Assembly: GCA_012719595.1 (NCBI GenBank)
Contig: JAAYAB010000212.1
Span: forward strand, 14,677 to 78,676
Source: Bacillota bacterium
GTDB lineage: Bacteria > Bacillota > DTU014
Direction of reading: 5' to 3'
Length of the DNA stretch: 64,000 nt
In this document: piece after piece, positions 1 to 64,000 of the stretch
Layout of the letters: each line of letters begins with the position of its first letter
Position numbering within the stretch: the first letter of the stretch is position 1
Notes under the pieces: model-generated
Told to the model about the DNA's origin: nothing
Database searches by the model: none
Seen by the model: the letters and a program-made list of their open reading frames with translations, nothing else
Program-made: the position numbers and the translations under genes

Positions 1-780
1 GCACCCGCTCATCGTACACATCGTGTAGACATGACCTACCATGAAGTTGACAACAGCGTCAAAATCGCGGATCGAAACCCTGCCGACATCTCTGCCGACC
101 CATTCGTCAAAGAGCTCGCAGAGGAATCCACCCCATTCCTCCCCTGTTATGCTGTACGGCAAGAGATTGCCCGACTCGTCGAATTCGACGCACGGGATGT
201 ACTGATGGTACAGAATGCCCATGTCGCACAGGTAGTTGTACACTTCCCTTGCTCTGTGGACATTTGCCGAGCTCACCAGCACGAGTGCGTTGAACTCGAC
301 CTTGTTTCGTGTGAGACACTCGATGCCCTCCAGCACCCTTGCGTGCGACCCGGTTCCGTCAGCCCTCTGCCGAAACCGGTCATGGATGTCAGAGGGACCA
401 TCGATACTCACGCCAACGAGGAACTTGTACTTGGAGAGCAAAGCGGCAAACTCGTCATCGACCAGCGTCGCATTGGTCTGAAGCCCGTTCGACACGACTG
501 AACCTCTTGGGCAGTACCGTTCCTCAAGCTCCACGACCTTTCGAAAGAAATCCACGCCCATGAGTGTGGGTTCACCGCCCTGCCATCCAATGGCGTAGCA
601 GCCCTGTCCCGTCGACATGAAGGAGGATATCATCCGTTCGAGGACATCGACGGGCATACGGTGCGTTTTTGAGTCAGGGTAAAGCGTCGACTTCTCGAGG
701 TAGAAGCAGTACTGGCATCTCAGGTTGCAGTCGGCAGAGGCCGGTTTGACGAGCAGAGAAAACGGCTTGGATGCACTCAT
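1..780 (-). CDS. Radical SAM / SPASM-domain maturase, anaerobic sulfatase-maturating enzyme (anSME) family; partial, C-terminus runs off the window start
   Basis: Not in the ORF track (no stop in window). Manual minus-strand translation from ATG at 778-780 gives MSASKPFSLLVKPASADCNLRCQYCFY...WQGGEPTL...LQTNATLVDD...KFLVGVSIDGP...KVEFNALVLV...RVSIRDFD, aligning motif-for-motif with Clostridium anSME (CxxxCxxC cluster plus SPASM region YNYLCDMGI...C). Confidence 0.85.
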   Translation of the reverse strand, partial: MSASKPFSLLVKPASADCNLRCQYCFYLEKSTLYPDSKTHRMPVDVLERMISSFMSTGQGCYAIGWQGGEPTLMGVDFFRKVVELEERYCPRGSVVSNGLQTNATLVDDEFAALLSKYKFLVGVSIDGPSDIHDRFRQRADGTGSHARVLEGIECLTRNKVEFNALVLVSSANVHRAREVYNYLCDMGILYHQYIPCVEFDESGNLLPYSITGEEWGGFLCELFDEWVGRDVGRVSIRDFDAVVNFMVGHVYTMCTMSGC

Positions 781-2418
781 CGAATTACCTCGCAGGATCT
801 GTAGGTACACTATCACTTCGACGCCGTCTGCCGGTTAGCCTCTCTGATCCAGATTTTGAGACGGCTGTCCGCTCAGCTGCTGACAGACCCCGTCGAATCT
901 GCGCCCACGCTGCCCGAATGCCTTCGGTCACCAGACGCCTCTGCTCGTCAGTAAGCTCGTCCAGCAGCATTGGACCCGACGTCAGGCCCACTGTAATGCG
1001 CATTTCACTCACCCCTACACGTCTATGAACCTGGGCAAACCAATAGACTGACACCGGAGGAAATAGGTTGACAGGGGGCTTCGCGGTTGGGTCAGCCACG
1101 ACTTGTAGCCCTGTATGCACGGGTCTCAACAGACGAACAGGCCAGAGAGGGCCAGTCGCTTGCGACGCAGATCTCGAGACTGTCGCACTACGCGTCATCG
1201 CGCGGATATGACAACGTACGAGTGTTCGTGGACGATGGATACTCAGCCAAGAACATGAACAGGCCTGCGCTGAGCGAACTGCTGTCTCTCGTCAGGGAGG
1301 GCCGAGTCGAAGCAGTATGCACTATGGCTATAGACAGGCTGTCACGCAATCTCCTTGACATGCTGAAGTTCATTGAACTGTGTGAGCAGCACAACACGTC
1401 TTTCATATGCACGGCGTTGAACTTCGACACGTCGTCGCCGATCGGCCGCATGACTCTTCAGATGCTGGCCGCCTTTGCGGAGTTCGAACGATCGATGATA
1501 GCCTCGCGAGTCAAATCGAACATGCACGAGATCGTGAGACAGAAGCGCAGGTTTCTGTCCAGTCCGCCGTTCGGCTATGAACTCGGCAGCGACGGAACGC
1601 TCAGGATAGTGGAGCCGGAGGCTCACTGGGTCAGAGCCGCGGCAGACCTGTACCTGGGCGGCCGGGGATACAGAGAGATCGCTCGGTGGCTGAACGAGTG
1701 TGGAGCGCCTCCAACACGAAGGGGCAACCCGTGGTCACCCTCATCTGTCAAGGCGATGCTTGCAAACAGAACATACACGGGAACCGTGGTCTGGGGAAGG
1801 CGCTGCACGGATTCCAAAGGCAGAGTCGCATGGAAAGCCGAAGACGAATGGACTGTCGCACACGACGCGCACGCGCCCATAATCGACCATGAGAAATGGA
1901 ATGCAATCGTTGAGAGAATGCAGGCGAGGCGCAACAGGGGCGGCATTCACCGGTCCCGCTCGAGGCTCGCCGGGCTGGTGCAGTGCGGGCACTGCGGGTC
2001 CAAAATGGTCTCGCGAATCTACGGCAACCGCGGGCCTAACAGAGGCCGGCGGATATATGTCTGCTCAGGGTATCAAAAGAAGGGAACATGCCGCTTCAAC
2101 TACATCTTCGCCGACATCCTGGAGGCTGAAGTGCTGAAGTGTCTGTCGGCCGCCAGCCCGGACCTGCCCGGCCCCAATCCGCCGGGACGCGGCGCTCACT
2201 GTGAGGCCGCGCCGCAAGTTGGCAAGAGAGCGGGAAATGCCACACAACGCCGAGACTCGAGTTCTCCCGTGCCCGGGTTCCTCTCCTGGCTGTGGAACGA
2301 AGCGGATATCAAGACGCTGCATCGATTCCTGGAGCTGGTCCTGGAATGCTGTGTGGTAACAGATCGACAGCTGGAAGAAGTGAGGATCTCGTCCCGGCTC
2401 ATATCACCGAAACGCAAT
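1..2418. mobile_element. Right-hand end of an intervening (skin-like) element inserted into a spoVK-like gene; carries a serine recombinase and radical-SAM cargo; left boundary lies outside the window
   Basis: Recombinase gene abuts the break in the spoVK-like reading frame at ~2418. Cargo genes are unrelated to the flanking core synteny (hfq-miaA-mutL...). The host gene is broken inside its Walker A codons. Confidence 0.6.
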
Positions 2419-2433
2419 CAGGATTGCCTCTAA
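1087..2433 (+). CDS. Large serine recombinase (resolvase/invertase N-terminal catalytic domain + recombinase domain + zinc ribbon), SpoIVCA/phage-integrase type
   Basis: VALYARVSTDEQ catalytic-Ser motif at N-terminus; CGHCGSKM...YVCSGY zinc-ribbon in the C-terminal half. TTG start at 1087 preceded by AGGGGG RBS 8 nt upstream; in-frame TGA at 1069-1071 rules out a longer N-terminus. Confidence 0.85.
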   Translation: MGQPRLVALYARVSTDEQAREGQSLATQISRLSHYASSRGYDNVRVFVDDGYSAKNMNRPALSELLSLVREGRVEAVCTMAIDRLSRNLLDMLKFIELCEQHNTSFICTALNFDTSSPIGRMTLQMLAAFAEFERSMIASRVKSNMHEIVRQKRRFLSSPPFGYELGSDGTLRIVEPEAHWVRAAADLYLGGRGYREIARWLNECGAPPTRRGNPWSPSSVKAMLANRTYTGTVVWGRRCTDSKGRVAWKAEDEWTVAHDAHAPIIDHEKWNAIVERMQARRNRGGIHRSRSRLAGLVQCGHCGSKMVSRIYGNRGPNRGRRIYVCSGYQKKGTCRFNYIFADILEAEVLKCLSAASPDLPGPNPPGRGAHCEAAPQVGKRAGNATQRRDSSSPVPGFLSWLWNEADIKTLHRFLELVLECCVVTDRQLEEVRISSRLISPKRNQDCL

Positions 2434-2758
2434 AGACCATATGGAGCACCTGCGGCTCAGACAGCAGCTGGGCCTCTCTGCGCAATCGCTGCACCTCGAC
2501 AAAGGCATAGATCTCCTGGACCGTTTTCTTGACCTTGTTCAGCCCAACGAGTTCATCGAGTTCGTCCATCACCCGTCTGATTCTCTGATTCCTGTGCTCT
2601 TCATCCATAGCCAGCTTCAGCGCAGGAGCACTGCTCGTCCGCATGAACTCGACGACCTGCGCAGGGGACACTGTTCCCGTCTCAAGGAAGCGAAAGACAT
2701 CATCTCTGCTGTCTGTCAAGACCATCGACATGCCGTCACGACACCCCCAATGCAGCAT
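2399..2758 (-). CDS. spoVK: 5' segment (N-terminal ~113 aa) of a SpoVK/CbxX-family AAA+ ATPase gene, split at the Walker A motif by the inserted element
   Basis: ...DELDELVGLNKVKKTVQEIYAFVEVQRLRREAQLLSEPQVLHMVFRGNP matches SpoVK (..LIGL..VK..V.E....V.....R...GL.....LHMIFKGNPGTGKTT) up to the G of the P-loop, then terminates. Located immediately downstream of hfq. None of the other two minus frames downstream encodes the missing GTGKT. Confidence 0.7.
   Translation of the reverse strand: MLHWGCRDGMSMVLTDSRDDVFRFLETGTVSPAQVVEFMRTSSAPALKLAMDEEHRNQRIRRVMDELDELVGLNKVKKTVQEIYAFVEVQRLRREAQLLSEPQVLHMVFRGNPDCVSVI
2410..2426. other. Element/host junction (putative attR-type crossover region) inside the recombinase 3' end and the Walker A codons of the host AAA+ gene
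   Basis: Minus-strand host frame reads ...LHMVFRGNP then DCVSVI-stop instead of the GTGKTT expected for this family. Identity to the expected codons is lost after the first nucleotide of the Gly codon (~2418). The last ~5 codons of the recombinase are encoded by host-side DNA. Confidence 0.5.
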
Positions 2759-2820
2759 CGGTGCATTTTATGCTCGAACCGCAGGCGGTGTGACAATGGC
2801 ACGGTTCTGTGGAAGACACA

Positions 2821-3114
2821 TCAACTCTCGTCCCCGGTGGAGGCAGGCGCCTCTCCTCCTTGCGGCGAGCGTTCGCAGTGCGATGCGCGCATGTGGTCGC
2901 ACGGCGATGCCAGCGATATCGTGGACACCGCGTGTTTGTAGACCAGATGTTGCTTTCCGTCGGACTCTAGCACGATCGTGAAGTTGTCGAAGCCGCGCAC
3001 GATCCCTCTCAGCTTGCAACCATTCACCAGGAATACCGTTACCATCGACGATTCTTTCCGCACCTGGTTCAGGAATCCATCTTGGAGGTTGATCTGCGCC
3101 TTCCCAGAAGTCAT
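2821..3114 (-). CDS. hfq: RNA chaperone Hfq
   Basis: [59 protein letters not shown] is a canonical Sm fold. Start taken at the internal ATG ([11 protein letters not shown]), not the longer track ORF. Confidence 0.9.
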
Positions 3115-3194
3115 TGCATTCGCTCCTCGTTCAGCCGGCCTCTGGCGGACACAATACCTGCTGTGAATGCGCGCGTCGGCCCGCTGGTGTTGTT

Positions 3195-4148
3195 TCAACA
3201 TTCTATCGGGTTCTGGAGAATTCCTTCCACTACCTCCCTCAGCCTTCGTGTTGCGGCCTTTCGCTCGCTATTGGTCGTCGCAGGAAGCCACTCGACCGCA
3301 TCCTTGCGCCTGAACCACGTGAGCTGGCGTTTTGCATACCGCCTTGTATTCCTCTTGAGCGTCTCTATCGCCTCAGGCAACGACACCTTGCCCTCGAGAT
3401 AGCCAATGATCTCCTTATAGCCTATCGCCTGTCTCGCTGTTGCCAGGCTGTCTCCGTAACGCTCAAGCAGATAGGCCACCTCGCCGATCAGCCCATTGGC
3501 GATCTGGCTGTCCACTCGATCGTCGATGCGGCGGTAGAGGTGGTCACGCTCTACGTCGAGGGCGAAGATCGTCGAAGCGTACCGAGGCTCACCCCTTCGC
3601 ATGAGCTCGCTCATAGGTCTGCCGGTGATGGTGTAAACCTCGAGCGCGCGGATGATCCGCCTCACGTCATTTGGGTGCACGCGTTCAGCGGAATCCGGAT
3701 CCACGCTGAGCAGCTCCCGATACAGCGTATCGGTCCCTTCCATGCGGGCGCGCTGCATGAGGTTCGTTCGCACCCTGTGCTCCTCGTCCTCTGCGGGGAG
3801 GTCGAACGACAGCAGCAGGGCATCTATGTAGAACCCTGTCCCCCCTACTATCAGGGGCAGGTTCCCACTCGCGCGGATGCCGGCAATCGCCTCCGTCGCG
3901 AGTCTCTGGTAGTCTGACACTGTGAACCTGCGGTTCGGCTCGCAGACGTCGATCAGATGGTGGCGGACTTCGCGTTGCTCAGCCCGCGAGGGCTTCGCGG
4001 TGCCGATGTCCATGTGCCTGTAGACTTGCATAGAGTCTGCAGACACAATCTCTGCTCCACACAACCGAGCGATTTCCATCGCCATCTCAGACTTGCCGGA
4101 CGCAGTCGGGCCAGTCAGCACGACTACCGGCGGCTTTCCGGTGCTCAT
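3195..4148 (-). CDS. miaA: tRNA dimethylallyltransferase MiaA
   Basis: [14 protein letters not shown]-loop, ...[13 protein letters not shown]; conserved miaA-hfq linkage. Start at [11 protein letters not shown]. Confidence 0.9.
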
Positions 4149-4200
4149 CGAACGTCTTTCACACCTCATCGACGGCCAGTAATAGTCCGGCCGCTCGGAC

Positions 4201-4992
4201 TCAGAGCTCTATTACTCCAAAACAGACCTTCTTGCCGGGTGACTTCACAGTGAACCCAAGGCTGCGCAGCCTGTCTCCCGGCGACCGGTCTTTCATGACC
4301 ACGCACCGCCGTGCCACCCTTGCGGCTTCCTTGATGTCTTCAGCTCCTGGGCTGCCCTCTACTCCAGTGATTCTGACCAGATCAAGGCCGGTCGAATCCG
4401 CATAGGTCACATCAAACATCGGGTCGAAGTACACGACATCGTATTCGCTATCGCCCGCTGAACGCAGGAAATCCTGGTACCGTGCGTTGATTACCTTGAC
4501 CCTTCTCATCGCCTGGACCAGCTCATCGAGCGGGTCTTCATAGGTCTGCATGCCGATCGACACGATTGCCGCCAGGAGTGCAGAGGCCTCTAGCGCATGG
4601 ACTGCGCCCGACTGCCCTACCGCGAACGAAGCCACTGTTGCATCGGCCGCCAGCCCGCATGTGCAATCGAGCACGCGGTCGCCAGCGAGAAGTTGCATCA
4701 CGGACACCATCCGGTCGCGGTTTCCCCGGCTGAGTTGAATGACTCTCAGCTTGGCCGCGTTCGGATGGAACTTCAGGCTCGAACCGCCCACTCGAACCGC
4801 CAGTCCGTCCGCCTCGACCACTATGGCGGCAGTCCCACGAGCAATCGTGTCGACCAGGCCGCGGCTTCTTCGATAGACGAGCGGCAAGCCCAGTCTGGCC
4901 GCGAGGTCCTGGGCCAGTGACTTCATCTGACTTGTGGGTGACAGCGAAGTCGTCACCACGAAATCGATCTCAGGCAAGGGCGCAAAGTTCAC
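4201..4992 (-). CDS. Class I SAM-dependent methyltransferase, RsmJ (DUF548)-like
   Basis: VLDCTCGLAADATVASFAVG and VVYFDPMF resemble RsmJ/YhiQ VVDATAGLGRDAFVLASVG and VVYLDPMF. Confidence 0.55.
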   Translation of the reverse strand: MNFAPLPEIDFVVTTSLSPTSQMKSLAQDLAARLGLPLVYRRSRGLVDTIARGTAAIVVEADGLAVRVGGSSLKFHPNAAKLRVIQLSRGNRDRMVSVMQLLAGDRVLDCTCGLAADATVASFAVGQSGAVHALEASALLAAIVSIGMQTYEDPLDELVQAMRRVKVINARYQDFLRSAGDSEYDVVYFDPMFDVTYADSTGLDLVRITGVEGSPGAEDIKEAARVARRCVVMKDRSPGDRLRSLGFTVKSPGKKVCFGVIEL

Positions 4993-6863
4993 CTCCTGCC
5001 GAAGCGCCTCTCAACGTCGCTCCTGGTGTAGCTGATGACCACAGGCCTTCCATGAGGACAGTAGAGCGACGTTGCTTTGGTGAGGAGGTCGTCCACTAGG
5101 CGGACCATCTCGTCTTGAGACAGTGTCTGATTGGCCCTGAGCGCGGTCTTGCACGCAACCCGCGCGATCAGCCCTGCCGCAAGGTCAACCGAGAGATCGC
5201 CAGGGTCGGCGATCAGGGACTCATCGCCCAGCGCCGAGAGCACCTCCCTCAGAGCATCCTCGCAGTCAGCGTCCTTCAGAACTGACGGGGTGCCGCGGAC
5301 CAAGTAGGTTCTCATGCCGAAGGGCTCGAGTCTGAATCCGAGCCGTTCGAGCGTCCCCCTGTTTTCGTCGAGCGTCTTGGCGTCGGCAGGAGAGAGGATC
5401 AACGTATCCGGCAACAGGACTTCCTCGGAACTCAGACTGCCCGACTTGAGTTCGGCAGCTAGGCTGTCACACAAGAGTCTTTCCATTGCAGCGTGCTGGT
5501 CGACCAGAAACAAGGCGTCGTCTGAGGCGACCACGATGTACGAAGTCCAGAGCTGGCCGACGATCGTGTACTGCATGCGAGAAGCCAGCAGCGCGCCCGA
5601 ACCATCTGAGGCAAAGAGGTCGGGAACTGCGGCTGCAGCTTGCTTGCCCGCGGCGGCATCGGCATGCCGCTGACCGTACGAGGTAATGATTTCAGGGCCG
5701 TCCGCCGTGAACAGACTCTCAGGCCTCGAGCCGGCCCGCGCTCGACTGAACTCTGATGGCCGAGTGCGCCGGTCGTCAGAGCCCCCGGTGTGCAAACCCT
5801 CCGAGCTGTCCGTACGCCGAACCGCCGAACCACCCTGGTGTCTGACCTCCGAACTGCCTGGCTGGGTGACCTCGCTCGATCTGACGGCAGAGGCGATCGA
5901 CCTCGTAATCAGGTTGAAGAACTCCTGCTCTCCGGAGAACCTGACTTCTGTCTTCGCCGGGTGAACGTTGACATCGATCCTCTCAGGCTCCGTCGTGACC
6001 ACGACGACGCCCACCGGATAGCGTCCTTTGGGCATTGCGGACCCATAGGCTTTGACTGCGGCAGCAATGAGCAGGCCGCTGCTGACGGGCCGCCCGTTCA
6101 CTATGAGGTATAGGTCGCGCCTGCTCGATCGGGCAACTGACGGATTGCTCACGTAGCCGTGCACCGACAGCCCGGGAGCGCCGCCCGCGAACTTGACTAG
6201 TGATTTCGCTAGCTCTATGCCTATTATCTCTCCGAGTGTCTGGAGCAAGTCGCCTGACCCAGAAGTGAACAAGAGACGCCGGCCGTCAGACTCCAGAGTG
6301 AACGCAATCTCAGGATGCCCAAGCGCCTCGGCGGTCACCACTTCGATCACCCGCCTGGTTTCAGTGCCCGGGCTCTTCAGGTACTTGCGTCTGGCAGGGG
6401 TGTTGTAGAAGAGATCCTTGACAATGACCGAGGTCCCTGGAGCTGCAGGATGGTCTGCGGCAACAGGCTGCTTCCCCGCCTCGACGGCGATCCGGGTGCC
6501 GCCTGTCGAGCCCGCTTCCCTGGTGATCATGGTCAATTTGGAGACGGCTGCTATGCTTGGGAGGGCTTCGCCTCTGAACCCGAGCGTCGCGACACGGAAT
6601 ATATCGTCCGAACTGCGAATCTTGCTCGTGGCATGCCGCTCTAGCGCCAGCAGCGCGTCCTCGCGGCCCATCCCTATCCCGTCGTCGACGACAGAGATGT
6701 TTCGCAATCCCCCGTCCTCAATCGATACGCTGATCCTTCTGGCCTCGGCATCAATCGAGTTCTCCACGAGCTCTTTGACCACTGACGAGGGACGCTCGAC
6801 AACCTCTCCTGCTGCTATCTTGTTGATCGTGACTTCGTCGAGGATCATCACGCGTCGCGGCAT
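4989..6863 (-). CDS. mutL: DNA mismatch repair protein MutL
   Basis: N-terminal GHKL ATPase motifs (ILDEVTINKIAAGEVVERPSSVVKELVENSIDA); 624 aa; downstream of mutS. Confidence 0.95.
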   Translation of the reverse strand: MPRRVMILDEVTINKIAAGEVVERPSSVVKELVENSIDAEARRISVSIEDGGLRNISVVDDGIGMGREDALLALERHATSKIRSSDDIFRVATLGFRGEALPSIAAVSKLTMITREAGSTGGTRIAVEAGKQPVAADHPAAPGTSVIVKDLFYNTPARRKYLKSPGTETRRVIEVVTAEALGHPEIAFTLESDGRRLLFTSGSGDLLQTLGEIIGIELAKSLVKFAGGAPGLSVHGYVSNPSVARSSRRDLYLIVNGRPVSSGLLIAAAVKAYGSAMPKGRYPVGVVVVTTEPERIDVNVHPAKTEVRFSGEQEFFNLITRSIASAVRSSEVTQPGSSEVRHQGGSAVRRTDSSEGLHTGGSDDRRTRPSEFSRARAGSRPESLFTADGPEIITSYGQRHADAAAGKQAAAAVPDLFASDGSGALLASRMQYTIVGQLWTSYIVVASDDALFLVDQHAAMERLLCDSLAAELKSGSLSSEEVLLPDTLILSPADAKTLDENRGTLERLGFRLEPFGMRTYLVRGTPSVLKDADCEDALREVLSALGDESLIADPGDLSVDLAAGLIARVACKTALRANQTLSQDEMVRLVDDLLTKATSLYCPHGRPVVISYTRSDVERRFGRR

Positions 6864-9508
6864 AGGCGCACCTCCTCCCTGGCCCGTTCTGACAGGCTGT
6901 GCAGGACCGACAGCGCCTGCAGCGGCGTCATCGAGTCGCAGTCGACCGCAGCCAAGTCATCTAGGAGACTGCTCACGGCTGCGTCGAACAGCGACGGAGT
7001 TGTCACGCTGCTCGCTGTCCTGCGGCCGGGCGATCGCGAGGCCGAAAACTCTGCGATGACCGCAGAGTCGACCACGCGCTTCTGCGATCGGCTTTCTATG
7101 GCCGACTGGATCTGTCTTGCGCGGGTAATGACAGACCTCGGAAGGCCGGCGAGCCTCGCAACCTCTATGCCATAGCTCTTGTCCGCCCCGCCTTCCACAA
7201 TCCGCCTGAGAAAGACCACTCTGTCTCCTTCCTCGGAGACATCCACTCTGTAGTTCTTGACCCGCTTGTACATCGACTCAAGGTCGGTCAGCTCATGGTA
7301 ATGCGTTGCAAACAGCGTCTTGGGTGCCATGCCCCTCTTCTCGTGAAGGTACTCGACCACCGCCCAGGCGATCGCAATTCCGTCGTAGGTGCTGGTTCCC
7401 CGTCCGACCTCGTCCAGTATGATGAGGCTTCGAGTGGACGCATGATTGAGGATGACCGACACTTCGCTCATCTCGACCATGAATGTGCTCTTGCCTGAAG
7501 CGAGGTCATCGGATGCACCGATGCGAGTGAAGATCCGGTCCACAATCCCGATCGACGCGGACTCTGCCGGCACGAAGCTCCCCATCTGAGCCATGATAGT
7601 GATGAGCGCGACCTGTCTCAAGTATGTGGACTTGCCCGACATGTTGGGTCCGGTTATGATCAGGATCTGATCTGAGTCCGGATCCATCTTCGTGTCGTTC
7701 GGCACGAAGCCGCCCTCTATTCCCATGGTTTCCACGACTGGGTGGCGCCCGCCGGTGATGTGCAAGCCGAGACCGGAGTGGACTTCCGGCCGGCGATAGT
7801 CTCGCTCAACCGCGACTCTGGCTAGTGAGACGATTGAGTCTGCGCAGCCGAGGGCCTCAGCTGTGCTCTTGATCCTGTCGGAACATGCTGAAACCTTGTC
7901 GAGCAGCTCATTGAACAGGGACACCTCGAGCTCCAGACTGCGCTCTTCGGCTGAGAGAATGCGCTCTTCTCGCTCCTCTAGGCTTGGAGTGATGAAGCGC
8001 TCGGCGTTTGCAAGTGTCTGTTTGCGAATGTAGTCATCGGGGACGAGGTTCAGATTGGCGCGCGTCACCTCGATGTAGTACCCGAACACCTGGTTGTAGC
8101 CGACTCTCAGAGACTTGATCCCCGTGCGCGCTCTCTCGGTCTGCTCTAGCTGGGCAATCCATCGCTTGCCCGAGTCCCTCAGCTCCTTGAGTTCATCGAG
8201 CTCGCTGCAGTAGCCCTCTCGTATGACGCCACCCTCTCTCAGCGACGCGGGGGGGTCGTCGACAAGGGCTCGTGAAATCAGTCCGACCAGATCTTCGAAC
8301 AGGTCTATCCTGTCGCACAACTCAGTCATCAGAGTGCTTTCGCAGCGGGAGAGGTTGTCCTTAACGCCGCCGAGCTTGGACAGAGACCACTTCAGCGACA
8401 CCAGGTCTCTGGGCGTCGCAGTCCTCATGACGACCCGGCCGCAGATCCTCTCGAGGTCCTGGATGCCCTTTAGGGACTCAGCAAGCCCTTCCCGGAGGAA
8501 CAAATCCAGCGTGAGCTCCTCGACTGCGTCCAGGCGTCTTGAGATCTGCTCCACGGACATCAGAGGCTGTTCAAGCCACTGCCTAAGAGTCCTGCCTCCC
8601 ATGGCAGTCTCGGTCTTGTCGATGACTGAGAGGAGGGTCCCCTTGCGCTGGCCGTCGCTGAGGGAGGCCGTCAATTCGAGGTTTCTCCGAGCCACCCTGT
8701 CCAGGCTCATGAATTGAGACAGGCTGCGAGTCACCATAGAGTTGACGTGCTGCAGATTGGTTCTCTCCATGTCCGAAACGTAGGCAAGGAGCGCGCCTGC
8801 AGCCTGGACCGCTCTCGGGAGACCTTCGCATCCGAATTGCGATAGATCGGCTGTGCCGAAGTGCTGACACAGTCTCTGAAAGCACGCGTCTCTGTCGAAA
8901 CTCGAAGGGTCGAGCTTCGTCAGAACCGCGCTGGGGACTTCCTGTGCGAGCGTCCCTCGTACGAAGTTGGTCTCGGATGAGTCCTCAATCAAGATCTCAC
9001 TCGGCTGAATCCTGAAGATCTCGCTGTACAGCTCAGATTCGTCCTCCACCTGCGAGGTGTAGAACTCGCCCGTGGTTATGTCCATCCAGGACAGGCCGAA
9101 TGCGTCAGATCCAACGCACACGGCAGCGATGTAGTTGTTCTCAAATGTGTCGAGCATGTCTTCGTCAATGACCGTGCCCGGCGTCACAACGCGGATGACC
9201 TGCCGTTTGACAAGGCCCTTTGCCTTGCTCGGGTCCTCCATCTGCTCGCACACTGCGACCCTGAAGCCCTGACGGACGAGTTTGGCGATGTAGCTCGACG
9301 CCGCATGGTATGGTACCCCGCACATGGGAATGCGGCGGTCCTTCCCGGCCTCCCTCGACGTCAGGACGATGTCCAGCGCCTGGCTGGCGATCTTCGCATC
9401 GTCGCCGAACATCTCGTAGAAATCGCCCAGTCTAAAGAACAGGATGCAGTCCTTGTACTCGTTCTTTATGTCGAAGTACTGCTGCAGCATAGGGGTAGGT
9501 TTAGTCAT
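6848..9508 (-). CDS. mutS: DNA mismatch repair protein MutS
   Basis: MLQQYFDIKNEYKDCILFFRLGDFYEMF N-terminus; Walker A GPNMSGKSTYLRQVAL. Start at MTKPTPMLQQY, 73 codons inside the track ORF; coordinate ±1. Confidence 0.95.
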   Translation of the reverse strand: MTKPTPMLQQYFDIKNEYKDCILFFRLGDFYEMFGDDAKIASQALDIVLTSREAGKDRRIPMCGVPYHAASSYIAKLVRQGFRVAVCEQMEDPSKAKGLVKRQVIRVVTPGTVIDEDMLDTFENNYIAAVCVGSDAFGLSWMDITTGEFYTSQVEDESELYSEIFRIQPSEILIEDSSETNFVRGTLAQEVPSAVLTKLDPSSFDRDACFQRLCQHFGTADLSQFGCEGLPRAVQAAGALLAYVSDMERTNLQHVNSMVTRSLSQFMSLDRVARRNLELTASLSDGQRKGTLLSVIDKTETAMGGRTLRQWLEQPLMSVEQISRRLDAVEELTLDLFLREGLAESLKGIQDLERICGRVVMRTATPRDLVSLKWSLSKLGGVKDNLSRCESTLMTELCDRIDLFEDLVGLISRALVDDPPASLREGGVIREGYCSELDELKELRDSGKRWIAQLEQTERARTGIKSLRVGYNQVFGYYIEVTRANLNLVPDDYIRKQTLANAERFITPSLEEREERILSAEERSLELEVSLFNELLDKVSACSDRIKSTAEALGCADSIVSLARVAVERDYRRPEVHSGLGLHITGGRHPVVETMGIEGGFVPNDTKMDPDSDQILIITGPNMSGKSTYLRQVALITIMAQMGSFVPAESASIGIVDRIFTRIGASDDLASGKSTFMVEMSEVSVILNHASTRSLIILDEVGRGTSTYDGIAIAWAVVEYLHEKRGMAPKTLFATHYHELTDLESMYKRVKNYRVDVSEEGDRVVFLRRIVEGGADKSYGIEVARLAGLPRSVITRARQIQSAIESRSQKRVVDSAVIAEFSASRSPGRRTASSVTTPSLFDAAVSSLLDDLAAVDCDSMTPLQALSVLHSLSERAREEVRLCRDA

Positions 9509-10841
9509 CCGGCACCCTTTCCCCCTCGAGAGTCCACGTCTTGGCTCGGGTGATCCGAACCCAAACGCTCGAGCCGTTTTCCAGATCTCCCTGAGGGTCA
9601 AAAGACACGATTTTGTTCGTGCGGGTCCGCCCTTGGTAGCGGGCAGAGTCTTTGCTGCTCGGCCCCTCGACGAGGAGCTCGTACACCCGGCCGACCATCT
9701 CCAAATTGCGCTCTTTGCTGATTGCATTCTGGGTCTCTATGAGTTCGTAGAGGCGGTCCATCCGTTCCTGATGCTCGACTTGTTCATCCATGCCTGCTGC
9801 CGGCGTGCCTTTTCGAGGCGAAAATGCAAACGTGAACGCCGAGTCGAACCGCACTCTGCGGACCATATCAAGGGTGTCCTCGAAGTCCGGCCGGGTTTCG
9901 CCCGGGAAACCGACGATCAAGTCAGTTGTGATCGCTGCTTCAGGAATCTTGGCTCTGATCAGGTCCGTGAGCCGGAGGTAGTCATCGCGGGTGTAGCCGC
10001 GGTTCATTCGAGCCAGGATCCGGTTGCTGCCCGCCTGCAGCGGAAGATGTATGTGCTCGCAGATGGTGTCCTCCTCGGCGATCACGTCAATAAGCCTCTC
10101 GGACATATCCTTGGGATGCGACGTAGTGAATCTCACGCGCTTCACTCCAGGAATGCGGCTCACATCGCGCATGAGCGAGGCGAAGTCGTACTTGTCCGGG
10201 AGGTCCCGGCCGTAGGAATTGACGTTCTGTCCGAGGAGGGTAAACTCGCAGAACCCGTCTGCGACCAGAGACCGCACTTCCTCGAGTATGCTGTCCCTGG
10301 ACCGACTCCTCTCCCGGCCTCGAACGTATGGCACTATGCAGTACGAGCAGAAGTTGTTGCACCCGTACATCACGGTTATCCAGGCCTGAAAACCTGTCTG
10401 GCGTTTAGTCGGCAGGCCCTCGACTATTTCACCTTCGCTGTCCCACACCTCGATGACGCGTCTGCGGCCGCTTTGCACCTGGTCCAGCAGTTCAGGTAAC
10501 CTGTGCAGATTGTGTGTGCCGAACACAAGGTCGACATACGGGTAGTCCTTCTGTATCACTTCGAGCTCGGCCTCTTGCTGAACCATGCACCCGCAGACAG
10601 CGAGAATCAGGTCCGGGTTCTGGTCCTTCAGCCGTTTCAGCTGGCCGATGAGACCGTAGACCTTGTCCTCGGCGTTTCGGCGCACGCAGCACGTGTTCAG
10701 CAGGATGATGTCGGCGTCTTCAGGAGAGTCAGTCGGCGAGAACCCGACAGACTCGAGCATCCCTGCGATCCTCTCTGAGTCGTTTTCATTCATCTGGCAC
10801 CCGTAGGTCCTGAGGTAGTAGCGCGACGGAGCGCACCTCAT
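9501..10841 (-). CDS. miaB: tRNA-2-methylthio-N6-dimethylallyladenosine synthase MiaB (radical SAM methylthiotransferase)
   Basis: YYLRTYGCQMNENDSE (MTTase N-domain); CNNFCSYCIVPYVRG radical-SAM cluster; TRAM C-terminal. Overlaps mutS start (operon). Confidence 0.9.
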   Translation of the reverse strand: MRCAPSRYYLRTYGCQMNENDSERIAGMLESVGFSPTDSPEDADIILLNTCCVRRNAEDKVYGLIGQLKRLKDQNPDLILAVCGCMVQQEAELEVIQKDYPYVDLVFGTHNLHRLPELLDQVQSGRRRVIEVWDSEGEIVEGLPTKRQTGFQAWITVMYGCNNFCSYCIVPYVRGRERSRSRDSILEEVRSLVADGFCEFTLLGQNVNSYGRDLPDKYDFASLMRDVSRIPGVKRVRFTTSHPKDMSERLIDVIAEEDTICEHIHLPLQAGSNRILARMNRGYTRDDYLRLTDLIRAKIPEAAITTDLIVGFPGETRPDFEDTLDMVRRVRFDSAFTFAFSPRKGTPAAGMDEQVEHQERMDRLYELIETQNAISKERNLEMVGRVYELLVEGPSSKDSARYQGRTRTNKIVSFDPQGDLENGSSVWVRITRAKTWTLEGERVPDD

Positions 10842-11127
10842 TCGCCTGCACCTCACTCACAGTCAACAAGAAGGCAGTGGAAGCAGTCTCTGCTGCAGGT
10901 TGAGAGGACTGGCTCTGTACATTGTACCACTGATGCATAGGTGCTACAAGCAACGCTGCGGCTTTGCGGCTCCTGAGCGTGGAAGAGATCGGCCGCGAGC
11001 GTGGATCGGGGCGATCGGGAGCATTGGCGGAAGCGGCGATGGCGCCGATTGGCAGTGTCGACCGAGGCTGCCACTGGCAGTGATGATGCCGACCGAAAGC
11101 ATCAATGGAACCGGCCTGGCAGGGCAG

Positions 11128-13551
11128 CTAGATGTACACTTCCACTATGTCTCTGTCTATCAGCTTCACGGTTTCTCTAACCTTCTCGACCAATCGTGCA
11201 TGCCCGGGCACTGCTTTGGCGATCTGCCTCAGGAGATCGATAGCTCTGCGCAGGACCAGGACGATGGAGCCCTCGTCCACGTCGGTCAGCGATCTGACGT
11301 GGAGGAAGTCGTGTCCGTCAGCCCATGCAAACGCGGCTTTCGCAAGTGTCTCGTTGTACACAGTCTCCTGGTACCCGAGAAACTCCATTTCCCAGCCCGT
11401 CACTCTCGCAAGAGTCTCATAGATCCTGTAGTCGTCGAAGAACGGCCGTTTTGGCACCTCTTCGAGTCTGCGGGGCTCATAGTCTATGCTGGCGGCAAGA
11501 GCGGCGAGTTCGCGGCTGTCCATCGCGTCCAGGATTCCGTCGGCAAGAAGCTCAGTCACAAACAGCTCCTGAATGTGAATGTGCTGTGCGATCAGGCCGC
11601 GCGGGAGCAGCTGGGAGCCGGAGATGTAGCCCTTCGCCTCGAGAAGCCGGAGCCTGTTTCTGTAGTCTTCAAGCTTCGTCTCGGGCGATCCGAGGCTCAT
11701 GGCGTCCTCCAGCAGCAAATTGAGTTCTTGTTGGGCTTCGCGGAACCTCTTGTACGCATGAGTGCAGTGGCTGGCTCTGCTACCGCACCGCTCGACTCTG
11801 ATGCCCTCCACTCTCTTGCGCAATTCGTCTATGCTCGCTTTTGCGGCCCTGATCCGCGCAGCGTGCCGCGCCGCATCGCGCTTGCCGCGAGGCACCATCG
11901 CCTCAAGCCTCTCCAGCTGCTGCCTCTTTCTCTTCAGTTTGCCCATATTGCGGCGATAGACTCTCCTGCACGCGTCTCTCCCATACTCAGGACAAACGTC
12001 GTTCTTCAGGCCCTCGACACGCCGCCTGGTCACCTCTATGCGCTCTTCGATTCCTCGTCTTCTCTCTCTGTACCTGAACGAGTCAAACCCCTTCTGAAAG
12101 ATGTCGAGTATTTCGCTATCGCCGTACTGAGACGCCAGGTTGAGCACGGTATTCATGGACAAGCTGAAGTTGCCCTGCAGGTCCTCAACAGATTCCTCAG
12201 AGAACGAGGGCACATCGCTGAAATCGTGGAAATAGGCGTCGACAAGAGTAATTGCTGTGCCCTTCTCATCGATCCCGCGGCGGCCCGCCCGCCCCGCCAT
12301 CTGGAAGTACTCGCTTGCTTTGAGCTTCCTGAACTCGCGGCCGTCGTATTTCGTCGGTGATTCGAAGCACACGGTTCTCACAGGGTAGTTGATGCCCACC
12401 GCAAACGTTTCGGTAGCAAACAAAAGCTTGATCAGGCGTCTCTCATAGAGCTCCTCCACCAGCCGCTTCAGCGGCGGCAGGAGTCCGGCATGGTGGAACG
12501 CGATTCCCTTCGGCAGGCACCGCTCGAGTATCTCAAGGTGCTCGCTTCCCTTGATCGTGCTCTTCGCCTCGGCAAGGGCTGCCCGCACCTCCTCCCGCTC
12601 CTCGCCGAGAAGGTAGTCGATGCGCGCCGCGCACGACGACGCGTACTCCTCGCACTTGCGCCTGCTGAAGACGAAGAACAGGCACGGAAGCCGCTCCCTT
12701 TCGAGCTTCCCGACAAGCTCGTAGTAGAAGGTTCTGGGGTATTTCAGCTCCCGCGTGTCGCCGAGGGGCGACTTCTCATATCTGGCATACTGTCTCTTCA
12801 GGTCCGCTTTCGTTGCTATCCCTATACTGGTCTCAAAAACGAAGTGCTCGAGAGGAACTGGTCTGATGTCATGTTTGATGGCCACAACGTGATCCTCGCG
12901 GACATGCGCAAGCCACTCGCAGAACACGAACAGATTTGGGACTGTCGCGCTGAGACCGAGGATCTTGATAGACTTCGGCAAGAGGATCAGGCACTGTTCC
13001 CAGACGTGACCGCGATCCTCGTCTGATATGTAGTGGATCTCGTCGAATATGGCGTAAGATATCTCTGTCAGGAGGTCCTTGTCCTCCAGAATCATGTTTC
13101 GCAGGACTTCGGTGGTCATCACCAGTATGGGGGCGTCGGGATTGATGACCACGTCTCCAGTCAGCACTCCAGCCTGCGTCTCTCCCAGCAGTTTCTTGAA
13201 CTCCTTGAACTTCTGCATGCTGAGGGTCTTGATCGGTGCGGTATAGACGGCTCGTTTCCCATCGCGGCACAGCTTCTCGATTATGAAGTCCGCCACCACT
13301 GTCTTTCCCGAACCGGTCGGGGCACCTACCAGCACTGAGAACCCCTGATCGAGTGCACAGATGGCTTCACGCTGAAATCTATCGAGAACGAAACCCCTGT
13401 AGCCCCCGTAACGCGAGAGCAAGGCCTCGTCTATCACAACGTTCCTTCCGCTGTCCGCCGGATACACAGCAATTGCTGCGCCTCCATCTTCCTGGGCAGG
13501 CTCCTCCGCCATGCGTTCTTCGTGCCGTATCCCTTGGCTAATCTCCGTCAC
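11128..13551 (-). CDS. Ski2-like DEAD/DEAH-box superfamily-2 helicase (HelY-like)
   Basis: Walker A GAPTGSGKT, DEIH box (FDEIHYISD), SAT motif, helicase C-terminal FATETFAVGINYP...QMAGRAGRRG; long coiled/arch-like C-terminal region typical of Ski2/Mtr4/HelY. Confidence 0.8.
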   Translation of the reverse strand: MTEISQGIRHEERMAEEPAQEDGGAAIAVYPADSGRNVVIDEALLSRYGGYRGFVLDRFQREAICALDQGFSVLVGAPTGSGKTVVADFIIEKLCRDGKRAVYTAPIKTLSMQKFKEFKKLLGETQAGVLTGDVVINPDAPILVMTTEVLRNMILEDKDLLTEISYAIFDEIHYISDEDRGHVWEQCLILLPKSIKILGLSATVPNLFVFCEWLAHVREDHVVAIKHDIRPVPLEHFVFETSIGIATKADLKRQYARYEKSPLGDTRELKYPRTFYYELVGKLERERLPCLFFVFSRRKCEEYASSCAARIDYLLGEEREEVRAALAEAKSTIKGSEHLEILERCLPKGIAFHHAGLLPPLKRLVEELYERRLIKLLFATETFAVGINYPVRTVCFESPTKYDGREFRKLKASEYFQMAGRAGRRGIDEKGTAITLVDAYFHDFSDVPSFSEESVEDLQGNFSLSMNTVLNLASQYGDSEILDIFQKGFDSFRYRERRRGIEERIEVTRRRVEGLKNDVCPEYGRDACRRVYRRNMGKLKRKRQQLERLEAMVPRGKRDAARHAARIRAAKASIDELRKRVEGIRVERCGSRASHCTHAYKRFREAQQELNLLLEDAMSLGSPETKLEDYRNRLRLLEAKGYISGSQLLPRGLIAQHIHIQELFVTELLADGILDAMDSRELAALAASIDYEPRRLEEVPKRPFFDDYRIYETLARVTGWEMEFLGYQETVYNETLAKAAFAWADGHDFLHVRSLTDVDEGSIVLVLRRAIDLLRQIAKAVPGHARLVEKVRETVKLIDRDIVEVYI

Positions 13552-13569
13552 TCAATCACCTCTCCGACC

Positions 13570-14403
13570 TCACTGTCCAGCACCCATCGCTTTGCGCAAG
13601 AGCTGCGACGCGAGTGCGGCGAAGCTGTCGGCGTCGCCAGACGTGTACCATGTCACCCGGTTGTCTAAGAACGAATGCACTGCCTCCGACTGTGCGCGGC
13701 CTGCTGCGTCATTGCACACGCGAAGCAGTCCGCTTTCCCTGAGCACGTTCCTCAGGTGTCGCACGGTCCCTGCGTTGCCGTCCACAATAGGGACCTCGCC
13801 GCCGAGAATCGATGCAAGCTCTCTGCGCACGAACACGTAATGGGTGCAGCCGAGGACGACCGCTGCCAGGCGTCTGCCGGCCAGCGGGCTCAGCCTGCCG
13901 GAGAGATACTGGCGGACCTCGTCACCCTCTGTGAGACCGGACTCAATCAGCTCGACCAGCCCCGGACACGACACGGGCTCGATCTCTGCTGCGGCGGAAA
14001 GGCGGTTTACCAGCGACCAGAACTTCTCCTCTCTGAGGGTCAGAGGCGTAGCCAGCACCAGCACAGCTCCTGGCCTGCACATCTCCACTGCGGGTTTCAG
14101 AGCGGGCTCCATTCCCACGACGGGGATGTGGAGCGTGGCTCTGAGGACCGTGATCGCTGCGCTGGTAGCGGTGTTGCAGGCCACCACAAGGCACTTCACG
14201 CCCCGGTCGAGCAAAAACTGCGCTGCCTGAAGCGCGAGACTTCGGACGCATTCTGTGCTCTTCGAACCGTAAGGGGCGTTCGCACAGTCGCCGAAGTATA
14301 TGAACCTCTCATCCGGGAGGACACGCAGCATCTCTGCGAGTACGCTGATGCCTCCGACTCCAGAGTCAAAGACTCCGATTGGCAACTCAGCGGGACACGA
14401 CAT
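13570..14403 (-). CDS. murI: Glutamate racemase MurI
   Basis: IGVFDSGVGGISVL...VVACNTA...VLGCTHY conserved racemase motifs. Confidence 0.9.
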   Translation of the reverse strand: MSCPAELPIGVFDSGVGGISVLAEMLRVLPDERFIYFGDCANAPYGSKSTECVRSLALQAAQFLLDRGVKCLVVACNTATSAAITVLRATLHIPVVGMEPALKPAVEMCRPGAVLVLATPLTLREEKFWSLVNRLSAAAEIEPVSCPGLVELIESGLTEGDEVRQYLSGRLSPLAGRRLAAVVLGCTHYVFVRRELASILGGEVPIVDGNAGTVRHLRNVLRESGLLRVCNDAAGRAQSEAVHSFLDNRVTWYTSGDADSFAALASQLLRKAMGAGQ

Positions 14404-15097
14404 CTGCTACAGCCTCACCATCGCGAGTGCGACCAACCACGACTGCATCGACCATGGCAACGAACAGACCGTGCCCGACCAGTCCAGGGATTCCATCCAG
14501 CCGCCTGCTGATTGCCACTGGGTCTTCCATCGGACCGGTGTGCATGTCCAGGACAAGATTCCCTTCGTCGGTCCTGACCGGTCCGTCCTTGCCCGTTCCT
14601 GATCTGAGGGAGCAGCTGTATCCCATGCGCTCGATTTCCCTCTTCACCAGCCCAAGAGCAGGTGGAAGGACTTCGATCGGAACCGGGAACCCGTCGCCTA
14701 GAGCCGTCACTAGCTTGCTCTCGTCTACGACTAGTATGTAACGGTCGGCAAGCGACGCGACGACTTTCTCAACCGTGTGGCATGCGCCGCCGCCTTTGAT
14801 CGCGTTGAGCTTGGGATCGACCTGATCAGCTCCGTCTACGCACAGGTCGAGCCTCGTCAGGAACGCAGGGTCGAGCACTGTGAACCCGTGCTGTACGCAG
14901 AGCGTCTTCGATTGAAAGGACGTGGGAACTACCTGCAACTGCAGGTCTTCCGACCGGTTCCTTTCAGCGAGCGCCTCGATGAAAGCCAGGGCCGTAGAAC
15001 CTGTGCCGACTCCGACGGCCATACCTCTGCCGACCATCTGCGCTGCAGCCTGCCCTGCTGCCCGCTTGGCTTCGAGGTTTGACGACGCCTGTTTCAT
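14387..15097 (-). CDS. rpiA: Ribose-5-phosphate isomerase A
   Basis: GMAVGVGTGSTA...VVPTS...DGADQVD...KGGGACHTVEK motifs; start at MKQASSNLEAKRAAG. Confidence 0.85.
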   Translation of the reverse strand: MKQASSNLEAKRAAGQAAAQMVGRGMAVGVGTGSTALAFIEALAERNRSEDLQLQVVPTSFQSKTLCVQHGFTVLDPAFLTRLDLCVDGADQVDPKLNAIKGGGACHTVEKVVASLADRYILVVDESKLVTALGDGFPVPIEVLPPALGLVKREIERMGYSCSLRSGTGKDGPVRTDEGNLVLDMHTGPMEDPVAISRRLDGIPGLVGHGLFVAMVDAVVVGRTRDGEAVADVVSR

Positions 15098-15134
15098 GTG
15101 ACCACCGCCCCTTGATATGGTGAATCTCCAAAGC

Positions 15135-16427
15135 CTAGTGCTCAACAGATCTGATCTTCACTGAGAGCGCGTGAGCGCTCATTCTTTCAGCCTCGGCGAG
15201 CGACACGATGAGTTCAGTGTTCTTCATGAGCTCGTCGCGGCTGTAACGGACTTCGGACATGTGTCTGACGAAATCCTCCACGCCGAGTCCTGAAGAGAAC
15301 CTGGCCGTGCCATTCGTCGGGAGAACGTGATTGGTCCCGCAGAAGTAATCGCCGACAGGCTCAGGAGTCCACTCGCCGATGTATATCGCACCGGCGTTTC
15401 GGATGCCCCTTGCAACCGTCTCATCGTCTTGAGCCAGGATTTCAACGTGCTCAGGCGCTATCGCGTTGGTCGCCTCGACTGCTTCTTCGAGCGATTGGAC
15501 GACAAACACAGCGCCGGCCGTCGCGAGCGCTTTCGACACGCGCTCCGTCAATCCGTGCTCGCGGGCGAGGGACGAAACTGCTTCTGCAATCCTCTGTGCC
15601 ATGTCCATAGATGGCACAAAGGCGACCGAAGACTCCTCTCCTGTGCCGTGCTCAGACTGAGACAGCAGATCGGCAGCTATCCGTCTGGGATCCGCGGATT
15701 CGTCTGCAATCACGACTATCTCCGACGGTCCTGCGAACGAGTCGATCCCTACGGCACCGTACACCAGCCTCTTCGCTGTCGACACGTAGATGTTGCCCGG
15801 GCCGACGATCTTGTCCACCCGCTCCACGCTTTCGGTGCCGTACGCAAGAGCAGCCACAGCCTGGGCTCCAGACATCTTCAAGACGCTATGAATCCCGAGA
15901 TAGTCTGCGACGTAGGTGATGTGTCGGTCCACTCTGCCGTTTCTCGGAGCTGTTACGACGACGATCTCCTCCACGCCTGCGACTAGTGCGGGAACGGCAT
16001 TCATCATGAGGCTCGAGCAGAGCGGCCCGCTCGCGCTTGGCACGCACACGCCGACCCTCCTGAGAGGAACGATCCGCCGCCTGAGGGACACGCCCGCAGG
16101 GTGCTCGATCTCGTAGGGTTCCGGCAACTGATGCCTGTGATACGTGAACAGGTTCTCGCATGCTTTCTTGACGGCCTCTTTGAACGTGTCCGATACCGTC
16201 TTGCGGGATTCCTCAAACTCATCCGGCTCAACCCTGAGTGTTTCCGGGCTCAACGTGACGCCGTCGAATCTCTTCATGTACTCAAACAGAGCCTCGTCCC
16301 CTCGGGCCCGCACGTCCAGCACTATTGATCTTGTAGCATCGAGTATCTCATCAGGGATGTCTGTGCTTCGCGAGAGAAGCTTCTTGAAAAGGGGGTTGTC
16401 CCACGAAAAAACGCTGACGGGTATCAT
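15135..16427 (-). CDS. hisD: Histidinol dehydrogenase HisD (isolated from other his genes)
   Basis: ARGDEALFEYMKRFDG..., GPGNIYVSTAKRLVYG, SQSEHG, CGTNHVLPT conserved motifs. Start at MIPVSVFSWD. Confidence 0.85.
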   Translation of the reverse strand: MIPVSVFSWDNPLFKKLLSRSTDIPDEILDATRSIVLDVRARGDEALFEYMKRFDGVTLSPETLRVEPDEFEESRKTVSDTFKEAVKKACENLFTYHRHQLPEPYEIEHPAGVSLRRRIVPLRRVGVCVPSASGPLCSSLMMNAVPALVAGVEEIVVVTAPRNGRVDRHITYVADYLGIHSVLKMSGAQAVAALAYGTESVERVDKIVGPGNIYVSTAKRLVYGAVGIDSFAGPSEIVVIADESADPRRIAADLLSQSEHGTGEESSVAFVPSMDMAQRIAEAVSSLAREHGLTERVSKALATAGAVFVVQSLEEAVEATNAIAPEHVEILAQDDETVARGIRNAGAIYIGEWTPEPVGDYFCGTNHVLPTNGTARFSSGLGVEDFVRHMSEVRYSRDELMKNTELIVSLAEAERMSAHALSVKIRSVEH

Positions 16428-16494
16428 GTCAGCCTCACCTCCATGAAGGGGAACAGGATACTGAGCAGTAGGTTCTGTCGCGACGACTGCGCGA

Positions 16495-17595
16495 TCAGGC
16501 TTTGTACGAACGCTCGAGGCGCGCTTCCCGCTCGTGGCGCTCAAACGCGAGCTCGATCAGGCGGTCGAGCAGTTCAGCATACGACAGCCCACTGGCCTCC
16601 CAGAGCTTCGGGTACATGCTTATCCGAGTGAATCCGGGGAGGGTGTTGATCTCGTTCACGATCAGATCTCCGTCTGACTTGAGGAAGAAGTCCACTCTAG
16701 CCATGCCGGAGCACTCCAGAGCCTTGTAGGCGCGCAATGCAGTCGCCTGGACCTTCCGCACTAGCGAGTCGTCCAGTTTCGCAGGAATCTCGAGCACAGC
16801 GCCGTTCTCATCGATGTACTTCGCCTCATACGAGTAGAAGTCGTGGGTCGGGAGCACCTCTCCCGGCAGGGAGGCGATCGGGTCGTCGTTGCCTAGAACT
16901 GAGCATTCGATCTCACGGCCCTCGATGAACTCCTCCACCAGCACCTTCTTGTCGTATCTCAGGGCGTTGTGGATCGCCTGAGGCAGCTCGCTGACTGTGT
17001 ACACCTTTGATATTCCGACCGATGACCCAAGGTTGGCAGGCTTGACGAACAAAGGCATCCCAAGCTGCTCCACGATATTGCTGTACGAGATTCTTTGGAT
17101 CTCGCTCCCTCGAAGCGCCACACTCTCTGCGACGGGGATTCCGGCTTCTCTGAGCAGCCTCTTCATCACGTCTTTATCCATGCCTATCGCCGAACCAAGG
17201 ACGTCAGCCCCGACATACGGCACGTCGAGCATCCTGAGCAATCCTTGGAGCGAACCGTCCTCACCATATGTGCCGTGGACAATCGGGAAGACCACATCGA
17301 TGTTGCCCACCGGCCGGCCTGTTCCCATCTCGATCAGAGAGCGATCGGCCCCTACGAGAGCGGGCACTACCGATGCGCATCGCTGGTTCAGGGCGATGAG
17401 CTTGGGGTCCTCAGCGTGTAGCAGCAGCGCAGAGGCCTCACCTGCAAGCCAGTTCCCTTTCTTGTCGATGCCGATCAAAACGACATCGTAGCGCTGCTTG
17501 TCGAGAGCCTCGTATATGCTCTTTGCAGACTGCAGGGAGACTTCGTGCTCACCGCTCTTGCCTCCGAAGATCAGACCGACGCGAGTTTTGGTCAT
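16495..17595 (-). CDS. ddl: D-alanine--D-alanine ligase
   Basis: RVGLIFGGKSGEHEVSLQSA N-terminus; ATP-grasp EINTLPGFT; start MTKTRVG preceded by GGAGG. Confidence 0.9.
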   Translation of the reverse strand: MTKTRVGLIFGGKSGEHEVSLQSAKSIYEALDKQRYDVVLIGIDKKGNWLAGEASALLLHAEDPKLIALNQRCASVVPALVGADRSLIEMGTGRPVGNIDVVFPIVHGTYGEDGSLQGLLRMLDVPYVGADVLGSAIGMDKDVMKRLLREAGIPVAESVALRGSEIQRISYSNIVEQLGMPLFVKPANLGSSVGISKVYTVSELPQAIHNALRYDKKVLVEEFIEGREIECSVLGNDDPIASLPGEVLPTHDFYSYEAKYIDENGAVLEIPAKLDDSLVRKVQATALRAYKALECSGMARVDFFLKSDGDLIVNEINTLPGFTRISMYPKLWEASGLSYAELLDRLIELAFERHEREARLERSYKA

Positions 17596-17705
17596 GGAAC
17601 CAGGCGCCTCCATAAGTGAGGTAGCGGCCTAGGTAATCTGCCCGGCGCGCTCTATACTATTATGCACGAAAGCCTCAGGTGGCGACAAGGGCAAGCAGCC
17701 TCAAC

Positions 17706-18911
17706 TCATGATTCTGCCGACCGATCGAGGGGACCGGTCCAGACCCCTCTCTCCGAACACCAGCGCCAACCGTCGGGCAGCCGCACTTGGTTTCTTGGAC
17801 GCCCTGCCTCGATCATCTCCAGCGTCTCCTGCCACGTGCCGACGCCGGAGAAGGCGTCTACCGCCCTCAGATTCTGCCATCCGACGGCGCACGCCGCGTT
17901 TGAGGCAGTCTCAATGGACTGGCCGCACGCGAGCGACATCAGGAACCCCGCGATTGACGAGTCGCCTGCTCCAGTGGCGGACTTGATCGTATCCGCCCAG
18001 TAGCCGGGCGACCAGAGCTGTCTGCCTGACCAGCTGTCGCTGTCAACCGGCCTCGCGCGGCCCATGTTGTCGATTCGGTCGCGATCTCCTGTCACCACGC
18101 AGTAGCCGAGGGCTCCGCACTTGATCCCCGCAACTGCGACGCCCATGTCCACGAACTCTCGTGCGAGCTCCAGGGCAATAGCAGGAGTCTCAAGGTCTCG
18201 CTGCTCGTCAGAGTAGTCTGAGAACCTCGCGTAGTACTCGGGCCTCATCATCATGACACACTCTTCGAGGCTGGGAAGGAATACGTCCACGCTCGGGAGC
18301 GACCTCAGAAGGATGCCCCGCCAGTCCTCGCGGGCTGCGTCAGTCGAAGGATCGAACATCGCCATGTCCAGAGACACGGTGACGCCGCACTGCTTGGCAG
18401 CCTGCAGCACCTTGGTCAGTTCCTCTCCTCCGTTCCGGTACATTCTCCGCATCAGAGTCGGATACCCGAAGTGGAAAATGCAGCATTCTGACAGACTGTG
18501 CAGGTCTATGTCCTCTAGCGAGAACGTGTCGTTGCAGCCGGGATGGTGAAAGAAGATCCGATCGGTACCGGGCGGTGCCAGGACGACACTGTACGACGTG
18601 CTGTCTCCGGTGCGGACTATCGCACTGACGTCCGACGAGTATCGACCGACTATGCTGATGGCGGTGGCTCCGAGGGAATCGTCGCCGACCTTCGCCATCA
18701 TCTTGACGTTCGCACCCAACCGGGCGAGCGAGATTCCCACGTTCGAGACGGCGCCACCGGTGCTGACCGTGAGCGGTCCTACGTAGTTGAGGCGCCCAGG
18801 CCGCATGATGTCCGTCAACCTCGAAGCCGACCGCCCTTCGAACTGCGGAGTCAAGTCTACGCACAGGTGTCCGACGACCGCGATCTGCAATTCCCTGCTC
18901 AGTTCAATCAC
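17706..18911 (-). CDS. PfkB-family carbohydrate kinase (ribokinase-like), substrate unknown
   Basis: N-terminal GG motif region; C-terminal ATGAGDSSIAGFL anion-hole/ATP motif typical of the PfkB family. Confidence 0.7.
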   Translation of the reverse strand: MIELSRELQIAVVGHLCVDLTPQFEGRSASRLTDIMRPGRLNYVGPLTVSTGGAVSNVGISLARLGANVKMMAKVGDDSLGATAISIVGRYSSDVSAIVRTGDSTSYSVVLAPPGTDRIFFHHPGCNDTFSLEDIDLHSLSECCIFHFGYPTLMRRMYRNGGEELTKVLQAAKQCGVTVSLDMAMFDPSTDAAREDWRGILLRSLPSVDVFLPSLEECVMMMRPEYYARFSDYSDEQRDLETPAIALELAREFVDMGVAVAGIKCGALGYCVVTGDRDRIDNMGRARPVDSDSWSGRQLWSPGYWADTIKSATGAGDSSIAGFLMSLACGQSIETASNAACAVGWQNLRAVDAFSGVGTWQETLEMIEAGRPRNQVRLPDGWRWCSERGVWTGPLDRSAES

Positions 18912-20235
18912 CCTTTCTCGAATCCGGGTACTCGTTCGCGAAACCGAAGAACTCCTCGCAGGCCCTGCTGACTGCCTTCATCTTCTGAACGGCCTGCGGT
19001 GACGCGAAGACGTAGAAGCGCCACAGCCGCCTGTGTGCCTCCAAGAGGACTTGGAGTTCTGCACCTCGGCCTGCCATCTCAGATAGGGTCGTGACTCCCG
19101 GCTCCCCGCCTACTATCGGGACGTTGGCCTCTTTCAGCTGCATGTCCGGAGACGGGCAGTATATGATCAAGTCGCCCTCAGAGAGGCCGCACTCCCTGCA
19201 CAGGGCCAACTCAGCCCTGTTTCTCGCTTCAGAGTCATAGTGGTATGTATCCGCCAGCCTCGACACTACCTCCTCGGCAGCCTCGCTCCCTCTGGGCCGC
19301 GCCTTCCTGTAGAGGATGTAGGACCTCTTGTACAGGGACCGCGTTCGAACCATCTTCGCAAGCTTGCTGGCCAGAGGCAGGTCAGACGACTCTAGATTGT
19401 GGAGCAGGGACCAGTCGTCCATTTCCTCGAGGCGCTCAAGAGAGATGCGCCCCTGAGAAGCGCAGACCTCGACAGCCTTTGAGATCATCGCTCCCGCAGC
19501 CACCTTTGTGTGATGGTAGTAGACCCTTTCCGACAGGAAGTATCGCATCCTGAGCAGGTTGATGATCTCCGAAAGGGCGTCTTCGCGCAGACCGGTCTCC
19601 CGTCCCACTCGAAAGACGAGCCGCCCGCAGGCGTCGATCTCGAGATAGCGAAACACCCGCTCGTCGTATGATTGCGACAGGCCGCAAAACCACGCGTCGC
19701 GCTTAAGGTAGTCAGCAAGATCGGCCGAAATCGGTCCGGATACGATCTCGCGACCATAGCCGTAGCTTTGTTCAGGGAAATCGATGACTGACTGACAAGC
19801 ACCCGTGAGAACCGATATGACGGGCTCAAGGAGCTTCATGCGGCGCAGGGTCTTGCCGAGGTCTCCTCGATCGAGGGCGCGCTCGAGCCGGTAAGGCAAA
19901 TCGTGCCTTTCGAACACTCTCCGCTCATCCTCGAAAGTATGACCGAACGGCACGTGTGAGACATCGTGGACAAGCGCGGCGATCGAAATGACTCTCCTGT
20001 CGGCGCTATGCAGACGGAACGTCTTGGCGATCATGTCCAGCATCCGCCCTGCAAGCCAGGAGGTGCCCACGCAGTGGTCAAAGCGCGTGTGCAGCGCGGT
20101 CGGATAGACGAGATACGCGGTTCCGAGCTGCTTTATTCCCCTGAGTCTCTGCATTTGCGGAGTATCGAGTATCCGTATCTGTTCCGGCGTGAGCTCGATG
20201 TCTCCGTGCACACAATCCCGGATCACTCTGGTCAT
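18904..20235 (-). CDS. HD-domain phosphohydrolase, dGTPase/SAMHD1-like
   Basis: RFDHCVGTSWL...LVHDVSHVPFGHTFED HD motif; N-terminal VIRDCVHGDIEL typical of dNTP triphosphohydrolase-like proteins. Confidence 0.7.
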   Translation of the reverse strand: MTRVIRDCVHGDIELTPEQIRILDTPQMQRLRGIKQLGTAYLVYPTALHTRFDHCVGTSWLAGRMLDMIAKTFRLHSADRRVISIAALVHDVSHVPFGHTFEDERRVFERHDLPYRLERALDRGDLGKTLRRMKLLEPVISVLTGACQSVIDFPEQSYGYGREIVSGPISADLADYLKRDAWFCGLSQSYDERVFRYLEIDACGRLVFRVGRETGLREDALSEIINLLRMRYFLSERVYYHHTKVAAGAMISKAVEVCASQGRISLERLEEMDDWSLLHNLESSDLPLASKLAKMVRTRSLYKRSYILYRKARPRGSEAAEEVVSRLADTYHYDSEARNRAELALCRECGLSEGDLIIYCPSPDMQLKEANVPIVGGEPGVTTLSEMAGRGAELQVLLEAHRRLWRFYVFASPQAVQKMKAVSRACEEFFGFANEYPDSRKGD

Positions 20236-21965
20236 GATTCTCTCCTGTGTTCGCCGGCTGCGGCCATCATCTCGCGGGCGTGGGCGAGGCTTATCTCAGA
20301 GACCTCACCGTCAAGCATTCTGGCCAGCTCAGAAGCGCGCCCCGCTGTGTCGAGGTGCCTGACGACAGTGCGAGTCTTGCCGCCCGCGACTTCCTTGGAG
20401 ATGCTGCAATGCCAATCGGCTATGCTGGCGATCTGAGGAAGGTGAGTGACACAGATGATCTGCTTTGATCTGGCTATCTGCGCCATCTTCCGCGCGACTG
20501 CATGTGCAGCCGCCCCTCCCAGGCCGACATCAATCTCGTCAAAGACAATTACGGGTATCCTATCGCAATCCGCCAGAACCGCCTTGACAGCCAGCATCAC
20601 CCGAGATATCTCGCCCCCGCTGGCGACGCTCGCAAGCGGTCTTGGGGGCTCGCCGACATTGGCGCTGAACATCATCTCGATGTCGTCCATTCCATGAGGA
20701 CCCATCTCGGCTTTGGCGTCCCCCAGGTCGAATCCGTCCTCCGCAGTTCGGAGCGACACCTCGACTGAGAATTGGGCGTTCTCGAGTGCCAGATCTGTCA
20801 GGCTCTTGCTGACCAGCTCACCAAGCCGTTTGGCGGCAACCTTGCGTATGTCTGAGAGGGCGCTTGCCTTTTCGACCAGCTCGCGGGCCACCCTCTGGAT
20901 GTCGCCATCGATAGTCAGAAGCTGTTCCTCTGACTTCCCGATTTCGGACAGTTCCTTCGCGGCACTGTCTCTGTAGGTCAGCACATCCTCGAGCGACGGG
21001 CCGTACTTGCGCTTCAGTGCGTTGATGAGGTTGAGGCGAGCTGTCACGTCCGAAAGCCGCTGCGGGTCTACATCACATGCGTCTGCGAGATCCCTGAACT
21101 CCCTCGAGAGGTCGCGAAGCACAATGGCAGCCTCCTGGAATTGGTCTAGAACGGGCTGAGCGCGGCGGTCGACGCGAGCGGCTTTGACGAGGTCGCTTGC
21201 AAGGAACTCGAGCCTGGACACGAGCCCTGGCTCTTGACGGACGCCCTCGTACAACTCGTAGTAGGCTCGCTCATAGGTCTCCCTCAGCGTCTCCACGTTC
21301 TCGAGGCGGCGCTGTTCGTCCTCAAGCGACAGATCCTCGCCCTCAACCAGATTCGCTTCATCAATCTCCCCTACCTGGAATCTGAGGAGGTCAGCCCTCT
21401 GGGCCCTGTCGCGCTCAGAGGACTCCAAGTAGGCCTTGAGTTCCTTGAGTCGAACGTACTCCCTGTACAGCCCTGAAACGTCGTCGAGCAGCGGGACTAC
21501 GGGTGCGCCGGCGTACTCGTCCAGAACCGCTCGCTGGACCGACCGGCTGAGAAGTGACTGATGCTCGTGCTGACCGTGGAGATCGACCAGCAGATCGCCG
21601 ACCTCCTTGAGTTGCGCCAGAGTCACCCTTATGCCATTGACCCTGCACACATTCTTGCCGCTCCTCGAGATCTCTCTCGCCAGGGTGATCTCTCCACTGT
21701 TGTCTCCGGCGAGCTCGAGCTCCTCGACCAGCTTCCACGAAGGCGAGTCGCATTCAACCTGAAATGTAGCCTCGACATAGGCGGCGTCAGCTCCCGTGCG
21801 GATCATGTCGGAGCTCGCTCTCATCCCCAACGCGAGGTTGATAGACCCCACGATGACTGACTTCCCCGCACCGGTCTCACCTGTGAGCACATTCAGTCCG
21901 CGGGTGAACCTGAGAGTCTCCTGTTCGACAAGTGCGAGATTGACTATGCGAAGATCGGAGAGCAA
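20232..21965 (-). CDS. recN: DNA repair protein RecN
   Basis: LLSDLRIVNLALVE...LNVLTGETGAGKSVIV N-terminal SMC-like head; C-terminal signature/D-loop (IVFDEIDVGLGG). Likely TTG start near 21965; track ORF extends to 22010. Confidence 0.85.
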   Translation of the reverse strand: MLSDLRIVNLALVEQETLRFTRGLNVLTGETGAGKSVIVGSINLALGMRASSDMIRTGADAAYVEATFQVECDSPSWKLVEELELAGDNSGEITLAREISRSGKNVCRVNGIRVTLAQLKEVGDLLVDLHGQHEHQSLLSRSVQRAVLDEYAGAPVVPLLDDVSGLYREYVRLKELKAYLESSERDRAQRADLLRFQVGEIDEANLVEGEDLSLEDEQRRLENVETLRETYERAYYELYEGVRQEPGLVSRLEFLASDLVKAARVDRRAQPVLDQFQEAAIVLRDLSREFRDLADACDVDPQRLSDVTARLNLINALKRKYGPSLEDVLTYRDSAAKELSEIGKSEEQLLTIDGDIQRVARELVEKASALSDIRKVAAKRLGELVSKSLTDLALENAQFSVEVSLRTAEDGFDLGDAKAEMGPHGMDDIEMMFSANVGEPPRPLASVASGGEISRVMLAVKAVLADCDRIPVIVFDEIDVGLGGAAAHAVARKMAQIARSKQIICVTHLPQIASIADWHCSISKEVAGGKTRTVVRHLDTAGRASELARMLDGEVSEISLAHAREMMAAAGEHRRES

Positions 21966-22043
21966 GGTCTCACCTCCAGGGTCAGAGGCTTCACACTCCA
22001 GAGGCCACACGCTTTACAGGCTGCACATCTCAGTGGCTGGGCG

Positions 22044-22496
22044 TCAACTCCTCAAAGCACTCAGCTCGCCCATCAGCTCGAGCACCCGTTCCTTTGGCCT
22101 CACAATCACCAGGACCGTGTCGTCGCCCGCCAGCGTGCCGACGATGCCGCGCCAGTTCAGGTCGTCGACCACGTCGCCCACGGCTCCGGCATTGCCCGGA
22201 AGAGTTCGTATCAACAAGAGGTTCTCGCTGTAGTCGAGGGACACTACTGAGTTGGCAAAGACCCTCCTGGCGCGTTCGACGGGGTCACCGTGGACGAGGT
22301 TAGGCGGCAGCGAGTAGCGGTACTCTCCGGAAGGAGTGGAAATCTTGATGAGCCCCATCTCCTTGATGTCTCGCGACACAGTTGCCTGAGTGACCGCTAT
22401 GCCCTCCCTAGCGAGTTCATCCGCAAGCTGCTCCTGTGTGTTGATAATCTTCGACATGATTATCTCACGAATCTTCGACTGCCTGAAGCTCTTCAT
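22044..22496 (-). CDS. argR: Arginine repressor ArgR/AhrC
   Basis: KIREIIMSKIINTQEQLADELAREGIAVTQATVSRDIKEMGLIK winged-helix N-domain; C-terminal oligomerization/arginine-binding GDDTVLVI. Confidence 0.9.
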   Translation of the reverse strand: MKSFRQSKIREIIMSKIINTQEQLADELAREGIAVTQATVSRDIKEMGLIKISTPSGEYRYSLPPNLVHGDPVERARRVFANSVVSLDYSENLLLIRTLPGNAGAVGDVVDDLNWRGIVGTLAGDDTVLVIVRPKERVLELMGELSALRS

Positions 22497-23401
22497 GACC
22501 CATCACCGCCCTCTCCGTCGATCTCGTGTCTCGGCCGCTCTCTGAGCTTCTCTCTTAGAATTCTGTAGAAGCTGCGGCCTCCAAGCCGTACGAACCGCGC
22601 CGTATGCGCAGACTTCCGCACCCTCACCTGATCTCCGGCGCGCAGGCTGTCCCCGACCTGACCGTCAACCGTCAGGACGGTATCCCTCCCGGATGAGGAC
22701 AGCACCACTCTGACCTCCTCATCGCCTGCGATGATCTGGGATCTCGAGTAGAGTGTGTGGGGACAGATGGGGGTGATGATCAGGCACTCAAACAGAGGAC
22801 TGACTATGGGGCCGCCGGCTGAAAGCGAGTACGCCGTTGATCCGGTGGGTGTGGAGACAATGACCCCGTCCGCGGGCACCGTCTGGACGTATTCGGATCC
22901 CACCATTATGTCAAGGGTGATCATCCGAGAGAAGCCGCTCTTGTTGATGACCGCATCGTTGAGACCAGTGAAGCTTCCCACCTGTTCGCCGTCCCTCTCC
23001 ACGCACGCGTCTAGCATCATCCGCTGTTCGACCCTAAAGGACCCTGCAGCCACGGTCTCGATCGCATCGAACACGTTTTCCTCCTCGACCTCGCTGAGGA
23101 ATCCAAGGTGTCCCAGATTCACTCCAAGGATCGGCACTCCGAGCGGCGCGGCGAGCCGCGCAGCCGCAAGCAGGCTGCCGTCTCCGCCGAGTACGACCAG
23201 TATGTCTGCCTGAGCAAGCTTGGTCAGGGTGTCAGCGTGCGGGCTTGGTTCGACAGACGGACGGTCGGCGGCGAACGAAGATTCGGACCGGACGATAGGA
23301 AACTCGACAGCCTCGAAAGACCGCTCCCTCATCCATCTGAGGAGCCTTTCGGAAGCCACCGCCGCCGGTCCGGTCTTGAGACATAAGACTCCAAACCTCA
23401 C
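22493..23401 (-). CDS. nadK: NAD kinase
   Basis: GGDGSLL, NLGHLGFL and DGVIVSTPTGSTAYSLSAGGPIV motifs. GTG start (VRFGVLC) with GGAGGG RBS 7 nt upstream, inside the longer track ORF. Confidence 0.85.
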   Translation of the reverse strand: MRFGVLCLKTGPAAVASERLLRWMRERSFEAVEFPIVRSESSFAADRPSVEPSPHADTLTKLAQADILVVLGGDGSLLAAARLAAPLGVPILGVNLGHLGFLSEVEEENVFDAIETVAAGSFRVEQRMMLDACVERDGEQVGSFTGLNDAVINKSGFSRMITLDIMVGSEYVQTVPADGVIVSTPTGSTAYSLSAGGPIVSPLFECLIITPICPHTLYSRSQIIAGDEEVRVVLSSSGRDTVLTVDGQVGDSLRAGDQVRVRKSAHTARFVRLGGRSFYRILREKLRERPRHEIDGEGGDGS

Positions 23402-24234
23402 GCTTGTTCCCTCCGCTCGGCCAATAGGTCTGAATGCGCGGCCGCCACACATCTCTCGATATCTCCCGCCGCAACAGGTTTGCATCCGGCCTCACGCGGC
23501 TTGAGGTGGGCAAGGAACTCGATGTTCCCTTTTGGACCGGTCACGGGCGAGTGCGTCACAGCGACTGGCACGAGTCCCGCCTCCTCGAGCGAGCCGAGGA
23601 CCGCAACCATGGTGTCAATGTGTGTCCGAGAATCCTTGACCACGCCCTTCTTCCCGACTCGCTGCGGCCCGGCCTCGAACTGCGGCTTCACCAACACGAT
23701 CAGCTCGGTGTCAGGTGACGAGAACTCCCGGAGCTTGCCCGCGATCTTGGAGAGAGAAATGAACGACACATCGACAGTGATGACATCGAGCGGATCAGGG
23801 ATCGCAGTCCTCTGAAGATACCGAAAGTTGGTGCGCTCCATGACGGTCACGCGGGGGTCACACCGCAGGCTCCACGCGAGCTGTCCTCTGCCTACGTCTA
23901 CGGCGTACACGTGACGGGCGCCTCTCTGCAGGAGACAGTCGGTGAACCCGCCGGTGGAAGACCCGACGTCCATGGCAACCCTATTCTCTACATCGACCTC
24001 GAAAACCTCCAGGGCTCTTTCCAGTTTCTGTCCGCCGCGAGAGACATATCGGGACGTCCTGCGGACGACTTCGATGGGAATGTCGGCGGGATAGCGAGTT
24101 CCAGGCTTAGTCGCGGGCGAACCGTCGACGAGCACCTCGCCTGCCATTATGAGCCGTCTGGCTTCCTCTCTAGACGCAGCCAGTCCTCTCTCTGCGACGA
24201 GTTTGTCAAGGCGTTCGCGGGCCAACTCTCTCAC
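23398..24234 (-). CDS. tlyA: TlyA-family rRNA 2'-O-methyltransferase (hemolysin A homolog, YqxC-like)
   Basis: S4 domain N-terminus (RLDKLVAERGLAASREEARRLIMAGEVLVDG); FtsJ-like MTase VAMDVGSSTGGFTDCLLQRGARHVYAVDVG; conserved dxs-tlyA-nadK-argR-recN order. Confidence 0.85.
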   Translation of the reverse strand: MRELARERLDKLVAERGLAASREEARRLIMAGEVLVDGSPATKPGTRYPADIPIEVVRRTSRYVSRGGQKLERALEVFEVDVENRVAMDVGSSTGGFTDCLLQRGARHVYAVDVGRGQLAWSLRCDPRVTVMERTNFRYLQRTAIPDPLDVITVDVSFISLSKIAGKLREFSSPDTELIVLVKPQFEAGPQRVGKKGVVKDSRTHIDTMVAVLGSLEEAGLVPVAVTHSPVTGPKGNIEFLAHLKPREAGCKPVAAGDIERCVAAAHSDLLAERREQA

Positions 24235-26170
24235 CCTCAGATCGAGCTGCAGAACCGACCCGAAGCACGCTCGCCCTCTGCCGCTCCGATCGCGCTTCTT
24301 TCACGATCACCCCTATGCGCTGTGCAAGGCACTCTGGGTTGAGGCAGAGTTCGTTCAGCAATTGGGTTCTGCTCCCATGCTGCACAAATGCCTTCGGAAG
24401 CCCGAGATTCACCACGCGAACCCTTGACGCCAGAGGAAGATCTGCGACGACCTGCGAGACTGCGCTGCCCATTCCCCCTTCGACGCAGTTTTCCTCCAGT
24501 GTCACTATTGGCAGGCGGTTCATTGCGATCTCGGTCACGATCCTGTCATCAATCGGGGCCGCGAACCGCGCGTCTACTATCCAGCATGAAATCCCTTGCT
24601 GTTCGAGAAGCTTTGCGGTCTCCTCGGCGACTGCAACCATCGACCCAAGTGCGATCACGGCGACGTCAGAACCGCGCACCACCGTCTCGGCCCGTCCGAG
24701 GACAACCGGGGACCTCTCCCACGGCAGCGGGACTGGGCTTGTCCCCTTAGGATACCTTATGGCGACAGGGCCGTTGCATGAGAGCGCGAACCTGAGCATT
24801 GCGGAGAGTTCCCTGTGGTCTCTAGGTGCGAGCACAATCATGTTCGGGATGTGACGAAGGAACGTGACGTCAAACATGCCATGGTGAGTCTGTCCATCTT
24901 CACCCACGATTCCGGCCCTGTCGACTGCAAACACGACCGGGAGCTCCTGGATGCAAACGTCATGCACGATCTGATCATACGAACGCTGAAGGAATGTAGA
25001 ATAGACAGCGACCACAGGCCGCATCCCCGCTTTGGCCAGCCCCGCGGCAAACGTGACCGCATGCTCCTCCGCGATCCCGACGTCAAAGAACCGGTACGGA
25101 TACTCTGCGGCAAAGGCCTCTAGGCCGGTGCCTTTCGCCATAGCTGCAGTGATCGCGACAATTCGGTCGCACTCTCGCCCGAGTTCGACGAGAGACTCGC
25201 CGAACGCCTGGGTGAAGGTCGGCGGGTAACCCGGTCCGGTCGACACCGGCTCACCTGTCTCCGGATCGTACGGATCGACGCCATGATAGAATGAAGGGTT
25301 GGACTCCGCGAACGGGCAGCCCTTGCCCTTGGTCGTCACTACATGGACCAGCACGGGCCCTCCTTTTCGGCGGGCATCTGACAGAGCCCGGCAGACCGCC
25401 GCAATGTCGTGCCCGTTGATGGGGCCGACATATGTGAAACCGAGTTCCTCGAACAGCGCAGGGACGACGAGGTACTTGATGCTCCCCTTGAGTCTGTTCA
25501 CAGCGTCTGACATCGTGCTCCCGATCGCGGGTATGCGTCTTATCAGATACTCGATGTCTTCCTTGATCCTGAGCACTCGGGGATCGAGCCGCACTCGGCT
25601 CAGATATGAGGACAGTGCTCCGACGTTGGCTGATATGGACATCTCGTTGTCGTTCAAGACAACGACGAGATTTGACTTGAGGTGTCCCGCATGGTTGAGC
25701 GCTTCGAACGCGAGACCGCCGGACAGAGAGGCGTCTCCGATCACGCATACGACAGCATAGTCTTCACCCTTGATATCCCTGGCCTTGGCCATTCCCAGGC
25801 CTGCGGATATCGACGTGCTGCTGTGGCCGGTTACAAACGCGTCGTGCTCGCTCTCTCGGGGAGACGGAAATCCGCTGATCCCTCTGTACTGCCGAAGGGT
25901 TCGAAACCGGTCAAGCCTGCCGGTTAGAAGCTTGTGCACATAGCACTGATGCCCGACATCCCAGACTATGCGGTCCTTGGGGCTCTCGAAGACCAGGTGA
26001 AGCGCAAGTGTCAGCTCGACTACTCCCAGATTGGGTGCGAGATGCCCGCCTGTGAGCGCCACCGTTTCTATGATCTCTCTCCTCAGCTCTTCGGCCAGGC
26101 GTTCGAGTGAGGAGTAGTCCAGACTCTTGAGGCTGTGTGGCCCCTCTATCCTGTCCAGAATCCTATCCAT
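24206..26170 (-). CDS. dxs: 1-deoxy-D-xylulose-5-phosphate synthase
   Basis: GHLAPNLGVVELTLALH, TPP-binding GDASLSGGLAFEALN, GHSSTSISAGLGMA; 654 aa. Confidence 0.95.
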   Translation of the reverse strand: MDRILDRIEGPHSLKSLDYSSLERLAEELRREIIETVALTGGHLAPNLGVVELTLALHLVFESPKDRIVWDVGHQCYVHKLLTGRLDRFRTLRQYRGISGFPSPRESEHDAFVTGHSSTSISAGLGMAKARDIKGEDYAVVCVIGDASLSGGLAFEALNHAGHLKSNLVVVLNDNEMSISANVGALSSYLSRVRLDPRVLRIKEDIEYLIRRIPAIGSTMSDAVNRLKGSIKYLVVPALFEELGFTYVGPINGHDIAAVCRALSDARRKGGPVLVHVVTTKGKGCPFAESNPSFYHGVDPYDPETGEPVSTGPGYPPTFTQAFGESLVELGRECDRIVAITAAMAKGTGLEAFAAEYPYRFFDVGIAEEHAVTFAAGLAKAGMRPVVAVYSTFLQRSYDQIVHDVCIQELPVVFAVDRAGIVGEDGQTHHGMFDVTFLRHIPNMIVLAPRDHRELSAMLRFALSCNGPVAIRYPKGTSPVPLPWERSPVVLGRAETVVRGSDVAVIALGSMVAVAEETAKLLEQQGISCWIVDARFAAPIDDRIVTEIAMNRLPIVTLEENCVEGGMGSAVSQVVADLPLASRVRVVNLGLPKAFVQHGSRTQLLNELCLNPECLAQRIGVIVKEARSERQRASVLRVGSAARSEGERVGPRTP

Positions 26171-26190
26171 GAAGCTAACCGCCTCTGCGC

Positions 26191-26817
26191 TTACCTGCGC
26201 CTCGAATCTGTATCGTTTCTAGCCTTGCCTTTTCTGCCGGATCGCTTTCGTCGGGAGAACAAGTTGATGACTGGGCCGAGTCTCAGCGTTTGCTCAAAAA
26301 AGCGCACCAGCCTTCCAACAGTCATCAACACAGCCACGTAGTTATGTATGGCGATTCCTTTGCCCCACGCCTTTCCGCCGACCGTAATCGCGGCCGTGAG
26401 GGCAACCAAGACCGCGTTGAGCGAACCCATAGAGGACCTCACACCGGAGGACGCGATTTGGAACACAATCGTCGCGACTACGGCTCCGCTCAAAGTGCCG
26501 CAGATATCGCCTATGACGTCATTACAGAAGGACGCGACTGCGTCAGCCCCGTGCACGATCCGAAGCGCTTCTCTCGCACCGGGGATCCGTTGAGAAGCCA
26601 TGGCGCAGAACGGGTCCTCCCTGGCGGCAGCGGCAGCTGTGCCGACGACGTCGAATATGATGCCGACCGCGACGACCAGCAAGAGGACTGACAGCGACGG
26701 GAGCAGGCTCAGCGAACCGAGGGCCGAGATCGACCCGAAGTTGAAAGCCGCACTCAAAAAAAACGTCCATGATCCGATGATCAGGACTCGTCGAAACCTG
26801 GGTGTCGCCGTGCGCAT
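26191..26817 (-). CDS. Small membrane protein with a stand-alone CNNM/DUF21-like transmembrane domain
   Basis: Start chosen at MRTATPRFRR (GGAGG RBS 8-9 nt upstream), not the Cys-rich upstream extension of the track ORF. 3-4 predicted TM helices; AREDPFCAMASQRIPGAREALRIVHGADAVASFCNDVIGDICGTLSGAVV resembles the DUF21 domain of CorC/CNNM proteins; basic C-tail. Confidence 0.5.
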   Translation of the reverse strand: MRTATPRFRRVLIIGSWTFFLSAAFNFGSISALGSLSLLPSLSVLLLVVAVGIIFDVVGTAAAAAREDPFCAMASQRIPGAREALRIVHGADAVASFCNDVIGDICGTLSGAVVATIVFQIASSGVRSSMGSLNAVLVALTAAITVGGKAWGKGIAIHNYVAVLMTVGRLVRFFEQTLRLGPVINLFSRRKRSGRKGKARNDTDSRRR

Positions 26818-26967
26818 CAGCAGGCTTAACCTCCTACATCGGCAGACAGGTGCTGCGGCAATGCCGGCCTGACCTATCTGAGTGTGCCGTAAAGAGGTGC
26901 ATGAGTGCGCTGGGTGGCAGCACCCTGAGTAAACATTGTGACATAAGGTCCAGTAGGTTTTCCCCAC

Positions 26968-27648
26968 TCGGAATCCGTCGTCGCCGAACGGACGGTTTCC
27001 CTTCCTCCGGGCGTCCTGCCGTCGCCAGACAGGAAACTGGATCGCCTGTGAGTCACACTCTAATCCTCAGGATGCCCCGCTCCGCAGACAGTCTAGGAGT
27101 TTTCCTCATCGACCTCTTCCGGTCCCTAGCCTCTTTTGCAGCCGCCACTTCACCCGGCAATAGGCTTGGGTCCCTGGCCGGGGATCCAAACTTGAACCCG
27201 GGTTCCCGCAGAGGCCGCTCAAGGCAGGCTACACTACACCCAGCCCAGTTAGTTGCCCTCTCAGGCCGGACCGGAATGCAGGTTCTACCCCAAGCCGTGG
27301 ATCGCCCGTGCGTGCGATTCTTCATCGGACGCCGCGTTCACCACGAGGTTGGGTCTCCGCGGAAGCAGGGTCAACGCCCGCATGCCGTTGCGGATCGCCC
27401 CACTTCCTTAACCCCCAGCACCAACCCCCGACTGGGCGTCGAGAGCCAGCACCAGGGACTTCATCGTTGTGCCCGTGGCGGATTTTTAGCCCCGCCTTCA
27501 GGACCGGAGTGGCCGACTAGAATACTGCGCCACCCGAGCATAACGCAATGTTATTATAACACAGGCTAAGACTGCCATCAAGGAGAGGACCGGCGCTCCA
27601 CGCAGCGCAGAGGCGCCAAGGCGCTGCTAGTAGATGGTTAGCGAGAGC
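26968..27648. other. 680-bp ORF-free, GC-rich, highly self-complementary intergenic region of unknown function (candidate structured RNA / long leader of the downstream DUF21 gene on the minus strand)
   Basis: No credible ORF on either strand. Contains the perfect palindrome GAACCCGGGTTC (≈27190..27215), several stable hairpins, and an AT-rich island (GCAATGTTATTATAACAC, ≈27545-27565). Could not be matched with confidence to tRNA, tmRNA, RNase P, SRP, M-box or cobalamin elements by eye. Confidence 0.3.
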
Positions 27649-28062
27649 CTACCGCATCAAAATCATGCTCACTGCTGCACCAAGGGCCGCACCCGCAAAC
27701 ACCTCGACGGGAGTATGGCCCAGCAGTTCGCGCAGGCGGTCTTCGCGTATGCGGCCGCCGTGGAACAGCTCGTCCACGATCTTGTTGAGGACCGCAGCCT
27801 GTTTGCCTGCGGCGTGGCGGATTCCGCTCGCGTCATACATCACAATGATTGCAAACCCGAGAGCAAGTGCGAAAATCGTGCTGTCAAACCCCGAACTGAT
27901 CCCCACGGCTACCGCGAGCGAAGACACAAAGGCCGAGTGGGAACTCGGCATGCCGCCGGGTCCAGTGAACCTCTTGAAATCGACTTTGCGGTGTCTGGCG
28001 AAGTAGTACACACCCTTTAGGACCTGTGCGATGAACCAAGCGGCGATCGATGACACCAGCAC
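27649..28062 (-). CDS. Divergent PAP2-family membrane protein (YuiD-like acid phosphatase/haloperoxidase-related)
   Basis: GGMPSSHSA...YDASGIRHAAGKQ and TPVEVFAGAALG match the divergent PAP2 (DUF212) family. Confidence 0.7.
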   Translation of the reverse strand: MLVSSIAAWFIAQVLKGVYYFARHRKVDFKRFTGPGGMPSSHSAFVSSLAVAVGISSGFDSTIFALALGFAIIVMYDASGIRHAAGKQAAVLNKIVDELFHGGRIREDRLRELLGHTPVEVFAGAALGAAVSMILMR

Positions 28063-28137
28063 GGGATTATGAAATGCGCCAGAGACGGATATGACTCACA
28101 CCTCCCAGAGCCGCCGTCAACTGTGGCGGAGTTTGAT

Positions 28138-29049
28138 TCAGAAATCGCGGGCGGCTGCGTACCCCAAGAGCTCTTCGAGGACTGTCCCGGCATATCCCTG
28201 TTCTTCGAGGATCCTTCGCCCAGTCGACAGCACCTGGCTCATCAGCAGCTCGGACTCGCGCATCCCCACAACCGACGGATAGGTCGCCTTTCCCTTGGCA
28301 GCGTCGGAGTGGGCCGGCTTCCCCGTCTTCTCAGCATCCCCGATGACATCGAGGATGTCGTCTCGAATCTGGAATATCAAGCCGATAGCCTCGCCGTAGC
28401 GGCTGAGCCTGGCCAACGTATGCTCGTCCGCACCGGACAGAATCGCCGAAGCTCTGATCGCCGCGCGGAACAAGGCTCCCGTCTTGCGCGAGTGAATCGA
28501 CTGAAGCAGTTCTTTGGTTATTGCAAGGTTGCCCGTATTGGCTATATCTAACGCCTGCCCTCCGACCATGCCGTCAGGTCCGGCACCCCTGGCGATCTCG
28601 CCTATGCACGAAAGCAGTCTCTCCGGGGTGACCGGGGGCTCTATCGCGATTCTCGCCAGCGTGTCGAATGCCAGCGTGAGAAGGCCGTCTCCAGCCAGCA
28701 CTGCCATGGCCTCGCCGAACATGCGGTGGCTCGTAGGCCGGCCTCTGCGGAAATCGTCATTGTCCATGCACGGAAGATCGTCGTGAATCAGCGAGTACGC
28801 GTGGACCATCTCGAGCGCGCACGCAGCGTCGAGGACGTGAGAATGTGAATCGACCAGGGTATCCGCGACAGCCATCATGAGAATCGCGCGAATCCGCTTC
28901 CCGCCGGCCAGCAGCGAGTACCGCATCGCTTCGTAGATGCGGCCGCTGTCCTCGTTTGCGCATCTCACCAGCGCATCAAGCCTCTGCTCTATCTCCGGCC
29001 GGCACGCCTGCATGTACTGCGCGAGCGGGACTCTACTCCTGGTCATCAA
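28138..29049 (-). CDS. ispA: Farnesyl/geranyl diphosphate synthase
   Basis: GGKRIRAIL, first DDxxD (LIHDDLPCMDNDDFRRG), second DDxxD (FQIRDDILDVIG). Confidence 0.9.
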   Translation of the reverse strand: MMTRSRVPLAQYMQACRPEIEQRLDALVRCANEDSGRIYEAMRYSLLAGGKRIRAILMMAVADTLVDSHSHVLDAACALEMVHAYSLIHDDLPCMDNDDFRRGRPTSHRMFGEAMAVLAGDGLLTLAFDTLARIAIEPPVTPERLLSCIGEIARGAGPDGMVGGQALDIANTGNLAITKELLQSIHSRKTGALFRAAIRASAILSGADEHTLARLSRYGEAIGLIFQIRDDILDVIGDAEKTGKPAHSDAAKGKATYPSVVGMRESELLMSQVLSTGRRILEEQGYAGTVLEELLGYAAARDF

Positions 29050-29284
29050 TTACTTCCCCGTCCTGTTCTTCGTCCTCGCGCTCGATGTCGCTCGTCAGCC
29101 TGCTGATCCGCAGCTCAGCTTCTGCCAGCTCAGCCTTGCAGCTCTTCCCTATGGCAACGGCCGCTTCGAACAACTCGAGGCTCTTCTCAAGACTCATCTG
29201 TCCCTCTTCTAGTTTCTCAACTATCTCCTCGAGTCTAGCCAGTTTTTCTTCAAACTTTGGACTAGTCCCCACTCTCCGAGTCAC
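29033..29284 (-). CDS. xseB: Exodeoxyribonuclease VII small subunit
   Basis: FEEKLARLEEIVEKLEEGQMSLEKSLELFEAAVAIGKSCKAELAEAE is canonical XseB. Confidence 0.9.
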   Translation of the reverse strand: MTRRVGTSPKFEEKLARLEEIVEKLEEGQMSLEKSLELFEAAVAIGKSCKAELAEAELRISRLTSDIEREDEEQDGEVIDDQE

Positions 29285-30515
29285 CTCCAGTCAGACTGAC
29301 CGTGGCATGTATGAGACCGTCCGAGACCCTTATCTCGATCTCGTCTCCCGGATGAACCTGACTCTTGCTTGTGACAAGGTTTCCGCTTTTCAGACTGGTC
29401 ACAATAGAGTAGCCGCGCTGCAGCGTCTTGAGCGGGCTCGATGAGTCGGCCCTGCTCATGAGCAGATCCAACCGAGCTCTCCGAGGCGCGAGGATCTGAC
29501 CGAAGGCCGTCTCGAGTCTGTGCAGCGCCTCCTCGAGCGCCTGCCTGCGGGTGTCGATGATCATCTCAGGCCGCCTGAAGACCCACGAGCCCAGGAGCCT
29601 GTCTACAGACAGACTGCAGAGATCGAGCGACTTCGCGAGTGATCTCCTTGCCCGGGACGAGAGACTAGCCACTCTCTCCAAAACGACTGCTCTGTCCGGA
29701 ACAGCCATTTCAGCTGCGGCTGACGGAGTCGGAGCCCGGAGGTCAGCCACCAAGTCACAGATGGTGAAGTCCCGCTCGTGCCCCACCGCACAGATCATTG
29801 GGAACGGCATCGCTGCCAGCTGTCTTGCGACCAGCTCGTCATTGAACGCCCAAAGATCGTCTGCAGCTCCGCCTCCGCGGGTCAGGATGCCGACGTCGAA
29901 CTCGCCGTCCTCTGCAGCAAGCTCGAGAGCCCTGGCAATCGAAGCGGGAGCCTCTGTTCCCTGAACCGCACAGGGAACGACAACGAGCTCGGCTGCAGGA
30001 TAGCGCCGTCCGATTACAGCTATCACGTCCTTGATAGCGGCTCCTTCAGGCGACGTGATGACCGCTATCCTTCGAGGAAACTCAGGGAGGCCTCTCTTCC
30101 GAGCGAGATCGAACAGGCCTTCCTCGGCCAGCTTTTTCTTGACCATCTCGAAGCTGCGGAACAACATGCCATCGCCGAGGTTCACCAGCCTTCGCGCGTA
30201 GAGCTGGTATACGCCGCCGCGTGTGTACACGCTCACGTCGCCCAGCGCAGCCACGCTCATGCCATCTTGGGGTTCGAACTCGACTGACGCGCAGTCGCTC
30301 TTGAACATGACGCACTTCAGCCGCGACTCGCTGTCTTTCAGACTGAAGTACAAGTGCCCGGATTGAGTGTGGCGGTGAAGGTCGGTGATCTCCCCGCGAA
30401 CCCAGATCGCCTGGAGTTCATCGTGGCTGTCGAGAACGCGCTTGATGTGCAGGCTCAACTCGCTGACAGCTACCGACACTGCGACGATGCGCGAGAGATC
30501 CGATGCGTCAATCAC
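29262..30515 (-). CDS. xseA: Exodeoxyribonuclease VII large subunit
   Basis: OB-fold N-terminus (IWVRGEITDLHRHTQSGHLYFSLKD); catalytic core ...GVGILTRGGGAADDLWAFNDE...ICAVGHERDFTICDLVADLRAPTPSAAAE. Confidence 0.9.
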   Translation of the reverse strand: MIDASDLSRIVAVSVAVSELSLHIKRVLDSHDELQAIWVRGEITDLHRHTQSGHLYFSLKDSESRLKCVMFKSDCASVEFEPQDGMSVAALGDVSVYTRGGVYQLYARRLVNLGDGMLFRSFEMVKKKLAEEGLFDLARKRGLPEFPRRIAVITSPEGAAIKDVIAVIGRRYPAAELVVVPCAVQGTEAPASIARALELAAEDGEFDVGILTRGGGAADDLWAFNDELVARQLAAMPFPMICAVGHERDFTICDLVADLRAPTPSAAAEMAVPDRAVVLERVASLSSRARRSLAKSLDLCSLSVDRLLGSWVFRRPEMIIDTRRQALEEALHRLETAFGQILAPRRARLDLLMSRADSSSPLKTLQRGYSIVTSLKSGNLVTSKSQVHPGDEIEIRVSDGLIHATVSLTGGDSESGD

Positions 30516-30951
30516 CGTGTTTCCCCCTAGACTCCCCGTGCTTCCCCGCTATGCCCGCAAGCACTCCGTTGACAAAGCGGGCCGATTCATCTGACGCGTA
30601 CTCCTTCGACAGCTCGACTGCTTCGTTGATCGTTGCAGCCACAGGGATGTCCGGCCTATGCACGATCTCATAGACGGCCAGTCTCAGGATCGCCTTCTCC
30701 ATCCTGCCCAGCCGGTCCGGACTCCACTTGTGCGTGTACTCCTTGATCTCCGCGTCTATGGCCTCCAGATTTTCGAGAACGCCTGTGACCAGTTCTCTCA
30801 GAAAGCCAGCCTGCTCGCTCCCTTCGTCGACGTCACCGTCGCACTCGAAGACAGACTTCATCGATTCGTCCACAGAGTTGTTGGAGATATCGATCTGGTA
30901 CAGGATCTTGACACACTTCTCCCTGGCAGCCCTTCTGCTCAAGCGATGCAT
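30508..30951 (-). CDS. nusB: Transcription antitermination factor NusB
   Basis: RRAAREKCVKILYQIDI...WSPDRLGRMEKAILRLAVYEI...INEAVELSKEY NusB fold; directly abuts xseA (no folD between). Confidence 0.9.
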   Translation of the reverse strand: MHRLSRRAAREKCVKILYQIDISNNSVDESMKSVFECDGDVDEGSEQAGFLRELVTGVLENLEAIDAEIKEYTHKWSPDRLGRMEKAILRLAVYEIVHRPDIPVAATINEAVELSKEYASDESARFVNGVLAGIAGKHGESRGKHGD

Positions 30952-31078
30952 TGGGCGTCACATACCCCTTCCTCTGCAGAGTTCGAGACTGATGAGGACA
31001 GCGCTCACGGCAAAGGCAGGCCGCCGCGGAACAAGGCAGCGGCAGGCCCGCACGGCGGGAAATCGGAGGAACGGCGAG

Positions 31079-31318
31079 CTAGCGTCTTCGACGCACAGGC
31101 CTACGCGACAGGAGCAAAGCAATCAGATCTTCTCTTTCCAGGAGCCGGCCGATTCCGTACCCGGCACCGACGCAGAACGCAAAGAGCAGCCCTTTGCCCA
31201 CGCCGTAATACACGGCTATCAAGCCGACTGCAACACCTGTCAACGTGCAGAACAGCCTTCTGCCGTTCTCAAAAATGAGCCTCAAGACAAGCTTCGAATC
31301 GTCATTCACCCGGCACAC
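31079..31318 (-). CDS. Small membrane protein, DUF2273 family
   Basis: 79 aa, two TM helices; sits in the asp23-amaP-DUF2273 alkaline-shock locus as in other Firmicutes. Confidence 0.6.
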   Translation of the reverse strand: MCRVNDDSKLVLRLIFENGRRLFCTLTGVAVGLIAVYYGVGKGLLFAFCVGAGYGIGRLLEREDLIALLLSRRPVRRRR

Positions 31319-31363
31319 CTCGCTCCAACCTGCGGCCGGCCAAGAGCAGACCGCCGATACTGG

Positions 31364-31903
31364 CTAGCCTAGCCTGGGTCTGGCCACTCCCGAGGTATCC
31401 TTGACGTTCACCTGCACGTGCTTCACAGGCACCCCTACCAGGTCTCGAAGCTGTTCTCTCAGGGCGACTTGGATCTGCTGACTCACCTCAGGTATGTTTT
31501 CGTCTGTCGACACAGCGACGTCGATCGACACAGACAACCCGTCTGCATCCCCATCGACCCTGGTGCTGCTCTCCCGAACGCCCTTCACTTCCCTGGCTGC
31601 TCGTCTGACAGCGTTCTCTATCGCCTTCATGGAGATGTTTATCCGTCCCATCTCTGTGTCAGTTGCTATCACACGCTCCTCGGGCTCTGAGGCGAAGAGC
31701 GAGCGAAGGAGCATGACAAACACGATCACCGCAGCCAAAGCAATCAGTATGGATTGGAACAGATACTTCGCGCTGATCTCGTCGATAGTGACAGAGATCG
31801 CGCTCCTGACTCCTTCGTCGATCAACGACGAAACGATCAGGACGGCGACCGCAGCGTAGATCAGGGCCGCTACGAAGATCGCCACTCGCTCATGAAACTT
31901 CAT
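31364..31903 (-). CDS. Alkaline shock response membrane anchor protein (AmaP-like)
   Basis: N-terminal TM helices plus extended hydrophilic region; adjacent to the Asp23 gene as in the amaP-asp23 operon. Confidence 0.6.
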   Translation of the reverse strand: MKFHERVAIFVAALIYAAVAVLIVSSLIDEGVRSAISVTIDEISAKYLFQSILIALAAVIVFVMLLRSLFASEPEERVIATDTEMGRINISMKAIENAVRRAAREVKGVRESSTRVDGDADGLSVSIDVAVSTDENIPEVSQQIQVALREQLRDLVGVPVKHVQVNVKDTSGVARPRLG

Positions 31904-31966
31904 GGTTCATGCCTCCCGCGATAGCCACCGACGACGGCTTGTCCCGCGATGTCCCACAGACCTGAG

Positions 31967-32335
31967 CTATCTCACCCGCGCCGGCTCCTCCGGCTTCTCC
32001 TCGACATGGAAATGAACGCCCTGTATGTGGACGTTGACCTCGACTACGTTCAGTCCAGTCATGCTCGAAATGGCCCTGGAGACATTCCGCTGCACGTTCA
32101 AAGCGACCTCGGGAATCGACACTCCGTAGTTGACGACGAGGAACAAGTCCACGGCCGCTTCTCTGTCTCCTACCTCGACCTTTACGCCTTTTGACAGGTT
32201 GCGCTTTCCGAGAAGCTCGGCAATTCCTCCGGCGAGGCCGCCGCTCATTCCGGCAACTCCTTCAACCTCCGTCGCAGCCAGCCCTGCTATGATGGCAACA
32301 ACCTCGTCGGCAATCCTCACGTTGCCGATATCCAT
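31967..32335 (-). CDS. Asp23/Gls24-family alkaline shock protein (YqhY-like)
   Basis: IADEVVAIIAGLAATEVEGVAGM...GVKVEVGDREAAVDLFLVVNYGVSIPEVALNVQRNVSRAISSMTGL. Start taken at MDIGNVRI. Confidence 0.8.
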   Translation of the reverse strand: MDIGNVRIADEVVAIIAGLAATEVEGVAGMSGGLAGGIAELLGKRNLSKGVKVEVGDREAAVDLFLVVNYGVSIPEVALNVQRNVSRAISSMTGLNVVEVNVHIQGVHFHVEEKPEEPARVR

Positions 32336-32463
32336 CCTCCCAGAATCCTCCAAGGATCGCACCTCCAGTTGGTTCTAGTGCTACACGCTACTATACGTGA
32401 TACTGTCACAGATCATTCGCTCGGCCGCGAGCCGCTCGATTGCGGGTCTGCGGAAAGCCATCT

Positions 32464-33834
32464 CTACTGGCCGAAGTCTGATCCCAGGATTGCAACTGGA
32501 TCATGATTCGTGTATATCTTGGCCTCGCGAAATGCGTCGCTGCGGATCAGCGCCGAGTGGAATGGAATCGTCGTACTGATTCCATCCACCTCGAATTCGT
32601 CAAGGGCCCTGGCCATCCGGCCGATCGCCTTGTCCCGGTCGTCCGCCCATACTATGAGCTTGCCGAACATCGAGTCGTAGTACGGCGGAATGGTGTATCC
32701 GGCGTATGCACAGCTGTCGACTCTCACACCCGGGCCGCCAGGGACGTGATAGCGGTCTATTGTGCCCGGTGAAGATCTGAAGCCCTTGGCCGGGTCCTCT
32801 GCGTTGAGCCTGCATTCTATCGCATGGCCCCTGAACGCTATGTCGGACTGCTTTCTGCCGAGCGGCTCGCCTGCGGCAATCCTGATTTGTTCCCTGATCA
32901 GATCTATGCCTGTCACCATCTCCGTGACCGGGTGTTCGACCTGGATTCGGGCGTTCACCTCAATGAAGTAGAAGCGGCCCGACCTGTCCACCAGGAACTC
33001 CACAGTGCCTGCTCCGACGTACCCTGCCGCCTTCGCGACCTTTACCGCAGCGTCAGCCATGGCTTTCCTGGCGCGGGGCGTGATCACAGGAGACGGAGAC
33101 TCCTCGACAACCTTCTGGCCCCTCCGCTGCACGGAGCAATCCCGCTCGCCGAGATGGATGATGGAACCGTGTGAGTCGGCCAGTATCTGGATCTCGACGT
33201 GCCTCGGGTTTTCTATGAACTTCTCTATGTACAGCTCCCTGCTGCCGAAAGACACCTCGGCCTCAGAAGCTGCCGTCGTGAAGCACCGCCTGAGTTCCCT
33301 CTCATCCTTGACGACTCGAATCCCCTTGCCGCCGCCGCCTGCCGACGCCTTCACCATGACCGGATAGCCCACTGCATTCGCGACCGACAAGGCTTCCTCG
33401 ACGCTCACAACCGGACCAGGGCTGCCCGCCGCAATGGGTACGCCCGCCCTGTCTGCGATGCGGCGAGCGACCGCCTTGTCGCCAACCCTGTCCATGGCAC
33501 TGGGCGGCGGTCCTATGAACTTGATGCCGTGCTCCTCGCAGATCTCTGCAAAGTGGGCCTTCTCGGAAAGATTGCCGTAGCCGGGGTGAATGGCATCAGC
33601 GCCGCATATCAGGGCCGCACTTATGATGTTCGGGATGTTCAGGTAGCTTCTCGAGTTCTCAGGAGGGCCGATGCAATAGGCCTCGTCCGCCATGAGGACG
33701 TGCAAAGACTCGCGGTCGGCTTCGGAGTACACCGCCACTGGGGATATGCCCATTTCCCTGCACGCACGAATAACACGCACGGCGATCTCGCCGCGATTGG
33801 CGATCAAGATCTTGTTGAACACTTGAAGGTCCAC
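32464..33834 (-). CDS. accC: Acetyl-CoA carboxylase biotin carboxylase subunit
   Basis: KILIANRGEIAVRVIRACREMGI; ATP-grasp MVKASAGGGGKGIRVV; EMNARIQVEHPVTE. Confidence 0.95.
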   Translation of the reverse strand: MDLQVFNKILIANRGEIAVRVIRACREMGISPVAVYSEADRESLHVLMADEAYCIGPPENSRSYLNIPNIISAALICGADAIHPGYGNLSEKAHFAEICEEHGIKFIGPPPSAMDRVGDKAVARRIADRAGVPIAAGSPGPVVSVEEALSVANAVGYPVMVKASAGGGGKGIRVVKDERELRRCFTTAASEAEVSFGSRELYIEKFIENPRHVEIQILADSHGSIIHLGERDCSVQRRGQKVVEESPSPVITPRARKAMADAAVKVAKAAGYVGAGTVEFLVDRSGRFYFIEVNARIQVEHPVTEMVTGIDLIREQIRIAAGEPLGRKQSDIAFRGHAIECRLNAEDPAKGFRSSPGTIDRYHVPGGPGVRVDSCAYAGYTIPPYYDSMFGKLIVWADDRDKAIGRMARALDEFEVDGISTTIPFHSALIRSDAFREAKIYTNHDPVAILGSDFGQ

Positions 33835-33860
33835 CTCCGATCGAATGCAGCCCTGAGGCC

Positions 33861-34334
33861 CTACACCTCTTTGAGAATGAACAAGGGCTGACCGTACTCG
33901 ACCGGATCTTCGTTTTCAACGAGTATCTTCACGATCTTGCCGCGGCGCTCCGCTTCGATCTCGTTCATGAGCTTCATTGCCTCGACGATGCAGACCGTCT
34001 GGCCCGGCTCTACTACGTCTCCGACTTCCACAAAGGGCTCTGCACCAGGAGCGGGCGCTCTGTAGAACGTGCCAACCATCGGAGCAGTAATCACAAACTC
34101 GCCGGCCGCGAGCGATTCATCTTGGCCTGCCGATGCTGCCGGGCTCGGCTCCGGCTCAGGGTAAACCTCAACTTGTGGACGGACTGGCTCAACTGCACTT
34201 GGCGGTTCCGGCGCCGCAGATGACACGCTCTTTCTCAACACCAGTCGATCGCCGTCACTGCATTCGTACTCAAACTCAGCCAAACCGCTCTTGTCAACGA
34301 GGTTTATCAGCTCTCTGATCTCACTGAGCTTCAT
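33861..34334 (-). CDS. accB: Acetyl-CoA carboxylase biotin carboxyl carrier protein
   Basis: C-terminal biotinyl domain [15 protein letters not shown] (AMKM motif); Pro/Ala-rich linker. Confidence 0.9.
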
Positions 34335-34439
34335 AGGTACCCCGATGCACTGTGCGGTAGCGCAGCGGGGGACTCACCTTCCTCTCAGCGGCTCCCTGCC
34401 AGCCCTGCTGGTAGGGCTTTGCATGTCCAACAATCCTAT

Positions 34440-35120
34440 TCACCAAACAGCAGGATTATCCTTCTTGGGAGCCTGGGAGGCCTCTCGGATGAGGATCTCA
34501 TGCAGCTTCGCACCTGTGGTGCGAGATAGGATGCCGCCGATCACCGCAACGTCGCTCCTGTCCAGCCTATCCGAAGAGACGACTGCCTCGACGCCGAGGT
34601 CAGTCACGAAGACAACTGCGTCCTCAAACCCACTGGCCCGGATCAGGCTTTCTGCCGAGCTCTCAGCCTCCATCCGCGAAACCAAGCCCAGAAGGAGGCG
34701 CTGTGTTTCTTCTGCCGGCTCACCGCGGGCCCCCGCCTCTTCAAGAGCCTCGCGCAGGAGATCGATTTCCCTGCTGCGAGCGTAATCTCGAGACAAGCGC
34801 GCAGCAGCCAGACTTGACCCCTCGTAGTCATATTCTACCCTTGCCGAGACCAGCACTTGCTCGATTTCTGGATCAATGTGAACGAGGTACGAATCGGCAT
34901 CTGCTACTGGTTTCTCTCCCAACGCAGGTGCGGTCACGGTCGCTTCGCTCTGAGTGAGCGCACTGCTGGTCGTCACTACAACCTGTCCGCCGAAGTCGTA
35001 GTCGCCCATCGACGAACCTCGGCGCCAGATTGCGGCAATCGAGAGCCCGCCGGCCAAGCACACAATCGCCACTACGAGGTATACGTATCTCCTAGGGATG
35101 AGCAAGATCCTAATAGACAT
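34440..35120 (-). CDS. spoIIIAH: Stage III sporulation protein AH
   Basis: Last gene of the spoIIIA block; N-terminal TM helix plus YscJ/FliF-like domain; position immediately upstream of accB as in B. subtilis. Confidence 0.75.
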   Translation of the reverse strand: MSIRILLIPRRYVYLVVAIVCLAGGLSIAAIWRRGSSMGDYDFGGQVVVTTSSALTQSEATVTAPALGEKPVADADSYLVHIDPEIEQVLVSARVEYDYEGSSLAAARLSRDYARSREIDLLREALEEAGARGEPAEETQRLLLGLVSRMEAESSAESLIRASGFEDAVVFVTDLGVEAVVSSDRLDRSDVAVIGGILSRTTGAKLHEILIREASQAPKKDNPAVW

Positions 35121-35126
35121 GCTGAC

Positions 35127-35756
35127 TCAAACCTCCCTTTCAACTACTGCCACCCGATGAAGCGCAATGCCGAGGACAGCCGACACGGCCTGCGCAATCT
35201 CGAGCTTCATCTCGGGGCTCCGCGCGCCGTCTGCAACGACGAGCACTCCTCTCACCTTTGGAGGTTCCGATCCGACAACAACGATTTCTTCTCCGCCTCC
35301 GGGTGCCCGGGTGATCACTGGTTCTTCGGTCATCTTCGCGCGAGTGGTGACGCGAGTGCCCCCGCTCGAGTCCTTTTCCTCAACCTGTTCCTTGTCCTCG
35401 CTCTTGCTCGTGGCGTAGACCGTTCGAGCGTCCGCGTCGAGCGTCACTATGACTGACACTGCACCTACTCCCCTCATGCGACTCAGTGCGGCCTCCAGGT
35501 CGCGCTCCAGGACGGCTGCATAGTCGCCAGCAGTGTCGACGCCATGTGAGGAGAGCAGCGACGTGGGCTGCTCCACGGAACGCGGCTCACCGCCGTCCCT
35601 GGTGCCAAACAGCCCTGGTCCCAGGACGATCAGGGCAACTCCAAGGGTCGCGAGAAGAACCAGCGGTACAACGCCAATGCCAGGCTTGCCCCCAGTCTCG
35701 TCGGAATCCTGACCAGGGCTTGTTCTACGAATGAGCCTTGAGAACCAATCAGTCAC
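35127..35756 (-). CDS. spoIIIAG: Stage III sporulation protein AG
   Basis: Single N-terminal TM helix then ring-forming domain (AVSVIVTLDADARTVYATSKSEDKEQVEE...VRGVLVVADGA); operon position. Confidence 0.75.
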   Translation of the reverse strand: MTDWFSRLIRRTSPGQDSDETGGKPGIGVVPLVLLATLGVALIVLGPGLFGTRDGGEPRSVEQPTSLLSSHGVDTAGDYAAVLERDLEAALSRMRGVGAVSVIVTLDADARTVYATSKSEDKEQVEEKDSSGGTRVTTRAKMTEEPVITRAPGGGEEIVVVGSEPPKVRGVLVVADGARSPEMKLEIAQAVSAVLGIALHRVAVVEREV

Positions 35757-36186
35757 GCGAACCGCCTACCTTCACTTGTGCAATCGTCTCGACCGTTATC
35801 GCGCCGACTCGTGATAGCCCGCCAGAACTGGCTGACACAGTCGAGGCTGAGGGGGCCGCACCTTCTTCGCCAGCGAGTCCAGACAACTGGGAGTGAACGG
35901 CTGCGAGAGTCCCGTGAACCAGGGCCTCTCCGGCTAGTAAGTAGTCGTCGCCCGCGGCCAAGCCGGCTGCATCCGTGACGCCAAACTCGAGGTCGAACGA
36001 GAAGTCTTCAGCAGCCAGGCCGAGCACGATGTCGAACAACAGCGCAATGACGCAGAGCCCGATCACGACTCTGGCGAGGCCGGATGTCGCTGTGCGCGGC
36101 ATCAGCAACTCGATAAACGCCACCACAACCAGCGCGACGGACAACACGTAGACCCAGGACCCAACGGTCGCTATCATCACAAACAC
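35749..36186 (-). CDS. spoIIIAF: Stage III sporulation protein AF
   Basis: Two N-terminal TM helices, ~145 aa; operon position between AE and AG. Confidence 0.7.
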   Translation of the reverse strand: MFVMIATVGSWVYVLSVALVVVAFIELLMPRTATSGLARVVIGLCVIALLFDIVLGLAAEDFSFDLEFGVTDAAGLAAGDDYLLAGEALVHGTLAAVHSQLSGLAGEEGAAPSASTVSASSGGLSRVGAITVETIAQVKVGGSRD

Positions 36187-37470
36187 CTACCGCAGCATCT
36201 GTGGAAGGGTTCCGACGCCGAGTATCACAGCGATGGATACGATGAACATGATGCCCGTGGCCGCCGTGCAGTACGCCAGATACGACAAGTTGTCTGCGAA
36301 GTCGCCCAGGCAATCGGCTGCTGCCGAATCGCCGAGCGGCTCGACGAGGCTTGCCACCAGCCGGTACAGCGCGACGATCGCCACTATCTTAAGGATCGGG
36401 TACAGGCAGACCACTGCAACAGTTAGGACCCCTGCGATGCCGACGGTGTTCTTGATGAGGAGAGACGCACCCGCTACGACCTCCATCGCATCGGCAATCG
36501 CACTCCCGACCACTGGAATAAGCGTTCCAGCTGCGAGCTTGGCAGTCTTCATCGTAACGGCGTCGCCGAACGAACCTACCAGACCCCTGATCGTCATCGC
36601 TGCCACGAAAACTGCGAACACGAGGGCCATCACCGTCGTTGCTGCGCGCCGCAACAACTTGGCAAGCTGCAGCGCTCTGGGCGTGCCGGACGCCCGCGTG
36701 ACTACGCTGACGACCGCTGAGAACAGAACGAGCGGCACGACCACACCTCCGACCAGTGTCGAAGACCCAGTCACAGCCATGAGAACCGCAGGACTGAGCG
36801 CGGCCGCTGATGCGGCCCCACCCATCGCGACCATCAGGCTGAACAGCGTTGGCGTAAGCGACTGCACGAACCCGACCATAGTGTCGACGGTTCCGCGAGC
36901 GATCTCTGCGGCCGTTCTGAAACTCGACAGCCCGATCAACAGAATCACAAGGTAGAGAACTGCCGACACTACTCGCGCGACGGTGTCTTCCGACAGTGAG
37001 TCGCTCAGGTTTCTCGATACGGCGGCAATGACAGCCACGAGCAGCAGTTGCCCTAGCAGCGCCGCGTTCTGAAGCACCTCCCGAATGAAGTAGCTTAAGA
37101 CTCCTCTGACGAACTTCACCGGATTCAGCGGCGCGTGCTCGCGTGCGACCAGCCACTGGTATAGATTTAGATCTACTCCTGCTGCACCGTATTGCTCAAC
37201 CAGGCCGTTCATCTCGTGCTGAAGCCGGTCAAGTTCGAGCTGGTCAGCTTGATATTCGATTGCGCTCTCGAGTGCCGCTGCAGGAGCGTCGGCGCTCCGA
37301 CCAGCTGGCGCACCGGCGCCTTGACCGGTTGGCGCGTTCAGACCCTGACCTGCAGGCGCCGCGAGCGAGTTCAACGACACTGCAATTACGCTGGCCACAA
37401 CGACCGACACTACCCACGCACTGAGGTTCAAGCGACCGGCAGCGCACACCAAGCACACACGTCCCCCCGG
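36187..37470 (-). CDS. spoIIIAE: Stage III sporulation protein AE (polytopic membrane protein)
   Basis: Multiple TM helices with G/A-rich loops typical of SpoIIIAE. Start uncertain: the track ORF overlaps spoIIIAD, so the true start is probably just after the spoIIIAD stop. Confidence 0.75.
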   Translation of the reverse strand, partial: PGGRVCLVCAAGRLNLSAWVVSVVVASVIAVSLNSLAAPAGQGLNAPTGQGAGAPAGRSADAPAAALESAIEYQADQLELDRLQHEMNGLVEQYGAAGVDLNLYQWLVAREHAPLNPVKFVRGVLSYFIREVLQNAALLGQLLLVAVIAAVSRNLSDSLSEDTVARVVSAVLYLVILLIGLSSFRTAAEIARGTVDTMVGFVQSLTPTLFSLMVAMGGAASAAALSPAVLMAVTGSSTLVGGVVVPLVLFSAVVSVVTRASGTPRALQLAKLLRRAATTVMALVFAVFVAAMTIRGLVGSFGDAVTMKTAKLAAGTLIPVVGSAIADAMEVVAGASLLIKNTVGIAGVLTVAVVCLYPILKIVAIVALYRLVASLVEPLGDSAAADCLGDFADNLSYLAYCTAATGIMFIVSIAVILGVGTLPQMLR

Positions 37471-37475
37471 AGAGA

Positions 37476-37871
37476 CTACGGGCTCATCCGCGCCAGCTGC
37501 TCGAGTGCTGACACGATCGCTCTGAACACCGGCAGGGCGATCAAAAGGATCATGACCTTTCCGGCCAGCTCGACCTTGGAAGCAAGCGCTGACTCGCCCG
37601 CATCTCTGCACATCTGTGCAGAGAACCCTGCGATATACGATATCCCGACGACCTTGAGAATCGCCTTAATGTATTCGGGCTGGATGCGCGCTCTGGCCGC
37701 GAGATCCTGGAGCGATGTCACCGCCTGTGCAAGGGAATCCACGATCCACAGAAGCAGCACCACTCCGAGCGTCATGCTCAACAGCGTTGCCATCTCGGGG
37801 GAAGCCTGCCGCACCAGCCCTATTACCAGCAACCCCACAATAGCCAGGCCCGCGATGGACAGGATGTTCAT
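37476..37871 (-). CDS. spoIIIAD: Stage III sporulation protein AD
   Basis: 131 aa, four TM helices (MNILSIAGLAIVGLLVIGL...), SpoIIIAD family. Confidence 0.8.
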   Translation of the reverse strand: MNILSIAGLAIVGLLVIGLVRQASPEMATLLSMTLGVVLLLWIVDSLAQAVTSLQDLAARARIQPEYIKAILKVVGISYIAGFSAQMCRDAGESALASKVELAGKVMILLIALPVFRAIVSALEQLARMSP

Positions 37872-37880
37872 CAGAACACC

Positions 37881-38102
37881 TCACCAAAGGTAGAAAGTGG
37901 TTCGCACTCGGTCGATGAGCTCCGCCACCCGCTGGACAACCAGCAAAAACACAGCGATGCTTCCCGCGACCACGACCCACAAGCCGTAGTCTTCCTTCCC
38001 GGCCTGTTTCAGAATGGTCTGGACGACCGCAACCAGCATGCCGATGCCTGCAATTGTGAAGATCAAGTCCAAGAGAGCCATCTCCCCTGCCGCTGCAGCC
38101 AC
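37881..38102 (-). CDS. spoIIIAC: Stage III sporulation protein AC
   Basis: ~70 aa two-TM protein (ALLDLIFTIAGIGMLVAVVQTILKQAGKEDYGLWVVVAGSIAV), SpoIIIAC family. Confidence 0.8.
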   Translation of the reverse strand: MAAAAGEMALLDLIFTIAGIGMLVAVVQTILKQAGKEDYGLWVVVAGSIAVFLLVVQRVAELIDRVRTTFYLW

Positions 38103-38168
38103 GCAGCCCTGAACCAGGAACTCGAGCGGCGCCGGCTGCGTCAGTACCCCGTCGAGGCTTGTGTCACA

Positions 38169-38708
38169 TCAGACTATGAACAGCGCAAGCGTGGCTCCGC
38201 CCATTGCGCCCAGATAGCGCCAGAGTCGGGGATATGTATCAAGATCGCGCCGCGCTGATTCTTCGTTTATCGCAAGAGTCTCTCTGGCGAGCCTGATGTG
38301 GCTCACCTGGTCATCCCGACCGCCTGCGCCAAGAGCGGCGAACAGGCGCCCGAGCACTTGGAGGTCGTCATCGCGGTACGCAGGAAAACCGTGTGCCCTG
38401 CCGCCCCGTTTGACGGCAAGCAGTACCCGCGTCCATCCCTGTGCGAGCGTCAGATGTGGGTTCGACATGAGTTCATCTGCGACCGCGCACATCAGGCGCC
38501 CTGCAGGCCCGCGCACCGCGAGCCCGACCGATGACAGCGCTCTCGGAAACGGTTGAACGGTTCTCGCGACGTATGTCTCCAGCATCAGCAGAGCGTGCTG
38601 CATGGCGCAGAGGTCCCTGTGCCTGGCATCGTAGCGCCGGGCCTCTCTGTCACCAAGAATGAGCCCGCTGACAATCAACAGAAGCGCTCCGGCGAGCTTC
38701 AGGCCCAA
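38169..38708 (-). CDS. spoIIIAB: Stage III sporulation protein AB
   Basis: N-terminal TM helix plus cytoplasmic helical domain; size and operon position match SpoIIIAB. Confidence 0.75.
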   Translation of the reverse strand: MGLKLAGALLLIVSGLILGDREARRYDARHRDLCAMQHALLMLETYVARTVQPFPRALSSVGLAVRGPAGRLMCAVADELMSNPHLTLAQGWTRVLLAVKRGGRAHGFPAYRDDDLQVLGRLFAALGAGGRDDQVSHIRLARETLAINEESARRDLDTYPRLWRYLGAMGGATLALFIV

Positions 38709-39702
38709 GCTGGACCACCTTCCCTATTTCAGCCACTTCGTCAGCCTCCAGGATCTCTGCCACGGTTCCCACGCGCGGGCGGTCGCTGAGCCGCACATAG
38801 CGGTCAAACAGACCTCTTGACAACATGGCCGCAAGCGCAGGCCGCCTTATCAGCTCCTCGATGGAACCGGCATGGGCCGAGGCCAGCAGTGCGACTCCAG
38901 CGTTCAGGCATTCCTCGACAGCGTCGACGTCCTCTGGCCGGCCGAGCTCGTCTGTGACAATCACCTGGGGCGACATTGCTCGAATCACCATCATGATGCC
39001 GACTGCCTTTGGGACGCGGTCGAGCACATCTGTGCGCATCCCGACGTCTCTCTGAGGCACTCCACAGTAGCACCCTGCAAGTTCGGATCTTTCGTCGACG
39101 ATTGCCACTCTGAAGGGCTTCTTGGAGCCGATTCCGTCGCTCAACCTTCTCGCCAGGTCCCTCAGCAAGGTAGTCTTGCCGCATCCCGGCGGAGAGAAAA
39201 TCAGACTCCGGTAGACCCCCAGTGGTCCCCCCAAGAGCCTGGGAAGCACAGCTGCTGAGCAGCCCTTCGCATCCCTCGCTACTCTCAGGTTGATGCTGGA
39301 GACATCAGCGATGGACTCAACCGTGCCACCGCTGGTCACCGCCCTCCCCACCACGCCGACCCTGTGCCCGCCCGCGACCGTGAGATAGCCTGACTTCAGC
39401 TGCTCTTCGGCCGCGTACAACGACCTGTCCGTCAGCAGTTGCAAGGCCTCATCTCTCATTTCACGAGTGAAGCAGATGGCTTCCTCGCCCGGGCGGCACA
39501 GTCCGCGATGCCCCAAGAGCCGCTCGCCGTCCTCTAAAACGAGAATCACCGGCCTACAGAGCCGCAGCCTGACCTCCAGAAGCGCGTCCAGGGTATTCAG
39601 ATCGAGCATGCTCAGCGAGCGTCTCACACGCCCGGGAAGGTACGCCGCAAAGCCGGGAACGCTGTCCGCCGTTTTCTGAACGTATCCGCTCGATGTGCTC
39701 AT
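38650..39702 (-). CDS. spoIIIAA: Stage III sporulation protein AA (AAA+/secretion-ATPase-like)
   Basis: Walker A SPPGCGKTTLLRDLAR, Walker B IVTDELG; N-terminal ...LEVRLRLCRPVILVLEDGERLL matches SpoIIIAA. Confidence 0.9.
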   Translation of the reverse strand: MSTSSGYVQKTADSVPGFAAYLPGRVRRSLSMLDLNTLDALLEVRLRLCRPVILVLEDGERLLGHRGLCRPGEEAICFTREMRDEALQLLTDRSLYAAEEQLKSGYLTVAGGHRVGVVGRAVTSGGTVESIADVSSINLRVARDAKGCSAAVLPRLLGGPLGVYRSLIFSPPGCGKTTLLRDLARRLSDGIGSKKPFRVAIVDERSELAGCYCGVPQRDVGMRTDVLDRVPKAVGIMMVIRAMSPQVIVTDELGRPEDVDAVEECLNAGVALLASAHAGSIEELIRRPALAAMLSRGLFDRYVRLSDRPRVGTVAEILEADEVAEIGKVVQLGPEARRSASVDCQRAHSW

Positions 39703-39767
39703 GGCACGTCCTCACCACAGTATATAGATATTGCGAACTTGTACATTTATTACACAGACACAAAGGA

Positions 39768-39806
39768 AGAGAGCCGGCTGCAGTCGCTGTCGACCGCAAA
39801 CCGGCT
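39768..39806 (-). terminator. Putative intrinsic terminator downstream of efp
   Basis: Minus-strand GAGCCGG-(loop)-CCGGCTC hairpin followed by a U-rich stretch (TCTTCCTTTGTGTCTGTG). Confidence 0.3.
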
Positions 39807-39854
39807 CCCTAATCTGCCTGCATTTCGTCTGTTCTGGCTTGATTCTTCCGGATC

Positions 39855-40412
39855 CTACACTCTCTCGAGATACTCCCCGGTGCGAGTGTCCACCCGGATC
39901 ACGTCTCCCACGTTTATGAAGAACGGCACCTGCACCGTCGCACCCGTTTCCAGCACCGCCGGCTTCCCTCCGCCTGTCGCAGTGTCTCCTCTGAAGCTGG
40001 GCGCAGTCTCGACGACTTCCAGCTCAACGAAATTGGGGAGCTGGACGCCTATCGGGCTCCCTTCGTACATCGCCACGTTTACGACCATGTTCTCCTTGAG
40101 GTACTTGACGCCCTCGCCTATGGCGCTCTCAGAGAGAGTCATCTGCTCGTATGTATCGGTGTCCATGACGTAATAGTCGTTGTCGCTCTTGTACAGATAC
40201 TGCATCTCTCTGTATTCGACTCTTGCGGTCGGCACTTTTTCGCCTGCTCTGAACGTGCGTTCATGAACGTAGCCGGTCTTCATGTTGCGAAGCTTGGCTC
40301 GCACGAACGCGGCGCCTTTGCCCGGCTTCACGTGCTGAAAGTCGACGACCTGGTACACCTCGCCGTCTATCTCGATTGTCAATCCAGTGCGAAAGTCATT
40401 TGTCGAGACCAT
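39855..40412 (-). CDS. efp: Elongation factor P
   Basis: [47 protein letters not shown] is canonical EF-P (KPGKG loop). Confidence 0.95.
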
Positions 40413-40436
40413 AGAATGCCCCCCTCGTGATCAGTA

Positions 40437-41510
40437 CTATAGGCAAATCAGCTCTTTGCTCGAACTCGTCAGGTTCTCGATGCCGCCAGGCCTTATGACG
40501 ACGAGGTCCTCGATCCTCACTCCTCCCAGGCCTGGAAGGTAGATGCCCGGCTCAACAGACACGACTGACGACGCGTGCATGGGCCGCTCATTCCTGGACG
40601 AGACGAGCGGGTATTCATGCACCTCTAGGCCTACGCCGTGACCCAGCCCGTGGCCGAACCTGTCGCCGTACCCGGCCTCTTCTATTATGCTTCGGGCGAC
40701 CGCATCCGCTTCCTTCCCGGTCATGCCTGCCTTCAGCGTTTCGCACGCAGCCGTCTGCGCCCGCAAGACCACCTCATAAACTCTCCTCATCTCGGGGCTC
40801 GGAGTTCCCACGAAGACGGTTCTGGTCATGTCGCTGGTGTATCCTCCGTAGAAACACCCGAAATCCATCACAACCGGGTCCCCGGGTTGAAGCCTTCGCC
40901 TGCCGGCCACGCCATGCGCCATCGCTGCTCGAGGACCCGATGCCACGATCGTGTCAAACCCGACCTTCTCGCCGCCGAGCTTCCTCATCTGGTACTCGAG
41001 TTCGATGGCTATGTCGAGCTCGGCCACGCCCTCGGCGATGACGGGCAGAACAGCCTCCAGGGCTGCATCCGCTATGGATGCTGCCTGTCGAATGAGGTCG
41101 ATCTCTGACTCTTCCTTGATCGACCGCACGTGCTCGATCACGCGATCGGTCTCTACCATGCGGGCGTCCGGAGCAACTTCCGCCAGCTCTTTTCGGGCGA
41201 GCACAGTCATGTGAGCGCCTTCTATTCCGAGCGAGCCGATGCCTTCATCGGCTGCTCTCTTGCCGGCTTCTTTGAGCGCCGGGTCCCGAGTCACGACTAC
41301 CTGGAATCCCTCGACCTCCTCAGCCGCCTGCACATCATACCGCGGATCGGTCACGAACACTCCCGACCCGTCCTTGCGGACGAGACATGCCCCAGTAGAT
41401 CCAGAGAAACCCGTGACATACCGCACGTTCTGCGGCTTTGTCACCAGCAGTGCGTCTATTCCGAGCTCGCCAAACGACGAGATGAGCCTTGATACTCGTT
41501 CCTTCACGAC
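40437..41510 (-). CDS. Xaa-Pro aminopeptidase / M24-family metallopeptidase (YqhT-like)
   Basis: Creatinase N-domain plus pita-bread fold with metal ligands ([35 protein letters not shown]). Start probably an internal GTG ([10 protein letters not shown]) to avoid a 60-nt overlap with aroQ. Confidence 0.8.
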
Positions 41511-41950
41511 TTTGCTCCCCCAATCCTCACGGCTGCCTCGAGTGCGAGCAGGTATCCGAGCCATCCCAGCCCGCAGATCTGCCCTGTCACCACGGGTGCG
41601 GTCACGGACAGGCTCCTGAAGCCTTCCCTCGCGTGGATGTTGGACAGATGGACCTCAATCACGGGCACATCGAGTGCAGCGAGCGCATCCCGGATCGCGT
41701 AGCTATAATGCGTAAACGCGGCCGGATTGATTATCACAGCGTCCGAAGCATGTTGGTGCAGCTTGTCAATGATAGCTCCTTCGTGGTTCGACTGAAACAT
41801 CTCGACTTCGACGCCAAGCTCGGCTGCACGTTTTCGAACCAGATCCTCGAGTTCCGAGAGAGTCAAAGAGCCGTATATGTCGACTTCACGACTCCCCAAA
41901 ATGTCAAGGTTGGGGCCATTCACGACGAGCACCCGTCTGCATCGAGACAC
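41504..41950 (-). CDS. aroQ: 3-dehydroquinate dehydratase, type II
   Basis: [22 protein letters not shown]...[18 protein letters not shown]...[15 protein letters not shown] is canonical type II DHQase. Confidence 0.9.
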
Positions 41951-42006
41951 GTCCGTTCACCTCCACACCGCCCTCGGGACGCCGTTCTGCGGACACTTCT
42001 ACCGGG

Positions 42007-43620
42007 CTACAGTCCGGCCAGCGTTCTGGCGACAGCCTCCCTGAGAACGTCTCTATCGATTTCCACACCCCGCCTGACAGTGCCTACCTCCTCGACCACA
42101 GAGAAGAACACTCGGTCGCCCCGCTTCTTCTTGTCGCTCAACATCGCCTGGCACACCGATGAGGCATCGAGGTCAGGCAGCGACAGCCCCTCGACCAGAG
42201 GAATGAAGCAGGCGCGCACTACCTCGAGGCATCTGTCTGACGCAATGCCCATAGTATTGGCGGCGTCAGTCTCTGCAATGATCCCCAGCGCGACCGCTTC
42301 GCCATGCCGCAATCGCCCGTACCCGGCAGCCAACTCAACGGCGTGAGCGACTGTGTGTCCGGCGTTGAGAACCTCCCGGAGACCTTGCTCGGTCTCGTCT
42401 GCCTCTACGATGTCAGCTTTTACAGCACATGAATGCGCGACTGCCCAGACCATGTCTCTGGACTGCGTATAGCTCATCAAGATCTCTCGTCTTGACATCA
42501 GGAAATCCAGCAGTGCGGGATTGAGGATCAGTCCGTGTTTCAGGAGCTCGGCCATGCCGGCGCGGTAGTCTCGCAGAGTCAATGTCGAGAGGGTGTCAAG
42601 GTCGGCCACTACCAGCCTGGGCTGGTGGAACACTCCGACCATGTTCTTGCCGAAAGGCATATTGACGGCGGTTTTTCCTCCGACGCTCGAGTCGACCATG
42701 GCCAACAGCGTGGTCGGAACCTGCACGAGATTCATACCTCGCATATACGTACCGGCTATGAAACCCGCTACGTCGCCGACTACTCCGCCGCCGAGAGCGA
42801 CAACCGTGGATCTCCGGTCCAGACTGAGCTCATTGCACGCGTGGTAGGCCTGCACCGCAGTGTCAAGGGTCTTGTATTCCTCACCGTCGGCCATCAAAAA
42901 GGTGGAACAGTGGAAGCCGGCCTCGGAAAGCGACTGCCTTGCACGATCGCCGTACAGACAGTCGACCGTGCCGTTCGAAAAGAGCATCGACTTGCCTTCC
43001 AGCCCGCAGGCACGCATCTCGGACCCGAGCTGTGACAGTATCCCGGAGCCGACAACCACGGAGTAGCGCTCCAGAGGCGTGTCCAGCTCGAGCCGCAGAT
43101 TCTCCAGATCGGCGTTCTGAGAGCAGACCCATTCTGCGATAACCTCCACGGCCTCCTCCACAGAACAAATCCCAGTATCGACGCAGAGATCATACTGCGC
43201 GTACGCGTCTCGCCTGTCGTCGATGAGGCGGGCGATATCCTCGGGCGCCTTCAGGTTGAGAGCAAGCGGTCTCGAACTGCCCCTGGAGATTCTCTCATAG
43301 AGGACTCGAGGATCGGCTTTGAGCAGCACTACCCTGCACGTCATCCTGAGAAGGCGCAGGTTGCGCGGGTCGACCGTGGCGCCTCCGCCGCAGGAGATGA
43401 CCTGATCATCCTCTAGAGTGACCGCCTGGATTGCCGAACGCTCAAGACGCCTGAAGGCCTTCTCGCCTTCCTCCGCGAAGATGCGCGAGATGCTCTTGTT
43501 CGACGCCTCTTCGATGACGGCATCAGTCTCAACGAACCTGAGGCATAGTCTGCGGGCGAGTTCAGCTCCGACAGTCGACTTGCCGGTTCCCATGAACCCG
43601 ATCAGCGCGATGTTCTTCAT
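42007..43620 (-). CDS. Bifunctional shikimate kinase (N-terminal) / 3-dehydroquinate synthase (C-terminal) fusion
   Basis: N-terminus IALIGFMGTGKSTVG (AroK P-loop); C-terminus ALGGGVVGDVAGFIAGTYMRGMNLVQVPTTLLAMVDSSVGGKTAVN...H-x-HA metal site (AroB). Confidence 0.85.
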   Translation of the reverse strand: MKNIALIGFMGTGKSTVGAELARRLCLRFVETDAVIEEASNKSISRIFAEEGEKAFRRLERSAIQAVTLEDDQVISCGGGATVDPRNLRLLRMTCRVVLLKADPRVLYERISRGSSRPLALNLKAPEDIARLIDDRRDAYAQYDLCVDTGICSVEEAVEVIAEWVCSQNADLENLRLELDTPLERYSVVVGSGILSQLGSEMRACGLEGKSMLFSNGTVDCLYGDRARQSLSEAGFHCSTFLMADGEEYKTLDTAVQAYHACNELSLDRRSTVVALGGGVVGDVAGFIAGTYMRGMNLVQVPTTLLAMVDSSVGGKTAVNMPFGKNMVGVFHQPRLVVADLDTLSTLTLRDYRAGMAELLKHGLILNPALLDFLMSRREILMSYTQSRDMVWAVAHSCAVKADIVEADETEQGLREVLNAGHTVAHAVELAAGYGRLRHGEAVALGIIAETDAANTMGIASDRCLEVVRACFIPLVEGLSLPDLDASSVCQAMLSDKKKRGDRVFFSVVEEVGTVRRGVEIDRDVLREAVARTLAGL

Positions 43621-44819
43621 CCGGGCAGCTCTCCACCTCCCGTCCGGCTCTCTGTTGCCGCGCAGCGAAAGCGCCGACGGATCTCATCGACACTGTCGCC
43701 TCCGAACTTCTCGCAGCACGCGCGCGCGAGCTCCAAGGACACCATCGCTTCGGCCACAATGGCTGCTGAAGGCACGGCACAGACATCCGACCTCTCGGTG
43801 GCGGCGGTTGCCGGGCCGTACCCGCGCAGATCTACTGTGCGCAGCGGCTTCCGAAGAGTCGGAATGGGTTTCATCGCTCCCCTGACGAGTATCGGCTCTC
43901 CGTTGGAGATCCCGCCCTCGATGCCTCCTGCGTTGTTTGTGAGTCTGCGGTATCCCCGCTCGTCCTGCGGCCAGGGTTCGATCTCGTCGTGCACTTCAGA
44001 CCCCTTCATGGACGCCGCACTGAATCCCATTCCAAACTCCACGCCTTTGACACCCGGAATGCTCACGATGGCGCCGGCCAGCCGCGCGTCGAGTCTCCTG
44101 TCAAAGTGCACGTGACTCCCCAGTCCCACTGGAACGCCTGTGGCAACGACTTCGAAGATCCCTCCGAGCGAGTCGCCCTCTTTCGCGGCAGCGTCGATCC
44201 GGCGAATCATCTTCAGAGCCGCGTCTGCATCCGCGCATCTGACCGGCGAGGCCTCCACTGCCGCGTAGTTCGAGATCACGTCATCGGTTGAGACGACAGC
44301 TGTGACTCCTCCAATAGCGACGACATGAGAGTACACAGAAACCCCGAACTCCGCGAGGAGGAGCTTGCACAAGGCGCCGGCTGCCACACGAGCGGCTGTC
44401 TCACGAGCGCTGGCCCGCTCGAGCACATTGCGAGCGTCTGAGAAGCCGTACTTGACGGCTCCAGGCAAGTCTGCATGCCCGGGTCTAGGAGTGAACACCG
44501 GCCGCTCGTCCCCGCCGTTCTCTGCACCGCTCGAGCCGTCCGCGTCAACCGGCATGACATGTCTCCAGCTGTCGTAGTCAAGATTCCGGATCAAGCCGCA
44601 GACGGGGCTCCCCAGCGTGACACCCTTGCGAATCCCGGCGGTGAACTCGACTGAATCCGACTCTATCTTCATCCTTCCGCCGCGGCCATGGCCCCGCTGT
44701 CGCCTGGCAAGTTCCGACTTCACGAAACCCATGTCGATGCGAAGGCCCGCAGGTAGGCCTTCCAATATGAACGAGAGAGACGGCCCGTGTGATTCGCCGG
44801 CAGTCAGCAATCGTATCAC
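43617..44819 (-). CDS. aroC: Chorismate synthase
   Basis: RLLTAGESHGPSL, ...RPGHADL..., GGISNGEPI signatures. Confidence 0.9.
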   Translation of the reverse strand: MIRLLTAGESHGPSLSFILEGLPAGLRIDMGFVKSELARRQRGHGRGGRMKIESDSVEFTAGIRKGVTLGSPVCGLIRNLDYDSWRHVMPVDADGSSGAENGGDERPVFTPRPGHADLPGAVKYGFSDARNVLERASARETAARVAAGALCKLLLAEFGVSVYSHVVAIGGVTAVVSTDDVISNYAAVEASPVRCADADAALKMIRRIDAAAKEGDSLGGIFEVVATGVPVGLGSHVHFDRRLDARLAGAIVSIPGVKGVEFGMGFSAASMKGSEVHDEIEPWPQDERGYRRLTNNAGGIEGGISNGEPILVRGAMKPIPTLRKPLRTVDLRGYGPATAATERSDVCAVPSAAIVAEAMVSLELARACCEKFGGDSVDEIRRRFRCAATESRTGGGELPG

Positions 44820-44823
44820 AGTA

Positions 44824-45711
44824 TCACCCTCGTGTCAGGCAGTCGAGCAGCGACTGTCGCATCGCTTGAACGTTGGGTTTGATCCCGGTCCACAACTCGA
44901 ACGCCAGTGCGCCCTGGTGAGCCAGCATGCCTACGCCGTTCATGGTGCGATACCCTCTCATCTCGGCCTGGCGCAGGAACACGGTCTTGAGCGGGTTGTA
45001 TATCAGATCTGCAACGCATGCCCCAGCCGGCAAGCGCTCGAATTCGATCTCGATAGGGTCATCGGTATTTGTGGTCATGCCGACCGGCGTAGAGTTGATC
45101 AGCAGGTCAGAAGACTCCAGGACCCGGCGCAGCCCATGTCTGTCGGTGAGCGACACGGCGGAAGCTGCGCACTCCGGCCTCAGCCGGGATATGAGTTCAG
45201 TCAGGGCCTCAGCTCTCTCGAGGTTCCGCGCAGCGAAAACGACGCTTGCGGCGCCATATCGAGCCAAAGCAACCGACACGCCCCGCGCAGATCCGCCTGC
45301 GCCGAGGATGCATACTCGAAGTCCCGAGGGCGTGAGCCCGAGATCCTCACGCAGCGAGGCTACGAATCCTTCGGAATCGGTATTGTGGCCGATCAATCTC
45401 CCGGACTCGTTTACAACGGTGTTGACTGCCCCCGCCCCGGCAGCGCTCTCTGCGAGCTCATCCACAAGCGAGAGGGCCGACTGCTTGAGCGGGATCGTAA
45501 GATTCACTCCTGCAATGCCCAATGCTCGCACGCCGCCGAGCGCCGCTGCCAACTGCGATTCCCGAACGTGAAAAGCGAGGTAGACGTAATCCAGGCCCAG
45601 ATCTGCAATGGCCGCGTTGTGCATGGCGGGCGAGAGCGAGTGCTCTATCGGGTCTCCAAAGACCGCCAGGAGGCGGGTCGACGTCGATATCAGTTTCAAG
45701 GGTTTTCCCAC
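44824..45711 (-). CDS. aroE: Shikimate dehydrogenase
   Basis: VFGDPIEHSLSPAMHNAAI, GVNLTIPLK, ILGAGGSARG Rossmann. Confidence 0.9.
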   Translation of the reverse strand: MGKPLKLISTSTRLLAVFGDPIEHSLSPAMHNAAIADLGLDYVYLAFHVRESQLAAALGGVRALGIAGVNLTIPLKQSALSLVDELAESAAGAGAVNTVVNESGRLIGHNTDSEGFVASLREDLGLTPSGLRVCILGAGGSARGVSVALARYGAASVVFAARNLERAEALTELISRLRPECAASAVSLTDRHGLRRVLESSDLLINSTPVGMTTNTDDPIEIEFERLPAGACVADLIYNPLKTVFLRQAEMRGYRTMNGVGMLAHQGALAFELWTGIKPNVQAMRQSLLDCLTRG

Positions 45712-45721
45712 CTCTCGCGGA

Positions 45722-46927
45722 CTACAACAGAGACTCTATCCTGTCAGCAATCACTGCTGCGAGCTGTGACTTGGCCATGCGATCGAGCATCTCTACCTGT
45801 CCGCTCCTGTATACGATCGAGGCTATGTTGGTGTCTACTTCGAACCCGGCCCCTTCTGCGGTGACGTCGTTTGCGACGATCATGTCCAGGTTCTTGGCGG
45901 CCAGCTTGGAAGACGCGTTCTCCACAAGGCGCTCCGTCTCCGCAGCGAATCCTACTGTGATCTGGCCCTTCCTCTTAACTTCTCCAAGTGCAGCCGCTAT
46001 ATCAGGATTCTGCTCCAGCTCGACGACCAACCTGCCGGCATCCGGGCGCTTCTTGATCTTGGAGTCCGACGGATCTGCCGGAGCAAAGTCGCCTGGAGCT
46101 GCAGAAAATACTGCCACATCGACCGAAGAGAAGCGAGCCGCGCATGCCTCGAGCATCTCCCTGGTCGTGCTGACGGGTACGACCTCTATCCCCTCAGGAG
46201 GGTCGAGGCACACAGGCCCCGACACCAGGGTCACCTCCGCCCCACGCTGCCACAGCTCAACTGCCATGGCGTACCCCATCTTGCCAGATGACCTGTTGCC
46301 GATGAAGCGCACGGGATCGAGAGGCTCACGAGTCGGACCTGCAGTCACCAGGCACCGCAGATCGCTCCAGCGATCGGACCTCCTTACAGCCCTGATCGCG
46401 TGCTGCAGTATCCGTTCGGGAGGTATCATCCGGCCATATCCTATGTCACCGCAGGCAAGTTGGCCTTTGTCAGTTCTCAGTACGATGAAGCCGAAGTCTC
46501 TGAGAGTCTCGATGTTCCTCTGAGTGATCGGGTTCTCCCACATCGCCGTGTTCATGGCCGGAGCTATGACCTTGGGAGACTTGCACGCGAGCACAGTCGA
46601 TGTCAGCATGTCGTCGGCAATCCCGGAAGCCATCTTGCCTATCACATTTGCGGTCGCGGGCGCCACGACAAACACGTCTGCCCACTGGGCGAGTGAGACA
46701 TGCTCTATCTCAAACCGCTCAGGTTCTTCGAACATATCCGTTACGACCTTGTTGTTTGAGAGCGTTCGGAGCGTCAGCGGGGTGATGAACTCGGTCGCCG
46801 CGCGGGTCATTATGACCCGCACTTCGAAGCCCGCCTTTGTGGCGAGGCGGATGAGTTCACACGCCTTGTATGCCGCGATTCCCCCACTGATTCCAAGCAC
46901 CATGCGCCTGCGATCAGTCGGAGCCAT
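45722..46927 (-). CDS. coaBC: Bifunctional phosphopantothenoylcysteine decarboxylase / phosphopantothenate--cysteine ligase
   Basis: N-terminal flavoprotein domain (VLGISGGIAAYKACELIRL...APAMNTAMW); C-terminal CoaB domain (ITAGPTREPLDPVRFIGNRSSGKMG). Confidence 0.9.
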   Translation of the reverse strand: MAPTDRRRMVLGISGGIAAYKACELIRLATKAGFEVRVIMTRAATEFITPLTLRTLSNNKVVTDMFEEPERFEIEHVSLAQWADVFVVAPATANVIGKMASGIADDMLTSTVLACKSPKVIAPAMNTAMWENPITQRNIETLRDFGFIVLRTDKGQLACGDIGYGRMIPPERILQHAIRAVRRSDRWSDLRCLVTAGPTREPLDPVRFIGNRSSGKMGYAMAVELWQRGAEVTLVSGPVCLDPPEGIEVVPVSTTREMLEACAARFSSVDVAVFSAAPGDFAPADPSDSKIKKRPDAGRLVVELEQNPDIAAALGEVKRKGQITVGFAAETERLVENASSKLAAKNLDMIVANDVTAEGAGFEVDTNIASIVYRSGQVEMLDRMAKSQLAAVIADRIESLL

Positions 46928-46952
46928 GGCTGCACCTCCTGAGCGATTCTAC

Positions 46953-46975
46953 AAAAAACGGGGGAACATCCCCCG
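46953..46975 (-). terminator. Intrinsic terminator between rpoZ and coaBC
   Basis: Minus strand reads CGGGGGATGTTCCCCCGTTTTTTGT: perfect 6-bp GC stem, 3-nt loop, then a T6 run. Confidence 0.7.
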
Positions 46976-47017
46976 ATCAACGAACAGACAAGATTCCAAA
47001 AGGTGAATCTGGACCCG

Positions 47018-47218
47018 TCAGCTCTTCTCCGGCTTCTTGCCGACCACCTTGCCGTGAAGGATTTCATACAGCGCGATGGTAACGGGTTTGTCGCTGCGAG
47101 TGGCGACTGCAGGAACCGAGCCGTCCGTGATTTGTCTGGCACGCTTCGCAGCCGTGACCACAAGTGTATATCTGCTATCCACCTTCGGCAGGAGTTCATC
47201 AAGTGATGGTCTGTTCAT
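47018..47218 (-). CDS. rpoZ: DNA-directed RNA polymerase subunit omega
   Basis: MNRPSLDELLPKVDSRYTLVVTAAKRARQI is canonical RpoZ. Start at the internal ATG of the longer track ORF. Confidence 0.9.
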   Translation of the reverse strand: MNRPSLDELLPKVDSRYTLVVTAAKRARQITDGSVPAVATRSDKPVTIALYEILHGKVVGKKPEKS

Positions 47219-47273
47219 CTCAACTCGCAGTCCTCCGGCAAATGTCTTTGTGATTCTCAAAGATGCAGTCTGC

Positions 47274-47903
47274 TTACTCGCTGATTGACTGCGACCGCAT
47301 TTCATCAGAGCTGGCACGCACGAACCGACTCGTTCGACACCGCTCGGCCTCGATGATTGCGACGAGGGACCGAACCGCGTCCTCCAGCTCATCATTGACT
47401 ATCGCGTAAGTGTACTGGCTAAGAGCAGAGATCTCATTGAGAGCCGAATTCATTCGCCTCCGTATGGTTGCTTCGTCATCTGTGCCTCTGCTCCGGATTC
47501 TCCGCTCCAATTCCGCAATTGAGGGTGGCAACAAGAAGACCAGGACAGCGTCAGGGCACCTTTGACGGATCTGAAGCGCACCTTGGACGTCGAGATCCAG
47601 TATGACATCCTCACCTGCTGCCAATACATCCTCTACCGGCTTCCGTGGAGTGCCGTAGAAGTTGCCATAGACTTCGGCATACTCTAGGAGATCGTCCTGC
47701 CTTATCATGTCCTGGAACCTGTCCAAAGACACAAAGTGATAGTCGACGCCGTCACGTTCGTTGAGACGTCTCGGCCTCGTCGTTGCTGAGATGGAATACC
47801 TCAAGCCCTGTGTCACCTTCATAGCTTCTGAGATGACACGGTTCTTTCCCGAACCCGACGGGCCGGAGACCACTATCAGCGTGCCTCGGCGACGAACCAG
47901 GAC
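47274..47903 (-). CDS. gmk: Guanylate kinase
   Basis: LIVVSGPSGSGK P-loop; ...YHFVSLDRFQDMIRQDDLLEYAEVYGNFYGT...LDLDVQGA. Start approximate (GTG/TTG near VLVRRRGTL rather than the long track ORF). Confidence 0.85.
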   Translation of the reverse strand, partial: VLVRRRGTLIVVSGPSGSGKNRVISEAMKVTQGLRYSISATTRPRRLNERDGVDYHFVSLDRFQDMIRQDDLLEYAEVYGNFYGTPRKPVEDVLAAGEDVILDLDVQGALQIRQRCPDAVLVFLLPPSIAELERRIRSRGTDDEATIRRRMNSALNEISALSQYTYAIVNDELEDAVRSLVAIIEAERCRTSRFVRASSDEMRSQSISE

Positions 47904-47940
47904 GGCAAGGTCGTTCTCCGGGCATCCTTGACAATCAGCA

Positions 47941-48207
47941 CTACTCACTGACCTCAGGGGTGCCTTCCTTTCCACCCAGTCTGTGCGCTACAGTCTCAGG
48001 TTGCACTGCAGAGAGGATTATGTGGTCGCTGTCGGTCATCACCACGGCCCGCGTCCTGCGTCCGTATGTAGCGTCAATCAACATGCCGCGATCGCGAGCA
48101 TCTTGGATGATGCGTTTGATCGGAGCAGACTCCGGACTGACGATAGCGATGATCCGGTTGGCGGCCACAATGTTGCCAAAGCCTATGTTGATCAACTTGA
48201 TGTCCAA
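47941..48207 (-). CDS. remA: DUF370 protein (RemA/YlzA-like extracellular-matrix regulator)
   Basis: [52 protein letters not shown] matches RemA; conserved position upstream of gmk. Confidence 0.8.
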
Positions 48208-48221
48208 GGCCTAACCCCCTC

Positions 48222-48545
48222 TTACTTCGCCAGCCTCTCCAGCAGGGCTTCCTTTTGCCTTACGCCAAGTCCCTGAACACGTCTGGATTCATCGATGCCG
48301 ATGTCCTCCATGAGCTTCCGGCTGCGGATTCTGCCGATGCGCGGAAGAGACTCAAGAAGATAGGCCACCTTCATGCGAGCAACTACCTCGTCGTCCTTTG
48401 CAGCAGCGAGAACTTTCTCAAGTGTCAGCTCGCCGGACTTCAGCTTGGCTCTCATCTGGGACCTCTTGGATCTGACTTCCTGTGCCTTCTTCAGAGCATC
48501 CATTTTCTCCGCAGGGGTTAGCTTGGGCAGTGCCATAACGGCCAC
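48222..48545 (-). CDS. Integration-host-factor-like DNA-binding protein, actinobacterial mIHF/sIHF type
   Basis: ALPKLTPAEKMDALKKAQEVRSKRSQMRAKLKSGELTLEKVLAAAKDDEVVARMKVAYLLESLPRIGRIRSRKLMEDIGIDESRRVQGLG aligns along its length with Streptomyces sIHF / Mycobacterium MihF. Confidence 0.75.
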   Translation of the reverse strand: MAVMALPKLTPAEKMDALKKAQEVRSKRSQMRAKLKSGELTLEKVLAAAKDDEVVARMKVAYLLESLPRIGRIRSRKLMEDIGIDESRRVQGLGVRQKEALLERLAK

Positions 48546-48548
48546 CTC

Positions 48549-49415
48549 CTACTCAATGTTCTGAACTTGCTCCCTCAGCCTCTCCAATTGAGTCTTGACC
48601 TCAATAACCAACCGACCAATCTCGTAATCGCCGGCCTTCGATGCTATCGTATTCGCCTCGCGATTACATTCCTGCAGTATGAAGTCCAGTTTTCTACCGG
48701 CCACCCCCCCAGACTCGAGCGTCTCGGTCAAGGCCTTCATATGGCTTCTGAGCCGAACCACTTCTTCATCGATACACGCCCGTTCGGCAAGCAAAGCGAC
48801 CTCAGCCTCGAGACGGCTCTGGTCCAACTCAATACCTTCTGTCAAAGTCCGAACTCTCTCCCGGATCTTGTGCCGGTATTCGTCTATGACGCATGGACTC
48901 CGCAGTTCTATCTCGCTAATAAGTTGTTCAGTTTCGACGATTCTATGTAGTAGATCAGCCCGTAGACGCCCCCCTTCTGCCTTTCTCATTGCCAGGAGAC
49001 CATCGAGCGCACCGTCTACTGCAACTCGAGCGACTTGCCAGACTGATTCGATATCGTCAGTGCGCTCATCGAGCCCGCATACTCCTGGAACAGCGAGTAT
49101 GTCGCAGAGTCGCGGAGCCTCAATCAGGCCCAACCTCTCAGACAGCCGCTTCATCGCTCTAAAGGCTTGCGTAGCTAATTCTTCGTCGAGGATGAAATTC
49201 CTGCTACTTCCGGCTGCATATTCGACGGATAGCGCTACTTCGATCCGGCCCCGGTGAAGCCTCTCCTTGACTCGGGCGCGGATCAGTTCCTCCAGAGCGG
49301 CCAGTTCACGAGGAACCCTGCAGATGACGTCAAGGTATCTCCCGTTTACCCCTCTTGCCTCCACAAGGTACACTCGGTGGGAATCAGACGATTCCCCGCG
49401 TCCATAGCCGGTCAT
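48549..49415 (-). CDS. YicC-family stress-induced protein (YloC-like)
   Basis: MTGYGRGE N-terminus; C-terminal DUF1732 region (NREANTIASKAGD). Start at MTGYGRG. Confidence 0.8.
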   Translation of the reverse strand: MTGYGRGESSDSHRVYLVEARGVNGRYLDVICRVPRELAALEELIRARVKERLHRGRIEVALSVEYAAGSSRNFILDEELATQAFRAMKRLSERLGLIEAPRLCDILAVPGVCGLDERTDDIESVWQVARVAVDGALDGLLAMRKAEGGRLRADLLHRIVETEQLISEIELRSPCVIDEYRHKIRERVRTLTEGIELDQSRLEAEVALLAERACIDEEVVRLRSHMKALTETLESGGVAGRKLDFILQECNREANTIASKAGDYEIGRLVIEVKTQLERLREQVQNIE

Positions 49416-49557
49416 GCTGTGAATCGTCGACAACTGCATGCTCCTCTACAAGGCTTGTCCCGCAAAGTCCTGCGTTCCCGGCAGCCAATCTAGTCTATTC
49501 AACCGATTGAGGGGAATTCCTTCTTGTCTTCGATCACGAGATCGCCCAAGACCAGGC

Positions 49558-50187
49558 CTATCTCATTCGGAGCCTTCCAATCAAGTCGGACACAGTGTCT
49601 ATCCGCTCTGCGTCCGGTATCTCTAGCAGCAGAGCAAGCGCACGCGGGGAGTCTCCTCGCAGAGCGTAGACCTGCGCGAGCATGTGCTTAGCAAACGCCA
49701 AGTCGCTCCTCAGCGCGAGGGCCTCGAGGAGCTTGCGCTCGGCCGAGGCGTAGAGACTGTCAGGTCTCGATCCCAGGCCGCCCGTGTATGAGTACTGCGC
49801 CTGCCTGATGTAGATCGCTCCTTCGAAACACAGGGCGATCGGGTATTCGGGCGAGTCGCTGGAGACCATCTTTATCCACTGCAACGCTGAAGAGAAATCC
49901 TCGCCCTCATACGATGCAACCGCCGCTGCTATAGCCACTTCGGGGTCGCCTCCGGTCTGCTCCCAGGCTTCCTCGAAGTGGTTTCGCGCCGCACCGCGCA
50001 TGTTCCACACCTGATAGTAGATTCCCATACCTATGTGAAGATCGACGTTCGAAGCAGACTCCGCAGCCGCGCACACAGCCGCCGCGGCAAAGCCAACGAT
50101 CCACATCGCTGCCAGCAACGCCAATCCAACCCGCCGCGTCGAGCGCACATTTCGGACCCGTCCCAGTCCTATCAGGTTCATAGCCAT
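49558..50187 (-). CDS. Hypothetical secreted/membrane-anchored TPR-like repeat protein
   Basis: N-terminal hydrophobic segment (LALLAAMWIVGFAAAAVCAAA) then helical-repeat region; no specific family recognised. Confidence 0.4.
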   Translation of the reverse strand: MAMNLIGLGRVRNVRSTRRVGLALLAAMWIVGFAAAAVCAAAESASNVDLHIGMGIYYQVWNMRGAARNHFEEAWEQTGGDPEVAIAAAVASYEGEDFSSALQWIKMVSSDSPEYPIALCFEGAIYIRQAQYSYTGGLGSRPDSLYASAERKLLEALALRSDLAFAKHMLAQVYALRGDSPRALALLLEIPDAERIDTVSDLIGRLRMR

Positions 50188-50289
50188 ACCGCCTCTCACA
50201 CGATTCGCCTGTTTGACCCGCACTGCACGGGGTGCTATACTTTCTGTGGCATCCAACCTGTCGTACTATATAACTCAGAGGTTCAAAAG

Positions 50290-52107
50290 ATGTCAATCGA
50301 CGGCCTTTTCGCCGCATCTCTCGCACGTGAAATATCCAGGCGTATCACGGGCGGCCGAATCGATAGGGTGTCGATGCCTGACAGGCATCGAGTGATGATC
50401 TCCGTGCGGCATCCCGGGACCGCTCACATATTGGTGGCCTCGATCCATCCCGAGTGGCCTCGGCTCAGCCTTACCTGTCAGGACTTCGACGATCCTGAGC
50501 CCCCTCCTGTGTTCTGCGCCGTCCTGCGAAAGCATCTCCTGGGCGGGCGAGTCCGCTGCGTTCGCCAGCCCGGACTCGAGCGGCTGCTCACAGTCGAAGT
50601 CGAGCGCAGGGACGAGCGCGGCCGCACCTCACTAAGGGATCTCGTGATCGAGCTGATGGGCAAGCACAGCAACTTGCTCTTGATGGATTCAGACAGCTCG
50701 ACGATCATAGACTGCGCCAGACACGTTACGAGCCGCGTCAACAGGTATAGAGAACTTCTACCCGGCAGGCCCTATGTCCTCCCCCCATCACAGGGGAAGG
50801 CGGACCTGACTCGCTTGCCTGACCTCACGTTCGACCGCGTCATGCATGCCTTGAGCGCAGTGGAGACCGACCGCCCTGCCAGGAGCCACCTCGTCGATTC
50901 GCTTCAGGGGTTCGGCCCGCTGACAGCCACAGAGGTGCTGTATCGCGGCGGAGTGAGCCCGGACGTTCCCTGGTCTCAGACTTGCGAAATTGAGAGGGAG
51001 CGGGTTTCACTGGCCATCGTCGAGGTTGTGAACGAGGCCTTGGCCGGGGCGCCGACACCGTGTGCATACGTGGACACCACCGACGTCCGCTCGCGCACAC
51101 GTGCGTTCTCCTTTACCCGTCTCACGCATCTCCTGGGCAGCGGATTCACCGAGAGGGTGTTTCCGACGCTCTCTGAGCTGCTTGACTTCACGCTGGCTGA
51201 CAGAGAGGCGGCAGCCGCTTTCGAATCGTTGAGGAGCCAGTTGATGGCCGCAGCAGCTGCCAGCATTCGACGCACAGAGGACAAACTTGCGAAGCAGCTC
51301 GAGTCGCTCGATTCAGCTCAGAATGCGGATCGGTTCAAGTTGCACGCCGATCTGCTGATGGCAAACGCGAGCATCTCAGGGAAGGGTCGCAAGAGCGTGC
51401 AGGTCGTAGACTATTTCGACCCTAACACGCCGCTCGTCGCCATCGATCTGGATCCCGGCCTCACAGTGACCGACAATGCTAAACTGTACTACAAGCGGTA
51501 CGCCAAGGCGAAACGCAGCCGGGAGACAGTCGAGGCGCTGGTGAGTTCAACCTCTGAGAACCTGGAGTATCTCCGGCAAGTCGAACACGGACTGCTATGT
51601 GCGTCCACAATGACGGAGCTGGAAGAGATACGGACTGAACTCGCTGAACAGGGGTTCATCGCGGCGGCGAAGCGGGCCGGTGCTAGACGGAAACCTGCGA
51701 GCGCCGCCAAGTCTGCACCTGCTCAGTTTACCTCTGTCGACGGCGTTTCCATCCTCGTCGGCAAGAACAACAGGCAGAACGACGAGCTCACGCTGAGGCT
51801 CGCATCTCCAGAGGATGTCTGGCTGCATGTGAAGGATCTGCCCGGTTCGCACGTCATTGTGAAGGCGAAGGGGCTGAAGGCGGTCCCCGACACGACTCTG
51901 ACCGCGGCCGCGCTCCTGGCGGCTTACTTCAGCAAAGCGCGCAACTCCTCGCAGGTCCCGGTGGACTACACGCTGAGGAAGCATGTCAGAAAGCCTCCGG
52001 GCGCCAAGCCCGGAATGGTGATCTATGATTCGCAGTCCACGGTCTACGTCACACCCACGCCGGAATCGCTGGCGCAGTACCTCGCAGACGCGTCTCAGCT
52101 TGTATGA
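50290..52107 (+). CDS. rqcH: NFACT-family ribosome quality-control protein RqcH (FbpA/YloA-like)
   Basis: N-terminal NFACT-N (MSIDGLFAASLAREISRRITGGRIDRVSMPD); C-terminal NFACT-R/DUF814 (VKDLPGSHVIVKAKG...VDYTLRKHVRKPPGAKPGMVIY). ATG at 50290 inside the longer track ORF. Confidence 0.85.
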   Translation: MSIDGLFAASLAREISRRITGGRIDRVSMPDRHRVMISVRHPGTAHILVASIHPEWPRLSLTCQDFDDPEPPPVFCAVLRKHLLGGRVRCVRQPGLERLLTVEVERRDERGRTSLRDLVIELMGKHSNLLLMDSDSSTIIDCARHVTSRVNRYRELLPGRPYVLPPSQGKADLTRLPDLTFDRVMHALSAVETDRPARSHLVDSLQGFGPLTATEVLYRGGVSPDVPWSQTCEIERERVSLAIVEVVNEALAGAPTPCAYVDTTDVRSRTRAFSFTRLTHLLGSGFTERVFPTLSELLDFTLADREAAAAFESLRSQLMAAAAASIRRTEDKLAKQLESLDSAQNADRFKLHADLLMANASISGKGRKSVQVVDYFDPNTPLVAIDLDPGLTVTDNAKLYYKRYAKAKRSRETVEALVSSTSENLEYLRQVEHGLLCASTMTELEEIRTELAEQGFIAAAKRAGARRKPASAAKSAPAQFTSVDGVSILVGKNNRQNDELTLRLASPEDVWLHVKDLPGSHVIVKAKGLKAVPDTTLTAAALLAAYFSKARNSSQVPVDYTLRKHVRKPPGAKPGMVIYDSQSTVYVTPTPESLAQYLADASQLV

Positions 52108-52224
52108 ACCGGCTGGCTGAAGCCTGCTGGTACGATGGCGGACGGCCGAGCAGCAGGCGGACAAGAACCGCTATTGCCAAGCGCGGTCCGATATAGTATC
52201 ATGGCTATTGAAAACACTATATGG

Positions 52225-52370
52225 TCCGTACCTTCGGGGCAGGGTGAGACGCAAGTCAATTCCCGACCGGCGGTGATGGCTTCTAGCCTCAGTCCGCGAG
52301 TCCAGATCAGTCTGGATTGACCTGGTGAGATTCCAGGACCGACGGTACAGTCCGGATGGGAGAAGGAGTC
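52225..52370 (+). promoter_or_regulatory. FMN riboswitch (RFN element)
   Basis: CCTTCGGGGCAGGGTGAGAC...ATTCCCGACCGGCGGTGATGG...GACCGACGGTACAGTCCGGATGGGAGAAGGA matches the RFN consensus cUUCGGGGCAGGGUGAAAUUCCCGACCGGCGGUAGUAAAGC...GACAGUGAAAGUCUGGAUGGGAGAAGGA; lies upstream of a RibU-type transporter. Confidence 0.85.
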
Positions 52371-52401
52371 TTGGTACATTGCAGTACCGTGCTGATGCAA
52401 T

Positions 52402-52430
52402 CCCCCGGAGGTTCTCCGGGGGATTTTCTG
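52402..52430 (+). terminator. Riboswitch expression-platform terminator
   Basis: CCCCCGGAGGTTCTCCGGGGGATTTTCTG: 8-bp stem followed by a T-rich run, ~75 nt upstream of ribU. Confidence 0.7.
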
Positions 52431-52504
52431 TGTAGGTCGGCGCCTTTCACAGAACGGCAGCAGGCCTCGCACACATCACCACTTCCGAAAGGGGAGCTCA
52501 GACT

Positions 52505-53086
52505 ATGTCAAACACCTCGAGCAATATGTGGATCGACAAATCCGTCGGCAGCACTGTAAATGCGAGAGTTCTGGCGTACAGCGCTCTGCTCACAGCTCTC
52601 AGCGTGCTGCTTGCCTCGCTGTATCCGATACCGCTTTTCGCGGACTTCCTTCTCTATGAGCCGGCAGACGTGCCGATCATACTGGGCGGGATAACGTTGG
52701 GCCTCGGACCCGGCCTGTTGATCGCAGTCGTCACGGCGGTCGTGATGATGCTGATCACCTCGCACGGAGGCATCATAGGTGTGATAATGAACATCTTGTC
52801 TACCGGGACGATGGTTTCCGCCGTCACCCTGATCTACAGGTCGAAGCCGAGCGCAAAGCGGTTCTTTGCGGGTGCTGTCGCCGCGACGATCGCGACCACT
52901 GTTGTGATGGTTCTCTGGAATCTGATACTGACCCCGCTGTACCTCGGTGCGCCTAGAGAGGCTGTGTTGAAGCTCCTGCTCCCTGCCATCATACCTTTCA
53001 ACCTGATCAAGGCCGGCGTGAATACGTTGCTGACATACCTGGTCTTGCGCTCAGTAGGGCCCTATCTGATGGCGAACAAGAGATAG
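52505..53086 (+). CDS. ribU: ECF transporter S component, riboflavin transporter RibU-like
   Basis: 193 aa, six TM helices, ECF-S fold; preceded by an FMN riboswitch. Confidence 0.75.
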   Translation: MSNTSSNMWIDKSVGSTVNARVLAYSALLTALSVLLASLYPIPLFADFLLYEPADVPIILGGITLGLGPGLLIAVVTAVVMMLITSHGGIIGVIMNILSTGTMVSAVTLIYRSKPSAKRFFAGAVAATIATTVVMVLWNLILTPLYLGAPREAVLKLLLPAIIPFNLIKAGVNTLLTYLVLRSVGPYLMANKR

Positions 53087-53089
53087 GCG

Positions 53090-53140
53090 GGCGGCCGCTC
53101 CGCCTCTCGGGAAGCAAGCGGCACCCGCCTCCGCAGTGAC
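53090..53140. terminator. Putative bidirectional terminator between convergent ribU and cysE
   Basis: GGCGGGCGGCCGCTCCGCC hairpin plus second GC-rich stem; weak U tracts. Confidence 0.25.
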
Positions 53141-53143
53141 AGC

Positions 53144-54055
53144 TTACTTGCGGCGTATCTGTGGAACGTTGAGGACCTTGCTTCCCGGAGGCACCGATTC
53201 GATCAGCCAGACGTTGCCCCCGATTTCTGATCCTCTGCCTACGACCGTCTGACCGCCCAGGACTGTTGCGCCAGCGTAGATAGTGACGTTGTCCTCTATA
53301 GTCGGATGCCGCTTCGTGCCGCGCACGACGTCGCCGTCCTCGTGTCTGTCGATCCGCAGAGCGCCGAGAGTGACTCCCTGGTAGATGGTGACGTTGTCGC
53401 CTATCACCGTCGTCTCGCCTATCACCACGCCTGTTCCATGATCGATGAAGAAGGACTCGCCTATCTGCGCGCCTGGGTGTATGTCGATGCCCGTCTTGCT
53501 GTGAGCGTACTCGCTCAGGATCCGGGCCATGGACTTCAGATCGAGCTTGTACAGCTCGTGAGCTACCCTGTGAGCGGCAACCGCCAGAATGCCGGGATAG
53601 GACAGAATGATGTCGTCATAGCTCGTAGCCGCAGGGTCGCGCCTGTATGCCGCCTTGACGTCCAGGAGGAGCTTCCGCCGGATCTCCGGGAGCTGCTCCA
53701 CGAACTGCCTGGCCATTAGGCAGCTCTTCTGCATGACCTCGCAACCCTCAGGCTGTCTGACACAGCCTCCGTCGCACACTCCGTGCATGGCGTTGTGGAT
53801 CTGGCGGGCCATTCTCCAGTATATCGTTCCGACGTACTCGAGGAGGCAGGCTCCGTCGTCACCGTCGTTCGGAACATCCCCGCCGAAGTATCCCGGGAAG
53901 AAGACCTTGCGGATGTCCAGGAACAGACGGATGATCGAATCCGGCTCCGGAAGAGGTTTGGTCCTCCTCCCTACTTCCTGATTCTCGTGATATGAAGAGA
54001 AGAGCTCGCATGCAACTCCAGCAAGGAACTCGCCTGAAGCGTTCTCCATGAGCAT
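53144..54055 (-). CDS. cysE: Serine O-acetyltransferase (long-form CysE)
   Basis: SATase N-terminal helical domain plus hexapeptide left-handed beta-helix (IHPGAQIGESFFIDHGTGVVIGETTVIGDNVTIYQGVTLG...). Confidence 0.8.
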   Translation of the reverse strand: MLMENASGEFLAGVACELFSSYHENQEVGRRTKPLPEPDSIIRLFLDIRKVFFPGYFGGDVPNDGDDGACLLEYVGTIYWRMARQIHNAMHGVCDGGCVRQPEGCEVMQKSCLMARQFVEQLPEIRRKLLLDVKAAYRRDPAATSYDDIILSYPGILAVAAHRVAHELYKLDLKSMARILSEYAHSKTGIDIHPGAQIGESFFIDHGTGVVIGETTVIGDNVTIYQGVTLGALRIDRHEDGDVVRGTKRHPTIEDNVTIYAGATVLGGQTVVGRGSEIGGNVWLIESVPPGSKVLNVPQIRRK

Positions 54056-54127
54056 AACCCTCCCTGACCGTCTCCCCGGCCGTCATCTGCACCAGCCGCC
54101 AAAGCCCTACAGGCCGCCGCAGAGCCG

Positions 54128-54156
54128 GAAGCCATACTGTCTCACTGTGATATAAT
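54128..54156 (+). promoter_or_regulatory. Putative sigma-A promoter with extended -10 (TGATATAAT) for the DUF327 gene
   Basis: TGnTATAAT at 54148-54156; weak -35. About 50 nt upstream of a GGAGG RBS and TTG start. Confidence 0.4.
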
Positions 54157-54208
54157 GATCGTAAGGTATTTCGTGTGAGTTCGCAAGCAGTTGAGGGAGG
54201 ACTGTTGC

Positions 54209-54643
54209 TTGAGAGTAGAAAAGCGCGATCGCCGTCCCGCAATCTCCCCCAGCCTGGACGCAGGACCTGCCCTGCACAGGCGGGTCATCAAGACATCGAA
54301 GGAGTCGTTCGCCGACCTCCTCGGCAATGAGGAGCACTCGAACCTTCAATCGATGCTCGAGGAGGTCATGCGCCTCGGCGACCGCCTGCTGGAACGGCGG
54401 ACACTCAGCGACCTTGAAGCCTACAAGAATGCTGTCAGGCAGTTTGTGAGGTACTCCGTCGACCGTTCGCTCAGGCTCAAGAGAGGCCGCAGAATGTCCG
54501 GGAGTGTCACGCTGCTCGTCGAGACCGTCGACACCGCCCTCGCCGATCTCACCGAACTCGTCCTCACCCGGGAGACGCCGAGAATCGAAATCCTGGCCAA
54601 GCTCGAGATGATAAAAGGCCTGCTCATCGACTGCTCTCGATGA
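54209..54643 (+). CDS. DUF327 family protein (YaaR-like)
   Basis: Helical protein of ~145 aa (...FADLLGNEEHSNLQSMLEEVMRLGDRLLERRTLSDLEAYKNAVRQFV...). TTG start at 54209 with GGAGG 8 nt upstream, inside the track ORF that starts at 54191. Confidence 0.6.
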   Translation: MRVEKRDRRPAISPSLDAGPALHRRVIKTSKESFADLLGNEEHSNLQSMLEEVMRLGDRLLERRTLSDLEAYKNAVRQFVRYSVDRSLRLKRGRRMSGSVTLLVETVDTALADLTELVLTRETPRIEILAKLEMIKGLLIDCSR

Positions 54644-54682
54644 CAGGCCTCTGTGATAGGCATCCTGCAAGCAGGGCGCCCG

Positions 54683-55444
54683 CTACCTGACGCAGTTTGT
54701 CAGCGTCCCTATTCCCTCGATGGTCACTTCCACACGGTCGCCGGATCTGAGCTGCCCCACACCTGACGGAGTCCCTGTCGCAACCACGTCGCCGGGAAGC
54801 AGCGTCATGACGTGTGAGACGAAGCTAAGGAGATGCGAGGGGCTGAATATGAGGTTGCTGGTGTTCGAGCGCTGTCTCAGCTCGCCGTTCACCCGCAGCG
54901 ATATCTCGAGGGCCTCGGGAGAGACCGATGTGTCTATTGCCGGTCCAAGAGGAGCGAAAGTATCGAACGACTTCGCACGGGTCCACTGTCCATCGATCCT
55001 CTGCAGGTCTCTGGCGGTCACATCGTTGAAGCAACAGTATCCGAGGATGTAGTCTGCAGCCTCCTCTGGCGCAACTCGCTTAGCCTTGCGCTTCACTACG
55101 AGGGCGAGCTCTGCCTCGTAGTCGACCCGCTTCGACGACTCCGGGATGACGATATCGTCCATGGGTCCTATGACTGCAGTAGATGGTTTCATGAAAATCT
55201 TCGGGCAATCCGGCAGTTCCTCACCCATCTCGAGAGCGTGGTCACGGTAGTTGAGTCCCACCGCCACGATCTTCGAAGGCACTGACGGCGCGAGCAACCT
55301 GACTTCGTCAACAGGTATCTCGCACTCGCACAGTTCGAACTCGCCAAATACGTCTCCCGATATCCGCCGCACTAGCTGGCCCTCCAGCGAGCCCCATTCG
55401 CAGCGGCCGTTTACCTCATATCTGACCAGCTTCACGCAACGCAC
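54683..55444 (-). CDS. Fumarylacetoacetate hydrolase (FAH)-family protein (2-keto-4-pentenoate hydratase-like)
   Basis: KIVAVGLNYRDHA...DYEAELALVV...GDVVATGTPSGVG is the FAH-fold signature. Confidence 0.8.
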   Translation of the reverse strand: MRCVKLVRYEVNGRCEWGSLEGQLVRRISGDVFGEFELCECEIPVDEVRLLAPSVPSKIVAVGLNYRDHALEMGEELPDCPKIFMKPSTAVIGPMDDIVIPESSKRVDYEAELALVVKRKAKRVAPEEAADYILGYCCFNDVTARDLQRIDGQWTRAKSFDTFAPLGPAIDTSVSPEALEISLRVNGELRQRSNTSNLIFSPSHLLSFVSHVMTLLPGDVVATGTPSGVGQLRSGDRVEVTIEGIGTLTNCVR

Positions 55445-55471
55445 TCCTTCTCGTTCCCGCCCAGGAATCCG

Positions 55472-57070
55472 TCAGTCGACCGGATCTTTCTGCGCAGACA
55501 TCCCTGGCTTCCTGAGCAACCCGTATTCAATGCTGTCGGCGAGAGCACGCCAGCTCGCTTCGATGATGTTGGTCGAGACGCCGACGGTCCCCCATGGGTA
55601 TTCCCCGCTTGTGGACTCTATCAGGACCCGCACCTTGGCCGCAGTGCCGGATTCCGCGTCGAGGACTCTCACCTTGTAGTCAGTGAGCGCTATCTTCTCG
55701 ATCTCAGGATACACTTGAATGAGGGCTTTTCTGAGAGCGTTGTCCAGGGCGTTGACCGGACCGTCGCCTTCTGCCGCGGTGTGTATCGTCTCGTCGCCGA
55801 TCCTGATCTTGACCGTAGCCTCAGCCACAGGCGGGCCGTTGTTGCCCTTCTTCTCGATGATGAGCCTGAACCCTTCGAGCTCGAACAGATCTTCGTGCAG
55901 TCCAAGGGTCCTCCGGAGCATCAGCTCGAAGGACGCCTCGGCGCCCTCGAACGAGTAGCCTTCGTATTCGAGGTTCTTGACTGAGTTCAGAATGGAAGCT
56001 ATACGGTCCGGATCGTCGTCGATGTTCAGGTCGAACTCGCGCGCTTTGTACCGGATGTTCGAACCGCCAGAAAGCTCGGATACCACCACGCGTCTCCGAT
56101 TGCCGACAAGAGACGCGTCTATGTGCTCATAGGTGATTGGGTGCTTGAGGAGCGCGTTGACATGCACGCCCGCCTTGTGCGTGAACACGCTGCGCCCGAC
56201 GTACGGCTGATGGGGATTCGGCCGCCTGTTAGCGATCTCGTCGATGAAGTGCGACGTCTTAGTCAGCTGCGCCAGCTGCTCTTCGGTAACGCAGTCGACT
56301 CCCATCTTGAGCTTGAGGTTGGCGATTATGGTGCAGAGATCGGCATTCCCCGCGCGCTCGCCGTATCCGTTCATCGTGCCCTGGACGTGCTTTGCACCGG
56401 AGTCAACTCCCACCAGTGTGTTTGCCACCCCTGTGCCTGCGTCGTTGTGCATGTGGACGCCGATGTCCACCCCGGGGAATCTCTTCACGACCTCAGTCAC
56501 GATCGGAGACACGTACTGCGGGAGGAAGCCGCCGTTGGTGTCGCAGAGCACCAGGACCTCAGCTCCTGCAGACGCCGCCGCCTCCAGCGTTCGAATCGCG
56601 TACTCAGGGTTGGCCCTGTACCCGTCGAAGAAGTGCTCTCCGTCATAGAAAACCCTCAGGCCTTTGGAACGAAGAAACCTCACCGATTCCTCTATCATTG
56701 CAAGGTTTTCATCGAGAGTGGCCCTGAGGACATTCGTGACATGAAAGTCCCAGCTCTTGCCGAAAATAGTGGCGACCGTGACACCGGACTCGACGATCGC
56801 CCGGAGGTTCGGGTCTTCGACAACCGGCGTGCCGGCGCGGCGAGTGGAACCGAATGCGCACAGCGTGGCGTGCTTCAGCCCGTAGTCTGACCATCGCTGG
56901 AGAAACTCCATGTCCTTCGGGTTCGATCCGGGCCAGCCGCCCTCTATGTAGTCAATCCCCAAACTATCCAGTCTCTGCGCTATCCTGATCTTGTCGTCCA
57001 GCGAGAATGAAACGCCTTCGGCCTGTGCGCCGTCACGAAGTGTGGTGTCGTACAGGACAACTGCCTTCAT
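55472..57070 (-). CDS. cimA: (R)-citramalate synthase
   Basis: LYDTTLRDGAQAEGVSFSLDDKIRIAQRLDSLGIDYIEGGWPGSNPKD (DRE-TIM); HMHNDAGTGVANTL; LeuA-dimer regulatory C-domain; 532 aa CimA-type length; sits with leuBCD. Start at MKAVVLYD. Confidence 0.75.
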   Translation of the reverse strand: MKAVVLYDTTLRDGAQAEGVSFSLDDKIRIAQRLDSLGIDYIEGGWPGSNPKDMEFLQRWSDYGLKHATLCAFGSTRRAGTPVVEDPNLRAIVESGVTVATIFGKSWDFHVTNVLRATLDENLAMIEESVRFLRSKGLRVFYDGEHFFDGYRANPEYAIRTLEAAASAGAEVLVLCDTNGGFLPQYVSPIVTEVVKRFPGVDIGVHMHNDAGTGVANTLVGVDSGAKHVQGTMNGYGERAGNADLCTIIANLKLKMGVDCVTEEQLAQLTKTSHFIDEIANRRPNPHQPYVGRSVFTHKAGVHVNALLKHPITYEHIDASLVGNRRRVVVSELSGGSNIRYKAREFDLNIDDDPDRIASILNSVKNLEYEGYSFEGAEASFELMLRRTLGLHEDLFELEGFRLIIEKKGNNGPPVAEATVKIRIGDETIHTAAEGDGPVNALDNALRKALIQVYPEIEKIALTDYKVRVLDAESGTAAKVRVLIESTSGEYPWGTVGVSTNIIEASWRALADSIEYGLLRKPGMSAQKDPVD

Positions 57071-58140
57071 GCAGTCACCTCCCGGCATATGAGTTCACCC
57101 ATCTCGTCCGTACCTACGACGGTTGAGCCCTCGGCTGAGATGTCTGCAGTTCTATAGCCGGACTCCAGCACTCGCTCTACGGCACGCTCGATCTCACGGG
57201 CAGGGTCGTCCAGTCCAAACGTGTGTCTCAGCATCAACGCTGCCGATAGAATCGTGCCGACAGGATTGGCGATGTTCTTTCCTGCTATGTCCGGAGCGGA
57301 CCCGTGTATCGGTTCGTAGATGTCTACGGTTCCGCCAATGCTGGCAGAGGGCAGCATCCCAATGGATCCGGTTAGCATTGCAGCTTCGTCGCTAAGAATG
57401 TCGCCGAACATGTTCTCGGTGACGAGGACGTCAAACTGAGACGGCCTGCGCACCAGCTGCATCGCGCAGTTGTCCACAAGCATATTCTCGAACGCTACAT
57501 CCGGGTACTTCGCAGCCACAGATGCGGCGGTCTCGCGCCACAGCCTGGACGTCTCGAGGACGTTCGCCTTGTCCACAGAAGTCACTTTCTTCCGTCTGTT
57601 TCGTGCCAGTCGGAAGGCCAGATCCACGACTCTCTCGATCTCGCCCGTGCTGTACTCAACCGTGTCCACGGCGCGCAGCCCAGTTGCGTGCGGCTCGCGG
57701 AACCGCGGCTTGCCGAAGTAGACCCCGCCGGTCAGCTCTCGGACCACCAGAATGTCGATGCCGCGCACAACCTCAGGCTTCAGCGTCGATGCACCTGCCA
57801 GAGAGGGATACGCTGCCACCGGCCGAAGGTTCGCATAGGCTCCGGCCATTCCCCGCAGCCGCAGAAGGCCCGCGATCTCAAGCCGCTCAGTTGCAGGCAG
57901 GTGATCCCACTTGGGTCCCCCTATCGCTCCCAGGAGCACGGCGTCGCTTGCTTCAACAAGTTCTACGGTCTCCTGCGGAAAAGCCTTGCCCGTTTTGTCG
58001 TAGGCTGCCCCGCCGAAAAGAGCTTCGTGCAGCTCGAGCTCAAACCCGAACCTCTTCGCTGCGGTCTCCAACACTCTGACAGCCGCTCTCGTGATCTCCA
58101 CGCCGATGCCGTCTCCGGGCAGAACAGCGATTCTAGGCAT
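57067..58140 (-). CDS. leuB: 3-isopropylmalate dehydrogenase
   Basis: [13 protein letters not shown]; NLRP...; [10 protein letters not shown]; start MPRIAVL. Confidence 0.9.
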
Positions 58141-58633
58141 CCCTGCGCACCTTCTTTCTGACATGGTTGACCAGACCGCCGTCTGCGATTATCTCGCGAA
58201 TCTCGTCAGACAGAGGAAGCGCGCTGTATTCCCGTCCTGACGTGACGTTGACGATCCGGGCGCTTTCGATGTCGACCGATATCTCATCGCCATTCTGTAT
58301 ATCGGCCGCAGCCTCAGGGCTCTCGAAGATCGGAAGCCCTATGTTTATGCTGTTGCGGAAGAAGATGCGGGCAAATGATCGGGCAATCACACAGGACACT
58401 CCTGCGGCTCGTATCGCAATCGGCGCGTGTTCTCTGGAGCTTCCACACCCGAAGTTCGATCCCGCGACGATTATGTCGCCAGCCGCCACCTTCTTCGCAA
58501 ACGTGGGATCGGCATCCTCCATGCAGTGGGCAGCGAGTTCCACGGGATCCGAGGTGTTGAGATACCTCGCAGGTATTATGGCATCTGTGTCGACGTTGTT
58601 GCCGAACTTCCAAGCTCTCCCTGTCACCGTCAT
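58133..58633 (-). CDS. leuD: 3-isopropylmalate dehydratase small subunit
   Basis: [21 protein letters not shown]...[18 protein letters not shown]. Confidence 0.9.
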
Positions 58634-59898
58634 TGCGACACCACCTCGTCAGGACTTGCTATCTCTCCCACAACTGCAGAAGCGGCCGCCACAGCGGGCC
58701 CGCTGAGGTATATCTCGCTCTCCACGTGCCCCATCCTTCCGACGAAGTTCCTGTTGGTTGTGGACACCGCTTTCTCCCCCGCCGCAAGCACGCCCATGTG
58801 CCCGCCCAGACACGGCCCGCACGTCGGAGTGCTGACCACCGCTCCTGCCTCGACAAACGTCTCGACGAGTCCCTCGCGGACGCACTGCAGGTAGATCGCC
58901 TGGGTTCCCGGTATCACTATGCAGCGGACGCCTCGTGCCACCTTCCTCCCCTTGAGGATCTGGGCGGCCTCACGCATGTCTTCGATTCTCCCGTTAGTGC
59001 AGGACCCTATGATGACCTGGTCGATGCGCACTCCCTTGACCTCATTCACAGGCCGCGCGTTCTCGGGAAGATGAGGGAGCGCGACCTGCGGCTGTATCTC
59101 GCTTGCGTCAAACTCGTGTACAGAGTGATACTCAGCGTCTTCGTCGCTGGTTTCCAGTTCGTATTTCCGGCTCGTCCTGCCCTTCAGGTACTCAACCGTC
59201 TTGTCGTCGGGCATGAAGATACCGTTCTTGGCTCCGGCCTCTATGGCCATGTTCGCCATCGTGAGCCTGCCATCTATGGACAGGGAGGAAATCGCAGGTC
59301 CCGCGAACTCCATAGCTCTGTACCTGGCGCCCTCAACGCCGATCCTGCCGATCGTGTACAGGATCAGGTCCTTTCCTCCGACCCAGCGGTTCAGTCGGCC
59401 AGTGAAGACGAACTTCATGGTCTCAGGGACTTTGAACCACAGCTCCCCGGTAGCCATTGCGGCAGCCATGTCGGTGCTGCCGACGCCGGTGGAGAAGGCT
59501 CCAAGCGCGCCATAGGTGCAGGTATGCGAGTCTGCTCCAACCACGAGGTCGCCCGGCACTACCATCCCCCTTTCCGGAAGCAGGCAGTGCTCTATCCCCA
59601 TCTGGCCGACCTCGAAGAAGTTGGCGATCATGTACTTCCTGGCGAACTCGCGCATCATCCGGACCTGTTCGGCAGACTTGATGTCCTTATTCGGGGTGAA
59701 ATGGTCCGGCACGAGAGCGATCTTGCCGGGATCGAACACCCGGGGCGCGCCCATCCGCTCGAACTCCTTTATGGCCACGGGCGCTGTTATGTCATTGCCC
59801 AAAACCAGGTCGACTCGGGCAACCACGAAGTCCCCTGGACGGACCCGGTCTCTTCCCGAGTGTCTGGCAAGTATCTTTTCTGTCAGCGTCATGCCCAA
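58630..59898 (-). CDS. leuC: 3-isopropylmalate dehydratase large subunit
   Basis: [11 protein letters not shown]...DHFTPN...[20 protein letters not shown]...SCTNGRIED aconitase-family motifs. Confidence 0.9.
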
Positions 59899-59910
59899 GG
59901 CTAGTCCTCC

Positions 59911-61473
59911 TCACTGCGCAGCCAGGCCGTTGTTGCCGTTACTGCGAATCGCAACCCGTTTCAGGTCGCTGCCGGCTTTGTTCATCGCATTCAGGTAGGC
60001 TCTCACACTTGCCTCGATGACGTCCGTGCTGACGCCGCGACCCGCGTAGGTCTTCCCTCCGGCAGTCACCCGCACTGAGACCTCGCCCAGCGCGTCCTTT
60101 CCTCCGGTAACCGCCCTGAGCGAGTATTCCTCCAGGTGCGCTTCAGAGTCCAGCTGTATGATCCTGTCTATGGCCCGATAGGCTGCGTCGACAGGGCCGT
60201 CTCCGCAGGCGGCTTCCTCGACAACACGGCCTTCTTTGACAATTCTGACCGTCGCAGTCGGGATGGCAGCCATTCCGCTGCAGACGTGGAGGTACTCGAG
60301 TGTGTAGAGATCCTCGACACCAGTGAGTTCGCCCCTGACAAGCGCTTCGATGTCGAGGTCGGAGACCTCCTTTTTCTTGTCTGCAAGTTCGATGAACCTT
60401 TCGTAGGCCCGCTGGAGTTCCTGATCCGGCAGGTCATATCCCAGATCTGAGACGCGCTTGCGAAAGGCGTGTCTGCCAGAGTGCTTGCCGAGAACGAACC
60501 TGCTCGCAGTGAGGCCTATGTCCTCGGGCGACATGATCTCGTAGGTGGTTCGTTCTTTGAGGACTCCATCCTGATGGATGCCCGACTCATGCGCAAAAGC
60601 GTTCGGGCCGACTATCGCCTTGTTGGCCGAGACATGGATTCCGGTCAGCGCTGACACCAGGCTGCTGCATCTGTAGATCTGGGTGGTGTCGAGGCGCGTA
60701 GAGGCATCGAAGAAGTCGCTTCGAGTCTTGAGAGCCATCGCCACCTCTTCCAGCGCTGCGTTTCCCGCCCTCTCGCCGATCCCGTTGACGGTGACCTCCA
60801 CTTGGTCGACGCCTTCGAGGACCGCGGAGAGCGAGTTGGCTACAGCCATGCCCAGATCGTCATGGCAGTGCACGCTGAGGACTGCACGGGAGATGCTTGG
60901 AACATGCTCTCTGATGTATCGAACGAGGCGGCGCATCTCGTCAGGAGTCGTGTATCCAACTGTGTCAGGGATGTTGATGACCGTCGCCCCTGCGCGTATT
61001 GCCTGTTCGAACACTTCGCACAGGAAGTCCCAGTTCGATCTCGTCGCATCCTCTGCCGAAAACTCGACGTCCTCCGTGAATCCCTTGGCGAACTTGACGG
61101 CATCGACTGCCATTCTGAGCACTTCATTGGGCGTTTTGTTTAGTTTGTGCCTCATATGTATGTCGGACGTAGCAATGAACGTGTGGATCCGCCCGTGCGC
61201 AGCCGGCTTGAGCGCCTCTCCGGCCCTTGCTATGTCCTTCTCCACCGCTCGGGCCAGAGCCGCAATCGTTACCGTTTTGATCTCCTCGGATATCGCACGC
61301 ACCGACTCGAAGTCGCCCGGCGAAGCGATGGGAAAGCCGGCCTCGATCGCGTCCACGCGCAGTCGCTCGAGCGACTGTGCGATCTTCAGTTTCTCCGCGA
61401 CGTTGAGGTTTACGCCCGGCGATTGCTCCCCATCTCTCAGGGTAGTATCAAACACCTTCACCATTCTGCTCAC
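59911..61473 (-). CDS. leuA: 2-isopropylmalate synthase
   Basis: VKVFDTTLRDGEQSPGVNLNVAEKLKIAQSLERLRVDAIEAGFP; HCHDDLGMAVANSLSAV; C-terminal LeuA allosteric domain. Confidence 0.9.
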   Translation of the reverse strand: MSRMVKVFDTTLRDGEQSPGVNLNVAEKLKIAQSLERLRVDAIEAGFPIASPGDFESVRAISEEIKTVTIAALARAVEKDIARAGEALKPAAHGRIHTFIATSDIHMRHKLNKTPNEVLRMAVDAVKFAKGFTEDVEFSAEDATRSNWDFLCEVFEQAIRAGATVINIPDTVGYTTPDEMRRLVRYIREHVPSISRAVLSVHCHDDLGMAVANSLSAVLEGVDQVEVTVNGIGERAGNAALEEVAMALKTRSDFFDASTRLDTTQIYRCSSLVSALTGIHVSANKAIVGPNAFAHESGIHQDGVLKERTTYEIMSPEDIGLTASRFVLGKHSGRHAFRKRVSDLGYDLPDQELQRAYERFIELADKKKEVSDLDIEALVRGELTGVEDLYTLEYLHVCSGMAAIPTATVRIVKEGRVVEEAACGDGPVDAAYRAIDRIIQLDSEAHLEEYSLRAVTGGKDALGEVSVRVTAGGKTYAGRGVSTDVIEASVRAYLNAMNKAGSDLKRVAIRSNGNNGLAAQ

Positions 61474-61516
61474 GTTCTATCCCTCCCAGGCACTGCCTCG
61501 AGTCTTCGAGGTGCCC

Positions 61517-62515
61517 TCACTCCTTTTTCTTGATCCAGCTCATCATGCTCCTCAGCTTCGCACCGACCACCTCTATCAGGTGCTCGGATTCCTTCTTCTT
61601 CAGCGCGTTGTAGATCGGCCGGTTGGCCTGATTCTCCAGTATCCACTCTCTCGCGAATCTGCCGGCCTGGATGTCCTCAAGTATGCGCTTCATTTCCTTG
61701 CGCGTCTCGGCGGTGATCACTCGTTTTCCGCATACCATGTCGCCGTATTCCGCCGTGTCGCTGATCGAATAGCGCATCCAGCTGATGCCGCCCTCATACA
61801 TCAGGTCGACAATGAGCTTGAGTTCATGCAGACACTCGAAGTAGGCGATCTCAGGCTGGTACCCAGCCTCAACAAGGGTCTCGAAGCCAGCCCTCACAAG
61901 CTCTGTCATGCCCCCGCAGAGCACTACCTGCTCTCCAAACAGATCTGTCTCCGTCTCTTCCTTGAACGTCGTCTCGATGACGCCGGCGCGAGTCGCACCT
62001 ATCCCCTTTGCATACGCAAGTGCGGTGTCTTTGGCTCTGCCCGAGTAGTCTTGATGGACCGCGATGAGCGAAGGCACTCCTCCGCCCTCGACATAAACCC
62101 GCCTTACCAGGTGCCCCGGACCCTTGGGGGCTATCATGATGACATCGACGTTCTTCGGAGGAACTATCTGGTTGAAATGAATGTTGAATCCATGGGAAAA
62201 GACCAGCGTCTTCCCTTCAGTGAGGTGCTTTTCTATCTCCGACTTGTAGACTCTGGCCTGAACCTCGTCCGGGACGAGCATCTGAATCAGGTCGCCCGCA
62301 GAGGCAGCCTCCGCCGCGGACACTGGCGCAAACCCGTCTCGCACGGCTCTCTCGTAGTTGGCCGAACCCTTCAGGTCGCTCACTATCACATCGATCCCGC
62401 TGTCTCTCAGGTTCTGCGCCTGAGCGTGCCCCTGACTGCCATAGCCTATGATTGCTACTTTCTTGCCCTTCAGTAGACCCAGATCTGCATCCTGATCGTA
62501 GTACATGCGTGTCAT
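61517..62515 (-). CDS. ilvC: Ketol-acid reductoisomerase
   Basis: [27 protein letters not shown] Rossmann; ...SHGFNIHF...; C-terminal knotted domain. Confidence 0.95.
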
Positions 62516-62546
62516 CTACTTCATCCTCCCCGTTTGGCCCCTTAGT

Positions 62547-63029
62547 CTACTTGGAACCGCGCACCATGGATATCTTGCCTGTGCGCACCAGCTCAATGAT
62601 TCCATACGGCCTGGTCAGCTGGACCAAGGCGTCGATCTTGGCCTCGTCTCCCGTGACCTCTATCACAATGGACTTCTCCGCCACGTCAACGATCTTCGCG
62701 CGGAATATGTCGGCAACCTGAAGGATCTCTGACCGGTTCGCGGCGTCGCCGCTGATCTTGATCAAGGCCAGCTCCCTGTCCACCCGCTCGTCTGTTGTGA
62801 TATCGCTGATCTTGATCACGTCTATGAGTTTGTGGAGCTGTTTGGTTATCTGCTCGAGCGTCGCATCGTCCGCCTCAACCTGTATAGTCATGCGAGAGAT
62901 GTTGGGCTCATCTGTCACGCCGACCGCCAGGCTCTCAATGTTGAACCCCCTGCGGCTGAAGAGCCCTGCCACGCGAGCCAGGACACCCGGCTGGTTCATC
63001 ACGAGGACCGAAAGCGTGTGCTTCATCAT
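62547..63029 (-). CDS. ilvN: Acetolactate synthase small (regulatory) subunit
   Basis: [43 protein letters not shown] domain. Confidence 0.9.
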
Positions 63030-64000
63030 CGATCACCTCGAACCATCATGTTGATGGACTCGTTCGGGGGCACCATCGGGAACACGTTTGCCTCTCTCGA
63101 CACGGCAAAGTCCATTACGACGGGTCCGGGCTCGGCAAGAGCCTGCTCGAGCACAGGGCGCACCTGGTCCTCGCTCTCGACTCGGAATCCCTTCGCACCG
63201 TAAGCCTCTGCGATGGCGACGAAGTTCGGGTTGCCGCTCAGGACCGTGGCGGAGTACCTCTTGTTGTGGAACATCTCCTGCCACTGCCGCACCATGCCGA
63301 GGTAGCCGTTGTTGAGTATGGCGATCTTCACAGGGATGCCGTACTGCACTGCAGTGGCAAGTTCCTGGATGTTCATCTGGAAGCTGCCGTCTCCGGCTAT
63401 GTCAATGACGAGCCTGTTTGGCTGCCCGATCTGTGCGCCGATTGCCGCAGGGAACCCGAATCCCATGGTTCCGAGGCCGCCGGACGTGATGAAGCTCCTC
63501 GGTTGCTTGAAGCGGTAGTACTGGGCCGTCCACATCTGGTTCTGGCCAACCTCTGTGGTGATGATCGCCTCTCCTTTGGTCAGTTCGGAGATCTGCTCTA
63601 TCACGTACTGAGGTGCGATGCCGTCGCGGCCTTTGGCATACCCAAGCGGCCATTCGTTCTTGAACGTCGCTATCTGCGCCAGCCATTCCGGCCGAGTCTT
63701 GGTCTCGAGTTGAGGGATGAGCGCCTCGAGCACTCTCTTTGCATCGCCAACGATCGGAATGTCGAATCTAACATTTTTGCCGATTTCAGCAGGATCGATG
63801 TCTACGTGCGCCACTCTCGCCTTCGGAGCGAATGTCTCGATCTTGCCCGTCACGCGGTCGTCAAACCTTGCACCGACCGCTATCAGGAGGTCGCACTCGG
63901 TAACAGCCAGGTTGGCGTATCCGGTTCCGTGCATCCCGAGCATCCCGAGAGAGAGCGGGTGCGCCGTCGGAAACGCACTGAGCCCCATCAGGGTGGTCGC
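63026..64000 (-). CDS. ilvB: Acetolactate synthase large subunit, C-terminal part (gene continues beyond window end)
   Basis: TPP-binding region [18 protein letters not shown]...; [12 protein letters not shown] central domain; runs off the window. Confidence 0.9.

Follow-up and report, generated by a model that had tools for sequence, protein, structure and literature searches.

Serine recombinases are known to excise DNA elements from sigK, spoVFB, spoVR, gerE, and spsM in the mother cell (PMC5595907, PMC4191935). The skin elements span 2.6 to 48 kb and encode 2 to 67 proteins, the recombinase being the sole gene that they have in common (bioRxiv 10.1101/2022.02.25.481979), and SprB, CD1234, and GirX are recombination directionality factors that accompany serine recombinases of the skin-like class. 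The gin element in gerE of Bacillus cereus ATCC10987 (28.6 kb; GirC and GirX) is a non-phage element, apparently recently transferred, with three recombinase genes; its core is a short consensus inside an imperfect inverted repeat, and gerE is reconstituted (PMC5595907). In Anabaena, the gene-interrupting fdxN element is excised by the serine recombinase XisF in cells that have terminally differentiated, with XisH and XisI as accessory proteins. The spoVK gene is itself an integration locus of SPbeta-like phages (Goe14 and the prophage of B. subtilis BS155; bioRxiv 10.1101/2021.11.22.469490), which corrects the first-pass annotation of the present DNA, where, with a note of uncertainty, no earlier record of spoVK as a target was known. 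These Bacillus prophages (Kohm et al.; one in B. velezensis spans ~205 kb) use a 3-bp AAG core, and the 3' end of their integrase gene contains attP, which gives the integrase one C-terminus in the integrated state and another in the circular state; the text of that paper does not place the Goe14 site within spoVK.

With both the spoVK locus and small skin elements already known, the cassette described here is a new example of a known trick. Like skin (B. subtilis SpoIVCA; Galperin et al.), it splits a mother-cell sporulation gene with a large serine recombinase (LSR) at its edge and has a short direct-repeat core that would allow precise in-frame restoration, and the size range of skin elements includes its 2.9 kb. 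Unlike skin, which targets sigK and uses another LSR family, it occupies the Walker A codons of spoVK and carries a small ORF and a radical SAM (rSAM) cargo gene. It resembles gin in being a non-phage element with a serine recombinase, next to which its small ORF is a candidate accessory factor, but it is ten times smaller and vertically inherited. The fdxN element offers the parallel of a serine recombinase acting on a gene of a terminally differentiated cell, and differs in phylum, target gene, and accessory proteins. As in the SPbeta-like prophages, spoVK is the host gene and the integrase gene contains attP in its 3' end; in contrast to them, the present cassette measures 2.9 kb, is not a phage, and has a 12-bp core, and its host belongs to an uncultured lineage of Bacillota. 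None of its three genes is phage-like, and assignment to the SPbeta-like prophages fails.

In the window, by which we mean the whole 64-kb stretch of DNA that was analyzed, a minus-strand ORF at positions 2399-2758 reads ...EPQVLHMVFRGNPDCVSVI*. Codons 1-104 of spoVK occupy 2420..2731 (minus strand) and end in ...LHMVFRGNP; in the integrated state, the ORF continues for 6 codons into the element (DCVSVI*), to position 2399. This fragment aligns with positions 2-52 of the 261 in TIGR02881 (SpoVK), its end falling immediately before the Walker A GTGKT. The ORF reading and the family match thus agree with the N-terminus, up to FRGNP, that the first-pass annotation had recognized on this strand, and comparison with orthologues likewise puts the break exactly at the P-loop. 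The start of the gene is corrected from 2758 to the ATG at 2731 (MSMVL...), which is conserved together with its ribosome-binding site in six lineages. Directly upstream lies the host gene hfq (2821..3114, minus strand), which anchors the synteny mutS-mutL-SAM_MT-miaA-hfq-spoVK-ynbB. Between hfq and spoVK, a promoter-like motif, GTCACAC-N15-GCATAnnATGCA (2762..2794, minus strand), is kept in four split and two intact lineages and is also picked by a sigma-70 scan. We take it to resemble the sigmaK/sigmaE −10 element (CATA...T) of the B. subtilis consensus. For the present organism, mother-cell expression of spoVK is carried over from B. subtilis, where it is known, with the conserved promoter-like motif in support. 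We count the genome as that of an endospore former because spoIVA adjoins the locus and the spoIIIA operon, whose presence had been noted earlier, lies within the window (AA, AB, AE, AF, and AG at 34440-39702, with curated cut-offs reached by AA and AE only).

A tblastn search found no further SpoVK-like sequence in the 64-kb window. The missing part had been predicted to lie outside it, just past the far end of the element and starting with GTGKTT, and this is where it was found: longer metagenome contigs from the same organism (9 mismatches in 12.4 kb) carry the spoVK 3' half, RGNPGTGKTT.... The 3' half is nearby rather than distant, starting at position 8427 of contig L001 and running downward, 486 bases left of window position 1. 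As it lies only ~0.5 kb beyond the window, the element is small, and the two halves of spoVK are separated by 2,918 bp. Within these lie three genes, encoding the LSR, a conserved protein of ~70 aa, and a radical-SAM/SPASM "anaerobic sulfatase maturase."

The insertion point is in the Walker A codons of spoVK (G-N-P|G-T-G-K-T). The short matching att core anticipated by the first-pass annotation is present on both sides as a 12-bp sequence, AGAGGnAATCCT, with AGAGG[C/T]AATCCT at both junctions. The attL copy, AGAGGCAATCCT in minus-strand reading, occupies 2420..2431, with a predicted crossover dinucleotide AA at 2424-2425; the attR copy, AGAGGTAATCCT, is a direct repeat of it at L001 8416-8427, outside the window. 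Every interrupted lineage examined for the repeat has it. In reconstructed attP and attB sites, the best center of dyad symmetry is the AA in lineage A (the organism of the window) and lineage C and is tied in lineage B; a non-palindromic AA within the core as predicted dyad center is as expected for serine integrases. When the element is removed in silico at the AA, an in-frame SpoVK ORF of 318 aa results, with the predicted junctions GGTCTTTAGAGGCAATCCTGGAACAGGCAAAACG (attB) and CTGAATAGAGGTAATCCTGATTGCGTTTCGGTG (attP). TIGR02881 is the best family for the reconstituted protein (396.6 bits, positions 2-261 of 261), which falls just below its curated cut-off of 422.95 bits; we therefore base the spoVK identity on this near-miss score together with the conserved synteny. 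The same two lines of evidence indicate that the 5' fragment is the syntenic spoVK gene and not a stray CbbX remnant, as the first-pass annotation had allowed, and the intact paralogue with the same N-terminus that would have spoken against a split gene is absent from the best database hits.

The LSR gene (1087..2433, plus strand) encodes 448 aa with Resolvase, Recombinase, and Zn_ribbon_recom domains (PF00239, PF07508, and PF13408, all above cut-offs). It ends inside the attL core, and its last codons (QDCL*) are antisense to F-R-G-N-P, in line with the earlier reading that the end of the recombinase gene crosses the spoVK junction. As the 3' end of the LSR gene contains attP, the C-terminus of the protein differs between the integrated state (448 aa) and the circular state (477 aa). 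A C-terminal "D-x-L" signature marks LSRs whose stop codon lies in spoVK antisense, although it is not universal for the clade. The alignment shows conservation of the catalytic Ser14 and of the zinc-ribbon residues Cys300/303/326/335. The closest PDB relative is SprA/YokA (9dxh), and the best NCBIfam match is XisF (NF041201), at 190.9 bits far under the cut-off of 375. A scan of representative genomes, from which the organism itself is absent, gave only relatives of at most 44% identity, from Bacilli, with none adjoining spoVK or an rSAM gene; a scan of metagenome contigs with a three-LSR alignment, using over-generic patterns (YARVSTDE), gave distant LSRs only and none beside spoVK. LSRs that are 40-43% identical (P0176 and P0142) are not located in spoVK, so that the clade specific for this site is limited to identities of about at least 54%.

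According to the alignment, the coiled-coil motif is deleted from the zinc-ribbon domain of this LSR, and in an AF2 model, residues 363-392 are disordered at the expected position of the hairpin. Lineage A, P0122-P0124, and B lack the motif, whereas C, F, and more distant relatives retain it; the loss is natural and appears to have occurred repeatedly, in the A clade and again in B. Deleting the motif leaves phiC31 integrase dead and LI integrase weakly active; the deleted LI shows no preference between attP x attB and attL x attR, its directionality control being gone and a low activity independent of the directionality factor remaining (PMC10754689). The engineered LI integrase shares the lack of the motif with the LSR described here, but it is a laboratory deletion, whereas the present case, known from sequence, is a natural loss, and the protein affected is subject to purifying selection.

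The small ORF (785..1003, minus strand; 72 aa, MRITVGLTSGPMLLDELTDEQRRLVTEGI...) diverges from the LSR gene and lies immediately upstream of the rSAM gene. Its linkage to the LSR recurs in six lineages, namely, A, A', B, C, F, and a Syntrophomonadaceae element without rSAM. AF2 predicts a beta-hairpin followed by a long helix (pLDDT about 90 over residues 1-40); no match was found in Pfam, PHROGs, or the PDB (Foldseek), nor a detectable likeness to known directionality factors. It is a candidate directionality factor or regulator. The possibility that it is the peptide substrate of the rSAM/SPASM protein was rejected, as it accompanies the LSR in the rSAM-less Syntrophomonadaceae element; the lineage A protein contains no cysteine. 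An inverted repeat, GTCTAT-N16-ATAGAC (1021..1048), takes up the interval that separates two ribosome-binding sites, that of the small ORF and that of the LSR gene. The window has no second copy (chance expectation, 0.04 matches), and A, A', B, C, and F all retain the repeat despite saturated silent sites. It is a candidate operator or bidirectional promoter. A sigma-70 scan detected no promoter inside the element, and the repeat is not assignable with any confidence to a sigma factor or to SpoIIID.

The third gene, found in A, A', B, C, and F, has its N-terminal 260 codons in the window (1..780, minus strand) and runs to L001 8435, 480 bases left of the window, for a full length of 419 aa. 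The protein has a Radical_SAM domain, SPASM character, and a C-terminal SEC-C motif. At full length, it scores 394.3 bits against TIGR03942 (positions 2-360 of 363), exceeding the cut-off of 349.45, and it is predicted to be a member of the anaerobic sulfatase maturase family.

Five further lineages share the spoVK split (six in total), two of them with other cargo. Lineages A', B, and C have the order hfq-spoVK5'|LSR, small ORF, rSAM|spoVK3'-ynbB with the same break point, and a short contig of lineage F has the 5' junction and all three element genes. The same codon is interrupted, with different cargo, in a Syntrophomonadaceae metagenome-assembled genome (MAG) and in a biogas MAG (only the 5' junction seen in the latter), whose LSRs are 54-58% identical. 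The close relatives D and E have an intact spoVK in identical synteny (hfq-spoVK-ynbB), which supplies the uninterrupted miaA-hfq-spoVK locus that the first-pass annotation had proposed to look for in related genomes.

Taken together, a split sporulation gene, an LSR at the element's edge, and direct repeats with frame-restoring excision are the features of skin-like elements. We consider, with a probability of roughly 70%, that this is a domesticated, skin-like gene-intervening element that is excised during sporulation and thereby rebuilds spoVK; on this reading the element is old, and it has a long history of inheritance. The recurrence of the split in six lineages beside relatives with an intact site, purifying selection on both gene halves, the recombinase, and the cargo gene, and a host-like base composition support it; for excision in the mother cell, the selection on the split gene is indirect support. 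In the germ-line chromosome, the 2,918-bp cassette sits inside the Walker A codons, so that no functional AAA+ ATPase can be made from the inherited copy. As the cell sporulates, the LSR would recombine attL with attR by crossover at the AA of the 12-bp core, perhaps assisted by the neighboring ~70-aa protein; the place of this event would presumably be the mother cell, which differentiates terminally. A 2.9-kb circle would be released, leaving DNA in which spoVK (318 aa) is again in frame and would be read from its own conserved promoter. The element would stay in the forespore and hence be inherited vertically. We infer excision itself, its timing, and the cell type in this way, as well as the roles of the small ORF and the inverted repeat. 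Counting against this reading are the failure to find an excised form (see below), the LSR's lack of a motif important in model integrases, the small ORF's lack of detectable likeness to known directionality factors, the score of the reconstituted SpoVK just under the curated cut-off, and the derivation of mother-cell expression from B. subtilis. It is tempting, if rather doubtful, to go further and see an anciently domesticated, minimal three-gene cassette whose LSR has apparently shed the coiled coil twice, leaving a compact excision enzyme of 427-448 aa with a small partner and a palindromic operator, in a clade dedicated to the spoVK Walker A site across several Bacillota lineages.

An unlikely alternative is a stochastic or stress-triggered switch, in which excision, and perhaps re-integration, would occur in vegetative cells and produce phase-variation-like subpopulations able or unable to complete sporulation. 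The LSR lacks the coiled coil that enforces one-way recombination, and the deleted LI integrase is equally active in both directions, as such a switch would want (PMC10754689). Relatives D and E have either lost the element or never had it, so that germ-line excision has plausibly happened over evolutionary time. Against this, no intact spoVK allele was found in any assembly among the many samples containing the organism; the element's retention across a long divergence (dS 0.4 to saturated) speaks against its frequent loss from the germ line; and the characterized elements of sporulation genes are all excised developmentally (PMC5595907).

That the insertion is dead, with spoVK a pseudogene and the recombinase an inactive remnant, is very improbable. 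In its favor are the LSR's lack of a motif important in model integrases and the failure to find an excised form: the best protein hits included no intact lineage A spoVK, and viral contigs contained no exact match to the attP junction. A 2,817-bp contig carrying P0125 and considered as an excised circle was rejected, being a linear fragment still with the spoVK 5' flank. Comparison of A with A', both split, speaks against decay. The 5' half of spoVK differs by 0 nonsynonymous and 21 synonymous changes, dN/dS is 0.047 for the 3' half and 0.10 for both the LSR and rSAM genes, and flanking genes range from 0.07 to 0.17. Both halves of spoVK and the LSR and rSAM genes are thus under strong purifying selection (dN/dS 0-0.10), which makes a dead insertion unlikely. 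Furthermore, neither half contains a frameshift or stop in the four lineages from which both were recovered, the spoVK promoter and ribosome-binding site are conserved, and the LSR keeps its catalytic and zinc-binding residues.

We regard it as similarly improbable that the two fragments are translated separately and assemble into an ATPase without DNA rearrangement. With the RGNP codons duplicated by the core repeat, the 3' ORF does have a complete GNPGTGKT P-loop. However, the break parts strand beta-1 (LHMVF) from the P-loop within the ATPase core, the residues before RGNP are the 3' end of the rSAM gene in another frame and vary between lineages, and the 3' ORF showed neither a conserved start codon nor a conserved ribosome-binding site; a conserved recombinase and att core would also be left unexplained.

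Between lineages, the LSR and rSAM proteins are 62-71% identical, compared with 60-62% for MutL and 70-74% for MiaA in the flanks; the divergence of the element genes mirrors that of the host genes, and the GC and GC3 of the element are host-like. It is therefore hardly credible that an active mobile element, either a mini integrative element or a transposon, arrived recently and landed in spoVK by chance, for although many mobile elements are LSR driven and relatives with other cargo occur at the same site, the element genes diverge in step with the host flanks at equal base composition, transfer, replication, and phage genes are missing from the element, and the nearest phage LSRs (INPHARED) are at most 34% identical to its own.

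With developmental excision as the preferred reading, spoVK, cut at its P-loop codons, joins the few sporulation genes that are controlled through excision of DNA and extends their range to uncultured, high-GC Bacillota of anaerobic digesters. For an element of this class, the comparative data are unusually clean, with the same 3-kb cassette in the same codon, relatives with an empty site, and dN/dS values of 0-0.05 for the split halves. They provide sequence-level evidence that a cassette can stay a working part of sporulation over long periods, unlike a decaying prophage. The recombinases without a coiled coil, together with their small partner, are testable material on how serine integrases set direction, and such recombinases could serve as compact recombination tools.

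The spoVK gene of this DTU014 bacterium (lineage A) is split inside its Walker A codons. Its 5′ ORF (2399–2758, minus strand), which ends ...EPQVLHMVFRGNPDCVSVI*, covers positions 2 to 52 of the TIGR02881 (SpoVK) model and halts exactly before the expected GTGKT, as the first-pass annotation had described; hfq, miaA, mutL, and mutS follow in that order. Its claim that the missing half is absent from the window was borne out by a tblastn search of the 64 kb, in which no second SpoVK-like segment was found. An exact-protein look-up of the large serine recombinase (LSR) at the junction led to longer metagenome contigs (L001 to L006), with 9 mismatches to the window in 12,433 overlapping bases. 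On L001, where a position equals the window position plus 8914, the 3′ half of spoVK (...NRGNPGTGKTTVARILG..., with AAA and AAA_lid_6 domains) starts at 8427, 486 bases left of window position 1 and beyond the far end of the element, where it had been expected. When the element was cut out in silico at the AA dinucleotide within the 12-bp core, the products were a circle of 2,918 bp and a SpoVK of 318 aa that spans TIGR02881 end to end and scores 396.6 bits, slightly below the 422.95 cut-off. Beyond the 3′ half, the longer contigs carry a small GTPase gene, then ynbB (Met_gamma_lyase), speD, and spoIVA. The 206-aa GTPase gene (L001 7160–7780, left of the window) lies between spoVK-3′ and ynbB in lineage A and its split relative A′ only; it is absent from B, C, D, and E, and a Syntrophomonadaceae locus has a full hflX in that position.

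The host was rightly taken for an endospore former, because a spoIIIA operon lies in the window (34440–39702, minus strand) and spoIVA just outside its edge. SpoIIIAA and SpoIIIAE exceed the curated NCBIfam cut-offs, and AB, AF, and AG match below theirs. The operon is arranged as in Bacillus subtilis, with efp upstream (39855–40412) and, judged by size and order, accB and accC downstream. Upstream of spoVK, a GTCACAC-N15-GCATAnnATGCA motif is kept in split and intact lineages alike and appears to resemble the B. subtilis consensus of mother-cell sigma (sigmaK/sigmaE) promoters. A 166-aa ORF antisense to spoVK-5′ and the hfq-spoVK spacer (2441–2941, plus strand) is most likely a high-GC artefact. 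Antisense transcription is possible, given the convergent, overlapping arrangement of LSR and spoVK-5′.

The junction sequence TAGAGG[C/T]AATCCTG occurs at both ends, exactly 2,918 bp apart, so the element holds three genes only. These encode the LSR (1087–2433, plus strand; Resolvase, Recombinase, and Zn_ribbon_recom domains); to its left a 72-aa small ORF (785–1003, minus strand); and a 419-aa radical-SAM/SPASM (rSAM) protein with a SEC-C tail, of which the N-terminal 260 codons lie in the window and the remainder past its edge. The rSAM protein scores above the curated anaerobic sulfatase maturase cut-off (394.3 versus 349.45 bits). The LSR does cross the junction, as first noticed: its end, Q-D-C-L-stop, is the antisense of the spoVK F-R-G-N-P codons, the stop (2431–2433; compare L001 8415–8428) being provided by the host Phe-Arg codons. 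The LSR ORF, 448 aa when integrated, would lengthen to 477 aa on the predicted circle; the integrase C-terminus of phage Goe14 in B. subtilis spoVK likewise changes upon integration (bioRxiv 10.1101/2021.11.22.469490). We rebuilt the rejoined site (attB) and the circle junction (attP) from the two flanking core copies (attL and attR) and analyzed their dyad symmetry. For lineages A and C, attP and attB both centre best on the AA within the Asn codon (AGAGGn|AA|TCCT; 2424–2425), with 13 to 14 of 22 attP positions symmetric versus ~5.5 by chance, and in lineage B this centre is tied with one other. Serine integrases use a non-palindromic central dinucleotide within an imperfect inverted repeat (PMC5595907). 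The sole core mismatch, the Gly wobble base left of the AA, is C or G in attL, matching the intact relatives, and T in every attR, a pattern that fits crossover at the AA.

Searching with the rejoined protein, we found no intact near-identical SpoVK; the search returned several 3′-half-only proteins (75 to 95% identical) and two full-length relatives (71 to 72%). Lineages B (L016 to L018), C (L019 to L021), and A′ (L107) share the gene order hfq, spoVK-5′, LSR, small ORF, rSAM/SPASM/SEC-C, spoVK-3′, ynbB, with elements of 2,829 bp in B and 3,053 bp in C, while a short contig of lineage F (L112) has the spoVK 5′ junction, LSR, small ORF, and a partial rSAM gene. In D (GCA_036678725.1) and E, hfq-spoVK-ynbB is uninterrupted and synteny otherwise identical. 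The break point in every split lineage compared follows F-R-G-N-P. The same codon is held by 54 to 58% identical LSRs in two more genomes. A Syntrophomonadaceae MAG has a ~3.6-kb element with an aminotransferase gene, a YjcQ-like gene, and a 55-aa ORF and no rSAM gene; in a biogas Bacillota MAG, a larger element (GGDEF, HSP20, ABC transporter, and others) is seen at its 5′ junction only. The biogas element (L105 1–6831) also carries metal-resistance and YitT genes; the stretch seen includes neither its other end nor spoVK-3′. None of the LSRs that are 40 to 44% identical adjoins spoVK. Because the closer LSRs hold this codon with other cargo and the more distant ones lie elsewhere, there appears to be an LSR clade that is specific to the spoVK P-loop site and whose cargo can be exchanged.

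Element genes track their flanks: pairwise identities among A, B, and C are 62 to 65% for LSR and 65 to 71% for rSAM, and 60 to 62% for mutL, 58 to 61% for SAM_MT, 70 to 74% for miaA, and 69 to 73% for ynbB. The GC content (57.2%) and GC3 (~69 to 70%) of the element equal the host values. In the flanking genes, B is nearer to the intact D and E than to A or C. The most parsimonious history is that the element was acquired long ago and was later lost from D and E by precise excision; transfers in the distant past may also have occurred. For the comparison of A with A′, two lineages with the element, Nei-Gojobori analysis gave 0 nonsynonymous and 21 synonymous differences in the spoVK 5′ half and a dN/dS of 0.047 in the 3′ half, compared with 0.10 for LSR, 0.10 for rSAM, 0.49 for the small ORF, and 0.07 to 0.17 for flanking genes. 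Since both halves evolved like an essential gene despite much silent divergence while split, spoVK must remain in use, and this purifying selection is the strongest argument that it is rejoined.

The main weakness of the excision model for lineage A is that it presumes activity of an LSR that has no coiled-coil. An alignment of 47 sequences shows this motif (...KFQRQIQAYENGLI...DL..AR.R.E.ER...) in distant relatives as well as in C and F, and its absence from A, A′, two further homologues (P0123 and P0124), and B. The deletion boundaries of the A clade and B are not alike, and the losses look independent, because F, the nearest relative of the A-clade LSR (71% identity), retains the motif. The catalytic Ser14 is conserved, as are the four zinc cysteines. 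AF2 (mean pLDDT 79.7) models the catalytic, recombinase, and zinc-ribbon domains with confidence and places only a disordered linker (residues 363 to 392) where the hairpin is expected. In model enzymes the coiled-coil sets the direction of recombination; its deletion abolishes phiC31 integrase activity and leaves LI integrase with low activity, equal both ways and independent of the directionality factor (PMC10754689). For a cassette that has only to excise, between sites lying 2.9 kb from each other in cis, losing the coiled-coil might be tolerable or even advantageous.

In A, A′, B, C, and F, conservation of the small ORF covers its first ~40 residues; for the protein, AF2 predicts a beta-hairpin, then a long helix (pLDDT ~90 for residues 1 to 40). 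No relatives were found in Pfam, PHROG, or PDB folds, and a profile run against 5.8 billion proteins matched in these elements only. Its 55-aa homologue lies divergent beside the Syntrophomonadaceae LSR; as it accompanies an LSR without the rSAM gene, the small ORF belongs to the recombination module rather than the cargo and is a candidate directionality factor or regulator. An inverted repeat, GTCTAT-N16-ATAGAC (1021–1048), conserved and unique in the window, lies between the small-ORF and LSR ribosome-binding sites and is probably an operator or symmetric divergent promoter. Immediately upstream of the LSR start, 18 nt have been inserted or duplicated in lineage A (GGTTG...GGTTG, 1066–1089), a change not found in A′, B, C, or F; it introduces a TTG out of frame at 1068 and leaves the real start (1087) 27 nt from the conserved GGAGG. 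The tail of the small ORF (785–880) is variable; it contains S-A-A-E-R in A and S-L-P-D-R in B, both fitting the (C/S)-x-(P/A)-x-R motif of sulfatases that anaerobic sulfatase maturases modify; the likeness is probably chance, since A′ and C lack the motif.

Serine recombinases excise skin (sigK), vfbin (spoVFB), vrin (spoVR), SPbeta (spsM), and gin (gerE) (PMC5595907, PMC4191935, PMC5025042); the smallest skin elements have 2.6 kb and two genes, and skin-like elements also split cotJC and spoIIID (bioRxiv 10.1101/2022.02.25.481979). SPbeta-like phages that integrate into spoVK have already been published (bioRxiv 10.1101/2021.11.22.469490); in full-text literature searches, neither a small non-phage element in spoVK nor this LSR clade was found described. 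The skin-like split proposed in the first-pass annotation thus holds as an observation, and its interpretation is supported by both junctions, the 318-aa rejoined ORF, and the split and intact relatives. On sequence evidence, programmed excision is the best explanation, to which we give a probability of roughly 70%. What makes the element noteworthy is its P-loop target, its apparently long vertical history, its coiled-coil-less LSR, and a new small-protein family.

Follow-up and report, generated by a model that had tools for sequence, protein, structure and literature searches.

In an uncultured Bacillota clade of ~59% GC, the sporulation gene spoVK is interrupted within its Walker A codons by an element of 2,918 bp from core to core, which carries three genes encoding a large serine recombinase, a 72-aa protein and a maturase. 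We consider it probable that this is a long-resident, skin-like element of non-phage nature, presumably excised in the mother cell, in which the maturase, a conventional anSME, has become a fixed passenger. An earlier note on the same DNA had taken the maturase for cargo of an element interrupting spoVK. In agreement with this, the locus of three syntenic relatives whose spoVK is intact (L022, GCA_036678725.1; L023; L024) contains neither recombinase nor maturase, so that the refutation test named in the note does not overturn the cargo reading. The note had also placed most of the element, possibly with a sulfatase or RiPP module and phage genes, to the left of the window (the whole 64-kb stretch of DNA that was analysed). 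This expectation had to be abandoned. The element ends ~490 bp left of window position 1, at 7 nt past the maturase stop and directly next to the 3′ half of spoVK, and no sulfatase, phage gene or RiPP module is present in the element or its ~10 kb flank.

spoVK and the element that splits it

Positions 1..2431 of the window make up the right-hand 83% of the element. On leftward-extending contigs, which are 99.9% identical, the gene order is spoVK-3′ / rSAM / recombinase / spoVK-5′ / hfq. The features of the locus are the following:

L005 8415..8427, equivalent to window -499..-487 (outside the window): attR core AGAGGTAATCCTG, from junction comparison
L005 8435..8914, left of the window: remaining 480 bp of the maturase gene, from near-identical contigs
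Window 1..780, minus strand: 5′ 780 bp (codons 1-260 of 419) of the anSME-family radical SAM/SPASM/SEC-C gene (TIGR03942, Pfam)
Window 785..1003, minus strand: conserved 72-aa orphan ORF, recognized by conservation in six lineages and missed by the gene finders in this one
Window 1009..1015, minus strand: ribosome-binding site GGGGTGA of the small ORF, read from the sequence and kept in the alignment
Window 1019..1050, minus strand: bipartite inverted repeat CAGTCTAT-N15-CATAGACGT, invariant columns in six lineages
Window 1087..2433, plus strand: large serine recombinase (Pfam Resolvase, Recombinase and Zn_ribbon_recom)
Window 2419..2431, minus strand: attL core AGAGGCAATCCTG (spoVK strand), from junction comparison
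Window 2420..2731, minus strand: spoVK 5′ half, codons 1-104, ending ...HMVFRGNP and broken within Walker A (TIGR02881 positions 2-52)
Window 2765..2800, minus strand: motif upstream of spoVK, GTGCCATTGTCACAC-N14/15-GCATAnnATGCA, resembling a mother-cell-type promoter, from cross-lineage conservation

The gene order miaA-hfq-spoVK-(GTPase)-ynbB-like lyase presumably corresponds to that of the B. subtilis spoVK region. The motif upstream of spoVK is kept in element-bearing as well as empty-site lineages and overlaps the sole promoter-like match. In B. subtilis, spoVK has σE and σK promoters (PMC517825).

Joining the two cores in silico leaves Walker A intact and in frame (...HMVFRGNP/GTGKTT...) in all six lineages that carry the element. 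The joined SpoVK of 318 aa, with an intact GNPGTGKT, scores 396.6 bits on TIGR02881, as compared with 401-407 for naturally intact orthologues. The core sequences are AGAGG[C/G]AATCCT and AGAGGTAATCCT, with GGnAATCCT as their shared form, and the empty sites of L022 and L023 carry GGGAATCCT and GGCAATCCC. Throughout the six lineages the base 5′ of AA is of the host type (C or G) in attL and T in attR; the crossover dinucleotide is presumably this AA, at window 2424-2425. The junction predicted for attB after excision is ...TTTAGAGGCAATCCT/GGAACAGGCAAAAC..., and that predicted for attP on the circle is ...AATAGAGGTAATCCT/GATTGCGTTTCGG....

The attachment-site arms are made up of the 3′ ends of the recombinase and maturase genes. 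The 3′ codons of the recombinase overlap the att core, host spoVK DNA provides the TAA stop, and on the predicted excised circle the protein acquires a different C-terminus that is 4-31 aa longer. Its nucleophile motif YARVSTDEQ is invariant. The best NCBIfam matches are partial, XisF (top match, 190.9 bits, cutoff 375) and CcrB, both under cutoff, and the best PHROG is the integrase phrog_95 (1.2e-109). Phage integrases of INPHARED are at best 30-32% identical, which points to an independent targeting of spoVK. The closest recombinase outside the clade, 51% identical, resides on a phage-like IMG/VR contig and is thus compatible with an ancestry from phage integrases. A scan of genome contigs returned only relatives of 30-44% identity (Bacillus, Paenibacillus and others), none of them adjoining spoVK, a maturase or the small ORF. 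Similarly, a metagenome scan with the recombinase alignment, which uses generic patterns, gave a best identity of 53% and no association with spoVK or a maturase.

Both halves of spoVK show dN/dS values of 0.00-0.08 at dS up to 0.96; therefore, the split gene is still needed. From this purifying selection on both halves, and by analogy with known elements, we infer that the element is excised in sporulation and that excision is confined to the mother cell. As in skin, SPβ, skinCd and gin, the recombinase would act in the mother cell to recombine the pair of GGnAATCCT cores, and the 72-aa protein would probably serve as its directionality factor. The element would leave as a circle and spoVK would be back in frame; the forespore would retain the integrated copy. 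The maturase would then be the only gene of the element not concerned with recombination, its 3′ codons forming part of the attP arm. Searches for a circle junction and for an assembled intact spoVK of the same strain returned neither, the best intact match being 72% identical. A contig of 2,851 bp with a 70%-identical maturase (P0008) was considered as an excised circle and rejected; it is chromosomal, with DUF951 upstream and without recombinase.

The maturase and the small ORF upstream of it

The minus-strand gene reported earlier to begin at 780 and to have no stop inside the window was confirmed by translation of 1..780, which gives an open frame of 260 codons with the N-terminus MSASKPFSLLVKPASADCNLRCQYCFY and an internal WQGGEPTLMG. 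Its ATG lies at 778-780, with a GAGGT ribosome-binding site 8 nt upstream, and the gene is missing from the ORF list because the frame exits the window at the left edge. The full-length protein (P0001, 419 aa) was read from contigs L001-L010, which are 99.9% identical to the window. Pfam assigns the 260-aa window fragment to Radical_SAM. Its top NCBIfam match is TIGR03942 over profile positions 2-251 of 363 (E 9.5e-85), where it scores just 284.8 bits because it is truncated. Full-length P0001 reaches 394.8 bits over positions 2-360 of 363 and thereby exceeds the equivalog cutoff of 349.45 bits. The earlier anSME assignment is thus upheld by HMM comparison, in which the cutoff of TIGR03942 is passed and those of the RiPP SPASM models are not. 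The SPASM cysteines on which it had drawn are present in full-length P0001, but the window covers no more than the first two cysteines of the auxiliary clusters (CTMSGC, window ~1-18), and the remaining SPASM domain lies outside.

An alignment of P0001 with anSMEcpe (4K36; E 1.8e-69) retains all cluster cysteines and the Cys276-Asp277 pair (anSMEcpe numbering), with matching motifs CNLRCQYC, C..SGCC, YPCDFF, EDCGRCPYLRFCSGDC and WLCSGW. As in anSMEcpe (PDB 4K36-4K39), AtsB and the TIGR03942 family, the CxxxCxxC radical SAM motif, GGEPTL and the active-site Cys-Asp pair are combined with a SPASM domain (Pfam PF13186) containing all eight auxiliary-cluster cysteines. Compared with anSMEcpe and AtsB, the protein has an additional C-terminal extension of ~55 residues that ends in a SEC-C zinc motif of the SecA type (residues 398-417 match SecA zinc-finger peptides), and its gene resides within a site-specific recombination element without a nearby sulfatase. 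The SEC-C extension is common to most of its closest homologues. We know of no characterised member of this SEC-C-tailed subfamily, and a literature search for anSME together with SEC-C found nothing relevant. Judged by HMM and motif, the maturase is an ordinary-looking anSME-type radical SAM/SPASM enzyme. Its most likely task is the formation of formylglycine from Cys or Ser in sulfatases whose genes lie at other places in the genome. A search with the sulfatase signature (C/S-x-P/A-x-R) gave no match in the 64-kb window, in 15 loci, in the ~10 kb flanks of the six lineages or adjoining the four closest chromosomal maturase homologues. Homologues with 60-67% identity are named anaerobic sulfatase maturase in phyla rich in sulfatases, among them Lentisphaerae, Planctomycetota and Verrucomicrobiota.

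The region between maturase and recombinase had been described as a divergent region of 306 bp (781..1086) that should contain both promoters. The distance is correct, but 219 bp of it code for the 72-aa ORF, which the earlier note had overlooked, and the true intergenic DNA between this ORF and the recombinase comprises 83 bp (window 1004-1086). The small ORF is located on the maturase strand, and 4 nt separate its stop from the ATG of the maturase that follows. It is present in all six element lineages and in a seventh protein (P0269), and is conserved over the N-terminal ~35 aa (MR[IV]TV..GP..L..L..E.R.L..G), with a dN/dS of 0.30-0.48. An exhaustive phmmer search among 1.84 billion representatives retrieved only three family members, a word-index protein search gave no match, and comparison of the ORF or its alignment with Pfam, PHROGs and PDB profiles produced noise only. 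The AF2 model consists of a β-hairpin and a long helix (pLDDT 84-95 over residues 1-40), and Foldseek found no PDB structure with E < 1. A ribbon-helix-helix fold, suspected from the N-terminal MRITV strand, was dropped as the model has a β-hairpin and one long helix. Homology to known directionality factors was not detectable in sequence, profile or fold searches. Such factors are small orphan proteins, for instance CD1234 with 72 aa (PMC5025042) and GirX with 42 aa (PMC5595907). By position, and in view of this analogy, the 72-aa ORF is a candidate gene for a recombination directionality factor; alternatively, it may encode a regulator.

Apart from the inverted repeat at 1019..1050, no non-coding part of the element is strongly conserved; the 15-nt spacer of the repeat varies in sequence. 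Located upstream of the small ORF, at 15 nt from its ATG, the repeat may resemble a σE-type promoter (kmATAtt-14-CATACAhT); a σ70 promoter match was not found at this position. From its sequence, the repeat may be a promoter for the operon of small ORF and maturase, an operator, or both. The inverted ATAGAC half-sites were also considered as SpoIIID boxes and dropped, since they fit WWRRAC and not the ACAR part (C. difficile consensus KRTAACARK).

Inheritance of the element and alternative readings

The same architecture is found in six lineages, with maturase identities from 100% down to 69% and element lengths of 2,829-3,053 bp. Recombinase (dN/dS 0.10-0.12) and maturase (0.10-0.17) have synonymous divergences (dS 0.7-0.9) similar to those of flanking host genes (0.55-0.94), and GC and GC3 of the element match the host. 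The maturases carried by the element form a single clade in 100 of 100 NJ bootstraps, and this clade lies among chromosomal homologues. By these comparisons, a single capture of the maturase gene was followed by divergence in step with the host, and purifying selection acts on the gene. Lineage L022, whose site is empty, is the sister of element-bearing lineage F; hence, element and maturase can be lost, or were transferred among relatives, which weakens the case for the maturase being indispensable.

Retention of an enzyme gene could also reflect domestication. Small ORF and maturase would then form a sporulation-specific operon whose anSME-type enzyme modifies a mother-cell or spore protein and not a vegetative sulfatase, a reading we regard as rather unlikely. 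The operon would be transcribed from CAGTCTAT-N15-CATAGACGT as a σE-type promoter, through read-through initiated at the spoVK promoter, or in both ways. The two genes are co-oriented with spoVK in six of six lineages, and between the spoVK 5′ half and the operon there are only weak terminator candidates, all inside the recombinase gene. The spacing of the invariant repeat and its CATA box resemble the σE consensus, but the fit extends to only ~11 of 15 positions and a perfect inverted repeat suits an operator equally well. The gene for the skinCd directionality factor, CD1234, has a σE promoter and a 14-nt leader. That no sulfatase is encoded nearby, in window or flanks, would also accord with a sporulation-specific substrate. 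However, the 60-67% identity to enzymes of non-sporulating phyla argues for a generic function, and the empty-site sister lineages apparently sporulate without the maturase. A fully specified version, in which the element is a domesticated developmental cassette and no selfish remnant with a chance passenger, with the repeat as mother-cell promoter, the 72-aa protein as directionality factor and the co-transcribed SEC-C anSME introducing a formylglycine-type modification into a mother-cell or spore-envelope protein, appears quite doubtful to us. If it were true, radical SAM protein modification would be tied to the sporulation programme.

We think it improbable that the 72-aa ORF is a RiPP precursor peptide with the radical SAM/SPASM enzyme as its maturase, which is one form of the RiPP reading in the earlier note. 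The arrangement is the classic one, in that the small ORF directly precedes the gene for a SPASM enzyme in the same orientation, with apparent translational coupling in some of the lineages. The ORF has a conserved N-terminal and a variable C-terminal part, and the next-best HMM matches of P0001 are cyclophane-forming maturases such as DynA and DarE. Yet P0001 remains far under every RiPP-maturase cutoff (DynA 196.7 against 450, DarW 168.9 against 650, DarE 133.5 against 650, GrrM 126.3 against 310, PapB 120.7 against 340) and passes that for anSME. Conserved Cys, aromatic residues and a C/S-x-P/A-x-R motif are all missing from the C-terminal half of the small ORF, lineage A being free of Cys altogether, and the conserved part is predicted to fold into hairpin and helix. 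Moreover, no protease or exporter is present, and the closest chromosomal maturase homologues lack such an adjoining ORF.

A dead insertion, with spoVK as a pseudogene that no longer undergoes developmental excision and the maturase as a decaying passenger, is highly improbable. No excision product was observed, and the spoVK 5′ half of one strain, L014, contains a nonsense codon. Nevertheless, both halves are under the strong constraint described above, the junction is in frame at the same codon in all six lineages, and recombinase and maturase (dN/dS ~0.1-0.17) have intact catalytic motifs. Finally, a large prophage-like element reaching leftwards beyond the window, with a sulfatase or RiPP module and the maturase at its edge, was reasonable beforehand, since most described intervening elements span tens of kb (PMC5595907, PMC4191935), but hardly deserves credence when ten independent contigs of the strain and five other lineages have the spoVK 3′ half starting 7 nt past the maturase stop, and when the genes farther left (Met_gamma_lyase, AdoMet_dc, spoIVA and HU) are host genes kept in empty-site relatives.

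Relation to known intervening elements

[quoted passage not shown] It shares with them short common cores that restore the frame, relatives with empty sites and a small orphan ORF adjoining the recombinase. The usual account of elements that split sporulation genes is one of prophages in decay, in which no genes are conserved except that of the recombinase and, in some cases, that of a directionality factor. The present element has no phage structural, lysis, replication or regulatory genes, and only its recombinase matches an integration PHROG. In contrast to the known systems, its target is formed by the Walker A codons of spoVK in an uncultured clade, its gene content is limited to three, and its single cargo is a conserved gene for a metabolic or maturation enzyme, with a 3′ end that serves as an att arm. 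Furthermore, in at least three deep lineages the synonymous divergence is the same for element and host, and excision is here predicted from sequence. For skin elements, sizes of 2.6 to 48 kb and contents of 2 to 67 proteins have been reported, including minimal elements of 2.6 kb with 2 proteins (bioRxiv 10.1101/2022.02.25.481979).

Targeting of spoVK by a large serine integrase has a precedent in the SPβ-like phage vB_BsuS-Goe14 and related prophages in Bacillus (bioRxiv 10.1101/2021.11.22.469490). Goe14 integrates in the B. subtilis gene, and its integrase gene contains attP at the 3′ coding end. In both cases the C-terminus of the recombinase differs between the integrated and the circular form. 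Goe14, however, is an active phage of ~130 kb with the core AAG at a lysine codon and an integrase shortened by 131 aa, whereas the element described here is without phage genes. The fdxN element of cyanobacterial heterocysts with its recombinase XisF is likewise developmentally excised and interrupts a gene that only a terminally differentiated cell requires. It differs in phylum, developmental programme and element content, and our recombinase is far under the XisF cutoff.

In summary, the result for the maturase is sobering, as it is a conventional-looking anSME and the hidden sulfatase or RiPP module is absent. The element has been stripped to 2.9 kb and yet has kept a single unrelated enzyme gene while diverging alongside its hosts over a long time. 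For annotation, the finding concerns two spoVK fragments that would otherwise be labelled as pseudogenes or 'AAA ATPase' fragments. With three genes, two 12-bp cores and one invariant regulatory motif, the element offers a compact and testable system for studying control and cargo retention, and with excision as predicted, spoVK of an uncultured Bacillota clade would join the list of developmentally split genes.

A three-gene element within spoVK

The left part of the window contains the following features:

1..780, minus strand: 5′ part of a maturase gene, an open frame of 260 codons by translation
785..1003, minus strand: 72-aa ORF with a GGGGTGA ribosome-binding site, its stop 4 nt ahead of the maturase ATG
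1019..1050: invariant block CAGTCTAT-N15-CATAGACGT, identical in six lineages, with a freely variable spacer
1087..2433, plus strand, divergent from the maturase: large serine recombinase (domains Resolvase, Recombinase, Zn_ribbon_recom)
2399..2758, minus strand: ORF with the 5′ half of spoVK; it matches the SpoVK model over the first 52 positions and stops just short of the Walker A motif
about 2765..2800, minus strand: motif GTCACAC-N14/15-GCATAnnAT (GTGCCATTGTCACAC-N14/15-GCATAnnATGCA) upstream of spoVK, kept in all element-bearing and empty-site lineages

The radical SAM maturase gene that the earlier note placed at the window's left edge is real. Its frame starts with MSASKPFSLLVKPASADCNLRCQYCFY from an ATG at 778-780 preceded by a GAGGT ribosome-binding site, and contains WQGGEPTLMG further on (minus-strand translation, window 1..780); it is missing from the mechanical ORF list because it has no stop inside the window. 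Pfam assigns the fragment to Radical_SAM. Among NCBIfam models it matches TIGR03942 (anaerobic sulfatase maturase) best, with 284.8 bits across positions 2-251 of the 363 in the profile. The claim of SPASM cysteines was overstated, as the first two lie within the window and the remaining ones outside it.

For extension to the left, the recombinase protein was found on many assembled contigs, and the ten that were fetched (L001-L010) match the window at 99.9% identity across 12 kb, window position 1 being position 8915 of L005. In the direction of spoVK, the order is hfq, the spoVK 5′ half, the recombinase on the opposite strand, the radical SAM/SPASM/SEC-C gene (419 aa), an AAA + AAA_lid_6 fragment (195 aa), a small GTPase-like gene, a Met_gamma_lyase-family gene, AdoMet decarboxylase and, further on, spoIVA and HU. 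The maturase stop codon lies at L005 8435-8437, and AGAGGTAATCCTG begins 7 nt beyond. From core to core the element measures 2,918 bp, of which about 2,430 bp are inside the window; its left end is only about 490 bp beyond, contrary to the proposal that most of it, and any substrate gene, lies left of the window. It comprises three genes, namely the recombinase (nucleophile motif YARVSTDEQ invariant), the 72-aa ORF and the maturase. Phage genes, sulfatases, proteases and transporters are absent from it.

A 206-aa ORF left of the window (L005 7160..7780, minus strand) overlaps the spoVK stop codon. It has a faint MMR_HSR1 match and no NCBIfam match, and is confined to element-bearing lineages A-C, missing from D-F and from empty-site relatives. 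Elsewhere, the window holds a full-length OLE (ornate large extremophilic) RNA (26898..27549, minus strand, 455 bits, model positions 1-616 of 616), which fits an anaerobic Bacillota host, and an FMN riboswitch aptamer (52226..52371, plus strand, 101 bits).

Attachment sites and the predicted rejoining of spoVK

The cores read AGAGG[C/G]AATCCT at the spoVK-5′ side and AGAGGTAATCCT at the maturase side. The base preceding AA is host-type at one junction and T at the other in six of six lineages; at empty sites the sequence is GGGAATCCT or GGCAATCCC. When attP is reconstructed, imperfect inverted arms flank AGGTAATCCT (in lineage D, for instance, CACTGAACCACACAG and the reverse complement CACCGAAACGCAAAG), and crossover is therefore likely at the central AA. 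Both att arms are coding, with the last maturase codons (…CHGAYN*) on one side and the last recombinase codons (…QDCL*) on the other. In lineage E, the maturase ORF ends only at the core's TAA. The TAA stop of the recombinase is supplied by host spoVK DNA (window 2419..2433; other junction L005 8415..8437), and in the predicted circle its ORF extends antisense to the maturase 3′ end, by 31 aa in A-C and 4-5 aa in D-F. Similarly, the SPbeta-like phage Goe14 integrates in B. subtilis spoVK with an attP within the 3′ end of its integrase gene (bioRxiv 10.1101/2021.11.22.469490), and the length change of that integrase parallels the predicted lengthening of the recombinase.

Phage integrases in the reference collection are at best 30-32% identical to the recombinase. 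Its closest relative outside the clade (51% identity, full length) is encoded on a phage-like contig (L120 3995..5458; IMG/VR UViG_3300033145_002115), where it adjoins an ImmA-like metalloprotease (phrog_87) and is associated with neither spoVK nor a radical SAM gene. The recombinase is probably derived from a phage integrase but appears to have targeted spoVK independently.

Before divergence, the spoVK 5′ half ends in …GTCTTTAGAGGCAATCCTG. Joining the halves at the core yields a 318-aa SpoVK, …QVLHMVFRGNP followed by GTGKTTVARILG…, with a perfect P-loop. It scores 396.6 bits on TIGR02881, against 401-407 for orthologues that are naturally intact in relatives, all just below the curated cutoff of 422.95. 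Strong purifying selection acts on both halves (dN/dS 0.00-0.08 at dS 0.37-0.96). That they work as two separate polypeptides is implausible, because the P-loop itself is split and the 5′ fragment continues into a few junk codons. The conserved upstream motif probably serves as the sporulation promoter of spoVK, a gene with sigmaE- and sigmaK-dependent mother-cell promoters in B. subtilis (PMC517825). By analogy with skin, SPbeta, skinCd and gin (PMC4191935, PMC5025042, PMC5595907), the serine recombinase would excise the element in the mother cell. A search for intact copies revealed neither a same-strain intact spoVK nor the circle junction.

One lineage B metagenome strain (L014 5220..5432; JGI 3300049640) carries a GAG to TAG nonsense change in the spoVK 5′ half (codon 71), where the otherwise near-identical L013 is intact. 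Either a non-sporulating variant or a mistake in assembly or sequencing could account for it.

The maturase as cargo

Full-length maturase (P0001) reaches 394.8 bits on TIGR03942, passing the equivalog cutoff of 349.45, and is far under the cutoff of every RiPP-maturase model (e.g. DynA 196.7 vs 450, DarE 133.5 vs 650). Among solved structures the closest is anSMEcpe (4K36, E 1.8e-69), and the alignment preserves the radical SAM CxxxCxxC, every auxiliary-cluster cysteine and the Cys-Asp pair of YPCDFF. At residues 398-417 the enzyme matches the SecA C-terminal zinc-binding peptide, a SEC-C tail common to most of the closest homologues. Several homologues of 60-67% identity, from Lentisphaerae, Planctomycetota, Verrucomicrobiota, Armatimonadota and Caldicoprobacter, are annotated as anaerobic sulfatase maturase. 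By sequence criteria the enzyme is a member of the anSME family, and it looks conventional in itself. The sulfatase or RiPP module suggested as cargo is not present in the element, and no sulfatase signature occurs in the window or in the flanks of any lineage. The closest chromosomal homologues inspected (65-70% identity) have varied gene contexts, with no sulfatase, recombinase or spoVK nearby.

Five other lineages have the same architecture, their maturases being 86, 83, 76, 74 and 69% identical to that of the window (BLASTP, 260-aa fragment), an identical junction codon and element sizes of 2,829 to 3,053 bp. In three syntenic relatives, L022 (GCA_036678725.1), L023 and L024, spoVK is uninterrupted and shares 71-72% identity with the reconstituted SpoVK, and both recombinase and maturase are absent from the locus. 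The earlier note had put forward this comparison as a possible refutation, and its outcome supports reading the maturase as cargo. At synonymous sites the recombinase (pairwise dS 0.71-0.91) and the maturase (0.77-0.94) have diverged as much as flanking host genes (0.55-0.94), and dN/dS is low (0.10-0.12 and 0.10-0.17; host mutL 0.13-0.15). Element-borne maturases are monophyletic (100/100 NJ bootstraps), their topology is that of the recombinase and host genes, and element GC and GC3 are host-like. The maturase was therefore captured once and then carried vertically as a functional gene.

Presence of the element within the clade is patchy. In host-gene trees (spoIVA, Met_gamma_lyase, mutL and spoVK from L005, L011, L013, L016-L019, L022 and L023), the empty-site L022 and the element-bearing lineage F (L019) are sisters, with L023 next. 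The simplest reading is loss through precise germ-line excision, costless to spoVK. Transfer among relatives is also possible, dS being saturated at that depth.

A candidate directionality factor and a minimal layout

Given the 72-aa ORF, the true gap between the divergent starts is 83 bp (1004..1086). The ORF was overlooked by gene callers in the window's lineage and called in two others. It is kept in all element lineages (dN/dS 0.30-0.48), with about 35 conserved N-terminal residues and a variable, basic C-terminal portion. An exhaustive search of 1.84 billion representatives returned three relatives only, all of the same family, and Pfam, PHROGs, PDB profile search and Foldseek gave no match. 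The AF2 model is a beta-hairpin followed by a long helix (pLDDT 84-95 across the first 40 residues). A role as RiPP precursor is unlikely, since the variable region lacks a conserved modifiable residue and the maturase classifies apart from RiPP maturases. Directionality factors of sporulation elements are likewise small orphans, such as CD1234 (72 aa; PMC5025042) and GirX (42 aa; PMC5595907). From its position and size, the ORF is the best candidate for such a factor, an assignment we make tentatively and regard as nearly as likely to hold as to fail.

Serine-recombinase intervening elements in sporulation genes are already known, as are phages that integrate into spoVK of Bacillus, and minimal skin elements of 2.6 kb with two proteins have been described (bioRxiv 10.1101/2022.02.25.481979). 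Our literature search found no report of a minimal non-phage spoVK element, nor of one bearing a radical SAM maturase. The interest of the element lies in its compact, conserved three-gene layout and in an enzyme cargo that has been stably kept.
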